Of a DNA stretch of 64,000 nt, positions 1 to 64,000 are shown one piece after another. The first letter of the stretch is position 1, and the number at the start of each line of letters is the position of its first letter. Source of the DNA: Paramecium tetraurelia (lineage: Eukaryota). Made by a program: the position numbers and the translations under genes. The notes under the pieces are model-generated. The model searched no databases, was not told the origin of the DNA, and saw only the letters and a program-made list of their open reading frames with translations. The DNA lies in contig CT868051.1 of the NCBI GenBank assembly GCA_000165425.1, positions 1 through 64,000 on the forward strand, read 5' to 3'.

Positions 1-301
1 AATTAATCAAAAATTTGGACTTACTTTAAAATGTAAACTGTAGCAGACTATTATAATATAATTTCAACAAGATTAATAATTAAACATTATTACAAATTTT
101 TTTTGAAATACTTTTACTCTATATTAACAATAGCAGTAAAAAAATATATTTTTCTTGCTTGTCTTTAATAGGACAAATATCAAATAGATAACTGTTAATT
201 TATTCAACTTGAATGAATTATTAAAAAGTAATAATTTAATTCAAACTTTAGTTTTAGAGATTGTTTTATTACAATTTTGTATATTAAATAGTCAAAAAAT
301 A

Positions 302-3300
302 TCAAAGAATCTAAGATTCTTGTCTTTATGTCTAAGTCCTCCAAAATTAATTCTCATGGTCCTCTTCAGGTTTTAAAGAAATTCTTGAAAAGTTTTGAAT
401 TGTTTAGATTTAACTTTACCTTCTATTATGGTCAGAAAACTTTAAATTACCTTTTAAGGAGTACTATAAAATCATTTTATGAAGTTATTGGCTGCTTTCT
501 CTTTGATTATATTATTCTTATTTCGACCTTAAAAATTATTAGAATATGTTTACTTTCTCACTTTTAAATTGTCTCTTGACACAGCTAATAAGTATTCTTT
601 TAGGATTCTAAATCTTTTTTGGATTCTGCTTAGTTAATTTTAACGAGTTTCTAATATTTTCTAAATTTAAGGATGAGTACGAAATTTAACAGGAGAATCT
701 GAATATTTTTAATTTCACACTATCTATTTTATCAAAAATCCTTGTTAAATATGCTAATAGTATTGAAATAACAAGTTTAAGTATATAAAAGCTATTGAGA
801 CTTCCAATTACGACATAGAAAGGCCAGATAATTTCATTAAGGTTTTGGTCTTGCGCTGAATGAATTGAGCAAGCTAAAACTATTGAAATGGCACATATAA
901 TGATCGATTATTAATCTAAATAATTCAATTATTTAGTCATGTAAGGATTTATTTATTTTGCATAATGACTGTAAGAAAAAAGCAACAAAAAAATTAAGGA
1001 GGCTTTGATTGTAATGAAATCATCATAATAAATGCGAACCAAGATTATCATCTCCTTTTTAAATATTTTGACTGTTTCCCAATAATATGCATTTTTAGTA
1101 TACTCATGGTATAAGTATCCCCATGTCTTTCGAGTAATGGTCTTGTCGAGGTTATGTCTATTTTTGTAAACTCCATACCAAAGTATTGTTGGGATTGTAA
1201 TACATAAAATAATTAACAGTGGAATATCAAATGCAATAATCCAGTTGAGATGAGTGGATGTATCATATCTATAAGCCACATTACTTGAAATCCATAACTC
1301 ATCAGATATTTATCTATATGATAACAATGATATAAGCTATCCAATCAAACTAGGTTGTAGAAAAATGAACAAATATATAAGTGAAATCGTAAAAAATGAG
1401 AAGTTATGATTGATTAGCCGAACTGCAATTGCTAACCCTCCAAATCCTATAAATAAAATTACATAAGAGAAAGCCATGATAAAGCTCCAGATTATTCTGA
1501 AATATATGATCAATACATCTGCAAATTAAACTAAGTAACAGTCAAGTGAAAAGGCCATTGATTCAATTGGACTGGAGCAGCTACTAATAATTACCGATAA
1601 CTCTGTTGGTAATTCTAGTTAAAATTTAAGGAGAGTAGATATGATTTATAAGTAATTAGTAAGAACTTTAATTAGGATTGCAGAAGATATTTGCTTGATT
1701 GGGAACTTAACTCCAAACAATCGTAATCTTAATCCTGCTATAAATTCCTAAATCATTTCTGTGGTGCTAGTAACAGAAATTAAAGTAGACAGTAATGTCC
1801 AAAAGATCACAAAAATGATATAAAGAATATTGTAAACAGTTACTTTACAATTTAAACATGAATATGCTGAACTTAAATAAAACGAACCTTATCCTCTACT
1901 ATCATAAAGATCACATTATTCGCACAGAGCACCAATATGTCCTATTAAACAGGATTTATCTCCTGGGTTCCATCCTCCTTAGCAATTTTTTGGCATGTGG
2001 TAGCAATATTCTATAGCTTAACTATGGTTATATGCCCTCCAATATGTTGGTCTCAATTCAATCATTGAAGACTCTATCAGTCTGATTTTCATATCATCCT
2101 TAAAACTGCAATTTTAGGCATTTCTTGTGACTTAATATTAGTTTTGGAATTTATCACAAAGTATGCAGCCTCCTGTTGTTTTATTTAAAAACTCCCCAAT
2201 CTAACATTAGAATGTTCTAATATCTACTAGCAACTTATAGTTAGTATTGTAACCCTAAATTAGATAAGGTGGTTCTTCAAAATACAACGGAACTGATATA
2301 TGATGACATTGAATAGAAATCCTTAACACTAAATCCATATCATAATTGGGATTCCAATAGATAATTATATCATCTAAATTAAAATCACCAGTGGAATTAT
2401 CAAAGAAAAAATGATATTTAGACAAACTAAAAGCAACTTCTTTAATTTCTTATTATGAAGTTACATTAAATGTTATTGGTTTTAGAGTGCAACTTGAATC
2501 ATACAGACCCTTATTTTATTTGTTGAATTTATCCAATGCAATAATTCTAAAAGTTAAATTATAAGGAATAAAAGTGTTCGTATATTCATCAAAGTATTGA
2601 TATGATGAAATACTTCGCCCTGAAGGAAGGGTTAAATAATTAACTAAGGATGATTATCCTAAAATTTTATAAGGAGCGACTGTTATTTATTCGATTATTT
2701 CCTCTGAGGTTTTTTTCACCAATTCTTTATTTAAGATGGTTTTGCCACCATCAATTGATATTGACAACGACCGTGCCTTTTCAAATACATTGTTACCAAA
2801 CTAAGTTGAATTGTTGTCTGAAAATTCAATCTCAAATTCATTTATTAATTGAAGGGATTGATTCTTAAAGTAAACTGCGCCTGCTATTTAAGCTGTATTA
2901 TTTATGAATTGACTTCGATAAAAATCTAATTATGCCTATTCAGAAAAATAATAAATGGCTCCTCCAAAATCTGCAGAGTTATTGTAGAATAAACTATTTT
3001 GAATCAAGATGTTAATTTCCTAAATAAATAATGATCCCCCGTTTTAGGCAGAATTATTTTAAAATACTCCGCCTGAAATAATAGCTTAATCATTTAATTA
3101 GAACTCAATTAATTCAAGTTTATTATGTTATAACAATCGATTATTTGAGAATAATTCATTTTGAAAGGTTAAATCACTAGGATTTTTCATGATTGACAAG
3201 CATCCTGCTTAACCACATTAGCAATTTTTAATTTTTATTGATGAAAATGCTATTTAATTTGATCTTTGTTGTTTAATATCAAAAATTTGAAAAATTCCAT

Positions 3301-6300
3301 ATTAGCAATTTTTACAAATCACATTCTACAATATAATATTTTAAAAAATAAGTTTATGAGTTTAGTCGATTGACTTAATAGTTACTAAACCTAAATTAAT
3401 TGGTTGATATTTTAAGATCGATAATAAATTGCAAATTAATAATTACTGCTTTTTTTAGGTATCATCAGTTGGTTAATATGACCAGGATATTTAAGTTAAT
3501 GATAAAGGACATTCTAATTCAGAACTTGCACTTAATTCCACATTTTAGCACTCCCCTCCTATGGATTTATCAGATTCCTATACATTTAAGATCTTAAGGT
3601 TGTTTATTACAATTTAGCCATTCAATTCTAAAATTTAGAAATAATATTACATTCTTTTAAGTTCAAATCAATTAGAGGAGATTACAAATATGTGCTATTT
3701 TAAATTGTTATGTTTTATAAATTGATATTATAAGCCTGTTTGATTTAGATTAAATATTGAAAATGAGATGATATGAAGCTACAATTTATTATATTTATAA
3801 ACCCATCGTGAATATATATTAAAGGATTAGAATAAGCAACTTAAAAAGCCTCATTTTCTGTGAACTTATTTATGGATTGAATAAAATTGTCAAAACCCTG
3901 TTTTGTTGAATAGAAGTTTATATTTCTAAACATTATTTGAGTATTCAACGATCCTGTATTTGGAGGGTCATATGAGAAGAAGGAGTTTTACAAAGAAAAG
4001 CAATCCAATACTATTAAATTTTCCAATTCGATCGAATTATAGCTCTTGGAAGGCAAAATGTAAATTGCTCCTCCATCATGTCTGCTAAAGGATTCTTGTA
4101 TTGTCGTATTCTTTATGACAATCTTTAATTGTGATTCAGAACCATCGATATGTAAACATCCACCTACCGAAAATGTTGAAGTATCTGATAAACTGAATGT
4201 ATTTTAAAAGGATGAATTTACAATTACTATTTAACTTTTCCCTTGAGTAACAATATGGAAAGCTCCTCCAGTTGTAGCGTAGGATCGATTTATAACTAAC
4301 TTATCAAAAATTAACGATTGGGTAATAATCATTCCATTTCCACTTAAAGACTTAATAGGGAAAATATTGGCCAAATTGATATTACTTAAATCTTAATATT
4401 CATGATGCAAGAGGTGACGACTTAGTGAATCATAAATCATGTCATTGCTATTTGAAAATCTACATGAATTTATTTTCACTTTAGTAGATTTGATATATAA
4501 AATAGAATTGCTTGAATTAGTAACAATATTTTATAGGAAATCCGAGTCTGATATCTAAACATATCCCTAATATAATGAGATGAACGCCGTAGTTGCTGAT
4601 ATTCTTGTTTAGTCCTGAAAATATTCATTAAGATGATTTCCAGTGTAGTTTAACTTTTAAAGAGTTATTGAGCAATTTTATTAAGATATGATGGATAGTA
4701 AAGCTGTTTATTTATTGGATCTAGTTATCAATAATAAATGTGAATAGAATATGATATTGAGAACTGTAATAACTTCTGACAATGATCCCTACATAAAATC
4801 ATATCCTTAAAGGATGACGAATGGGNNNNNNNNNNNNNNNNNNNNNNNNNNNNNNNNNNNNNNNNNNNNNNNNNNNNNNNNNNNNNNNNNNNNNNNNNNN
4901 NNNNNNNNNNNNNNNNNNNNNNNNNNNNNNNNNNNNNNNNNNNNNNNNNNNNNNNNNNNNNNNNNNNNNNNNNNNATTGATACTCAAGCTATCTGAACCA
5001 TTAAGGAATTGATATTGACAATTTAGTAGAACCCTATGTATAAGAAAAAATGCATATTTTTGTAAGAAAACTTCTCAGTGCATTCGTATGAACTATGCAA
5101 AGATTTAGTCAGGTACATTTAATTTGAAGAGACACTGAAATTTTTAATATCCAAAAACTCTGAATATAGCAAAGTCATCTCAGGCAATCCATGTGCTCTC
5201 AATAATTATATACCTTCTAAGTAACACAGTTAACACTCAAAATACATAATAGAGGAATAGTAAGAAATTTCTTATTATAATATTTCAGATGTTAGTTGAC
5301 CATCCAAAAAAGAAAACCCAACTAAATTTAATTATAATTAAGCTATTTCAACATATTTTATTATTTTTATTACTTGTTGTTGATCATCATATTGAGTGTT
5401 TAAAATGTGAATATTTTCTATATAAGCTTTAGAACTAGACTACAAGGCTAATTCTGATTTTGAATATTCAACTAGATTATTTATTAAGCTACTATTCTTA
5501 ATTTAAGTATTGTTGATTAAACCATCCTTGAGATTTATGATATTAGATGAAATAAAATTTGAGTTTTAGACTATTGATGAATTAAATAAAGTTAAATTAA
5601 TAATCTACAGTGATGATAAGTGGGAAATAAGGAAAAAAGAGGAATTTTCAATAATTTGCACATTTGAAATGTAAATTTACTTTATTAATAATGATCCAGT
5701 AGTGTAATGTAAGAGCCCTTAACTCATAATTAAGTTAGAAGAGAGAAATATTGTATCCGTTATTGATATCAAATTAAAACGTGATTTGTAAGGCAAGTTA
5801 CTATGATTAGCCTGAAATTTAAAAATAGTTGAATTATAAAAAAAGGAGTCTTTAATTTACAAGTTGTTTACCTAAATTGAATTTGTAAGAGTATGTTCCA
5901 AAGATAGAAAAGTAAATATCTCAGATGATTAAACATAAAAGTCTTGAATTGTAAAATTCTCTAATAAAAGAACATAAGGGATGTTAGATCTTATTGCTAA
6001 AGAACGGTTCCATGAAGATCTTTATGGCATAGAAAAAATACAAGTTTCAAAGGCCAATGTCAATTCATACTTTAAGTTAAACAAAGTTATGAAAAACGGA
6101 GACTGATACATATCAAAATTAAAATGAATATTCTTAAAAGTAACCTAAGTATAATTGCTTAAGGATATTTAATGGAATATAGATAATATAGTAGGGGTAG
6201 TTCCTCCTTAAAATGTTATGTCAACCTATTATAATGTAAATATGTTTTATTATAAAAGTGAATAAAATTGTATATCTGCTTCGATGATGCATTCCGTTTG

Positions 6301-9300
6301 ATTTCCCTACATTATAGTAAATTAGAATTCCACATATCTTGCTTGAGCTTCGTTTAAATACTTATAAAGCAAATGAGATTCAAAAGAATTAAGATAATCA
6401 GAATAGTAAAATTCGCCTAAAAAAATGTTCTTTTGTTTAAATTAATCATTGTTATTATCATCAAGCAGCTGTTTGTATTAAATGAAATCACAAAATACAT
6501 TCTACTAAACTATATATTTAGTATAACAATGTAGGTAGTTTGTACAAACTGTTATTGTTTAGGTTAAGAAATCAAAATAATACTTGCCCTCCTTTTTTGC
6601 TTTTTCATAACATTTTCTGGAATATTATGCGTTATTGTCATTCTAAATGTAATGTGGGTTGATATCTAATATTTCCTCTTGGTTTCTTTCCAAGCAGGCA
6701 ATGCAATTGGAAGGACACTAAAGACATGTTCCATTTATGTCTTTGCTTTTGAGAAATCCAAAGTCAGTTTCTTAACATTAAATGCATGTAGCTTTTCCAT
6801 CAATAATTTCGCATTATTTACAGTTCTATTCACATCCCTTAATGCATTTTTATTCATAAAGAATGTAAGATAATTGGCAGGATGTGCAAATAATCTCTAG
6901 ATCAGACTAAGCCCTAGCCTATCCTTAATCTTCAAAGGAATTCTCACTGTTAACATTAATGAATTATTTATAGAATGCTTTTACACTCCATTTCCAATAG
7001 TCTTTATAAATGCTATTCTATTATAGACAAGTCTTGCAATTATTATTACACAATTGACATTGTCCAGTCAGTACTCCAGAGTAGTAACCATCTTCACATT
7101 AAATGCAGTACGATTCGTTCGCAATGTATTGATGAATGCATTACTTGCAATGTTGAAGGGAAGAACATGAAGTAACTTAAACAGCATCATCGTTTTTAAG
7201 ACTGATTATACATACCTATTCAGCAGTTGAAGCTAAAATAAGTGCAAATTCACAATCATCGTCATTTGACTTTAATTCACATTGTTTCGTTCCTTGATTA
7301 TAGTGATAGTGTTTTTTGCAAAGAGCACAAGCAGTAGTAACTTAATTTGTGGTAAAATTAAATATATCGAAATTCATATCTAATGTGGTAGAATATTGTC
7401 CAGAAATAATCACGTATTCAAAACAATAAATGCAATTTTCAATATTGCATTCTCTGCAATTTTTTCCATCTAAAGTTAAGTAATATTTTGAAGGGTCTCC
7501 ATTACAATAGTTGCAATATCCTTATTCATCGCAACTATTGCAATTTTAACCACATGATACACATTCATTGTATTATAATATTTAGCCATCTTCGCAAGTA
7601 CTACACCATAATAAATTATCAAATAAAAAGCACTCTTTACAATTAGGACATTTTATACATTGATTTTATATACCTAGATAATAACCAATTTAACATCTTT
7701 CACATGAATTCGAATTTAAACAAATGAAACAATTCTAAATGCAAATAGAACATACTTCTCCTGTAAAATAGTACCCTGGTTTACATAATTAATTCCCAAT
7801 ACATCCAACACATAATTTAGTTATAAATGTTTTGTCATCCTAAATTTGCATTTCATAAAAACTCACTTGGTACTCATCCCTTTAGACTACCTCATATGTG
7901 TATTATGAGTTAAAGTGAAACGTTATTGCATCCATAGTACATTTCAATGATTAGCCAAAATGAATTGGACTAGAAATACAATCAAAACAACTGACATAAA
8001 CTTCTTTTAATGAGGAGCTCTGCTCTGGACTAGAATAAATAAACATATTATTACCATTTAATACATTAGTTTTAAAATAAGAAATATCCTTTGTTACAAT
8101 CAACATTTGATCCTTCACATCTTATGTAACCTTCTAAATTGCAATTCAATTCAATTTCTTATTTCGTAAGTTATGAAAATGTTAGTGCTACTGAGACACA
8201 TTCATATTCTCCGTTAACATCCACATATCCTTCATGACAATTACAAGTGTTTTCTGATTTTGAATATTATCTATGACTATTTTCATGGCAACTCAGACAA
8301 TTTACAGATGTTGGACCATCACAATCTAGACATGAGTAATCACAACCTGCTACAACCAAAGAAGCTTAAGGCTAGCAATATTAAAAGAGTATTATATCAC
8401 TAACATAACCACGAAGATATGAATTTGAATAGTTGTCACCTCCGATATATATGTAGTAAGTTACTCCTGTAAAGTGCTAAATTTGTTTGCTCCAGGTGTA
8501 TTTGTAGTGTTAACTAATGGAAGGAAAATAGAGGGTAAATAATGGTTACCCATCATTATTCAATGTTCCTATTTCATATGAAAAATAGTGCCATGTAACA
8601 AACATTGCAGAATACTAATCACCGTATTCAGAAATTTTATCATCATCTTAGGTCTTATATCTTGATTTTATTGGAAATGAATAACTGTAGGTAGAAATTT
8701 CAAAGCCATTTTCCCCAGGAATACTACTTTGGAAGTATTTCAATAGAACATCCCTGTCTCCTATATAAGAGTCATCACTATAATTGTAATTAATGGTTAT
8801 TCTCAATACTATGGTTTCTAGAAAATTTACATCTGGTAGGTCAAGCTTTATCCACCCTTGGATTAAATAGATTGGCAAATTAAGAGGCTGTGTTGACATC
8901 TGTATTAATTCAAAGCCATTCATATGCTAATTTTTCTCGCTTATATTATAATCTTAATTCTCGCAAATTTCGTAATTAATAAATTGATTAACGCACCATT
9001 CTAAATTTAAAAGAATGTTCTAATTATCTGATGTAAACAAATTTGACATCTACCCTATGAATTACTTTAATTACACTAGAATGCCATTCTTGTTTTTGTA
9101 TTAATAGATCCCACCAATGTTGTGTCTAATTTTACTCACAAATATAGGTACATCCTATATTTATTATGTTTGTAATGGTTCCTAAACATTGTAAAGTCCA
9201 AATGTTGTTTCTTTTGATGGCATATCATAATAAGCATAAAACAGAATCCATAACCCTTCTATTATTGTGTTTGTGTTGAATTGAATCAAATCGGATGATT

Positions 9301-9739
9301 AAGAGAAGGAATAGTAGATACTGTATTGAAATTTTTATTCAAATTAATCAACCACTAATGAAACAACTAAAAGTTAAAAGCTGTTCTCCTTTTGTTTCAT
9401 AGAATATATGAACTAACCTCCTTAAATCATATTTAATTTATTTAAAGTAGCATCTATTTACTAGTCTCTGTTTCCTAAAAATAATAAATAATAATAATAC
9501 TCAAGTCTAAAATCTATGCAAAAGGTTGATATTTTGTCCAAACACCGTAACCCATACTTTATTAATGTTACACAACCTGATCAGGCTCATCTAAGTCAAG
9601 TTCTATTCGAGGAATCGTCGGATATAATAGAGGCCCATAAGGCATAAATGTGCATTAGCAATAAGTATTTCTATGATATTGAAGTTGATTACTGTAAGTA
9701 GATGAGAAATGGTAAAATTCCAAGTATAGATTTCAGCAT
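302..9739 (-). CDS. Giant (~3,100 aa) cell-surface multi-pass membrane protein: signal peptide, Cys-rich furin/EGF-like repeats, GGA(I/F/V) beta-helix-like repeats, C-terminal TM bundle
   Basis: ATG 9739 gives MLKSILGILPFLIYLQNTYC after a 22-nt intron (9671-9692). CxxC repeats at ~6500-8400. Motifs YATTGGAFHI, FSVGGCLHI, HDGGAIYI, NSAQNGGSLYL, NSADFGGAIYY, NTAQIAGAVYF. Hydrophobic TM segments at ~750-1850 with WGYLYHEY..YYWE. TGA at 302-304. Spans the N gap 4826-4975; one in-frame TGA at 4799-4801 lies next to the gap. Confidence 0.8.
4826..4975. other. Assembly gap (150 N)
   Basis: Run of N of the same length as the other two gaps, so probably a placeholder size. Confidence 0.99.
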
Positions 9740-10299
9740 TTCAGGAATGTGATTTTATTAATTAAAAATGATATATATTGTCATCATATAATTTCTAAAA
9801 ACTAAATTTAGCTTCACTCTTCTTTTCAAAACAAATACTGAGTTTATCATATAAATTATTTTCTTAATAATTATATATTAAGTTTCAAATTATGTCATTT
9901 TGAAAAAATTGGAATTCTAATAATGATTTGTGATGAAAACTTTAGATTCAAAAATTTGAAAATGAAAAATTTCGATTTGTTACTTGAAAATGATCCTTTC
10001 TTTAATTATAGTAAATATAACAAAAATTGAATAGAAGACGAACTTTATATCAACCAAGTGAACCAAAAAGTCAATGAACATATTTATATATTTAGAATTA
10101 ATTTATTATATATTAATATAAATTTACATATTTATGTAAATGTACTCTAATTGGAAATCAAACTCATTGTATTTATAAAAAAATTATTTTCGTACTTATT
10201 ATATGTTAAAGTTTATAAAAAATAAATTGCACTATTTGAAGTATACCTAATTCTATCCAATAGATCTTATTGCTGTTTGAGACAATACGAATTTTTTGT

Positions 10300-13200
10300 T
10301 TAATATTAGGATTAATATGAAATCATAATTGAATTATATCGAGTAGTAGACCTGACTCTCCTTTGAACTATCTCTATGCCTATTCAAACCAGATTATAAT
10401 TTATTTAATTACTGTTACCTTTTTTATAACTAAATACATCATGTGAGATATGATGAAATATGATTTTGATTATAAAAAATAGTAATTAATTGATATTTTG
10501 AGGAGATTGGATTAGATATATATTTTATAAAAATCTATTTATGAAACTAAGTAATAACCACTTTAACACTATTTAGATATTTGCGTTTTCTTCAACAGGA
10601 TATCATTTGGTCTTATGATTGCTACGAAATAGGTTAATTTAGATACCAATGTTATTCTCTGTTGTATATTCTAACCCACAATTAAACTTGGAATAACTTG
10701 TAACCAATTTACTCTTTGATTTGTGACAATATGCTAAATGTGAATGCACTAGTTTCTATATCGGTTTACAGAGTAGAAATTAGAACTGGTTTGATGTTTA
10801 TATACTTTAATTTAAAATTTGCAATTATAGAATACCTCATAATGTTGTAAAGTTAATTTATTTTAGGGGGCAGGGATGGGTGAAATTAATCACTTTAAAT
10901 TAATGTTCTTAACTTTTATCACCATTATTATTAGAAAAAGAATTAAAGATTATATTTTAGCCTTCAACCTCATCGCAAGGGATGAATTCAATATAGATAA
11001 TCATATTTGAATTTCTAAGATTGTAATGGAATAAAGTAGCGTATAAGAAATAAAGATCTCGATTAAATTTTAATCTAAATTATCTTTTTTGATATTATTA
11101 TTTTTAATATTGATAACCAGAGATTATTTAATATATTCAAGCAATGGAGAATAGATGTTTAATTAGATGATTATGATGATATAAAATATATACTAATATT
11201 AAACCATTATTAATATATTTAATAAGAAATCAGATTTTATATTTCGCATCTAATGTTGTTCTTGAGGCAGTTGAAATTAAAATAGGTTAAGGAAATCTAA
11301 CAAGGACATAATGAAAGCGGATTGTCCCACAGACCAGCAATCTAATAGAAATTAAAAATAGTAAAAACAGCTCCTTGCTGGAAGTGAAGAATAGTTATAA
11401 TTATCTATGAATGGCTTGTGATTATTATTGTTTAAATTTTTTATCCATTTAATCCAAAATGTATTTTTAAATTCGTTTGATTATATTATACTTAATATTT
11501 AGAATAATTTATTTCTAACAGAATTTAGGTTGTTAATTTTTGTCCCTGTAAATCTAAATTTGTTGAATATGGAAATAAAGTATAATAATGTGAAAGTATT
11601 ATTGATTCTGAATTAAGGAGTGTATCCAAATAACCATGTTTATAACCAGCGAACTTATCAGAAATAAGTTATGTCATCAAATATTAAATTTGAGATAATT
11701 AATAGAGTTTCATTATTAATACACAAACATTTTTATGCATGACAAATATGTATCATGTCCTTAGGCTAGTACATAAAATTTAAATACATTAGCTTACATT
11801 CACAGAATTAGATAATGGATTTTCACTAGAAAGGCAATAATGTGATTATGCTTATTTAACATGTAATTGCTTTCTATCTTCTAAACGTATAACATGGAGT
11901 TCAACCTTTAGATAACTACAATTATCATCTTTGTTGTGTAAAACTGGATATTATAATATTTGAAATTAGAAGGTGAAGTTAAATATCAATAGAATGCCAG
12001 TATTCTTGTAACGAAGGTCTTAGACTATTAAAAGGTAATATCACCAATTTTCTGATGGATATTATGAAGATTAAGGAATAGTTTAGTAAAGCATTTATTA
12101 ATTACTAATAATCTCTTAGAATGTTCATATAAATGTGAAACATGTGAAATTCAGCCAGAAAAGGTTTGAGATAACAATTACATCGTATTTCAGGTGATTA
12201 TTATGAAAAAGTAAGGAAATAACTTGTTAATTGGTTTTTAATTAATATGTGAGAATGTCATTTCAAATGCAAAAGCTTTAATAATCAAGACCAACAAAAA
12301 TATATCCTCCAAGATTCTTTTACATATTGAGATGTTAAATTTAGATGATATTTATGCAATCCACATAATTTAGAAATGGATGACTCGGAGTAACAATTTA
12401 GTTATCATAGAATAATCATTATATTTTATATTGATGGAATGTATGAATCAAGTGCAAATAAATAATTGATATTATTAATAAGATTTGTTTAACTGGTGCT
12501 AATTGAAATTCTTACTGTTTAACTTATTCTATTGATAATATTATGAAAATGATAACTATTTGACTTATGATAGTAGGCTTAATTTATTTTTGGTAAATAA
12601 CAAATTATGATGCCCATTATCTTATTTATTTTGGTTTTTTTACTGATTTATTTTATGCAATAGGATCATTGTGAATTTAGTATGTAATATTACTTTTTAG
12701 AATGTTAAAATAGCTATAAATATGAAGCTGGAATAGAACAATTTAAAAAATATTTTAATCTATTTTAAACATTTTATCTTTTCTTACATTTTGTTTATCG
12801 GCCATAAAACAGAATATAACTAGCAATAAATTTTATGAATATTTGGGTTTTTGAGTAAAACACAGAAATATGCTGAAGTAACAAATTTTAAATTATAAAA
12901 TAGATTTTTCTAACAATTATTTTACCTGTTAAGGCTAAGCTGATCAATGTATTTGTAAAGATGGTTATTTTGAAATTAAATACAACTTTTTGATGCTGAT
13001 AAAATCTTTTTACATGTAAAACTTGTGCAAATGGTTCAATTAATTGTGGCATTTTCTAAAAATTAATTCATTTAATCCACCAATATATGATATAAATGAG
13101 TAAAATGACAGAAATCTTGAGATTTTAATATATATTTATAAGTTAAAGTAAATTAGGAAAACTCGCCCAACTGGCTGCAACGGCGACGTGATGCTCAATA

Positions 13201-14260
13201 NNNNNNNNNNNNNNNNNNNNNNNNNNNNNNNNNNNNNNNNNNNNNNNNNNNNNNNNNNNNNNNNNNNNNNNNNNNNNNNNNNNNNNNNNNNNNNNNNNNN
13301 NNNNNNNNNNNNNNNNNNNNNNNNNNNNNNNNNNNNNNNNNNNNNNNNNNTCCCACCAAATATATGATATAAATGAGTAAAATGACAGAATTCTTGAGAT
13401 TTTAATATATATTTTATAAGTTAAAGTAAATTGAAAGTTTGTGCTTTTTTTTGAGATAAAATGCATCTTAAATGCTTTATAAGTTTATATACAACGCTTG
13501 TTTTAATGAGCTTCTTATGAGTTAGACTCTGTTTAGTTGTATCACATGTATAAAATGATGCTTGTTTCTATAAAGATTATTAATTTCAAGAATATTCCTG
13601 AATTTGAAATTATTTTTATATTAAATCATTTTATTTGACTTTACATAAATATCAATTGCAAGGTTCAAACTCATAAAATTGTGTTTCTATTTTCTATAAA
13701 CTCTGTTAGGCATATATCTCTTTTACCGAGTTAAAAAGCGATTCCACTGTAAGAAGTTAAGTGGAAGAGTAAACTCAGCGTCCTAAAACACATGAAGAAA
13801 AGCTCTGAAGATCAGATTATATTCGGGAACATTACTGACTTCTTTTTCCTAATAAGCAATCCACATATATTTGTGTAGGGCCAAATCGAAAAATAAGATA
13901 TAATTAATTAATAGTGATGTCATTTAGAATTTATTCAATGATACATAATTATAATTGGTGAAGGCCTCAGGTATTCATGAATTACTTAAAGTAAATGTAT
14001 CTTAAAAATTTACTTTATTAAATCATAGAAAATTGGAGTTACAAAATCTAAGTTAAATGGCTTATAAATGCATGTTTCTATCTTTGATATTAATTTATTG
14101 TAAATTATTAAGCTCATCCATTATCAAGCATAATCTTCTAGTGAGAAAAGAAATTTGATGAGAGGCCAATATTTGTAGGTGGGATAAGGTGTTTTTGAGG
14201 AGTGAATAAATTTGACATTTTAACAATCAGAAAAAGTAAGTTTGTAAAAGATAACAACAT
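10300..14260 (+). pseudogene. Decayed Cys-rich (furin-like repeat) surface-protein gene remnant; boundaries approximate
   Basis: Isolated fragments ECQYSC (~11990), ECSYKCETCEIQPE (~12120), ECHFKCKS (~12255) and CICKDGYFEI (~12950), separated by TGA stops and frameshifts. No continuous ORF found. Confidence 0.55.
13201..13350. other. Assembly gap (150 N) with duplicated flanks
   Basis: N run; ~13077-13155 is repeated almost exactly at ~13353-13432. Confidence 0.95.
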
Positions 14261-14268
14261 GTTATTTG

Positions 14269-14418
14269 NNNNNNNNNNNNNNNNNNNNNNNNNNNNNNNN
14301 NNNNNNNNNNNNNNNNNNNNNNNNNNNNNNNNNNNNNNNNNNNNNNNNNNNNNNNNNNNNNNNNNNNNNNNNNNNNNNNNNNNNNNNNNNNNNNNNNNNN
14401 NNNNNNNNNNNNNNNNNN
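14269..14418. other. Assembly gap (150 N)
   Basis: N run. Confidence 0.99.
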
Positions 14419-14423
14419 CTTAT

Positions 14424-14448
14424 CCTAACCCAAACCCAACCCAACAAA
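14424..14448 (+). repeat. Short degenerate telomere-like C-rich tract
   Basis: CCTAA CCCAAA CCCAA CCCAA CAAA directly after a gap. CCCAAA is one of the two Paramecium telomeric hexamers. Confidence 0.35.
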
Positions 14449-15409
14449 CAAAAAAGGAAACAACAGCAACAATATGCAACCGGAGAATTTCCTTCCTAAG
14501 ATCATCCTAGCAATAAGAAATTATTGTAAAAATCTTTTGTTACTATAAAATAAAAATATAAAGCAAGCAATTATGATATAAAGTGAATATCATCCTTCTA
14601 ATATCACTGTACAATAAAAACCTGAATCTATTCTATTTTAACAAAAAAAAGGTATATATTTTATATTTCTTTATTAGTTGTTGAGTTCTTAAAGGAAATA
14701 AAAAGTGAAAAATGAGATCGATTAGATTTACTTATATAAAAAGTATTTACAATTTTTATTATGCGAAATAATATTAAAAATAATTTATATTTCCAATTTT
14801 ATAATTCTTAATAATAATAATTCCAATTTAAATAATTAAAATTCTATGAATATCTAAATATATACCTTCCATATTTAAAGATAGTTTTGTAAGTCAGTAC
14901 CACACAATTTGATATATTCTCCTTTTAGATTCAAGTTTTGAATGTTTCTATTGAATAAATAGAGTTATAAAGTAAAATTAAAATAATAAAATAATTTCCT
15001 CTTTTCTGTATCCCATAAATGAGAGGAATTGATTATAATTCCGTAATGTTACTTTCAGGAGAGGATCATATTGATCTGATATGATTAGTATGAAATATTT
15101 TATGAAAACAGAATTTTCAAGATTATATATTTTGTATGGAAATTTATCATAAATTTCATGTCGTTGAATCAGTCAAAATATTTTCAATTGTAAAATATAT
15201 ATATAAAAAGAATGATTCATATCATTAGCTGATAAGATGAAATTCTTAAAACCATAGATATCGATATTAATTTAAGGAGAATTACTAAATTTAAAAACAT
15301 ATGTAGTATAATAAGTTTTCCTATAAGGTATTATTTTTAATCGTTCTAGAGTCTTAAAGAATAACTATTTAGATATCTTGAATAATATAACAGCAGTTAA
15401 ATAACGACA

Positions 15410-16998
15410 TCAAATTTCTTAGTAGTATGTTTTTCTAATTGATTCATTCATTCTTGATATCTTTAGAGCCTCTCTAAAATTACCTTGTTTCTCTAAGATA
15501 TCCACTAAATAGAATATAATTTTTAATACATTTCAAATTTTACATCTCTATTTAATTAGTTAATTCTAAACTGATTATATAATTACAAATTTGAAGTGCC
15601 TCTGGATATCTATGAAGTTCCTTTAATGCATTCACTAAATCTAGTTCTATAAAACTACTTTTTTCGATTTAATATTCTTGTAAATTATTATTTATTCTAA
15701 TAGCTTCATCCCAACTTTAGATGGCTTCATTTAGCAATCCTTATTTTAATAATGCGTTCGCTAAATTCTAAATAATAATTTAACCTTTCGATTTATAAAT
15801 AAACATATCATTCCTATGAATATGTTCTTCACATACTTTAATAATTTCTTCTTATCTTTCTAATTCTGATAATGCTTAAACTATTTAATAATATCATCTG
15901 CTTATTACTTAAATTCTTGACTAAAAAGAAATAATTATATTCCTTCTATTTATCTGAACTACAAAATTCTATTAATTCATGCCATTTTTATTATTTGATT
16001 AAAGCATTTGCTGACAATCTTAATAATTTTCATACCTTTTTCCACATAAATACCAGGATGCTTCATTAGAGAAATTGCTTTATCATAATTATCAATTATT
16101 TCTTATTCTTTTCCCATTTTCTCTAAGATTTACCCTAAATCAATTGGTGCTTATAATTACCTTTTTTTTTGTATAAAAGCAGTTGATATTTATTATGTTT
16201 AAGTCCTAAATCTAAGCATGCCAACACTTCTTCATATTCACCTAATTTTTCTAAAGCTTACGCTATGGATTAATAAACTGAGATTTACCTTTTTCCATGT
16301 AGAACGAGTGATCATTGTTATTATACATAATCCCTAAATTCCAACATTCTGCTATTTTTCTCCATCCTTCATCAGTTATTAATCCGTCATTTTGAGTATA
16401 TAAATTTTTTATGGAGATAACTTAGGATAATTTAAATGTAGAAATTTACTTTTCTAAATGTAAAATATTTTATGCTCTTTATTATGGTTAATTCCATAAT
16501 CCCAGCATTCCAATATTTCAGTAAATCTCTTCTGTTCAAATAATTCTCGACCTAATGATTATGAAACTCCTTTTTTTACATTTTAACTAATAAAACGTAA
16601 CATCTTTGACATTTTATGTTATTGCATAATCATATAATTCAATGAGCAGGTTTTATTTACCTTGATTCCTTAGAGCTTAGGCTAATATATTGAAAAGCAA
16701 GTCTTACCTTTTTCTTAATAGAAATTGAGATCGTGCGCATTATTTAAAATTCCTAAATCCCAAGTATTTAAAATTTCCTATAATTTACCCAATTTAGCTA
16801 AAAGTTAAGCTATTTAAATTTAACAAAATTTACTCTTTTTCATGTATAAAGTGATGTTGTTTTTGTTATTCTCAATATTTTTATCCAATTACTCTAAAGT
16901 TTCATCATATTTCCCTTGTATATTTAACTCATTTACTATTTTAAATATCATTTTATACATTTTGACTAAATGTAATGGGAAATGGAATTTTAATTCAT
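15410..16998 (-). CDS. TPR-repeat protein, 13 exons, one repeat per internal exon
   Basis: Starts MNQNSISHYIQSKLNELNIQGKYDETLEQLDK. Twelve phase-1 GT-AG introns of 23-29 nt. Internal exons 102,102,102,102,132,102,99,102,96,102,105 nt. Repeat pattern Y..K|(A/G)..L...G...E....W(D/N).GI. TGA at 15410-15412. Confidence 0.88.
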
Positions 16999-17489
16999 AA
17001 AAAGAAAATAATTTAATATCACTCATTTATATATGAATAAGTTGTGGAGGTTATAAAAATAATCTTATAATTTTGAAATTAAATACAAAAAAGACTACTC
17101 AATATCAACTTATTCTAAATGATGAAAAAGAAAGTATTTACTTAAAAATCAAATTTAATATCTAGATCTAACCAACTTTTATATTATAAACGTTTTATTA
17201 ATTAACAATAACGTAATTAAATAAAGATCAGTCGATGACATTATGTTTAATGTTTATTAAATATTCAAGAAAGACAATTTTTATATTAAACTGAATTCAT
17301 AAACATTATAGTTTTCAGAATTCTAAACTTATATATAATAAAATAGTTAATTAAAATGAATTTTTAACTTTAATTTATCACACAAGCTAAAAATTCATTT
17401 TATGTAAAATTATGTTTTCAGCTAATCAATGGAACTTGCATTAATTTGTTATGATATAGAATTGATTCAATTGAATAATATCAATATTT

Positions 17490-18443
17490 TCAATTTACTG
17501 GTTGTGGACCATCCTTGTTTTCAAAGTACATATACTCAAACAAAATTGTGGCTGCTAAAATTAAAGCTTTATCTTCTTTCGATGCATTTTAAGGAAATAC
17601 AACACTATTATTACCAGTGAAGTCAGCCCAATTTTGACAGCAACCTTTCACTTACTTATTCATTGGAGCTACAACCTCAAATAACTAGTTCAATTATTTA
17701 CTTCTCCATTTGGAGTTTTGATATGAAATTCCACATGATTGCATTATTCACTGCAAGGAAATCTGCACCAAAAATAGCATTAGCAACAACTACCCTCTAT
17801 AATGTATTTCAACTTATTTTCTGAATCAAAAATATGACAACCAAGTGTACAACAATAAAATGGATTGACAATATAACCTAAATTCCTGTTTTAACCATTT
17901 TCAACATATTATACATCTAAGCGTGGTCTAAATATAAATAAATACTCATAAAAACCTATTCAAACAGCAGCAAGTACATACATACTTTCTATCAAATTTG
18001 AAAATAATGCGATCAGAGTTTTCCTAGAACATTTGATCCATATTAGGTTGGAAGTCTTTGCACCCATAATTGCTGACAAACATCTCAAATGGTCGAAAGG
18101 ATGGACTTAATGTTAAAACAAAGGTTACCTTAATGTTAGTCTAGCGCAAGATGAAGATTTTTCTTTACACTTGAATAATTCTTTTTGTTCGATCTATTCA
18201 CCTTAATCGTTTGCAGCATACACTTTAAAAACATTTGGAGTCTAAAATCCTAATCAATTACTTAGATTAACCAGATCTACCTATCATCACTTAGAAAAAC
18301 TCGAATTTCTGCTAAATGAAGATTCCCACCTATGTACCTAAAATATCTAAACAACTTGTTTGGTTTGTATTTAATGTGTAATCAGCCATTTGATAAATAT
18401 TGTTCTACCCAATGCTATCATCAGTATTAAGAGGTGACTACAT
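17490..18443 (-). CDS. Phospholipid scramblase family protein (paralogue A)
   Basis: GFQTPNVFKVY, LFKCKEKSSSCAR, RPFEM, CTCCCLNRPRLDV, FPQNASKEDKALILAATILFEYMYFE. Introns 18250-18280, 18106-18128, 17928-17955, 17676-17701. Confidence 0.9.
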
Positions 18444-19198
18444 AGAGAAATATGAATTGGATATTTTATTATTTCATAACAATAAAGACTGCTTTAATAT
18501 TAGCAAAAATGACTCATAGAGTTCTATATAATAAGAAAACCATAATAAAACCCTATGATTCATGGATTTAAATTAAATTTCTAATTAAAATTATAACTCA
18601 ACACTAATTTTTACCATTAATAACTGAATCTCTTTTTCTTTGACATCAAATTGTAAAAATTGAGACAAATTTAATTATTAAATAAAAAATTCCATATATT
18701 TTATATTTAATTTAAAAATGTTATTACAATTTCATTAAATAAAGTTTGATAATTTCTGCCATTGATCCCTATAAACATATTCTGATTATTCTACCATACC
18801 TGATCAATGTTGATAAGAAATTATAATGGCTGAATTCTCCTATTCAAGTCTACCTTCATTTCTTATTTTCAACATTTACTAATAACTGATCTCAAATAAT
18901 TAGAGCCACTGATTTTATACATATTTTATTATAAAATCTATATTAGATCGTTTAATAGTTCTTTTTTGACCCTTAATATCTTTAGAATTATTCTATTTCT
19001 CCCTTTCTCCTTAAAATATTTGTAGGCTAATCTATTTAATCTACAAAATATAAGAGCAATTTAGGCTCTCTACGAAAATGTAAATCTTATATTGAGCAAT
19101 ACTATAAATCCTTCTTCCCAAATTTCAGAATCTTCATATAGAAGAGTACTCTATAAAGATCATTGCTTAATTATTGAAAAATTATATATTATATTAAT

Positions 19199-19911
19199 TC
19201 ATTCTGTTGAATTCTTTTCTATAACTTTAAAAAATACTAGTTTATATAGCAGATATAGACTAAATTACATGGCTAAAACTATTCCAACAATGATGTATCT
19301 TTTGGCTTATTCTAAATCGCCTAATATTCTAAATTAATTTGGTTGAATACTTTCTCATTCCCATTATTAAGAAGCTTGAGGAGCTGATCATTCCATAGCC
19401 AACTAAACACCATTAAACATAGGAATTTCGTAATACGCACAATATGGTTATGGGCATCAAAATTGACATTGAATAGCCGTAAAGACACACGGTGTGAAAG
19501 AATCGGATATCGCTGCCAAGAATCTTCATTACGATTGTAAGTATGACAGGTGTTCCAAAACTTATGCAATACAGGAGTGCTGCTGATTAAGGAACATAGT
19601 CTACTGAATATGTTGTTTATCCTTCGAAATTCATTTAGTTGATATTTGCGACAGCTGTAATTAGGAAGATAATTGTTGCACTTATCCATAAAGGACCCCA
19701 TCTAGATATATAGTGCTAGCATTTACAGATCAGGATTTCCTGCAACGCGCTCATGAAAGTCTTTTCGGAAAGGGAGAAAGGAGGCTTTGATTCTATCAAT
19801 CACATCATCTTCAGAGACATTGAAGTAAGGTTAATAATATTGGACTGTTAAAAAGGCACAACATCCTTTTTGTTCTGGATGTTCTTCTTCTTCTTCCTAA
19901 AAAAATTCCAT
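19199..19911 (-). CDS. Yip1-domain (YIPF1/2-like) Golgi/ER membrane protein
   Basis: YYQPYFNVSEDDVIDRIKASFLP, NPDLWGPLWISATIIF, CLYGYSMSILMP. Two short introns. TGA at 19199-19201. Confidence 0.9.
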
Positions 19912-19928
19912 TTTATAAAATTAAATAT

Positions 19929-20777
19929 ATGATTAAAGTAAAGAGTTCAGGCAATAAGGAAGCAGATACAGCTAAGTACTTCCTAGAAGCCATGTTGTAA
20001 TTAAGAGATTGCTTCAATGAATCGAAATCAATAAGCATTGAAGCTCAGGGTTAGGACATCTGTGTGGCAACTTGTGTGTTAGAATTATTAAAGAATTAAT
20101 TTCCTAATAATAAAAATTCGATAAATACAAGTGGCAGTATCAAAGACGTCTAAGACTGTGATGTGAGCGGATTAAAAATAGACTTTTAAGTATTAGATTT
20201 TGGAAAGGATGTGTACAATCCAATGAGTTATGTTGAAAAGTATCTGCAATAATTGATGGAATATGAAAAATCATAGAAACGAAATAATAAAGAAGATACA
20301 AAACCAAGATAAAATTAATAATAGCAATAATAATAGTAATAACAATAACAATAGTAATAACATTAGTAATAACAATAGTAATAATAATAGCAATAATAAT
20401 AACAATAACAATAGTAATAATAATAGCAATAATAATAACAATAACAATAGTAATAACAATAAAAGAAGCAAAAAGAAGTCTAAGTAGAATATGTATAGAA
20501 AGTGGATTCAAATACATAAGATGATATTTACAACAAATGGAGTAAACCAAAGAATAAAAACAAATAGAGAATACCTAAAAATTACTATGGGAATGATGAA
20601 GACTTGGAGACAGATGGCTTGCACGGATTTGCCGAAGCTTTTGATTAAAAATAGGGGAGAAATAGAAATGAGAAGAATAGAAATAGAAGAAGTTAGAATA
20701 AGCAAGAAGAAGTAATTTATTAGGAATAGAATTTTATAAGAGGAAATATAAAATACAGAGGAGGATTAAAAAATTGA
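19929..20777 (+). CDS. Alba-domain nucleic-acid-binding protein with poly-Gln tract and Arg/Gly-containing tail
   Basis: Intronless 282-aa frame. MIKVKSSG..AKYFLEAMLQL..ISIEAQGQDICVATCVLELLKNQFP resembles the Alba/Rpp25 pattern. Poly-Q at 20316-20462; ends YRGGLKN*. Confidence 0.7.
20316..20462 (+). repeat. Poly-Gln codon tract (TAA/TAG/CAA) inside the Alba gene
   Basis: 49 codons: 48 Gln and 1 His. The standard-code track reads it as poly-N or poly-L in other frames. Confidence 0.9.
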
Positions 20778-20831
20778 TAAATAATAATAATCGTATAAAA
20801 TAATATATAGTTTAAACTCTGCTAAAAGTAT

Positions 20832-21788
20832 TCAATCATTTTCATTATAAATTACAATTTCATTAGACATTACGTAAGTTTGTTAGTCCTCCCACATAAA
20901 TTCTAACTGAATTACATAGTTAACTTTGTACAGTCTTCCTGGGTAGGTGCATGCATCATTAAAAGATTAGGAAATTGCAATATCAATGTCTAGATTTCTC
21001 TTCTCACTGTGCATGTTATCCAATCTTTGTTAGATCATCGTTTGTGGAGGTAACTAATAATTGTTACTAAACTTACTCGTTTATATTTGGTATCATTTTT
21101 AAATAGTAAATCAATTATTTACAAAATCGTAATCTGATTCTTAACTAAAGCAAATTGGGATCTAGTGTTGTCAACAAGCAATTTGCCTTTTAAATGTTCA
21201 CCTATTCGATAAGCATTCTTCTCCAAACTAGAGATAGCCAACTAAATCCATACTTGAACTAAAGAATCGGAGCGAAACCTGCGAATTTAGGTTCATAATT
21301 GAGTGAAATTGGTTTGATATCGTATCTGTTCTTTTTTGTTTTGACTACTTGAATCTGTCTGGTATTTGGTACAATGCTGCTGCTCAATGAAGTGGCTGAA
21401 GAACTTTTCTGCGGTTTTAAGATATAAATACAGCTAAGAAACATTCTAAGTATACGATTGTGGAGAGTGTTTAATCGGAGATTATAGAGTAGTAATTCTG
21501 ATAAATGGGTTCCCATTGAATGCGCTAATCAAAAGGAATGTGCAGTTGGGCTTCTCCGTTTAGTTTTCGTCGCATGAGGTTGATATCGAGAAATTGGTTG
21601 GATACTGTGAATCCTTTTGTGGTAATTTGCTCGATCCCAATCAGATTGACATATAAATGATGAGTGTTATCCATAGTCGGATTGTTGATTAAGACTGAAC
21701 CACTATACTAGCCATGTTAGTAATCAGCTTGGGTGACTTCGAAGTTTATTTCTCCTTGAAAATGAGTAATCGAGTGGCATAATCCCAT
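20832..21788 (-). CDS. Arrestin-fold (alpha-arrestin-like) protein with possible N-acylation signal
   Basis: Starts MGLCHS. SLEKNAYRIGEHLKGKLLVDNTRS and TYPGRLYKVNYVIQLEF resemble Arrestin_C. Three introns of 20-23 nt. Confidence 0.6.
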
Positions 21789-21909
21789 TATATAATATTT
21801 ATTAATTAAATTACAAATAGATTAATTAAAAGAACATTTTTTAGAATAAATTATTATCTCAACTTCCAAAAATTGTACGTCATAGAACAATAATATTAAA
21901 ATTACAATC

Positions 21910-23140
21910 ATGTTAAACAGCAAAATCAAGATTTTCAATGATGACTCCCTTCTTTTCAGTAGTTATCAATATTATACGGTTCCATTTTTATATACAATGG
22001 CCATAATATTGATTTCCTACTTCGAAAATGCTTGGATAGCCATTTGGATCGTCTATACTCTAATTCCATTTTTGGATGAATTCTTCTCATTAGATCTTCG
22101 TAATCCAAGCAAAGATGAATAGAAGTAACTTACATATTAGATTATTACTAGTAAACTAGAATCAGAGATGAGATTCAAGCTTCCATTGTATGTATGCGTC
22201 ATCTTCGATTGGATAAGTCTGATTTGGATGATCAATTTCCTTCTAAACAATGAGATCCAGATATTCAATAAACTGGGTATTATCTTTTTGTGTGGCAATT
22301 TGGCTGCATCCAACATCAACATCGCTCATGAATTGTTTCATAAAGATAATCTGCTGGATAAGCTATTGGGAACTATTACATTGGCAAGAAACTTGTACAT
22401 CCACTTTGCAATAGAGCATATCCATGGTCATCACAGAAATGTTGCTACTCCCAAAGATCCAGCAACTTCATTGAAAGGACAAAAGATATGGAACTTCTTG
22501 CCCTAGACCATAATTGGTTCATATGTGTCTGCTTGGAATTTTGAAGCAGATCTTATGCTCAAAAAATATGGATCAGTTATTAGAGTCTAAAATAGAATGA
22601 TATGGTAATAATTAATAATAGTGTAGGTATACAATATCTTATTTTATTATTCCATGCATTATCTATTATTACTTTGGAATCTTCGGATGTGCTTACTTCT
22701 TAGGCACTGTAATCAACAGTGTAGTGTACTTGGAGACCATTAATTATGTGGAGCATTATGGTTTGAGCCGAAAAGAAATACAACCGGGAAAATATGAGAA
22801 AGTAGACATTAGACATAGTTGGAATGCTCCACACAGATTATCCAATTATCTCCTCTTTAAATTGCAAAGACATTCAGACCATCACGAAAATCCATACAAA
22901 TCCTACCAGACACTCTGTTCCTATGAAGAAAGCCCCCAATTACCACATGGATATACTGTGTGTATTCTATTGGCATGGGTACCAAATTTATGGTTTGAAA
23001 TTATGGATTTGTAATTAAAGAATTGGGAACATCATAAAAAGAATGTGACCTCAGACCAAGTCAAACAGAAAATGCTTGATTTCATATTCAAAATTGGCAT
23101 GGTCACTACAACATTGGCAACTGCTTCAATTGCATTATGA
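21910..23140 (+). CDS. alkB: Alkane 1-monooxygenase (AlkB-type membrane non-haem di-iron hydroxylase)
   Basis: All four His motifs present: AHELFHK, EHIHGHHRNVATPKDPATS, NYVEHYGL, LQRHSDHH; also HSWN and SPQLPHGY. Intron 22605-22626 and probable intron 22125-22151. Confidence 0.93.
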
Positions 23141-23149
23141 ATTATTATT

Positions 23150-24267
23150 ATGATAATATTCCTAATTACAAGTGTTTTCGCATCACATATCTATCCCATC
23201 GCCTAAAACCCAAAAACCTTCGCTTTTCAATTGACCTATCAATAAGGGTCCTTGACACTTGATTTGAATTCTTAATTGACCTTTATGAAACTTAAAGGAG
23301 AGGAAGTCAAATGCAATTCCTCTCCATTTGGAGATTAGATCGAATGTTCCTCATGCACTCCAAATTGTGTCATTGGAGATGGTAATTTGATGCAAAGTGA
23401 TGCCATCCTCATCAACGTGTTATAAGAAGAACAAACAGAAAAGATGCTATACGTTTCCACGGATCAAGAAGAAATATTAGGCTTGGGATAATAGAGAGGA
23501 TGTATATAATAGATTCTATATTTGTAGCCTCAAAAACTCCGTAGAATCCATTTCTTTCCAATATTTTTCATATCTGTCTTGGTTATGATAAAGGATTCAT
23601 TTCAAAAGAATTCAAGAATCCATACAAAAAACAAATAAATTACAAATCAAATTCCTCCTCTAAATATTAAGTAGATCTCAAACAAATCAAAATACAAAAT
23701 CAAACAATTGTCAATCTAACTGGAAAAGTTACATATGTCGATAGCAGAGATCCATACATTTTATTGCCTGAAGAAAATTATCAAAAAATCATCACGTATT
23801 TTTCCAAATTTCAAGTCGTTGAAGAATCTCATACTCTCATCGTGAAGAATCAATCTCTAAAATTACCTGATATTGAATTTATATTTGATGATGATGATGA
23901 AAAAATCATTATGGAACCAGAAGCATACATCTTGAAACTTTCAAATGACACTCATATCTTAAGATTCAATAGATCCAAATTAAATCGAATTGAACTAGGA
24001 TTACCATTCTTGGCTTAAAAACTTATTACAATTGATTAAAATACAGAGAAATTCTATTTTTCTGATTTTAATTGTTAGGATTAATTCCAATAAATACAAC
24101 TTGAAATAGATTACTTTAAACAAATACTCCTTCCAACATTATTGATATGTCTTGTATTCTATTGCATTTTGACTCAAAAAGCTAAAACTTATAAACAATC
24201 CAAAGCCAATGAAAGCTATGAATTGACTAAATTAAAACAAGAAATTGAAGAGGAAGAGGAGATTTGA
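23150..24267 (+). CDS. Membrane-anchored pepsin-family (A1) aspartic protease-like protein with degenerate catalytic motifs
   Basis: Signal peptide MIIFLITSVFA; LTLDLNSQLTF and YVDSRDPYILLP where DTGS/DSGT are expected; ILGLG, FHICLG, LPDIEFIF, ELGLPFL; C-terminal TM segment; one intron. Confidence 0.7.
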
Positions 24268-24431
24268 ATTAATTTATTTTTAACCTTATTTGTATTGCTA
24301 TTTCTCTATATTTCAAATAATTGATTTATTTTTATGCAAAAATTCAAGATTTTCTTAATTTGAGTTTCATTGAAATTTCATAGTCTATTTATTAATAAGA
24401 TGAATAATTGTACATTTAAATATATTTATAA

Positions 24432-25746
24432 ATGAAAATTATCTCAATAATGGCGAATTTAGTCACTAGCCTAATAATATACGATACAAATGTTTTCAAA
24501 GGTTTTGATTACGATTTTAATCAACATTTTCCTTGTTCAAATACCTAGATAACAAGTTAAATCTTCTTCTCAGACTCATTTCCTGAAATACCTAAAATAA
24601 TCCTTTCCCTTGAAAAAATTGATATCTGGATTATAAACTCAGGGTTTATTTTAGAGATCACAGACATTTAGCTTACATGTAAGTATTTAGATTAGTTAAG
24701 ATTTCAATGTTAAGATTTCATGTCCAAATGAATTATATTTTGCTGTAAGATTTAAATGGTATGCTATTTGTGGAGGCGGTCTTCAAGTAATTAACTATAT
24801 CAGCTCTGCTTCCATTGTCAATCAAACTTTTCCTCATTAATTGAGTAATGCGAAATATGGATTTGTGAGTTTAACAGGTTTATTATTCAAGGGATCAATT
24901 GATTTTCTACTTTAAGTAAGGCATTTATATAATAACATTCTCAGATAAGTGAACTGACAAACTCTTCTATTTCGGTTGAGATTAACCAAGTAGATGGAAA
25001 ATTCCCTAATTTACTAAAAATAGGTTATTAAGTTGTCATAACATAACATGAGTTAATCAATCTAGGATTACAATATGCTCCTCAGATTTTTACAAGTTAA
25101 CCAATCTAAAACATATGCAGTTAATGGTTTATTTTTAACATTTAAGGTCTTAATTATGAAAACACAGATAACTTAAGACTAAATCTAACTTATAATAATA
25201 ATGCTGATATTATATCTTATTAGGTTGGATAATGTATTAATTTATCAAATTTTAGGGGTTGGATAATATACTGAAAGTTATCATTCTTAGCTATGGTTAT
25301 TTTATTAAAATACTTACTTTAGTTGCACTATGATAAAAAATAAAAGAAAATTAATCTCAAATATCAATGATTTACCCGAAAAGAAAATTGTTTTTGTTGA
25401 TTTGAATCTCCAATATATTAATAAAGGATAATACGAATTAATTTTAAATAAAACGCTTTCCTATCTGTAAATAGAAGTAGCTATGAAAAGCTTTTAGGGA
25501 AAACTAATTCAAAGTTCAATTCATTCATAAGATAACTGCAATCCATCATAAATTCAAGTTATTAAATATAAAAATGAAAAAATCTTCAACTTGATAACTT
25601 TCTACCTAGCATTTACTTCAACAACCTATCAATAATAAAAATTTAAGATTATTATCACAACCGGGAGTATTGAATTAGTTCAAGTACTTTTAAATTGCGC
25701 GTAAACTGAGAAGGCAATTCTGAAATTTGAATATATAGACGTCTGA
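24432..25746 (+). CDS. Secreted H-type lectin-like domain protein
   Basis: Signal-like N-terminus; IFFSDSFPEIPKIILSLEKIDI..ILEITDIQLTYFNVKISCP..VRFKWYAI resembles the H-lectin pattern; short introns; TGA at 25744-25746. Confidence 0.55.
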
Positions 25747-26331
25747 TTTAAGCAATAAAAAATTGCATTTTATTTAAATTTAAAAAATTAAATTATTAAG
25801 CATTTGTGTATATGTACCAATTATGATTTATAACAATTCTAATAATTTTAGTTTTTATTTGAATAAATATTACTTAAATTCTACAACGACTTAGTATCAC
25901 GAATGAAAAACATGTAAATTAATTTTATCCTTCCTTACAAAAAAATGAAACATTTATCTATAGCCCTATAATCAATTTTACATCAATAATTGATATTCTT
26001 AATATAAATTAGTTGCCTAGATCGTGACGAGTAAAAGTCTTGGATTATTAAAAAGAGTTATAAACAATAAAACTACCTTTTCAATTCTTATGATTTATCT
26101 TAAAAAATTCCAAATATGTTATAAAACATTCACTTGATAATCTCCTAATGGTCTTTAGATATTTTATATTTAAATAGAAAAACTACCAATTTTAATGAAA
26201 GTGTTAGAATGTTAAATTTAAATGTAAATTATTATCGTTATATAGTAAGTCATTTTAACTCATAAAGATGAATTTTCAGAATATGAATGATGAAATAATT
26301 AATATTATTATTAGTTCTAATAAAACAATAT

Positions 26332-27629
26332 TCATAAACTGGATAAATTTTAAAAATGAAAACGGGGAGTCAAAATATATCTTGAACTTGCTTCGAAATC
26401 ATTCATAAAGTCAGTTTTGAGAGTTCTAATCATTTTAATGAGTAAGATGTTATTTTTAATGTCCTCGTCATGTGTATGCTACTATTAATGGATCAGATTA
26501 CCAAAGTTGATTCATGTGCATCAATGTATTCTTCATAGATTTAATGAATATTCTCTTGATTTTCTAATTCAGCTTATATTTCTGCTTAATGATCTTGAAT
26601 CTATTATTCCATATCTGCGATCATCTATCCTAATTCTGAAATCTGTTCGTTTAATTTCTCAGTCTTTTCATCAATATGTTCCAACAAGCGTTCATGCAAT
26701 TCTATTCGTTATTATTCAGCATTAAAGAGAACGATGTTAGTGTCTGCTAAGTTTTGTTCCCTGAGAATAAGAGAAATGTATTTACATATTTGCAAGCATG
26801 TCAATAACATAAGTGACATGTTCTAGATTTCCAGTCTATTCTGGAATTTGGGCGAATGACTCTTTAGTTGATAAAGACAAGTACCAATGATTTAACTAAA
26901 GGGATTTTATTCTCCCAATTACTCCTTAGCCTATGATCGTACCTATACGAATTCTTATCGTATGTCCTCGTAACTAACCTCTAATTCATTGTCCTGCTTA
27001 GCAAATTTGGTTTAAGGTGCAAGATCTGGCATTTTGGGTATCAATTACCCAATCAATCCTTTGGATCTGCGAACGATGCCGCTGGACATGGTTATTTCGC
27101 TTCTCCTTCTTTCGAACATGGCAACCTAAATATTGGTTGATATTATTGAACTTCGTTTTCTCGAATTTGGACCAATTCAGAAACGGTATTTTCAGTCACT
27201 TCTAGAATAGCTTACTTTTCATCGATAATCTGTGCAAACTTATTGGTGTAATTGGTTAATAGAGCTATTTTATTTTCCAATGAAGTAACTCTATATTTGG
27301 AATCCTAGAGCATTCTTTGGGTTTCCTCAATGTTTTGAAGTTCTATCAAAAGTAATGATGTGTAATGAACCTGTGTCACATTGTTCTTGGAATTCATCCG
27401 AAGTAAGTGAGGCAACCTTGGCTTCCATGCTATTAAGATAAATTAAGAATTATGTTTGATCATGTCCTAGATAATCTCATTGACTAGTACCTTTTCTGAG
27501 AAAGGCCCTCACATCTTTGATCAGATGCTGGCCAACCTGACCTTCACTTGCGATGTTGTCGATATCATCCTTATTTTAACCGACTTAATAAGCAGCTGCT
27601 AAGTGTAAAATAAAATGTATAAAAATCAT
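26332..27629 (-). CDS. Secreted coiled-coil protein, trichocyst matrix protein (TMP)/granule-lattice-like; 3' end uncertain
   Basis: Signal peptide MIFIHFILHLAAAY; GQHLIKDVRAFLRKG..EFQEQCDTELQNIE..IRENEVQQY; two acidic helical halves; about six short introns. Confidence 0.55.
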
Positions 27630-27638
27630 TAATTATTT

Positions 27639-28579
27639 ATGGAAAAATTATTATAGATTTCATAAGAAGTTAGAGAAGCACTCGAGAAGGGTCAAGCAGT
27701 AGTAGCTTTGGAGTCAACCATAATCACACATGGAATGGAATATCCCACAAATGTTTAGACAGCCTTGGGAGTGGAGGAGGAAATCAGAAACAAAGGAGCT
27801 ATTCCTGCTACGATCATTGTCACACAGGGAATCCTTAGAGTTGGATTAAAGTAAGAGGAGATCGAAGAGATTGGAAAGAATAAACACCACTACTAGAAAT
27901 GTTCAAGGAGAGACCTAGCATAAATAATAGCATAAAAAGGATATGGAAGTACAACTGTGGCAGCAACCATGATGATTGCTCATATGGCTGGAATCAAAGT
28001 ATTTGTTACTGGAGGAATTGGAGGAGTTCATAGAGGAGCTGAACACACTTTTGATATCTCTGCAGATTTGGTTGAATTGGGATAAACTCCAGTTGCTGTT
28101 GTTTGTGCTGGTGCCAAGTCCATTTTAGACATTCCAAAAACCTTAGAGTATTTGGAAACCTAAGGAGTTCCTGTCGTTGGATACAAAACTAAACATTTCC
28201 CCAACTTTTTCACTCCAGATTCAGGTTTGTTCTGCAGTACATCTGTGGATTCCAGTCAGGAGGCCAGTGAGTTAATTAAAGCACAATTTGAGTTGTTGAA
28301 GCTTAAGAATGGAATCCTCTTTTGTGTGCCAGTGCCTTAAGATTAAGCAGCAGATGGTTAGATTGTACAGTAGGCCATTGATAAAGTATTTGTTTACATT
28401 CAAATTAGGCACTCAAAGAGTTGGATGAAAAGAATGTCAATGGTGCTTTGGTTACTCCATTTCTATTGAAGAGAGTCAATGAAATTACTGATGGGATGAG
28501 TTCAAAATCTAATGTTGCTTTAATTAGAAATAATGCAAGAGTAGGAGCTGAGATTGCTATTTAATTGTGTTAAAAATGA
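27639..28579 (+). CDS. psuG: Pseudouridine-5'-phosphate glycosidase (PsuG/IndA family), stand-alone
   Basis: [90 protein letters not shown]. One 23-nt intron 28386-28408. Confidence 0.96.
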
Positions 28580-28591
28580 TTAATAAATAAT

Positions 28592-28988
28592 TCATGAGTA
28601 AAAATCTATTATAATACCCAAATACCAAGTAATTTACAATGTGTAATATGTTAACCACAATGAATCTTATAATTAATACAGTGTCTTGAACTTTGGATAA
28701 TTACTAAAGTGTAGTATTGAAAGTGGCACTAAAGTCAACCAAGCCAACACAGTAGAGAATACACTACTCTAAATTGTGCTCAGACTTAACAATCCTTTAT
28801 ATTTTTTGATTTATACCTGATATCCCATACAAAAAGACTCTTCTACTTGTGTATTCTCCTTTATATTTAAAATTGAAGCACGAACTCAAAAACAAAGTTG
28901 TGTAATGCAATAAAAACATAATTAAAATTGCTATTGCTACTGCCATCCTTTTTGGAATGAAATTTTCATCATCTTTTGAAATACTCAT
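28592..28988 (-). CDS. Small multi-pass membrane protein, unknown function
   Basis: MSISKDDENFIPKRMAVAIAILIMFLLHYTTLFL..., one 22-nt intron, 3-4 hydrophobic segments, ends GIIIDFYS*. Confidence 0.6.
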
Positions 28989-29856
28989 TAATAAGCTTAA
29001 TATTATTAATGGAACAATTTACTTGGCTTGAAATTTGTCTTATACCTAACCATAAGGTCTACTTAACCAAATAGAGTTCTTCAAAAGCCATCTAAATCAA
29101 TTCGTATAAGATTCAAATTTTTATGGAAAAAATTCAAAAAAGTCCTCCATAGTATATAAACCTTTACGTCAAACCTTTAAGATATTCTCCAAAAATAAAA
29201 CTTCTTTGTAGCTCAATAAACTGAATACTATTATTTGCTATCTTCAATATCCACTCTATAATATTTAACAGAGCACCTTTTACATAAAGGAATAACTTAG
29301 AAATATTGAATTCTGTGATCAATCTCTACAATTCTGAATCCAGTTTATCCAATTCATGGAACCTATTTAAATTCTCAATGTGGAGAGTTTAATTGACTTC
29401 TTTATACTTCTAAAATTGAAATACTGATATAACTAAAGCACTTATAAAACTAAACTAAAGCTCTTACAAAATCAAGAAAGAACTTAATAAAATTTGAAGT
29501 AAGAACCCTTAATTACAAATATTTTCGTAAATATAGGTAATTCCAATTGTAAATCCCATTTTTTATACAGAAACACCCTTTCTATAAGTGCAAGTCAAGC
29601 CATGGTAATATATATTGAAAATTTGGTATATCAGTAGAATTGTCTTTCTTCAATCCAAGAACGATTGGAAATATTAATGATATATCAACCCTTCCAATCT
29701 ATCATAGTTCTAATTGAAGATTTAAAGAATTTAAGAACCATATTGCTATGCATATTAGACTAATAATTTATAATAAACCTAAGGGAAAGACCTATTTGTG
29801 CTTTTAAATTATATAAGTGAAAAATGATTATATGATGTTAATATAAAATTAATATT

Positions 29857-30317
29857 TCAAAGTTGATCACGGACTTTTAAGTAAGCTTATAAATCAAAGT
29901 CTGGATCATCAAACTATTCTTTAAAAGTTATATTATACTAATACCTTCTCCCTAAAGGTCTTCTTCCTATCCTTCACTATCACTTGAACTGGAATCTTCT
30001 TCTTCTTCAGGCTAATAATCTTAGTCATAATCCTCTTCATTTTGTTCCTAAGGTTGTTAGAAAAATTATTAAGTATTCATTTGTATTGGGGCCTATTAAA
30101 ATACAAGATTAGGGTTAAATTGGTTTTATTGTGCTATCAAATTCGTTCCTTAATTCCAAAACTAGGGTTGTTAGAATTATTAAAATTAGTTGTTGAAAGG
30201 GTTCATGGTGTTATTGGGAACACTGTAAAAATGTTAAGATTGATCAGGAGTAAAGAGAAATGGATTTTGGAAGCAAGGAGTCGAATTGGCTTGGGAGTTG
30301 TGGTTTTCAAATTCCAT
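29857..30317 (-). CDS. Hypothetical low-complexity protein (Q/N/F/P-rich N-terminus, acidic C-terminus)
   Basis: MEFENHNSQANSTPCFQNPFLF...EEEEDSSSSDSEG...DDPDFDLQAYLKVRDQL*; one 26-nt intron. Confidence 0.7.
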
Positions 30318-31181
30318 AAGCGCGAAATTTTATTAATATTAAAATACAGATAACTTTTAATATATATAAATCTCTAATAATAAACTATTAGATTTACAAC
30401 ATAATTTATACAGTATGCTGGAGAGAAATTACGGGTATATTTTTAATAATAACTCAAAGCAAGATAAAAAGGAATGGAAAAGGATTAAAAAATATTACAA
30501 TATATTTTAGATAGAATATTCTTCAAAAATTAATAAATAATAAAAATGATCTTTTTAGTTAGATATATATTAATGAATTATAGGAATTAATGTATTTTAT
30601 TGGCATCAAATAGAGGGTATACATAAGTTAAATATATGTTTTATGTAGACGAATTGGATTATTTAACATATTTTATAGATAACAAAATAATAATCATTCT
30701 AGAATATCGATGAGATGAATGGGTTAAAAAGATGCTTACAATATTAATATAACTTTATTTCAAATTAATAGTCAAGTGTAAGGATATAAAAAGGTTTTTA
30801 TAATTATTAAATTAAAATTCCTAAAATTGATATCTTAAATTCTATTAGACAAGATAGATAATAAACTTATATAAACTAAATTATACAACTAATAATATAA
30901 AATCTAAGAGCTTTTATCATGATGAAAAATTATAAAAATTAAATCTTATAAAAGTAGACGATCATAAATTCAGTGATATATATAAAGCTCACAATAGTAT
31001 GGGTAAGTTAAATATCAGTATATCTTGAAATAGAGTTAGAACATATTTTAAATCCGTGACCATTTGATAACTTGTTTGTTTCATCAAATTGATATTAATT
31101 TAAAAATAATCATTTTTCTAAATTGCAAACTTTTTGAATACCCTTCAAGAATTTAAATATCATAAATTAAGCTTAAATAAA

Positions 31182-32294
31182 ATGAGAGGGCAGCAAGAAA
31201 ATTATCTTTTCCAAATTAAGCAATTTGATCAAGATCTGCTTTAGATTGATTATAAATGCAATAAGCGGTTATTCTCTTTAAAAGAGAGAGTGAATTCAAA
31301 TAATAATAACACTTCCTTTATCACATAAAATTTAAATTAATCTTATTAAAGAGCTGATTTAAAAATGGAGACCGCCTAAAATCAATTTACTCCAATTACT
31401 CATTTGCAAGTTCAAAGTAAACAGGATTTGGGAATAGAGAGACAGTTTTAAGAAGTGTATTAATCATCATAAGAAAGCAACAAAGAACTATATAATATTA
31501 AATGTATTCATAAAATAAAAAAGGAGAATTAATATTCTTCATAAAAGAAAAGGAAAACCTAAAAACGACCTTTTCAATTAACCAGAATACCCGAATGCTC
31601 AAGAGCAGCCAACATAACCTTGATATTTAGAGAAAGTGAAAAAAGCATGGAACTCAAAGATTACTCTTTGAATTTGATAAATACGTGCTATCAATTAAAG
31701 CAATAGATTCTATGCGAATTATTGCAAAAACAGCTTTTCATAACTCAAAAGATTAAAGGCTATATTGAGTGCTCTAGATTATTAGTAAATGGAAACATAT
31801 TTGAAGATTAGATGTTACTTAATGAAATCAGACATCCTATTTTGATTGAGATATTTTAGTTTAAGACTCCAAATTTCAACCAAGATTATCATTATTAGTT
31901 CAATCATGAGTAAGTATACCAAAATTAGTATGATGGTTTAAGAGTGTAAAATTTATAAATTATGTATAATAATAAGCAAATAAATTGGTCAGGAATTGTT
32001 GATATTTCTCATATTGATTTTGAGGAGATTTTGAAATTAGAAAATGGCTATGAATTATACAATATCAACAAGTTGGGTTATTTTAGGATACCAAATTAAG
32101 GTAAGAAGTTGAATTGCAAAAGAATGGTCAAACTTAATGTTCCTGAGGAATTGCTCATACTGACCACTGATGACAACGGAAATAGGGATAAATCATACTT
32201 GATGAGGAAGTTATCTGAACAATGTAAACTGTTGAATTAAGAGTTTGTTAGTTTAGATAATGAAAGTAGATATTATGAATTCATTGAACAATGA
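31182..32294 (+). CDS. Protein with C-terminal Nup98 autoprotease-like (peptidase S59) domain; start uncertain
   Basis: 370-codon intronless frame. VQNLQI..INWSGIVDISHIDFEEILKLE..YELY..PNQGKKLNCKRMVKL..KLSEQCK..FVSLDNESRYYEFIEQ* follows the Nup98 APD pattern. Confidence 0.65.
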
Positions 32295-32338
32295 TTATTT
32301 TACTTAAAGAGATTAAAAATTGATTAATTTATAAATAT

Positions 32339-33157
32339 TCAGGAATTCGTAGACTTCCTCAAAATGTCCATCATTTTAATTAAGTCTTCAATCTGCTAAT
32401 TCCATAACACTTATTATTCTTTATTTTGAGTGTTTAATTGCTGGATTTAAGTAACCAAGATATCATTATTTTTTCTTAATTGCAAATTCTCCTATTTCAT
32501 CTAATGTATTAAATCCTAATTGATTTGATACTTTGCTAGTGATTCTGAGATTTTCTCAATTTGTATTTGCATCTGCTCCTTCTATTGCTTTAATTTGACC
32601 CTTTGCTTTTCGCTTTCCAAGAGCTTATCCTCTAATTCATTGATAATCTTCTTGCTGAAATCATCTTTAGCATTGCTATTTTTCAGAGTGTAGATTTGTT
32701 ATTCTGCTTGATTCAATTTATTTTGCAGTTCTTCGACCTAGGCTCCAGTATAACCAGACGCACTTAGCGATTATATATTTTCAGCATAATCAACTAAAAT
32801 AGTTTTGATTTATTCATTCAACTGTGACGGTAAGATGTTGCTTTTGAATAGGGTCTAGAATTAGGATGTATAGAAATCAAGTAATTATGAAAAGGTTTGT
32901 GGTTTGAGAAATTTCTTATTGCCTGAGTTTGGTAAAGATTGTTAAGTTTGTTTTTTACCTGACGACTGATTGGACTATTTTAAACTCTTAGTAGTTTGGG
33001 GCTGAGGTGAATTCTTATTGACATTATTTACTCTCTTCTATTCTTAAGAGCTTTCTGAAGATGATGAGTGATTCCTTTCTGGCTTTTTCAATTTCTATTC
33101 GCTGTATCTAGATGCACTCTAGGTTGTCTTCTTCCATTTTTCAATTAATGAATCCAT
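32339..33157 (-). CDS. Hypothetical coiled-coil protein
   Basis: Start and stop in the same frame, MDSLIEKWKK...ILRKSTNS*; Q/E/K-rich heptads. Confidence 0.7.
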
Positions 33158-34905
33158 TAATATTACTTAATAATTTATTATTTAAATTATAACGACGCAT
33201 AAATAAATATATATAATAATAATAGATTGTTTTTTAGAGTGTTCTCATGATCCAAATGCAAATCTAACATTAATAGATTCTTTAAATCTACTTACATATC
33301 TCCTGTGGGCAATTGAATAAAGAGCACTTATTTTTTATTAGTAGATAAATATATGAAACCAAAATTACAATGGTTTTGAGTAAATTGGTTAATCATCCCT
33401 TGAAAATACTCTCCTTTACTTTTCATACAGAAATAACAAAAATATAATAAATTTATGAATTTTTGCCATTCAGTTTTTCCTTGCTTTTATTAAAGTTATA
33501 ACTAATAGAATATTTTATAATGTCCTATTTGTTTGTATTGTTGGAATAGGACAATAATTATATAAAGTTATGGCTAATTAATTACCCCCTGGTGGTTTAA
33601 ATAAGGGCTTGGTTGTATCCTTACAATGTTCCTGTCCCCCTGGTTGTTAGTGTAATTCAAGAGATATTAGAAATTGGCATCATAAAGTCTGTGGTTGCCC
33701 ATCCTTCATTAACGAATTCGGAGATATTTTTTGCAAAAACTTCAAAGACAAGCCAGAATGCTAAGGTTATTTTATCTAGCATGCATAATTTCAGTGTTCT
33801 ATTGCCTAAAGAAATGATACTTGGATCGGTTATAGAAATGCAGCTTAATTTATGATGGCCTTGGCATAAGGAATATAGGCAGCAGAATTTCAACTTAAGA
33901 ACGATAAAAACCTTGTTCATTTTACAGCAACCTTGAATAAGGAAGTATAGAGGAGATGGAATAGTTGAGTTTCTACATCTATATATATATAAACAAATGT
34001 ATTCATTTAAGCCTTCTTTTCGCCAAAAAATTTGTATTTGATCCTTTGATAAGGAAGAACCAAAGGGAGATTAGACTTTAAGTTTAAAATAAATAGAATA
34101 TAATTTATTATTAAATTGGTTACCAAATATAAAATCATTTCTATTTTTAATACCTAAAATACCAGTATCGTAAAAGGAGTCATTATTCTATATTACATCT
34201 TTAGTAAAGTAGCCTTCTTTCATTTTTACCAATTTTAATTCGAACTAATACAGAAAGGAATATCAATTTAGTGTTCTGGTGAATTATATAGAAGTAATTT
34301 TAAGAATTAAAAACCAAACTTAACCAGGGGTATAATCAAAAATAGATCGGTTTCTAAACTTTCTATCCTATTTCTTAAAGTTTTGAGTCAGGCCTTTGTG
34401 AAAAAAGGGTAACCTTGTTATCAACTTAAATGAAAGTTTAATGTATTATAAGAGTATAATTATACTATTCTTATTTGTATAAGTATCTATGTATACATTA
34501 TAACTTGTATATGTTAAAAATATTCAAGTAGTTTTACACTAAAAAATTAAGATTAACTTTATTCTTTTATTATTAATATATATGTATGATATTATTAGAA
34601 AATTAATCATTTTTATTTGATTTGGAAGCATCAAGCTTTAATTAGACAAGGACGTTGACAAATGACTGAGATCTATTGAAAAAACATCCAAAAAAAATAC
34701 ATTATTCTAATTATATCTCTATGTTCAGTCTTTGGTATTTTCAGTTATCATAATAAAATGTTTTTGTCTATTATTGTACCTTGAGTTAATTTAGATAAAT
34801 GTTAATAATCAAATAGATAGGCGTAATTTGGATAAAGAAAAATTATATTTATTTGTTTTGATGATTTTCAGTCTAAAGTATTATTTATATTTATTATTAA
34901 AACAG

Positions 34906-36618
34906 ATGAAGCATCATTACGAAAGTGATGAAGATGATGAGGAGCTGAAAGTAATGGATCTACAAAATGTTAGGTTGGAGACATAATTTAAGGAAGATTC
35001 AGTATAAGTTAGAAAATTGGAGAGGGTTCCTTCGGGTAGGTGTATAAAGTGATAGATCAGAAAAGTGGGGATCAAGTGATGGCAATGAAAGTAGAGGTAG
35101 AGGAGGAAGATTACAGTATGTTGGAGAAGGAAATCAAAGTGTTGATCGAAATGAGGTAGAGAGTAGGATGTTAATTATTAGAAAAAAAACTGGATTCCCT
35201 TAAATAAAGTTTTATGGATAGGAAAAGAGATTTACCTATTGCATAATGACAATGCTAGGAAAGAATTTGGAGTCAGTGGTGAGAAAGTGCGGAGGCAACT
35301 TTGATTTGGGGACATCCTTAAAGATCGCAATTCAAGTAGGTCATCGATACAATATATAGTTAATAGATGATAGATAGAATCGAAACCCTCCACAATTGTC
35401 GTTTCTTGCATAGAGACATCAAACCTGATAATTTTGTACTTGAAGCAGGACCATCACCGAAACTGATTTATTTGATTGATTTTGGACTGTCTAAACACTA
35501 CATAGTAATTAGATGTAACTAACATAGAACTCAAAAGGGGATCACATCCAATATATCAAGAAAGCAGGTTTGATTGGAACAGCCAGATACGCCAGTATCA
35601 GTGCTCATGATGAAATGGAATAAGGAAGGAAGGATGATTTAGAAAGTATCGGCTATGTCTTGATATATTTGGCAAGTGGTACGCTGCCATGGATGAATTT
35701 GCAGATTGAATAGAAGGATTTAAAATATGCTAAAATTCATCATATGAAGAAGACCATCAAGCCTGATGTTTTGTGTGCCAAATTACCAAGAGTATTATAT
35801 ATATTTAAATCATAAGTGTTTCACAAAGTTCATGCAAGATGTCAGAGGCTATGAATTTAAATAATAACCAAATTACTAATTATTGAAGAGTTACTTCTCA
35901 GAGGAATTGGAGTAGATTCAAAAGGAACGGAAGGGATAATTTCAGTATGATTGGGAGAAATTACCCGAGTATTAATAAAAGAAGAAGCACCTTACAGTTC
36001 ATATAATGTAATAAAGTAGCAAAGAGGAAAAGGTGAATTTGATCAAATAGAAGGAACCACCAAGAGTAATTCCTTAGACTTTCGAATAAATCATGCAAGA
36101 TACTAAGAAAAAGAAAAGCACTAAAAAAACAACTAGTCATAAGACAAAGAAGAAAGATCCAATTATGATAAATATAGCAGAACCAGATAGTCCTGCTTAA
36201 ATGCCGTCATTTGGAATATTAAATCTTAAGCCATATCAATAATAAAATTCATTCTTACAAATACCTTAATTAAACTCAAGTGGATTAATAGATTATTTGC
36301 CCTCGTTGAATCCCTCAGTAGCCACATCAAAGATGAACAACTATCATTAGAGTGAAGATGTGGTTAGTGAGGGTAGATTGCCAATTTGGGAATTGGGAGA
36401 TGGTCAAATTCCAGGATTTTAGAAGATGATTGGTTATGTGACCAAAGGAATAAAAAAACCAAATGCTGATTTTTAAAGGAAAACCAGGAAAGCTCATACA
36501 TGTATGCACATATTTCTTATTTTTAGAGATTGATACTATAAAAAAGATGTCGTAAAATTTAGTTCAACCGAAAACAATAAAAGGAGATGATGAGGGGATT
36601 CCTGAGGGATTGGATTGA
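34906..36618 (+). CDS. Casein kinase 1 family Ser/Thr kinase
   Basis: KIGEGSFGQVY, AMKVE, FLHRDIKPDNF, LIDFGLSKHY, LIGTARYASISAH, EQGRKDDLESIGYVLIY, LPWMNL; several short introns. Confidence 0.95.
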
Positions 36619-36671
36619 TTCTATAATATAGAATATAAAATATATATTGATTAAGAATTCCGTATTGTAAT

Positions 36672-37381
36672 TCAACAACATCCATCGTTTTTTGAGTTTG
36701 ATTTCTTAGTGTCCTTAACATCTTTGATTTAGAGACCTTTCTTTTTCTTGCCTTTGCTTTCTTAAGCTTAAACTTTGATTGAGATGCCTAATGTAATCGG
36801 AACAATAATACTTTCGCCTAAAGCTCTAAACAATTCAGTGATGCCTAGCCCTGCTTTGGCCGATGTAAAGAAATGCTTAGCTCCTATCTTTTTACAATAC
36901 TCTTCGACTTCGTTTTTATCAATTTGCATTTAATTCTTCATGTCACATTTATTGCCTGCAACCACGATTGAAATATCCTTGGTTCCAAATTGTCTTAATT
37001 CTTCCACCCATTTTTCGACCTATGAGTTGATTTGAAATGTTCTACTTTGAGAAATGACTCTTTGTAAGTGACATCATAAACAAGAACAGCTCCATAAGCA
37101 TCTCGATAATATACGGTGGTCAGTGCATGAAATATTTCTTGGCCAGCAGTGTCCTTTAGAAATGAAAGATTGACATACCCAGATGGCCAATTTGATGTCC
37201 TTACCACCTCCCAGGTCCACAACTTTATCAAAGTAGGTGGCATTGACAGATGATTCCTAATTCTCATTAAATTGATCCTAGCAATATCTCAAAGTCAAAC
37301 AAGTCTTGCCTACTCTGCCTAAAGATTAAATGAATATGACTGACCCTCTCCAAGCATCACAATCTTTATTGGTGCACTCAT
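36672..37381 (-). CDS. RAB21: Rab GTPase, Rab21-like
   Basis: [55 protein letters not shown]-terminal DGCC prenylation motif. Confidence 0.9.
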
Positions 37382-37407
37382 TCAATTTAATATTTATATA
37401 TATATAA

Positions 37408-39915
37408 TCAAGTACTAAATAGTGGTGTGAGTTTTGCAAATTCCTTATAAAACAAATTTCGCTCCTCCTTCTTCCCTCTCTTCTTCTTGTTGAACTTAGC
37501 CTTCTCATAAAAGAACTTAGTTTCATTCTCGCAAGCATTGAACAATCCATTGATATCTTATAGGATGGTCTAAACAAATGAACTACTCTGACTAATGATA
37601 TCGTAAGTAATGGGACTCACTATTGTCAACTAGAAGTCCTCTTTTTCCAAATAAAAAAATGGACTATTGTTGGTTCATATAAATATACATACTTCTAGTC
37701 AAAGCCCTTGTAGAAGATTCCCATAGAATGAGGGTTGAATTTGGTTCCATAAAACTCTAGAAATTTGTACGTCGCCAATCCAATTGAATGGAATCCACCG
37801 TTTTATTAATAATAGTACTCCAGAAAGGCCACTACAATTAGTACCAAACAGAACGACGAAATTCCACCTTTGGATTAATCATTCAATCCTCTTTTCTTAA
37901 GTAAACTTTTAAATAAAAGTGTAATAGTTTTCAACTCCTAGTATTCTTGAAGCCAAAAGCATGTAAGTTCCGTTGATGTCAATCCCTAATGCTAAATGTG
38001 TCCAAAGAAACTGATATCTACTTAAATCAACTGGGATTGGCACACAAGATCTATGTGAGGCAAATTCATATTCCCATTCCTAAACGGGATACTGGGGTCC
38101 ACCCATAGTTTAATGAGTGGCAGAGTGGTTTGAGTAGGATAGATTGGTCTAACATTAATAAATGGATTACTTAATTCGCTTGATCCAATTCATTTTATAC
38201 AGGAACTCGATTATGACATCCATCTTTTGGTTTAATTGATGCGTCTCCAGACCAGTGATCCCTATGTCAATATCACTATCAGGCAGAGCCAGTCTTGTGG
38301 CACAAGATCCAAACAGACAAACTCCAGCATCCTTAAACAAGAACTAAATTATGAATTGAATTCGATTGAAGACTAACTGTCTAATTGGAAATTGTAAATC
38401 ATTATCCCTCCTGATCTAATCGATAAATTCTTTAATGTCAAGATCTAATTTCTTTATCATTTATTAAAATGCTTGATTCATTAGATTTTCATCTATGGGA
38501 TTTTCGATTAATTCAATTGTTTTAGGTAAAACTAAATTCTTTCTAATTATTTTTTTCTTTTCAGGAGTACTAATATTTTATTCTTATTATAATTATTATT
38601 ATTAATAATCCTATTATTATTATTCTTATTATTATTATTATTAATTTTATTATTTTTCCTCTTAATTTATCACTTTTATTTATTCTTAATTATCAAAATC
38701 ATTCTTACTTATTTCCTCAATCTCCATTTGTTGCCTATTTTCTTATATTTAAGTTTATTGTTCTTATTATTCTAAACTTAATTATTTTTCCTTATTTGAA
38801 GAGGATCCATTAGAATGGTTTGGAGATTTCTACTTTTTCTTCTTTGTCACTACAATCCAATCTTCAGTGTCTTGATTATCGTCAGAAGTAACATCTTAAT
38901 TTTCCTGCTCCTTCTAAACAACAATTGGAAACTTCTCCTACGTCACTTAATGTATCAGTTTCTTTTGCTTATTTTATTTCTTCTTCTTCTTTAATTTTTA
39001 TTGAGATGCTTATTGATGTTACAGATGATGATCATTCTTTGTTAAACATTCCAATTCTTACAAAATGGATTATTTATAGGATTCCCTTATGATTTGTAGA
39101 ACCTACTTTTCACAGAGACTTTAAAGAGTCAAAGCTTGATGTAAAGGCAAGTAGAATATGGATTCGAGTTGATTATCGTTGAACTTACTGAGAAGACTCT
39201 GAATATCAATTTTATGATCCTTAATGAAAGAGGTGTATTGTTAGAGTAGAATATTCTGATCTAGTCGAATGACAGTGGAAACACAATCAGTGACTTTCCT
39301 CCTTATATTGTTGCCGTTGTTGATCCAATATTACAGGACGCATTCATGATTGATGAAATTGATGTGTTTATAATAGAGCAGAGTGACTTACTTTTCAAAC
39401 TCGTTAATTATCCAACTTAGACAGGTCTAGGGTTGAGTAGAATCAAACCAAGGAGCATCTTGAACCTTCAGCTGTTTATTATCTTCAACAATTTTGAGTT
39501 ATTCTGCAAAAGCCTTGCCATTTGAGCAATCCCGTAACAAAGTGATGATTTCATTCATGTCTCCTCTGATACAGATGGTATCGAATATTTCATCTTCATC
39601 CACCAGGGTGAGTTAAGATAATAGTTTCTAAAGATAATGGTGAAGACGTACTTCTTCTAAATTGTTTTTTTGAGTGCATTCCGAGATTTAACATATTTGG
39701 TCAATAGAATCCTTGAATTGAATCGATTGGTTCGATTTCAATTTATAATAGGATTTCTAGACTAATCTGTCATGTAAATACATCTTTAAGATAAATAGGC
39801 TGATAGATCTCTGACCAATGACTAGTTGATTATTCCCATTGTGCTTTCTCACCCTAAACTAATCAATCATGTATATATACCAACTCATGAGACCAGAAAA
39901 ATACGATTATGACAT
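37408..39915 (-). CDS. Non-canonical poly(A)/terminal nucleotidyltransferase (TRF4/PAPD5-like) with long N-terminal extension
   Basis: LFGSCATRLALPDSDIDI, VDISF, HQGLTST, LLKKRGLNDQSKGGISSFCLVLIVVAFL; central Q/K-rich linker. Confidence 0.88.
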
Positions 39916-40018
39916 GATATACTTTGGATATTAATTAACAAATAAAATATTTGCGAAACTTCATAAAATAGTAATGGTTATATAATAAATAAAACTTCAT
40001 CATATGTAAACACATTAA

Positions 40019-41358
40019 TCACCTTAAGTACTCTGATCTCTACTTCTCCTTGAATTCCCTCAAGATCTCAGCTGCCTCCTTACTGATAAAGGTTTCTGTG
40101 TCATTAAACTAAGAAAACTTCATTGTGGGTTATTTATAACTATCTCTTTCATTTAATTTATTCAATATCGAATCTATCTGTTGCGTTTCTGCAGAATCGC
40201 AAATCCCCTTCGATTTCAATATCCCACTCAACAACTAAATTGCTTCGATTGCCAATTGCAGTTTTTCATCAGTGCTCATTTTGTAGGTCTAAGCAGGTGT
40301 TTAAGACAACCTATTAATTTGTTGCTAAGAAGGAGTTTGTGGCTACTGGGGTATTGCCGTATTAGAGTTGGATTACTTATTTGTTGTATTAATGAACAAT
40401 TGAGGTTACGACGATGACTTTAGTTAACTTCCATAATTCTATTGTCTTTCTACAGAAGTAACTTACTTATCCAATTACTATAAATTATTTTGTTATTGTT
40501 ATGATTATTGTTACGATTGTGAATTATTCTGTTACAATACATCCAATATTAAGTTGGCTGAATCTCTTACTTGTTTTATCTAATATAATTCAATTATAAT
40601 AAATACCTTATTTGATTTTAATTCATACATTAATTCCTTAAAGTACGAATGTTCCTGAATTTTCTCTTTTTATAGCACCACCAGGGAGTACAATATGTCT
40701 AACGCCATCTTCTTCACTTGCCATTATTGATTTGACAGCAACTATTGCAAATGAGGGATGATTTCATCGGCAAAAATACTAGGATTAATGAACTGCTTTA
40801 CTCTGATTATTCTTCCACACTCAAGATGATTGCAGCCATTCCTTCCAGGATCTCCACTTTCCCATTTTGTTGATTCAACAATGAGATGAATTTCCGAAAG
40901 AGGAACAAGGCATTTTGTTCTAGGATTTCGAAGGACAAGAATTAGACTACTCGTGTCAAACAGAGGGCGTGTTACGCATTCTAATTTAGATGGTTCATGA
41001 GTGGTTTCAGAATGCTATTGAGAACGTCTCCGTCGAAACAACAGAGCTTAACTATTTTCCCTATAATTTCAGCCACTTGGGCACACACGCAACTCATCGA
41101 TTCGAAGTCCTTGATTCTCTTCAATAGATGGGTGAAGATCATGGGTAATTGAGGACTCAAGTTTTCATTGGCACATTCAGCCAATAATCCGAACAATTTC
41201 AATTGTTCTTTGACCACACTAATTTTATCCGATTTGGCTTCTATGAGTACTTAAACTATCATCTGGTATTGATCGCATTCGAGAAATATCTACCTGAATT
41301 GCGGACTTGCAATGGGTTTTTACAATAAGTATTAAAGTTGTTATTTGTAATTTTTCAT
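40019..41358 (-). CDS. HEAT-repeat protein, TORTIFOLIA1/SPIRAL2-like
   Basis: LSPQLPMIFTHLLKRIKD, ILKPLMNHL, WQVKKMALDILYSL, SNKIKQVRDSA; low-complexity and coiled-coil C-terminus. Confidence 0.6.
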
Positions 41359-41433
41359 TCGTTATAATTTTAATTAAAAAGCCTCCATAATTTTATCAAT
41401 ATATTATAGCCCACTTCAGCATAATTATATTTC

Positions 41434-44361
41434 ATGAATTTCTTAAACAAAATATTTGCAAGTGCCCACAATAGAGGCTCTTTTTAAATTGAGGATGTCT
41501 CCGGTTCCGAAGATGATTAGGATGAAATCCCAGAACACCAAGAGATTCCATAATTCAAGAAATAAAGCATCCAACAATTATCGAGTTACAATTCTCGGAA
41601 AAAACCATAACCTAAAATTGGTTAGGCCGATTTCTTGGCTAGATACGATGAAAATTTTGATGATGTATTCGGAGACAAACCCGCCCCAATAGATTTCCCG
41701 AAGAGTAGGAAAAGGAGGCAAGAGGAGGAGGAAGAGGATGAAAATGACAACGAAAGGAAATCATCTAAGAAAAAGACCTAAAGTAGGGAGAGGAAATAAT
41801 AATAATCAAAGGACTAAAAAGATTAAACAAAAGATTTAAAAGAATAATAAAAAGATAATAAAAAAACAACAAAGGAATTTAGAGAGACAATCGATTACAA
41901 GGAATTTATCGACACTAAGGAATTTAAGGACTTTAAGGACTCCTATGAATTTAAAGAACCTCTTGAACCAAAAATATTAAAAGAACCAAAAATAAGATTA
42001 CCAAAATTTCCAAAATAAAGAAAAAGGATTGCTAATAATCATCTTTCAACATTAAGATCGAATTCCGATGGACGAGACAGTGTAAGTAATAAGGATAGGG
42101 AATCTATATAACAAAATAACAAGTATAATCCTAATGAAATTGCATTACCTTAAACAGCATTGCCAAAATCTGAAAAGAAATAAGACAAGTAGAAAACAAT
42201 GTTTTTTACGTTTGGAATGAATGATGATGATAGTGAAAAGGAAATAAAGAATAGAATCAATAATTTATTTTACGATCAAAAGGAAAAGAAAGATCAGAAT
42301 GAATAACTTAAAAATGGTAACAACAATAACAATAACAATAACAATAATAATAATAATAACAATAATAATATCAATAATAATAATAATAACAATAATAATA
42401 ATCATTCAAAAGAAAAGAAAGAGCCAGAAAAGAAACAGAAGAATGAGGAAAAGAAATAGAAGAATGAGGAAAAGAAGTAGAAGAATGAGGAAAAGAACGA
42501 TAGAAATGAGAAGAAATAAAGAAAAGAGAAAAAAGATAAAGAAAAAAAAACTATTAATTACTTGAACGTATTTGATGAGATTAAGAATACATAAAAGAAT
42601 GTCAGTAGTAAATAAAACAGTGAATAAAGAGAAACAAGGAAGATGAACAGTGAATAAAGAGAAAAGAAGAGAGATAAGAAGAGAGAATCGAAGTAAGCTG
42701 GTAAGAAGAATGAAAAGGCAAACTCGAAATCTCCATCTCCTGAGTTGAAACTTATACAATATGAAACTCAAAAGAAAGTAAAAAGAAGCCAAAAAAGAGT
42801 TATTGAGGATTTGGAAATGCTAAATGTAGATGAATTATCATTAAATCCCAATATTGTAGAATGCAAACCCAATTTATATTTAGATTACACACCTGTATAT
42901 GATTGATTGATTTATAAAATAATGTAATCACCTACATCGTCTATAAATAAATTACGAAACTCTCTTACCAGCTTTTATGTCAAAAGCAGCTGTTCCAATA
43001 AAACCTCGCCAATCAAAGAAGATCCTACAATACTCCAAAACCTTTTGAGAATGTAACAGAAGGAAATCGACAGATTGGAACATCAGAATAAGAATCTCTA
43101 AGTCCTCACATAGCATCAATGTTCAATGCTTTATTAAGAGAGAACGTTACGAACAAACTCTACTAAATTGTAAATGCATTCAGATTTACCATAACAACAA
43201 TTACCCAATGCCAGGAATGCTCGAAGATCGACTATAAAGAATGTATTATAGGCCATGAAACCACCACCTCGTAAGATTGTAGTCTCCAATAAACTCTAAA
43301 TGACAAACAACGAATGTTTTAAGCTAAGTTCAATTCTAGAAGCCACTAATTAGCAAGCCAAATAATTATACCATGATGACAGTAGCATATAATTGGTCAA
43401 AGAGATCCTAAAAGATGAGGATTCCTTTATTGATATTATTACGACATATCCTCCTCAATAAGTTTCAATAATGTACGACAAAATTAAGAAATTGATCAAC
43501 GAACATGAATAGATGTTTGAACTGATCTTAAAGTTCAAATCAATCATTGACAACTCTTTTAGCCTATAAAATATTAAGTTACAATTAGAAGCTCTCAATC
43601 AGTTGAGCTAACAGTGCAAGAACATCCTAGAATGCAAAAATGCCTAGATCATTACTCATACTGACGAGACAAGTAAATCATATATACAACATGTCTATAA
43701 CAACAAGTAAATCCTCAATTTGAAGAATGCAAAATTTGATGAACGATTTAAAAATGAGAATTTCAATCAATTATTAGCAGCTCCAATTCTAGACAACAAC
43801 AGATGTCTAGGAGTTATTGTTTGCTAGGATAAGTCAATCAATTTTAGCGACGAAGATGAAATTTTGATCTAATACATATGCAGACAGGCTCAATATATAC
43901 TAAACAATTAAGTATCCAATAATAAAATAGAAATTCAACTTCAGAAGTATCAACACACTCTCAAAAGCTTGTTATTGCTGTAATAAATCGATGATTTAGA
44001 TACTAAATTACACTTCTCAGAATAGAGACTTTGCGAAATTATGAACAGTAATGAATGCAAGATTATCTTACTTTAATAGAACTGCGAGCTACAAAAGAGT
44101 ATCATTTGGGAAGCTATTCAAAACAATCAAACTCTGTTTATTAATAATTGCTACAATCATGAAAACTTCTAACCAAATATAGACATCGATACTCAATTGC
44201 CAATAATTGCTACTCCAATAAAATATCAAAATAAAATTATTGGAGGACTGGAATTTATTTTATATAATAAATAAATTTCATCATTAGATTAGGAAGTTTT
44301 AGATTTGTTTATATAAATTTTGGGAATAAACTTTTATCATTTCACAAACAATTAATTTTGA
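41434..44361 (+). CDS. ~975-aa protein with long charged/low-complexity N-terminus and C-terminal tandem GAF domains
   Basis: Start and stop in the same frame. LLAAPILDNNRCLGVIVCQDKSINFSDEDEILI and FQPNIDIDTQLPIIATPIKYQNKIIGGLEF are GAF-like. No catalytic domain recognised. Confidence 0.8.
42319..42510 (+). repeat. Poly-Gln tract followed by 4 x 21-bp tandem repeat (EKKQKNE)
   Basis: CAA/TAA run 42319-42401; gaaaagaaa(c/t)agaagaatgag-type units 42427-42510. Confidence 0.85.
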
Positions 44362-46347
44362 ATCTCACTAAGATTTGGTAGTTGTGATTTTTAATTTATT
44401 GGAATTTCATTTTATAATTACAACTACTTAATTTAATTTTATAAGTATTTTATTTCAGTTTGCATCTATAACAATTCCTCCTGATTGTCAGAATCCTTTA
44501 ATTTTTAATTCAATTCATTTGTTATATCCAAGAGTTTTTCTCTCTCTTACTTCAACTTCAAAATGACCTCCTTTGAATTCTAAAGCTTTTTACTAAGATT
44601 CTCTATCTGTAGTTTTAATTCACTAGTTACACTTTCCAAATCCTCATTATTTTTTGTTTATGCTTAGAGAATTAAGATTTATTCTTTATATTTCAAGATT
44701 TCCTGCTAGAGCGATTAGATTTTCTCTTTGGCCTAATAACACTCTTGCTTTTGAATATTTAATTCCTAAACCTTCAACAATAACTAATCCTTTGTATTCT
44801 CCATTGTTTGATGCATGTCTTTCACAAACAATTTTAATTGAGTATTTTCCTATTCCAAACTTCGATGATGTTTAGACAAGGATTGCTTGGATTATTTGAT
44901 CTGCTATTGCATAGATCCCCTCTAAAGTAGACTAGATACAGGTCCTTCATCTCCACTAAAGAGGAGTTTTTCAACCGATTCCACCTCTTCCTCCTCATCT
45001 AAGAACTTCATCTTGGGTTATTGAATTGGTTATTGTTGCTATGGCTATTATTAAGATGGTTTCTTATTGGAAGGATTGGATTATTATAATTGTGGTTTTT
45101 TGTTAGTATTATTTAAATTATTATTTTTCCTTAAGGCGACCACTTCCTCTATTAAAATATTATTTTCATTCTTCAATTCTTAAATTTTGGCTGCCATATT
45201 ATCTAGTAATTTGTTGGACTCATTGATTGTCGATTTTAGATTTGCTATTTCATCATTTAATTGAGTGATTTAATAGATCTTCAGATCCAAATCATTCTTT
45301 GATTGTTTTTTATCCAACTCATTATTTTTAATTAATTACTATACTCTTTGTTCATTATCAAAAATCAATCGATTAAGCTTGGTTTCTATTTCCTAACATT
45401 TTTCCTTTTAATTTGCCTCTTGTATTTATAACTTTTCATTTTCAATCAAATACTGTTGTAATTAGTATTCCAATTTTCTAATCTTCTCCTCTGACTGAGT
45501 TTGAATCGATTTCAATTATTGTTGAGTCTGCTCCTTCAACAACTTTCCTTTAGTTTTCTTTTTTTATTTCATCTCCAACATTTTATAATTTGTTTTAATT
45601 GATAGAATCCTATCCCTATTAATCATCGTGATCTCTTTTGATTTAATCAATAATTTATTGTTATTATTAGATTTTCAATTTCAAAAGTTGATTATCATTT
45701 TGAAATTCAGCTATTTGCTCATTGAATTATTGTTTCTGAAGATTAAGTTTCTATTACAATTAAGCATTTTCATTATTGATTTGGATGTGCTATTCTGAAG
45801 CCTGCTCCAACTTAATGATGATGTTCTTTTGATCATTGTTTTTTTGGAGCAGTTATTCGATCTACTCCTTTTAATCATGTAATTGATCCTATTGATTTTT
45901 GAAATACAATTTTTCATTTTTCAATTATTCTAATTAGTGAAGCGTTTATTTGTATTTGGCTTAGAATTAATTTATCTCTTCTTCATGAATGCGCTTTAGA
46001 TATTTAATTTCTTTCCTCTATTCATCATTCTTGGATTTCAAATTATCCCGTTATAATTTCCATTCTTCCTGCTTTCTATGTATCTCAGCTTCCAATTCAA
46101 TATATTCATTCAGCTATTTATCATTCTACTGTTTCAGGGAGAGGAGCTTGTCTGTTATTTCATCCAGTTCCTCATCCCTATCTTTAATAACTCTTAAATT
46201 GTGCTAATAATCATCATAAAGATTCTTGTATTTGCTTTGCAATTCCAATATCAATTGATCCTTCATTAGTAACTATTTCTCTTATTGGGCTATTTTCTAT
46301 CTTTAAAGATAATATAACTATTTTTCCTATTCTTCTATTTCATTCAT
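44337..46347 (-). CDS. Long coiled-coil protein with a frame discontinuity near 45540-45580
   Basis: MNEIEEQEKQLYYLQRQK...LSEIQNQLFVK*; E/Q/K/L heptads. The frame changes by one base near 45560. Confidence 0.75.
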
Positions 46348-46697
46348 ATTATTATTATTATTTTATAATTTGAATAAAATTAGTTTATCAAATTTCCCAT
46401 TTTGCCAATATGTTCATGCCTAAAAGAGAAAGTCAATAGGGAAAATTTGAAATTTTATGATTTGAAAATTCTTTTGGAAGTTTAATCTGTGTGAATAATC
46501 AATAAATAAAACATACTAGATTATTCCAAGATATATTCGAGAAAATTTCCAAAGATGATAATTATAATAAATCAAGAATAGGTCTCCTATTACTAAATTG
46601 ACTAAATTAGATTAAAGATATTGATTGATTTATATTAATATTTGATACTCAATAATGATATTAATTTATATATTGAATATTTTAATAGGAGGAGCAG

Positions 46698-47319
46698 ATG
46701 AAAAAAGCATTGCAAGTACTCAAGACATAAAGTCTCAATTACAACTCTATAAAGTCTGGCTTAAACTATAGAATGACTATAAGAGAGAATGGCCAGAGGA
46801 TGGGACATATTTCAATCAACCTTAATAAATCTAATAATGCTCAAACAAACACAATCCTTAAGAAGCTTCTTTAAAATCAAGAGTATAAAATCTTACGAGA
46901 TTAAACCAAGATGATATTCGAAGGATCCTTCGATGCTTTAAAAGCCTTAACAGGAGTAACAACTTATTACCCAGACACAGGTTAATATATTTATACTAAA
47001 TTTAGGTTTATTAGTGTATGATTTAGAGGCCAACAAACTTATATTGCATTTAACCAAGGAGGATGTGTAATGTTAAGGAATTGTCTTGGGCTATGTCATG
47101 GATTAGGATGCAATCACCATACTGAACTCTCTTAGAGCTTCTACTATTCCATTATAAGCAAGATTGGAAAACACTTATAATTATTACCTAAAGAGAACGT
47201 TGAATGTGAGCTTGGCTGTATCTTTGCTAGTATTTTATAATGCATTTAATGGATCTCAAAAGTCCAAATTTGGTGTTTTTGAGCGTGACGAAAAATCACC
47301 TAAAGTAGATTCTAAATGA
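46698..47319 (+). CDS. Hypothetical protein, possibly a degenerate cyclophilin-like fold
   Basis: MKKALQVLKTQ..YRMTIRENGQRMGHISINL..GIVLGYVMD; one 25-nt intron (46981-47005); TGA at 47317-47319. Confidence 0.55.
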
Positions 47320-48065
47320 ATAAGAATTAAAATTAATATATAATCGAAATCATTGTTAAATATATTATGATTATTGTATTAATTGATAAAATAATTATCA
47401 TTAAGATAAATCAATATTATATTAGTTTTTCTTAATGGATGATTATAAAGACTCAGCACTATTTTATAATTCCGTTAACATTATTTTGTATAACAAATAG
47501 ACAATTTTATCTAAATAGAGTTGGATCCAGTTATTGTAATATATTGAGCTGTTAAAATTATTAAAATAAGGCAACTAAATATATGATAAATATTTAATTT
47601 TTAAAATTTTACTAACATAATAACATAGGATCAAAATATTTGTTTAGATTTTCATTTAAGCAGCCTAATATTTAAAGAAGCAATTGTTGACCTCATATAT
47701 TTAGACTAAGAAGAGTTAAATTCAATTATAATGCTATTAAGTTAAAACATTTCTTAATACATCAAAAGTAGATACACACCGTGTTCTTATTTTTATGATG
47801 AAAAATTAATTTCTTTCATTATAATGAATAGATATTGATTAATTTGATAATTTGATTTTTTTAATAAAATTATATAGAATAGTATTTAAGTTTATCATTT
47901 TTGTCTTTGGCAAAAGTGTCTTATGAGTAAGGGTTAAAATTAATGCAGGTTTTCTAGATATGATTATATAGCAATATTTTATATAGGCTTAAGAAAGTAA
48001 AACAGATAAAGTTTTTTGAGCTTTATTACGACACATTTTATGACATAATTAATCATAAATAACTC

Positions 48066-48963
48066 ATGAACATCCCTCTAACTGTCTCCAATGATCTGCC
48101 ATAACCAAACTTTTACTAGATGAACGAATATAGATAAGTTACAACTAGAACAAATAGCCTATAGATAATGTTCTCTTTACCTGGTATCTAAGTTTAAGAG
48201 TAATTTTAAAAAAAGTCCACATTTAGTTTTGGTAAATATCTAGATATATATAGGTTAACAAAGGGAAAGGTATTTCAATATATTTCCAACAAACTTTTGT
48301 GGACAACCAGCATTATAAATGCCATTATTTACAAGCATAAAAACTCATGTTCCCGAGCGATTTTGCGGGTATAATTTTAATTGTATCAAGTGGTGACTTG
48401 CCCCCATTATTAGTATTTGTATAGAAAAGTTAATAACCAAATCTTTAATAAATACCCTATGGACCAATTCAGGATGGATTCTTTTTGAAATTGGAGAGAA
48501 AGTGGAGATGCAGTTAATGTTGTTTTAATAGGTACAAATATAATTATTATTTCTTTAGATCTCCTCTAGATGTAATTTATATTGAAAATGGTTAAAATGT
48601 GCTCTTAGGATAAATTGAAGTTCCATATGCCATACTACATCAAACTTGTAATATATATGATAGGAATAATAACCTAAAGTATAATATCACTTAAAGGCTT
48701 TTCGGGGAATCTACAAAGCTTAGTTTTTTTCCTTGGGATGAAAGAGAGAGTCAACTTTTCTTTGATATCAAGGATTCAAGAGGTCAAGTATATGCTTAAC
48801 AATATCATTTTAGATAGTTTCATAGATGAGAAAATAGACTAAAAGTAAGTTTAATTATGATGTATCGGTTAATTTTAGTCTTATATTTCCTCAAAATTCA
48901 ATACCTGAGGAGAAGGCTTTACTTTTAGCTGCAATATTAATGTTTGAATGCATGTATTTTTGA
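48066..48963 (+). CDS. Phospholipid scramblase family protein (paralogue B, divergent)
   Basis: LERKWRCSQCCFNRSPLDV, FPQNSIPEEKALLLAAILMFECMYF*. Introns 48232-48253, 48369-48390, 48532-48558, 48788-48813, at the same positions as paralogue A. Confidence 0.85.
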
Positions 48964-49346
48964 AAGTATTTCGAATCATTTATTCAATTTAATTCGAATA
49001 GATAAGTATTTTCATAAATTCGATATTTTTATATAATTTCATCTTTATAAAAAATAATCTCATCTAATTTTTCATTTTAAATTAAATTCATCTGTTTATA
49101 TTTCTGTTTATTTTGGAAAAAGTGAGTTCAAAGAGGCAGCTTAACAATTAGATTTTAATCCTTTCATCTTATTATAAAGTATATTATATCTTATTCTAAA
49201 TATAGTAAGGCAAAATAAATAGTAATAGATTAAGATCATAAGTATTAGTATTACCAAGTTTTTAAATAAAATAATAAGTTGATAATATATTTAGAATCTC
49301 AATTTTATGTTCTAAAATACTCCTGATTATTATATAATATTTTATA

Positions 49347-50645
49347 ATGTTTGATCAAATTTTATTTTAGGAAACAAGGGCTCCTACTTACCAATATGAG
49401 ATCAAGGAGTAGAGCAAGCTCGGGCAATTATTGTATCGCGAATTTAACCAAGGTTATAAATTGTACTTGGATGAGTTCTAAATAAATGATGTTACGAATA
49501 CTTTTGAGGAATTCATTAAGGTGAATGTGGATAATCAAATATTGGGGGTCAAGGAAATAAAATAGCATTTTCAGACCTTAACCATATCGAAACAGAATGC
49601 AAATAAGAAGCAATAAACATTGGTTTTGAGATCCAATTATGGGTTGAAGATTGAGAGTCAGGATTAATATATAAGTGGGACAGTGTTTGACTTTTAGGAG
49701 TGGAGTTGCATAGTGGTGATGATGATCACTCCTGAATTGAATTACGAGTATGTGACTCATTTTCATTCTACGGATAAGCAATACTATTCCTTCTAATTTG
49801 AAATAGGTTAGTCAAATAAGTATATCATTTTCAACCTAAACAAATGCCATATTTGTTTTTATAATGAAAATCTTATCAAATATGAAAAAGTGAAATGTTT
49901 ATAATATTTAGAATATATTATTTAATAAATACATTATACAAATTATTCTTCATTTCATAGAATTGAATTTTAGAATACGCTAAACAAGTAGTAATTTATG
50001 GACTAGTTTTTATTGAAATCCGATGTGATCAAGTGGATTGCCCAGGATTTTGAGTACGAAGACAATCAGAACTATTAGTTATTCAAGCAGATAAGATACA
50101 AGGAGGATATAGCTTATAAGGTCCCTGAGATCTTCATAGCTTTAGGGAGGTTGTCAAAGTTGAAGTATCTTTACATACATAATTAATCAATTGTGGGGGA
50201 ATGTTTGTTTGGCCAAATAGAATTTGGTGATGAGATATTATTTATTGACATTTCGCCTAGTCAGCATTTCATCCATTTTTACGAATGTGAGGCAGAGCCA
50301 GTCTTCAAATTGCAATCCTCAATATGGAGATACAGGAAACCATTCAGCGATTATAAGATAGAATTATTGCAGAAGGATAAAAAGAAGCTTATAAATAAGA
50401 TAAAGTTGAAAGGTAAGGCTGTTAAGGGAAGATACATCTATGCGAAGAAATATTCTCTGTATGTGATATTTCATGGGAAGATGAGAATTGTGCAGAGTGA
50501 AAACATAATGATAAATAGGGTGATAGGGGAATATTCGTAGAAGGATGAAATTGAATTCGAGAGTGAGGATGGACAATGTATAATTAATTTTATATCAATT
50601 TAATAAGATTAAGCATATAAGTACAAATTTAAATTTTTTGAATGA
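49347..50645 (+). CDS. Hypothetical protein (~430 aa)
   Basis: Long TGA-free frame MFDQILFQETRAPTY...KYKFKFFE*, including the track ORF 50193-50540. Confidence 0.65.
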
Positions 50646-50731
50646 TTTGGACTAATGCAAGGAAAAGTATATCTTAAATTGATTATTATACAGTTTTATT
50701 ATAAAATTTTAATAATATAATTTAAGACTGA

Positions 50732-51587
50732 ATGAGAAATAGGAATAAGGTATTGATTCATTGAGACTTTTTAAAGTTAAGAATAAAGGATATTTTGGGA
50801 TAGAATGATATTCTTCTGGATGAAGCAAGCAATGAATAGTTTCGTATTCAGCAAAGGTTCTTGAGGAATCATCAAAACATGTTTGAATAATTGACATCTA
50901 CCCTTACGACGAGGCCATTAACCTTTGCGAAGTTTTCATTTCAGAAGGCCGAATTAGAATAAGACGAATAATTAAGACCCATTGTGGGTGGAATTTATTA
51001 GAATCAGAAACAAGGCTCAATGCTAACCAGCGAACTTTGGTCCAAAAAGCAATTTCGATAATATTTGAAGTAAACCAAGTATCCTTAATGCTTATATGCG
51101 CAGCACATACACAGCCAAGGGAGTTCTGAAAAGATTCGCTCATTGGGAGTGGGATTAGAATTCTAATAAGGATAGATTTAAGAACCTCACTGATAAGGTC
51201 AAATAAACGATTTACACCAATGAGAATGAATTGGTGACCAAGTTGCAGTTGGGCACTAGTGAAGGGGAGAAGAAATTGAGATAGAAAATACTGAGAGATT
51301 GGAGAGTCTAAAAGAGTTATGATATCCAAAAGAAATTAGAGAAGTACAAAGATTCACAGCTTTTAAAATAAAGAGGAACCAAATATAACCAATCAAATTA
51401 ATCATTTGAACAATAATCGTTAAGACAATTATCAAAAAATAATCAATTAATTCATATTATTACAGAACTTTCGGAATTGCAGGAAGATACAAAGAAAGAT
51501 AAAAAGAAATTAGATATGGTGACATAATAAAAGAGAAATACTAATCGTTTATAAAAGATAAATTTTGATTAATTTTTGTAAGACTGA
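50732..51587 (+). CDS. Hypothetical basic protein
   Basis: MRNRNK|LRIKDILGQND...; two introns of 25-27 nt restore a continuous frame to TGA 51585-51587. Confidence 0.55.
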
Positions 51588-51673
51588 TTCTATAAGAATT
51601 GCTTAGACTTTGAATTTAGTTCATTTTTTAAATAATATATAAATTCGACTAGAATGTTGCTCAATAATAATTA

Positions 51674-52675
51674 ATGAACTAATCAAGTTGGTTTTCCCTT
51701 GAAGAAGTAGAGTTGCAACATTAAATTACTGTACCCAATCCTCCAGTCATTAAGGAAAGGAAATTGCCAGAAAAATTAGACATGGAGACTCTCCTCTCTT
51801 AATACAAATCAATTGAAATAAATCCTAATCTGATCAAATACATAGTAGTTGAGAGTGAGACCACTGAGAATTCTAAACAGATCAACTTTAAATCAAAAAT
51901 TAAACTCAAATGTGAGGAAAGAGATTTGGATGGAAGTTTAGCCAATAAGGGTACTAACAACATTCAGGCCACTAAAATCTCCATGGCCTCTAGTATTCCA
52001 TATATCTAAGGCTTGAGATCTGCTTTTCTTTCAATGAAGGAGGGAGATGTTGCCTGGTTCAAATTATCCAATGAATAGATGTACACTGAGTAAGAAATTG
52101 CAAGTGGAATCTAAGTCCAGTCTTTATAAAAATATTTCAAAATTGATATTATAGAAGTAACTCAACCTGAACTACCCCTAGATTTAACTAGTTTAGACAA
52201 GTAAGATTCCCCTATATATTTGTAGTCGTCTAAAGCAATTGGATAGCTTTAAAATTGAAGGAAACCAATTTTATGAAAAGCAATAATATCAAAGTGCACT
52301 ATTGAGATACCAAAGAGGATTAAACTTTTTAGAAAAATGGCCGAAAAAGTTTGAAGACAACCCTGTTGCCATTGAGGCCAAAAGGAACTCCTTATTGGTG
52401 TTATCAAGTAATAAGGCGCAATGTTTGATTAAGTTGCAAGATTTAAAACAAGCCATCTCAGTACTTGAGCCCTTGATTGGTCAAATGAGAAACAAAGTAT
52501 TTATTTGAGTTAGATTTAGCCATTTGAAGTCAAGAATTACTATCGGTTAATTACTTGTTTGCAGAAGGTGGATGAATAGGTGAAGGCAGACTTCTACTTT
52601 AGACAGGTTTCTCATATGTGTTAGTTATCACAAGATGAAAAAATGCTATTCAAATCTATAAAAATTAAGAAGTGA
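51674..52675 (+). CDS. FKBP-like domain plus TPR co-chaperone
   Basis: LIKYIVVE, IQGLRSAFLSMKEGDVAWFKL, FKIDIIEV, then KIEGNQFYEKQQYQSALLRYQRGL and LSSNKAQCLIKL. Confidence 0.8.
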
Positions 52676-52723
52676 AATAAGAGTGTGACAATATATTTAA
52701 ATAAATTTTATTGCTATATAAAA

Positions 52724-53275
52724 TCAATAAAACCCAGGCTATTCCCCTATTAATATGCCATTTTCAAATATTCCCCTTATTTCTTCTTGATCTGTTTTCC
52801 TCCAATCCAGGAGATTATATAACTTATTATCCTGTTTACAGATGCCATCTCCATGGAATTAATTATCTCTGAAGAACCCTGAATAAATTATGTCGTTCTG
52901 ATATTTTAGTACTCCATATCCTTCGAGAATAATGTCATCTTTAGATTCCCTGTATTCTCCTTAATAAGAATATCCATCTTCATAAGTTATTACTCTGTGA
53001 AATGATTTAGTCCCTCCATTTAGAGTTTCTTGTATTGACTTTAGAATCGAAAACTGCTCAGATTTTATTCTGCGTTTCTGAGATTCATTTACATACTAAT
53101 TCTTTGTTTCGATTTTCTGCCTAGTTTTAAAAGCACTAAAAGTGGGAATGCCTTAATAGTGTATTTTAGTGGGTATTGTTTTATCGTTCTTAAACTTTTC
53201 AAACAATTCCCTCTCCTTTAGATTTGAATTCTATAGATTTTTTCTTGGTTGTATTGGATTATAGGCATTTTTCAT
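52724..53275 (-). CDS. MORN-repeat protein
   Basis: YEDGYSYQGEY, LEGYGVLKY, IYSGFFRDNQFHGDG, GIFENG. Confidence 0.8.
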
Positions 53276-53504
53276 GATAATTAGAAAAGGGATCAGAAAT
53301 ATTTAGCAATAAAATAAAATGGGATGTTTTAATTTTTATTATTATATATTTCATTGAGTTAGGTGGACATAAGGAATTGAGTGGGGAGGATCGAAAAGAG
53401 TGAATCATATTGGATTAATTGGAATAATAAAAACATATTAATCAAATTCTACTAGTTTGAATTGAAGTATAATTTGAAATTAAATCATAGCGTATTCCGT
53501 TATT

Positions 53505-54780
53505 ATGCAAGAGCCAATGCTTAAATGTTTGCATGAGAATCATTACTTCAAATAAATAATTGGTGTTTGTGTTAATTCAAATTGCCAAAAAATCAGACCA
53601 TATTGTCAGTAATGTCTAAAATGCTATCTGCATTCAGAACATCTCCATGATCTTCAAGATTTTACAGACTTTTACGATTATGTGCAAGAAGGCTTGAATA
53701 CCTACAATAAAATGCAAAACCTAGCAGAGGAATTACAATCCATAGCCAAACTGATTACCATCATTATAAATTAATTAACTTTCAACCCAAAGATCAATCT
53801 TAAAGATATGTCCATAATCGCAATTAACAATCTGATAAATAAAATCATAAAGGTGAAGGAAGTGGAGAAAACCCTCAAAAACAATTTAGAATTGGCAGTG
53901 ATACCACTGCAAAAAATCAAATAGGACTTTAAGGAATTATTACAGAAAAATAGTATGATATTTATGAGTATTTCGCAGGTGAGCAATAATTGATCAGAGA
54001 GGAGGAGCCTCTGAAGAAGACTGCAGTGAAGTCTAAGAAGCAGAAGAAGGCAGGGAAGGAATCCTCAAAAGGGTTATAAGGTAAGAGATGAGATGATTAA
54101 ATTTAGTGGTTTAAAATTAAAAATAGACAAAATTGGAGGAATTTAAACATCAAGTTGTTTGTATTAAACCTAGTAAATTGAAGGATGAAAAGAAGTAATA
54201 ATAACAATAATAGATTATCCACAATCAAGGGAAATATCAATTCTCAAATATTTACAAAAATAGAGCTATTAATGTCATTTAGCCAGAGAATTCAGCTGAG
54301 GGTTTTGGATTTTGTGTATGTGATTAGGCAATTTCTAAAAGTGGAACCACTATCATCGCATTTCGAATAGTAAAGTGCGATTGGAGAATTCACATCGGAG
54401 TGTGTTATAGGGACATGCTGATCGAATCAAAATATGATCCCAATTTGGCAAATGTTGGTCATGGGTATGTTGTAACAATCAATATGCTAAAGCACTTATC
54501 TGATCAATAATTAGGGAGATGTCTTCTCAACGATCGAGACTGAAATGAATGACAAATCGCTATCATTTAAGTTTTACAATAAAAACATCATTACAATAGA
54601 GATTGATTTTGTATAGTCGCAAATAACTTGGATCAAAAAACAACCCAAGGAAACCTTTGTATGAATATTTGTTATAACAATAAGACTCTTAAATTTGACA
54701 CTCAGAAGGAACTCTACCCGTGTGTCAAACTCTGGGGCTCTTCCAAAGTAGAATTACTCAATCCAATAATTCTGCAATGA
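53505..54780 (+). CDS. B-box-like Zn finger / coiled-coil / SPRY protein
   Basis: CLHENH..GVCVNSNCQKIRPYCQQCLKCYLHSEHLHDL; C-terminal IHIGVCYR, ITIEIDF, ELYPCVKL (SPRY). Confidence 0.8.
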
Positions 54781-54839
54781 ATAATATTAAATTTACTAAC
54801 TGGAATAATCATTACCAGCTAAACTGTACATTCATTAAT

Positions 54840-56066
54840 TCAGATCATAGAATAAAATTCATTCATTGATCCCTCCAACTCTCTTTCCCACAAAGAGTTA
54901 TTGTCATCTTATAAAAACTTACCATGTCTCGAATGGTATAAAGCGAGTCCTAAACACTCTGCCAATTTTGGAATGGCATCTTATTTAACTCCTTTATAAG
55001 TCAATGGAATCAAACTAAAATAATATTCAAAAAATCTCACTTGAAATCCAATCTAGACTCCCTAAAGTGTGCATAAATCTGAGATAATTCTAATTTTTTC
55101 GAATCTTCCTAACTCGCTTCTATACTAACACAAGTTCCTGAAGTCTCGATCAATGGGAATTCTAATTACATTCCCTTAAGATACCTTTCAATTTCAATTG
55201 CCTTTTCAATGCAGCACAATTGCCTTTCACCTATTTAAACAACGCTTGGTATTCAGCGTGTTAAATTTCTCCCAAACTCACAGCAATACCTGTAATAGTG
55301 TGGAAATGAGGGCCAGATTAATAACCAGGATAACATGCCTCATCAACCTCCTCAGAATACGCCTTGTCTGAAAATAGTAGGCAGCCTTTGGGACCCAACA
55401 AACTGAAATTCATCAATAGAATTACCTTTGAGTGTTTACTACGACAAATTGATACTGCTGTAACAATTTTGACTCCTCCTCCAGGAGATTAGTAACATAA
55501 AACGGAGCCTTTTCTGTCACATCCAAAAGAATAGGCGTACTTTATTTGTACTTCGACCTAAGGGTATCTAATTGCTCCAATTTAGAGTCAATAATCAAAT
55601 CAATTTCACCATCATAATTGTCATTCTTAATCACATTATAATACTTCTCAAGTGCCTTCGTGTCTGTATTCCCTCTAGTCAATATAGTGCCTCCAGGTTT
55701 AACTAAGGCTTTGCTCACAATAAACTTAGCAGTCGTAACACTTTGCAATTGGACATTCACATTAAAGTTGTGTAGATTAAATAGTTTTTGAGCTCTTTCC
55801 CAACAAGTTTATTCTATTTTATCGTAAATCTCAGTTCCAGGTTTGTTTTTCTTTCCAGGATATCCAGATGCATATTTGGTTGACATCATAGATCCTAGGG
55901 ATTATTGGACAGCCAAAGAAGTGGGAGTTTCTGTAAAATCAATGCATTTGTGATTGGATGCCTCTGAAATCAAATGAAAGATTTCTGGATCCTGTTGAGC
56001 CAATGGGAGATGATGATTTTTAGCAAAGCAATTGGAGATAAAATATCTTATAATTTTAGAATTCAT
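54840..56066 (-). CDS. Serine hydroxymethyltransferase-like protein, predicted catalytically inactive, possible mitochondrial presequence
   Basis: LAQQDPEIFHLI, SLAVQQSLGSMMSTKYASGYPGK, NVNVQ, NTQSLLGPKG, YPGYQSGPHFHTITGIAVSL, LTYKG; three short introns. Confidence 0.85.
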
Positions 56067-56110
56067 ATAAATAAAATTCAATGCAAAAATCAATTAATGA
56101 TAATATATAA

Positions 56111-57671
56111 TCAGCTTATGAATATAACTATTAAGGTAATATCATCAACTACTGAATCATCTTCCTATGTTAATCATATAATTGTTTACTAAAGTCCACA
56201 TCTTATACGATATCTGCATTAATTCATCGCAAGCACCCTCCAAATCCCCTTAAATGTAATGTTTGCCTACAATATCAACAACACTTTGATTATCAATGAA
56301 TTCCCAGACTCCATCACTCCCTAAAATAATGAACTTATCTTGAGGAGTCAATTGGTATTCAAAAATCTCTACAAATATAGAAAATACATTTAATTACCAG
56401 GAACACTAGACACACCTACTGATTGTGCAATCTAATCTCCAAGACTTCGACTCATAGCCAATCCTGGGTAATTTCCATCTCTAACCCAAACTCGAGCTGG
56501 TCCAATCGAATTACCTAATGGATTAATAAATGATACCTTGATCATCATAGTAGGTGTCTACTCTCCCGCCATGCATGTGGATCCTATTCATTTCTTTTTC
56601 AAGACAGGGTTTGTGATCGATTGATAGAGGGAATGGTTTGAATTTTTGATTGTTTCCCAATTTGCCAATGATTGCTCTACTGTCTCCGACATTGGAGCAG
56701 ATTAGATGTCCTCCATCTTGGATGATGATGGAATTCATGGTGGTGCCACTGAATTGAGTGTCAAATGGTTGTTAATTGATTAGGTTGGCTAGGAGGGAGA
56801 TAGATTTGACGATGGCTTGTCTGGGATGTTATTTTAATAGATGATCTCTTTTGAGTATTTTAGTGAAATGATCTCTAACATATTATGAAACAAAATGCCC
56901 ATTTTAGCCATGACCATCACACACAGAGAATAGATGCATGTCAGAGACGATGTTGGTTTCGCAAATGAAAGTGTCCTAATTAGTTTTATTGGGATTGGAT
57001 GCCAATTGACCTTGTCTTGTTCTGGTGCTGAAGGAGAGTTTGAATTGTAGGAAATCACGATTGTAATGCAAAGATTGAGCAGATCTATATTTGAGATCGC
57101 TCTTTGGTTCTGATCGCATGTTGTGAGTACTTGAACTCTAGGCTCTGCGCACTTATTGGTCGATGATGGAATTGTTGAGCTGTAAAAATATGAATATAGA
57201 TTCTGTTACAAAATTATGCCATAAATTTCTTTTATCCACATTGGTCTTCTACTTTTGATTGGCATATTGTTTGATCAGATTCTAAGTGGATTCCACTGCT
57301 GTCTATCTCTTCGGTTACAGTGATTCATAGGGTCTGGATATTTCTGCTGTTTAAGGAACTCAAAATACTTTTTTAAGAGTTCTTGGCATCAATGGTAGCA
57401 GATCTGGGCTATCTCAACTAAGAGAAATTGGTCTTGAGCTATTTGGCACTGGATTTCTGTGTCTGTTCAATGCGTAGATTCTTGATAAAGTAATTGTTGG
57501 TGATTTGGGAAAGGTTTTCCTTCCTCATGAAAATGCTAACAATGAGTACAATTTAGCAATGGTTTTAACATCACTATTCAAGTATGCTGCATATGACGTC
57601 TGTGATTTGCTACCTATCGCCTGTTTTGGTTTCTTTACATTTGCTTTGTAAATATCAACTGTTCTTTTCAT
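56111..57671 (-). CDS. Protein phosphatase 2C (PPM family)
   Basis: NQDTF, VCDGHG, SGTT, SNVGDSRA, DHKP, PGLAMSRSLGD, SDGVWEF, DDIT. Confidence 0.95.
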
Positions 57672-57681
57672 TAATTAATAA

Positions 57682-60600
57682 ATGAAATAAGAGGATTCTC
57701 AGTCACCCAGTCTTTGTGGGTACATCAACTTCTTTCAAGTCTTGGGAGATATGGAATCAGAGGGCCTAATCACGCAATAGGAGAAAAGGATCATCAAGCA
57801 GAAGATAACCGTCAAAGAACCCTCTCTCATGCTGCTATTGTCTCAATAGTAGGAGGAAACACAAATCAAATCCGAATTGCTCTCGTACTTGTCTTCTTTT
57901 CAGCTCACTCGTTCTAAGTCGCACACTCAGGAATTTGGTTCATCCAAAAAACAGGGACAACAATTACAAGTAAGACAGATACATATTTCACATAGACTCA
58001 AACCATCCAACTTATGGATCAACTGATCATCCAACTAAAATGCATGCAGCAATATGCCAATCAACAGGTAATTGTGTTTCGGCTATTAGTCCATTAGGCC
58101 ACCCAAGAATTCAACTCAAAAATTGAACAACTCAGAAATGTACTCAACTCATTGGATCAAGACGAAGACGTCGATTGCACCTTCATTGAACTACTCCAAT
58201 CGAATTATTCACTGATAAAGGTAATATTGCCGTTACACTTAGCAAAGGTATTCTCGTTACATGAATTCACTTCTTGAATTGATGGATGAGAAAGTCGAAC
58301 CCAAAGATATCCAAGCATTCCTCAACACCTTCCTCAATCAACTCATCGGGTGCGAATCCTACAGCTTCATCCTCCTCAAAGATCAGAAGGTTCAGATTCA
58401 TTACGAGGAGAAGTTTGAAGAGTTCCCCATCACCAAAGATGTCATAGACGAACTTGTTAATTTGCAACAAATAACTGAAGTCCACTCCCTCAACACACTC
58501 AAACACTACTACCAAACTCCCCATCATTACATACTCAAACTCACCGATTACCAGTATTTTGTTATGCAATTGGATCCAAACTTCAAGTCCTTTGTTACTT
58601 TATCCAACAAGTACAATTACACTGACTCCTTAATCGAATTGGCTCAATTTGTAATATACACCTCTCAACAGATCAAAGTCCAATACTTCAGCATATTGTC
58701 CATTGGAGACACAATACTGGAGTTTGGTCTGGAGATTGTGAGATGCTCCAAGTATTTACTCATCGAAAACATACTCCAAACCATCAATAAACAATACTAG
58801 ATCCACGAAATTGCTGAGAATCAACCCAACGTGGTCACCCTCAAATTTAAGGACTCCTCCTCCTCATTCCTCTTTGCCTCCAATCTAGATCTCAAGAAGC
58901 AGCAAGACTTGCTAGTTTACAACACTGTCAATCAAGTTTATCAACGATACCAATAGTTCATTAAATAGTGTTACGAAAGAATGCAATTCTACAAGTACTT
59001 CTTGAGATCCAAAAACCTATTCATGATTGATTTCGACAAGCAGGGTCGTCTGCGTTTTTTGAGCAGAGCTTTGTCACAAAAGATCAAAACTCAATTTCAC
59101 ATTGAGAAGATCCAAATCGATTCGACTTACAAATAGATATTCACATCCAATCAGCAGATGCTTCAAAGCATTGAAAACTACATCAGCAATGCAAAGTGGA
59201 AACTAACTTAGTAAGAGGAGGACTAGAATAAGCAATACGAAATATTCATAAGAAAGGAGGAGAAGCAATTTAAGGGATTCTCCTTAATCCTGTTAGAGAA
59301 CGAATGGGTTCGGAAGAAGACCCTGCCTCCTACGAATGGAAAGACTGTTAGGAAACAATTGCTATAGACAGAGACCATGGATTACATCAAAAAACTGGAA
59401 GAATTTAACCCTGACATCAGAAATTCTGTAGTTGCTATGTACATGCCTTAGACGTAGGAGTTCAATCAAACAGCGTTGCAATCTCAGAAGACCCCCACTT
59501 TGGTTTTCCGAAAGATTGATAAGGGATAGGTTGTGGGAAAGAATAGTTTCTTTTTTAAGCAACGAGAGGAGGAGAGGAGATTTATGAAAACAAATCCAAA
59601 TAAACTTAATGAGTGTCATTTGATTCTCAAGGAGGAGGACAATCAATTAGACTCTCTGGAGTTCAACATTCATTTAGTAATACATAACAATAATTTAGCT
59701 TAAATCTGCAATCGAGAAATAAAGAATAGTGTGGGCAATGCTGGAAAGAAACAATTTTAATTAGATCTTTGCATTGCCTCAAGAAAAGATGATAAACTTT
59801 TTGATTGAAATGGAAAATCAATACAATATGAATAACAACCCTTATCACAACTTTGATCATGGAGTTGCAGTCATGCAAGCAGTAAATTGCTTCATCAAAT
59901 AATTGTCAAAACAATTAGATCAATAATTTTTCAATAATATGACTAAGTTTTGCCTATTGTTGTCAGCCTTGTGTCATGATGTTGCTCACACGGGTAAGAC
60001 CAATGCATACGAAGCCAATTCGTTGAGTCAGTTGGCAATTCGCTACCATGACAAAGTGGTATATTGTATTTTGTTACCTATTTTATTAGATCCTGGAACA
60101 ACATCATGCCGCAACAACCATCAAAATCTTGAGAGATAGTTAGACGAATATTCTCTGCAACTTTTCTGATTAGGATTTCAGAACCTTTAGGAAGTAACTC
60201 ATTTCCAACATCTTGTCCACTGATATGCAAGAGCACTTCAAGATGCTGAAGGAATTCGAATCCAGAGTAGAATAATATGGCAATGATCCTGAGGATTTGT
60301 CTTTGTTATGTGGGATGGTCACCCATGCGGCTGATTTTAATGGCACTGCGAGGAAATGGCCGTAGAGTAGATTGTGGAGTGAGAAGATCAATTAAGAATA
60401 TCGGGCTTAGTATGCTGAGGAAGGGAAGTAAGGATATCCTTAGTAGCCGTTCATGAAGGATTTGGATAAGGTAAATTAGAGTATTTAATATCGAAGTTGC
60501 ATGTGATGTCTAAAAATGAAATTGGATTCATCAAAGTGATAGTGAGGCCATTGTATCATCAGTTGAACTTGTTTGGCAAAGGGGCATTTTAGGATTGTGT

Positions 60601-60688
60601 GGATAATTTGGACGAAACCATTTTTGAATGGGAGAAGGTATACTAGTAAGAGTTGAAGGCATTACAACAATAGCAATAGGGTAATTGA
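57682..60688 (+). CDS. Class I 3',5'-cyclic nucleotide phosphodiesterase with long N-terminal regulatory region
   Basis: NPYHNFDHGVAVMQ, ALCHDVAHTGKTNAYE, LAIRYHDK, LEQHH, ILSTDMQEH, HAADFN. Confidence 0.93.
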
Positions 60689-60739
60689 TGACTTATGATG
60701 ATATTTTTGTTACGCAAAAATAATTTATATTAAAATTAA

Positions 60740-61864
60740 ATGAATTTAGGCAAACCAGATCTCAAGTGGTACATTCAATAGAAGGCAGCTCAGAATGTGA
60801 AGGAGAGACTCTATGGCTATCCCACTCATTTGAATTAATTGCCTGTGCAAACTCAGATCAAGTTTAGCATTCCCACCGAATTCGTAGGATGCATCAATGA
60901 TCAAGATCAGAAGGATGTCATCAAGATACTCAAATTCACCCATCTCAAAGTATTCATTCTATTTCACTCTTTTTAGTGGTTAGCCAAAAACAATAGCTTC
61001 GCTTTGGGGTATAACAAGATCAATAATCAGAAGCGATAAGGACACTTGTCAATCTTTGATTTGAATGACTGGAAATTGTTTTACAAGAAATTTGCAAACG
61101 ACGAAGCAATGGTGGGGATCCTGAATCAAGAATATCTAAACAAGGTATTTGGAATTGGGAGTAATGGAGGGATCTACACGATTGAAAAAGGATAGGGAGG
61201 ACTTGAGTAGAGACCAGTATTGGAGACCAAAATCTTGCAAATTACGGAGGGATCCTTCTCTCCGAATCATCATAAAATTGCCTTTTCGAGTTAGGATAAG
61301 TTGATCTATCTGTATGATGTCTAATCGGAATCGAAAGAGACTCTCATGGGACATGGTAAGGAGGTGTACACGGTGCAATGGAATCCAGAAAACAGTTTGA
61401 TAATCAGTGGAGCAGATGATGAGACTATTCGTCTTTGGGATGCTTCGAGTAGAGATGAGATTCTGAATTTAAAAAGACACAATTTAGGAGTGAAAAAGGT
61501 TAGGTGGAATAGAAATGGGACATACTTTGCGACGACAGGAAAGGATAAGCAAACCTTGTTGTTTGATCTTAGGAAAATGGATATGGAAATATTTAAATTG
61601 CATCAGACTCAGGTTGACACCATCTTTTGGCATCCAAAATATTAAAATATATTTCTCACAGGCGATGCCAATGGTTCTATTTCATGTTATAACATCAACG
61701 CTCCAAATGAACCCATGTATGTGCAGCATGTACCTGAAACCATTGTGACTGATCTGGCTTTGGACTCAAGTGGGTCTATGATGAGTGTGATTAGAGCCAA
61801 ATAAGTACAGCCAGATTAAAAAATCAGTATGGCTGATTAAATATCTATTTATAAGACTGCATGA
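60740..61864 (+). CDS. WD40 protein, WDR33/Pfs2-like 3'-end processing factor
   Basis: LMGHGKEVYTVQWNPENSLIISGADD, VRWNRNGTYFATTGKD, LFDLRKM, FWHPKYQNIFLTGDANGSI; repeat order resembles WDR33/Pfs2. Confidence 0.75.
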
Positions 61865-61920
61865 TTTATTTATATATCTTAATATACATTATATACTATA
61901 AACAATATTTAAATAATTAT

Positions 61921-62232
61921 ATGAGTAATAATATCGAGAGAAGCTTTTCTGTGAAGAATCGGAATTTTCATCCAGAAGAAACTACTCAAAGCACTGGCAA
62001 AGTCAAAGTCACTAGACACTTTACTAATCAAGTTTATTAAGCACAAAACTCGGATCAAAAACCTACTAAAGATGTTGAGAAGGTGAATGAACTAATCAAA
62101 TTGAGTGAATAGATCAAGAAGGAATTGTTGAAGGTCAAGTTTTGTACACTCTGCAAGAGAAAGTTTCAAAGTATCAAATACTTAATTGAGCATGAAGAGA
62201 ATTCAGATGTACACAAAAAGATTAAATAATGA
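61921..62232 (+). CDS. Small C2H2 zinc-finger protein (RBM5/10-type finger)
   Basis: CTLCKRKFQSIKYLIEHEENSDVHK; 103 aa, intronless. Confidence 0.8.
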
Positions 62233-62253
62233 TATTTATTAAAATTTAACGTA

Positions 62254-63045
62254 ATGCTTGATGAATTAGAATTATTGGTTGAAAAAGAATTAGCTAAGTT
62301 AAATTCCCTTAACGGAAAAGACAAGGTCCCCTAGGTTGTTCAACAACCATTGATGTAGAACAAGGATAAAGTCAATCTCATCATCTCCATTGACAATAAA
62401 CCAAAAGATATTAAACATCCATCAACTGAGCAATGTTCATTCAGACCCATGTTATCGAGGAAGTCCCTGAGGATTGCTGAAAAATTGGGGGATGCCAAGG
62501 AAAGACTTACTAAGCCTAGATCAGTCACGCCTGAAATCAAGGAATAATCTTAGTCGCAAACAAGGAAACGAACTGTCTCTGGAGTTGCACCAAGATGGGA
62601 ATAGTTATACACTTTAGATCAATTTTATAAGACAAAGAAGGAAGCATTGAAATTGTAAATAGAAATGGATAGATCAAAAGATAATGAGACAACCTTCTAG
62701 CCAGATCTTTCAAAGAGTTAAACTAAGTATTGTGATTTTACCATGCCTTTTGAATAGAGAAATCGATATTGGGAAACTAAGAAATAAGAAAAACTTATTT
62801 AATATTAGAAGGATGTACAAAATGAAAGTCAAACGGTATGCACCTTTAAACCTCAAGTAAATAAAAAAATAGCACAAAAAAGTGTCAAAGTATCAGAATT
62901 CAATAAAAAAGGACTCATCACCTACTTCGAAAGAGTCTAACAAGCCAATAAGAAGAAAGAAGAACCCAAAAAATCCTCAAAATGGAAACCTGGAGTTACA
63001 ATACCACAAGAATTCAAATTAAGTCATACCAATAGATAAATATGA
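62254..63045 (+). CDS. Hypothetical protein with CxFxP repeats, possibly cytoskeletal
   Basis: CSFRPMLS, TTFQPDLS, CTFKPQVN and terminal TIPQEFKL; single frame. Confidence 0.7.
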
Positions 63046-63166
63046 TTTTCAATCAAATTACTTAATCCCATTAAGCTAATTATTAATATATACTTATACA
63101 TACTCCATCCTTCTCCATACATTAATAAATATTGAAATATAATAATAAAAATTGGCTGTTAGTTTC

Positions 63167-64000
63167 ATGCAATAATTTCAAATATTCAAAACAAAACAAA
63201 TAGGTATTCAATATCAATACTTACAATTAGCAAGTCCTAGTTAATAATAATAATAATACTAAGTACGCTCTCCCTTTCAGAATATGGAAAACAAAGGTTT
63301 TATTTAAAAGTCTTCAAATGACCAAGAAATGATCAGTAAACCTGTATAGTCCACAAAACAATTAACATAAACACCAAGTGCCTCTGAATACAAAATTTAA
63401 TTCAAAGTAGGCGGAGCAAAACAATAATACGATGAACCTAATACTATGATTTCTTAAGCTATACCCTTTGTTCCTATGAGTCCGTAATAACATCGTGAAA
63501 ATGCCTCAATCTTCTAATCTCCTTAAAATAAAATCTAGTATCAATAGCAATAATTGCAATTTTAATCTCCCAATCGAGATTAATACCAAACAAACTTATT
63601 TTACTCATCAAATCAACCATTCATTTAATAATCTATTTCTCAACCTTATTAAAATAATTAGAACTCACAAAAAGTAGTAAATTACACCAATACCATTGCT
63701 CTTCAAGAAGAGTTGAAAGCTTTATAACTGCAAAACACTTCTATGACTTAAGAAATTCAAAAATTAGAATCACAAGCATTTAGAGGCCAATCAGCTCAAT
63801 TCATTAAGGAATTGGAGGATAAGATAAAAATGTTATCATAAATGAATAAAAAGTTATCAATCGATAATCGTGAATTAATAAATGTGCCTGATGCGTAAGT
63901 CTTGAGAGATCTAATTTTAAAGTATTAAAATGACAGAAAAATAGCTTATAATTAGCTATCTGAAATGAAGACTGAAATTTAAAACTATAGAATGAAGTAA
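63167..64000 (+). CDS. Q-rich/coiled-coil protein, truncated by the window edge
   Basis: TGA-free frame from ATG 63167 running to the end of the window. Confidence 0.65.

What the first reader, a model, noticed from the sequence alone, without database searches (positions are those of the whole stretch)
15410..16998. TPR gene assembled as one repeat per exon: 12 phase-1 introns at the same repeat position
Seen: introns at 16936-16958, 16810-16833, 16682-16707, 16552-16579, 16421-16449, 16263-16288, 16135-16160, 16011-16035, 15881-15908, 15761-15784, 15635-15658 and 15505-15529. All are phase 1 and all split the codon right after the Lys that ends each repeat's Y..K-type motif. Internal exons are 102 nt (34 aa, one TPR) seven times, otherwise 96, 99, 105 or 132 nt, always a multiple of 3. 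Several carry a W(D/N)xGI variant motif. Known: Tetrahymena LRR genes are built from 90-bp symmetric exons. Inference: this may be a TPR counterpart, a cassette system in which modules can be duplicated, shuffled or skipped in frame to diversify a binding surface. It borders the gene-poor, gapped left region, which fits a fast-evolving family.
Basis: partly seen in the sequence, partly recalled or inferred. Interest (0 to 1): 0.75.

Follow-up and report, generated by a model that had tools for sequence, protein, structure and literature searches.

The report
Paramecium TPR genes: intron-plus-IES repeat units
A Paramecium gene family grew its protein-binding repeats by copying one small DNA unit that carries both an intron and a site where a germline-only insert is cut out; young members still reshuffle their repeats, but this gene's repeat order is old and fixed.

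Summary
Observation confirmed: 12 GT-AG introns, all phase 1, split TPR codon 8 and give an open 426-aa frame under code 6. One junction has direct RNA support. The gene belongs to a family of at least 31 modelled loci: 513 of 540 introns share this site and 430 of 455 internal exons are 102 nt. The copied germline unit is therefore intron + exon + IES. Young paralogues show recent copying within genes (134 exon pairs at 92% or more, none between genes), crossovers inside exons, and faster change at ligand-facing positions. This gene is frozen: 9 of 11 exons are in order in the P. pentaurelia orthologue. Exon skipping and gene-to-gene cassette swaps are unsupported. The layout is known from brown algae and Tetrahymena, and IES-rich TPR exons were noted in 2019. 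The scan noted similar layouts in other genomes, none in this one.

The parts
15410..16998 (-). TPR-only gene, 13 exons, 426 aa under genetic code 6; old 'W(D/N)xGI' subfamily
   Evidence: sense-direction RNA at depth 0-4.7
16936..16958 (-). intron 1, 23 nt, phase 1; TA of next exon (bases 10-11) at 16925-16926
   Evidence: orthologue collinear
16810..16833 (-). intron 2, 24 nt, phase 1, in-frame and stop-free; TA at 16799-16800
   Evidence: contig with 30 nt on each side of it
16682..16707 (-). intron 3, 26 nt, phase 1; TA at 16671-16672
16552..16579 (-). intron 4, 28 nt, phase 1; TA at 16541-16542
   Evidence: spliced read ends in two runs
16421..16449 (-). intron 5, 29 nt, phase 1; TA at 16410-16411, kept although the codon is Ile (ATA)
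16289..16420 (-). 132-nt exon, a repeat with 10 extra residues, also present in the orthologues
   Evidence: 27 of 43 identical in P0002
16263..16288 (-). intron 6, 26 nt, phase 1; TA at 16252-16253
16135..16160 (-). intron 7, 26 nt, phase 1; TA at 16124-16125
16011..16035 (-). intron 8, 25 nt, phase 1; TA at 16000-16001
15881..15908 (-). intron 9, 28 nt, phase 1, follows Leu not Lys; TA at 15870-15871
15761..15784 (-). intron 10, 24 nt, phase 1, in-frame and stop-free; TA at 15750-15751
15635..15658 (-). intron 11, 24 nt, phase 1, in-frame and stop-free; TA at 15624-15625
15505..15529 (-). intron 12, 25 nt, phase 1; TA at 15494-15495
15494..16926 (-). series of 12 TA dinucleotides, each at exon bases 10-11 (TPR codon 11): predicted IES excision scars
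   Evidence: 12 of 12; published IES points on the same TA in relatives; not checked directly for this gene

Best explanation
One ancestral germline segment coded one TPR turn and held a phase-1 intron in codon 8 and a short IES nine bases further on. It was amplified head to tail by homologous unequal crossing-over or gene conversion, so every repeat inherited both interruptions (amplification of exon plus intron: shown; IES in the unit: shown for relatives, inferred for this gene). Crossovers need only sequence likeness and fall inside exons, so the intron is a passenger, not a cassette border (shown in young paralogues). Young arrays, two of them shown next to telomere repeats, still expand and mix repeats within a gene and change fastest at ligand-facing positions. 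Arrays then age, lose internal likeness and freeze. The window gene is such an old array, with repeat order fixed since before the P. tetraurelia / P. pentaurelia split (shown). The TA at exon bases 10-11 is kept because excision of the IES needs it (inferred; the TA rule is recalled and implied in PMC3464196). The product is most likely a soluble, weakly expressed TPR-only protein that binds partner peptides in its concave groove (inferred from domain content). I put about 0.35 on a non-self-recognition role for the young members and the rest on adaptor or scaffold roles.
For: Shared site: 88 of 91, 346 of 365 and 79 of 84 introns in three gene sets. Introns travel with exons: 0.92 identity beside exons at 95% or more, 0.56 between distant ones. 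Recent copies within genes only: 134 vs 0 pairs at 92%. Recombination inside exons: PHI-type p<0.005 in 4 of 7 genes, and 3 of 5 mapped breakpoints lie wholly in exons. TA at bases 10-11: 78 of 78, 280 of 285 and 66 of 68 exons. In the old subfamily 67 of 67 Leu11 codons end in TA vs 94 of 156 Leu codons elsewhere (p=4e-12), and 9 of 38 in intron-poor control arrays. Published IES points: 12 of 13 sit on the predicted TA at zero offset in locus C4, and 8 of 9 fit locus C20 of the window's own subfamily with one offset, second-best offset 4. Frozen order: 9 of 11 window exons in order in P0002, 10 of 10 C59 exons in P0101, exons 3-7 on the diagonal between C8 and C38, listed as genome-duplication partners. 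pN/pS 1.3-1.5 at positions 2, 5, 6, 9, 12, 13 vs about 0.56 elsewhere; these are the HOP ligand contacts in PMC1261162.
Against: No germline reads were laid on the window gene, and its rows were not among the 48 of 270 TPR rows seen in a table that is cut when stored. Only one junction has direct read support. For C19, C8 and C38 the periodic spacing weakens the offset fit (second-best offsets 8 of 9, 3 of 5, 3 of 3). Against the local synonymous rate the concave ratio falls to about 1.0-1.3, and the seven-position variable set has intervals touching 1, so relaxed constraint is not excluded. PHI was not significant in 3 of 7 genes, and on third positions alone in 6 of 8 sets. In the window gene concave positions differ only slightly more from the orthologue (16 of 36 vs 51 of 162, p=0.17). 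Old exons are saturated (mean 52% DNA), so ancient exchange between genes cannot be excluded. No ligand or phenotype is known.
Confidence: 0.85

Rival explanations
1. Active cassette system: exons are swapped between genes through the introns or skipped in frame.
For: All internal exons are phase 1-1 and multiples of 3. No paralogue pair of the old subfamily is collinear (0 of 21 at p<0.05). 2 of 5 breakpoints lie in introns. Three between-gene pairs reach 90-91%.
Against: 0 of 37,607 between-gene pairs at 92% vs 134 within. Old exons are more alike within than between genes (p=0.0004). Crossovers inside exons. Orthologues collinear. No exon skipping seen in paramecia (PMC5663052).
Confidence: 0.08
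2. Independent intron gain at a favoured AG|G site (Lys7-Gly/Ala8) in each repeat, with no co-duplication.
For: 36 of 88 old-subfamily exons end in AAAG and 46 of 88 end in G.
Against: Control TPR arrays with the same Lys-Gly/Ala junction (C10, C695, C280) have 0-3 introns and none in phase 1 at this site. Intron sequences track exon likeness. It does not explain a second shared feature, the TA/IES site.
Confidence: 0.02
3. The invariant TA reflects protein constraint on Leu11 plus codon bias, or a splicing signal, and this particular gene has no IESs.
For: Leu11 is a core TPR position (recalled). TTA is the commonest Leu codon in these exons. The window gene's own IES record was not seen.
Against: Only TA-ending codons occur, including Ile ATA and Val GTA. 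Control arrays use TA-ending Leu11 codons 9 of 38 times. Published IESs sit there in locus C20 of the same subfamily.
Confidence: 0.05

Closest known systems
Ectocarpus NB-ARC-TPR genes (Zambounis et al., PMC3341825; passages read)
   Same: One TPR-sized unit per exon; some positive selection on TPR exons.
   Different: Their exons are 42 aa with a linker, fused to NB-ARC, with dead exons in the introns. Here: 34-aa exons offset from the TPR register, 21-34 nt introns, no NB-ARC hit in five proteins, and an IES site per repeat.
Tetrahymena 90-bp-exon LRR genes (PMC6564038; passages read)
   Same: Ciliate repeat arrays with one fixed exon length, one intron phase and waves of recent expansion.
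   Different: LRR, 90 bp, phase 2, about 50,000 exons, with recombination between genes and a retrotransposon link. Here: TPR, 102 nt, phase 1, hundreds of exons modelled, recent copying within genes only. '102' does not occur in that paper's main text.
IES-rich TPR genes of P. tetraurelia (Vitali et al., PMC6771405: section 11, passages, Table S1 whole, 48 TPR rows of Table S2; Arnaiz et al., PMC3464196: passages)
   Same: The same genes. [quoted passage not shown] Multi-copy IESs were ascribed to expansion of repeats such as TPR.
   Different: In what I read they give no exon length, intron phase, exact IES site, common origin, age gradient, recombination or selection analysis.
Fungal NLR TPR/ANK/WD arrays with high internal conservation (PMC4986451; passages)
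   Same: Concerted evolution of repeats, repeat-number variation, variable sites on the concave TPR face.
   Different: They are STAND receptors with a nucleotide-binding domain; the word 'intron' does not occur in that main text.

Membership tests
TPR protein (Pfam TPR_1 clan) | 34-aa repeats scoring above the curated cut-off | tested here: met
   P0001 TPR_1 37.6 bits vs cut-off 27.8; orthologue P0002 27.6, just under, but TPR_14 29.9 vs 23.5
One-repeat-per-exon array | fixed exon length and one intron phase at one repeat position | tested here: met
   12 of 12 here; 513 of 540 introns family-wide
Ectocarpus-type NB-ARC-TPR receptor | NB-ARC domain fused to the TPR array | tested here: not met
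   no NB-ARC or NACHT family hit in P0001, P0002, P0101, P0102, P0122; the 426-aa frame is repeats end to end
Ectocarpus-type NB-ARC-TPR receptor | inactive spare exons inside introns | tested here: not met
   introns are 21-34 nt, too short to hold an exon
Tetrahymena-type shuffled exon array | recent exon exchange between paralogues | tested here: not met
   0 of 37,607 between-gene pairs at 92% or more; 3 at 90-91%
Tetrahymena-type shuffled exon array | recent expansion of exons | tested here: met
   within-gene pairs at 90% or more in 10 of 18 young genes; not in the window gene (max 61%)
Tetrahymena-type shuffled exon array | retrotransposon association | not tested
   not examined
IES-dense TPR genes of P. 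tetraurelia | an IES near the 5' end of each TPR exon | tested here: inconclusive
   met for relatives C4 and C20; for the window gene only the TA scar, 12 of 12
Diversifying binding surface | pN/pS above 1 at ligand-contact positions | tested here: inconclusive
   1.3-1.5 against all-site pS, about 1.0-1.3 against local pS, in young genes; not significant for the window gene
Alternatively spliced cassette exons | exon-skipping transcripts | not testable with these tools
   depth under 5, 58-nt reads, no joints listed

The most novel reading that the evidence does not exclude
Because every repeat carries an IES at the same TA, joining the left end of one IES to the right end of the next during macronuclear development would delete whole repeats in frame. 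Each sexual generation could then make somatic variants of a TPR binding surface that is under diversifying selection: a programmed-DNA-elimination route to receptor diversity. The only hint is a 130-bp whole-repeat 'IES' present in 37-63% of reads in all eight samples, more simply a collapsed duplicate. None of the 325 catalogued somatic deletions could be tied to a TA-to-TA unit loss.
Probability: 0.07. Interest if true: 0.9.

Novelty: new variant of a known kind. Interest (0 to 1): 0.55.

Why it matters
It gives a simple mechanism for a published oddity: TPR genes hold about 2.5% of P. tetraurelia IESs (PMC6771405). One IES and one intron were copied along with the repeat. The family is a natural series of hundreds of homologous introns and IES sites of graded age, useful for measuring their loss, drift and shift in small-RNA dependence. 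It shows a codon held fixed by DNA excision as well as by the protein. It also warns that symmetric one-repeat exons need not mean cassette shuffling, and it corrects the public gene model, which differs at 7 of 12 junctions.

Tried and rejected
Sequencing-run search: no RNA holder listed; no conclusion drawn. Read laying gave no joints at depth under 5, so skipping was not testable. DNA search found no close duplicate of the window gene, only C413 at 70% over 174 bp. Of 40 pattern hits, 30 loci were fetched and scanned; 15 single-hit ones and C539 scored 14-28 against a shuffled null of 13-18 and were dropped. Collinearity between old paralogues: 0 of 21 pairs significant (C258 left out as partial). 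Best-hit test on old exons: 11 of 68 in the same gene vs 8.6 expected, uninformative. Search of 1.84 billion representatives: of 267 proteins held, the 6 with three or more W(D/N/E/Q)xG(I/V) motifs are all Paramecium; 9 of 10 top unnamed hits looked up were prokaryotic or unnamed generic TPRs. Somatic whole-repeat deletion: three catalogued deletions of 124-131 bp mapped, by assumed contig order, to stretches with no TPR array (scores 18-23, null 17-22). A 122-bp deletion in C4 does not start at the TA site. Rows dropped: 9 C402 exons identical to C351 (overlapping contigs) were left out of pair, selection and TA counts but remain in the 346 of 365 and 294 of 306 counts. IESs of 130, 506 and 44 bp were left out of the position match. 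A subtelomeric claim for young genes is confounded because many arrays run off contig ends. No structure prediction and no repeat tree were run.

Full report
Observation. The 12 introns are real as stated: minus strand, 23-29 nt, GT..AG, all phase 1, leaving an open 426-aa frame under table 6. A public protein named Paramecium tetraurelia (P0001) is identical over the exons it models, but it agrees at only 5 of 12 junctions. Pfam places the split codon at TPR position 8, inside helix A, so each exon is a rotated TPR. Eleven junctions follow Lys and one follows Leu. Three raw RNA runs show weak expression in the sense direction. Six read ends support intron 16552-16579, and one contig ends exactly 30 nt either side of intron 16810-16833. 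The other junctions rest on frame and on orthologues.

The family. A motif search, protein searches and a spliced Viterbi with a flat intron penalty found eight loci of the window's own W(D/N)xGI subfamily: 88 of 91 introns at the same site, 68 of 78 internal exons 102 nt. A younger subfamily gave 19 stretches (18 after merging an overlap): 346 of 365 introns, 294 of 306 exons, modal intron 28 nt. Five further TPR genes picked from a published table share the layout: 79 of 84 introns, 68 of 71 exons. More loci were seen but not modelled, so 31 is a lower bound. Three control TPR arrays, two of them near-duplicates, lack these introns. The old subfamily lies nearer contig ends than chance (KS p=0.003, 8 loci). 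Two young arrays have telomere repeats within about 1 kb downstream (motif recalled).

How the arrays change. Among 285 young exons, pairs at 92% identity or more number 134 within genes and 0 between genes; three between-gene pairs reach 90-91%. Introns follow their exons (0.92 vs 0.56 identity), so exon and intron are copied together. Copies are often not adjacent. Recombination occurs inside exons: p<0.005 in 4 of 7 genes, not significant in 3, and weak on third positions alone; 3 of 5 strict breakpoints lie in exons and 2 in introns. Positions 2, 5, 6, 9, 12 and 13, the ligand contacts named in PMC1261162 (passages), show pN/pS 1.3-1.5 against about 0.56 elsewhere. I chose that set after seeing the entropies, and against the local synonymous rate it is only about 1.0-1.3. 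No stop codon occurs in the 285 exons.

This gene is old and fixed. Its 102-nt exons average 49% DNA identity, at most 61%, and no modelled exon elsewhere exceeds 70%. Nine of 11 internal exons lie in order in the P. pentaurelia protein P0002, including the odd 43-, 32- and 31-residue ones. The two misses fall where P0002 looks mis-annotated, and P0008 supplies one of them. A paralogue is collinear with its P. octaurelia orthologue at 10 of 10 exons, and two genes listed as genome-duplication partners keep a diagonal over exons 3-7. Old paralogues are not collinear with each other (0 of 21) and their exons are slightly more alike within genes (p=0.0004), which fits separate ancient expansions.

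The missed layer. Exon bases 10-11 are TA in 78 of 78 old-subfamily exons, 280 of 285 young ones and 66 of 68 others, and in all 12 downstream exons of the window gene. Leu11 uses only TA-ending codons in the old subfamily (67 of 67 vs 94 of 156 elsewhere), and substitutes such as Ile ATA and Val GTA keep the TA. Vitali et al. report that TPR genes hold 1135 IESs and show one gene with IESs at the 5' end of TPR exons (PMC6771405, section 11). In their Table S2 (48 of 270 TPR rows seen), 12 of 13 IES points coincide with my predicted TA in locus C4 at zero offset, and the thirteenth is also a TA nine bases after an AG. Eight of 9 fit locus C20 with one offset. C19, C8 and C38 fit too (9 of 9, 5 of 5, 3 of 3), but periodic spacing makes those fits weaker. 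Most of these IESs are 26-28 bp. The germline unit is thus intron, nine bases, IES, rest of exon. For the window gene the IESs are inferred, not seen.

Mechanism and function. The best reading is tandem amplification of that unit by homologous recombination, with intron and IES as passengers, followed by ageing and freezing (0.85). Exon skipping is unlikely: none was observed in paramecia, whose spliceosome recognises only very short introns (PMC5663052, passages). The protein is TPR from end to end with no other Pfam domain, so it most likely binds partner peptides as a soluble scaffold. A non-self-recognition role for the young members, by analogy with fungal and brown-algal arrays, is plausible but untested.

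Novelty. One-repeat-per-exon arrays are known in Ectocarpus (TPR, 42 aa) and Tetrahymena (LRR, 90 bp). IES-rich TPR exons and IES multiplication by TPR expansion are in print (preprint 10.1101/448316 and PMC5405496, passages). Ten library searches found no description of the 102-nt phase-1 family or of the joint intron-plus-IES unit; the library lacks most subscription papers. Earlier notes of this scan describe similar layouts in other genomes and none in this one. Verdict: new variant of a known kind, interest 0.55.

Noticed in passing
window 16810-16833, 15761-15784, 15635-15658: Three of 12 introns are 24 nt and stop-free, so retention adds 8 residues in frame; 21 of 88 old-subfamily introns are of this kind. 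The public model reads through all three.
   Followed up: partly
window 302-9430, minus strand: Four long ORFs (1116, 390, 1040, 482 aa) look like pieces of one very large cysteine-rich protein with a hydrophobic C-terminal region; no Pfam hit in the three scanned.
   Followed up: partly
window 17490 and up, minus strand: The right-hand neighbour ends in a scramblase-like domain (PF03803, below cut-off on a 50-aa piece) and is better expressed, depth 11-18.
   Followed up: partly
   Followed up: partly
L113 (C351) 3.6-5.0 kb and L115 (C402 end): Nine exons are 98-100% identical between the two contigs, most likely redundant assembly of one very long array.
   Followed up: yes
L122 7747-8077 (C413 near 16.7-17.1 kb): Telomere repeats in both orientations lie inside the contig just downstream of a young array, possibly a joined chromosome end.
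   Followed up: no
P0002, P0006, P0008: P. pentaurelia holds three near-identical copies of the orthologue, each apparently mis-spliced or frameshifted in different places.
   Followed up: no
old-subfamily last repeats (L049, L050, L052, L053; P0101, P0102): A shared terminal motif of the form AIxxxRL suggests a common C-terminal cap despite different repeat numbers.
   Followed up: no
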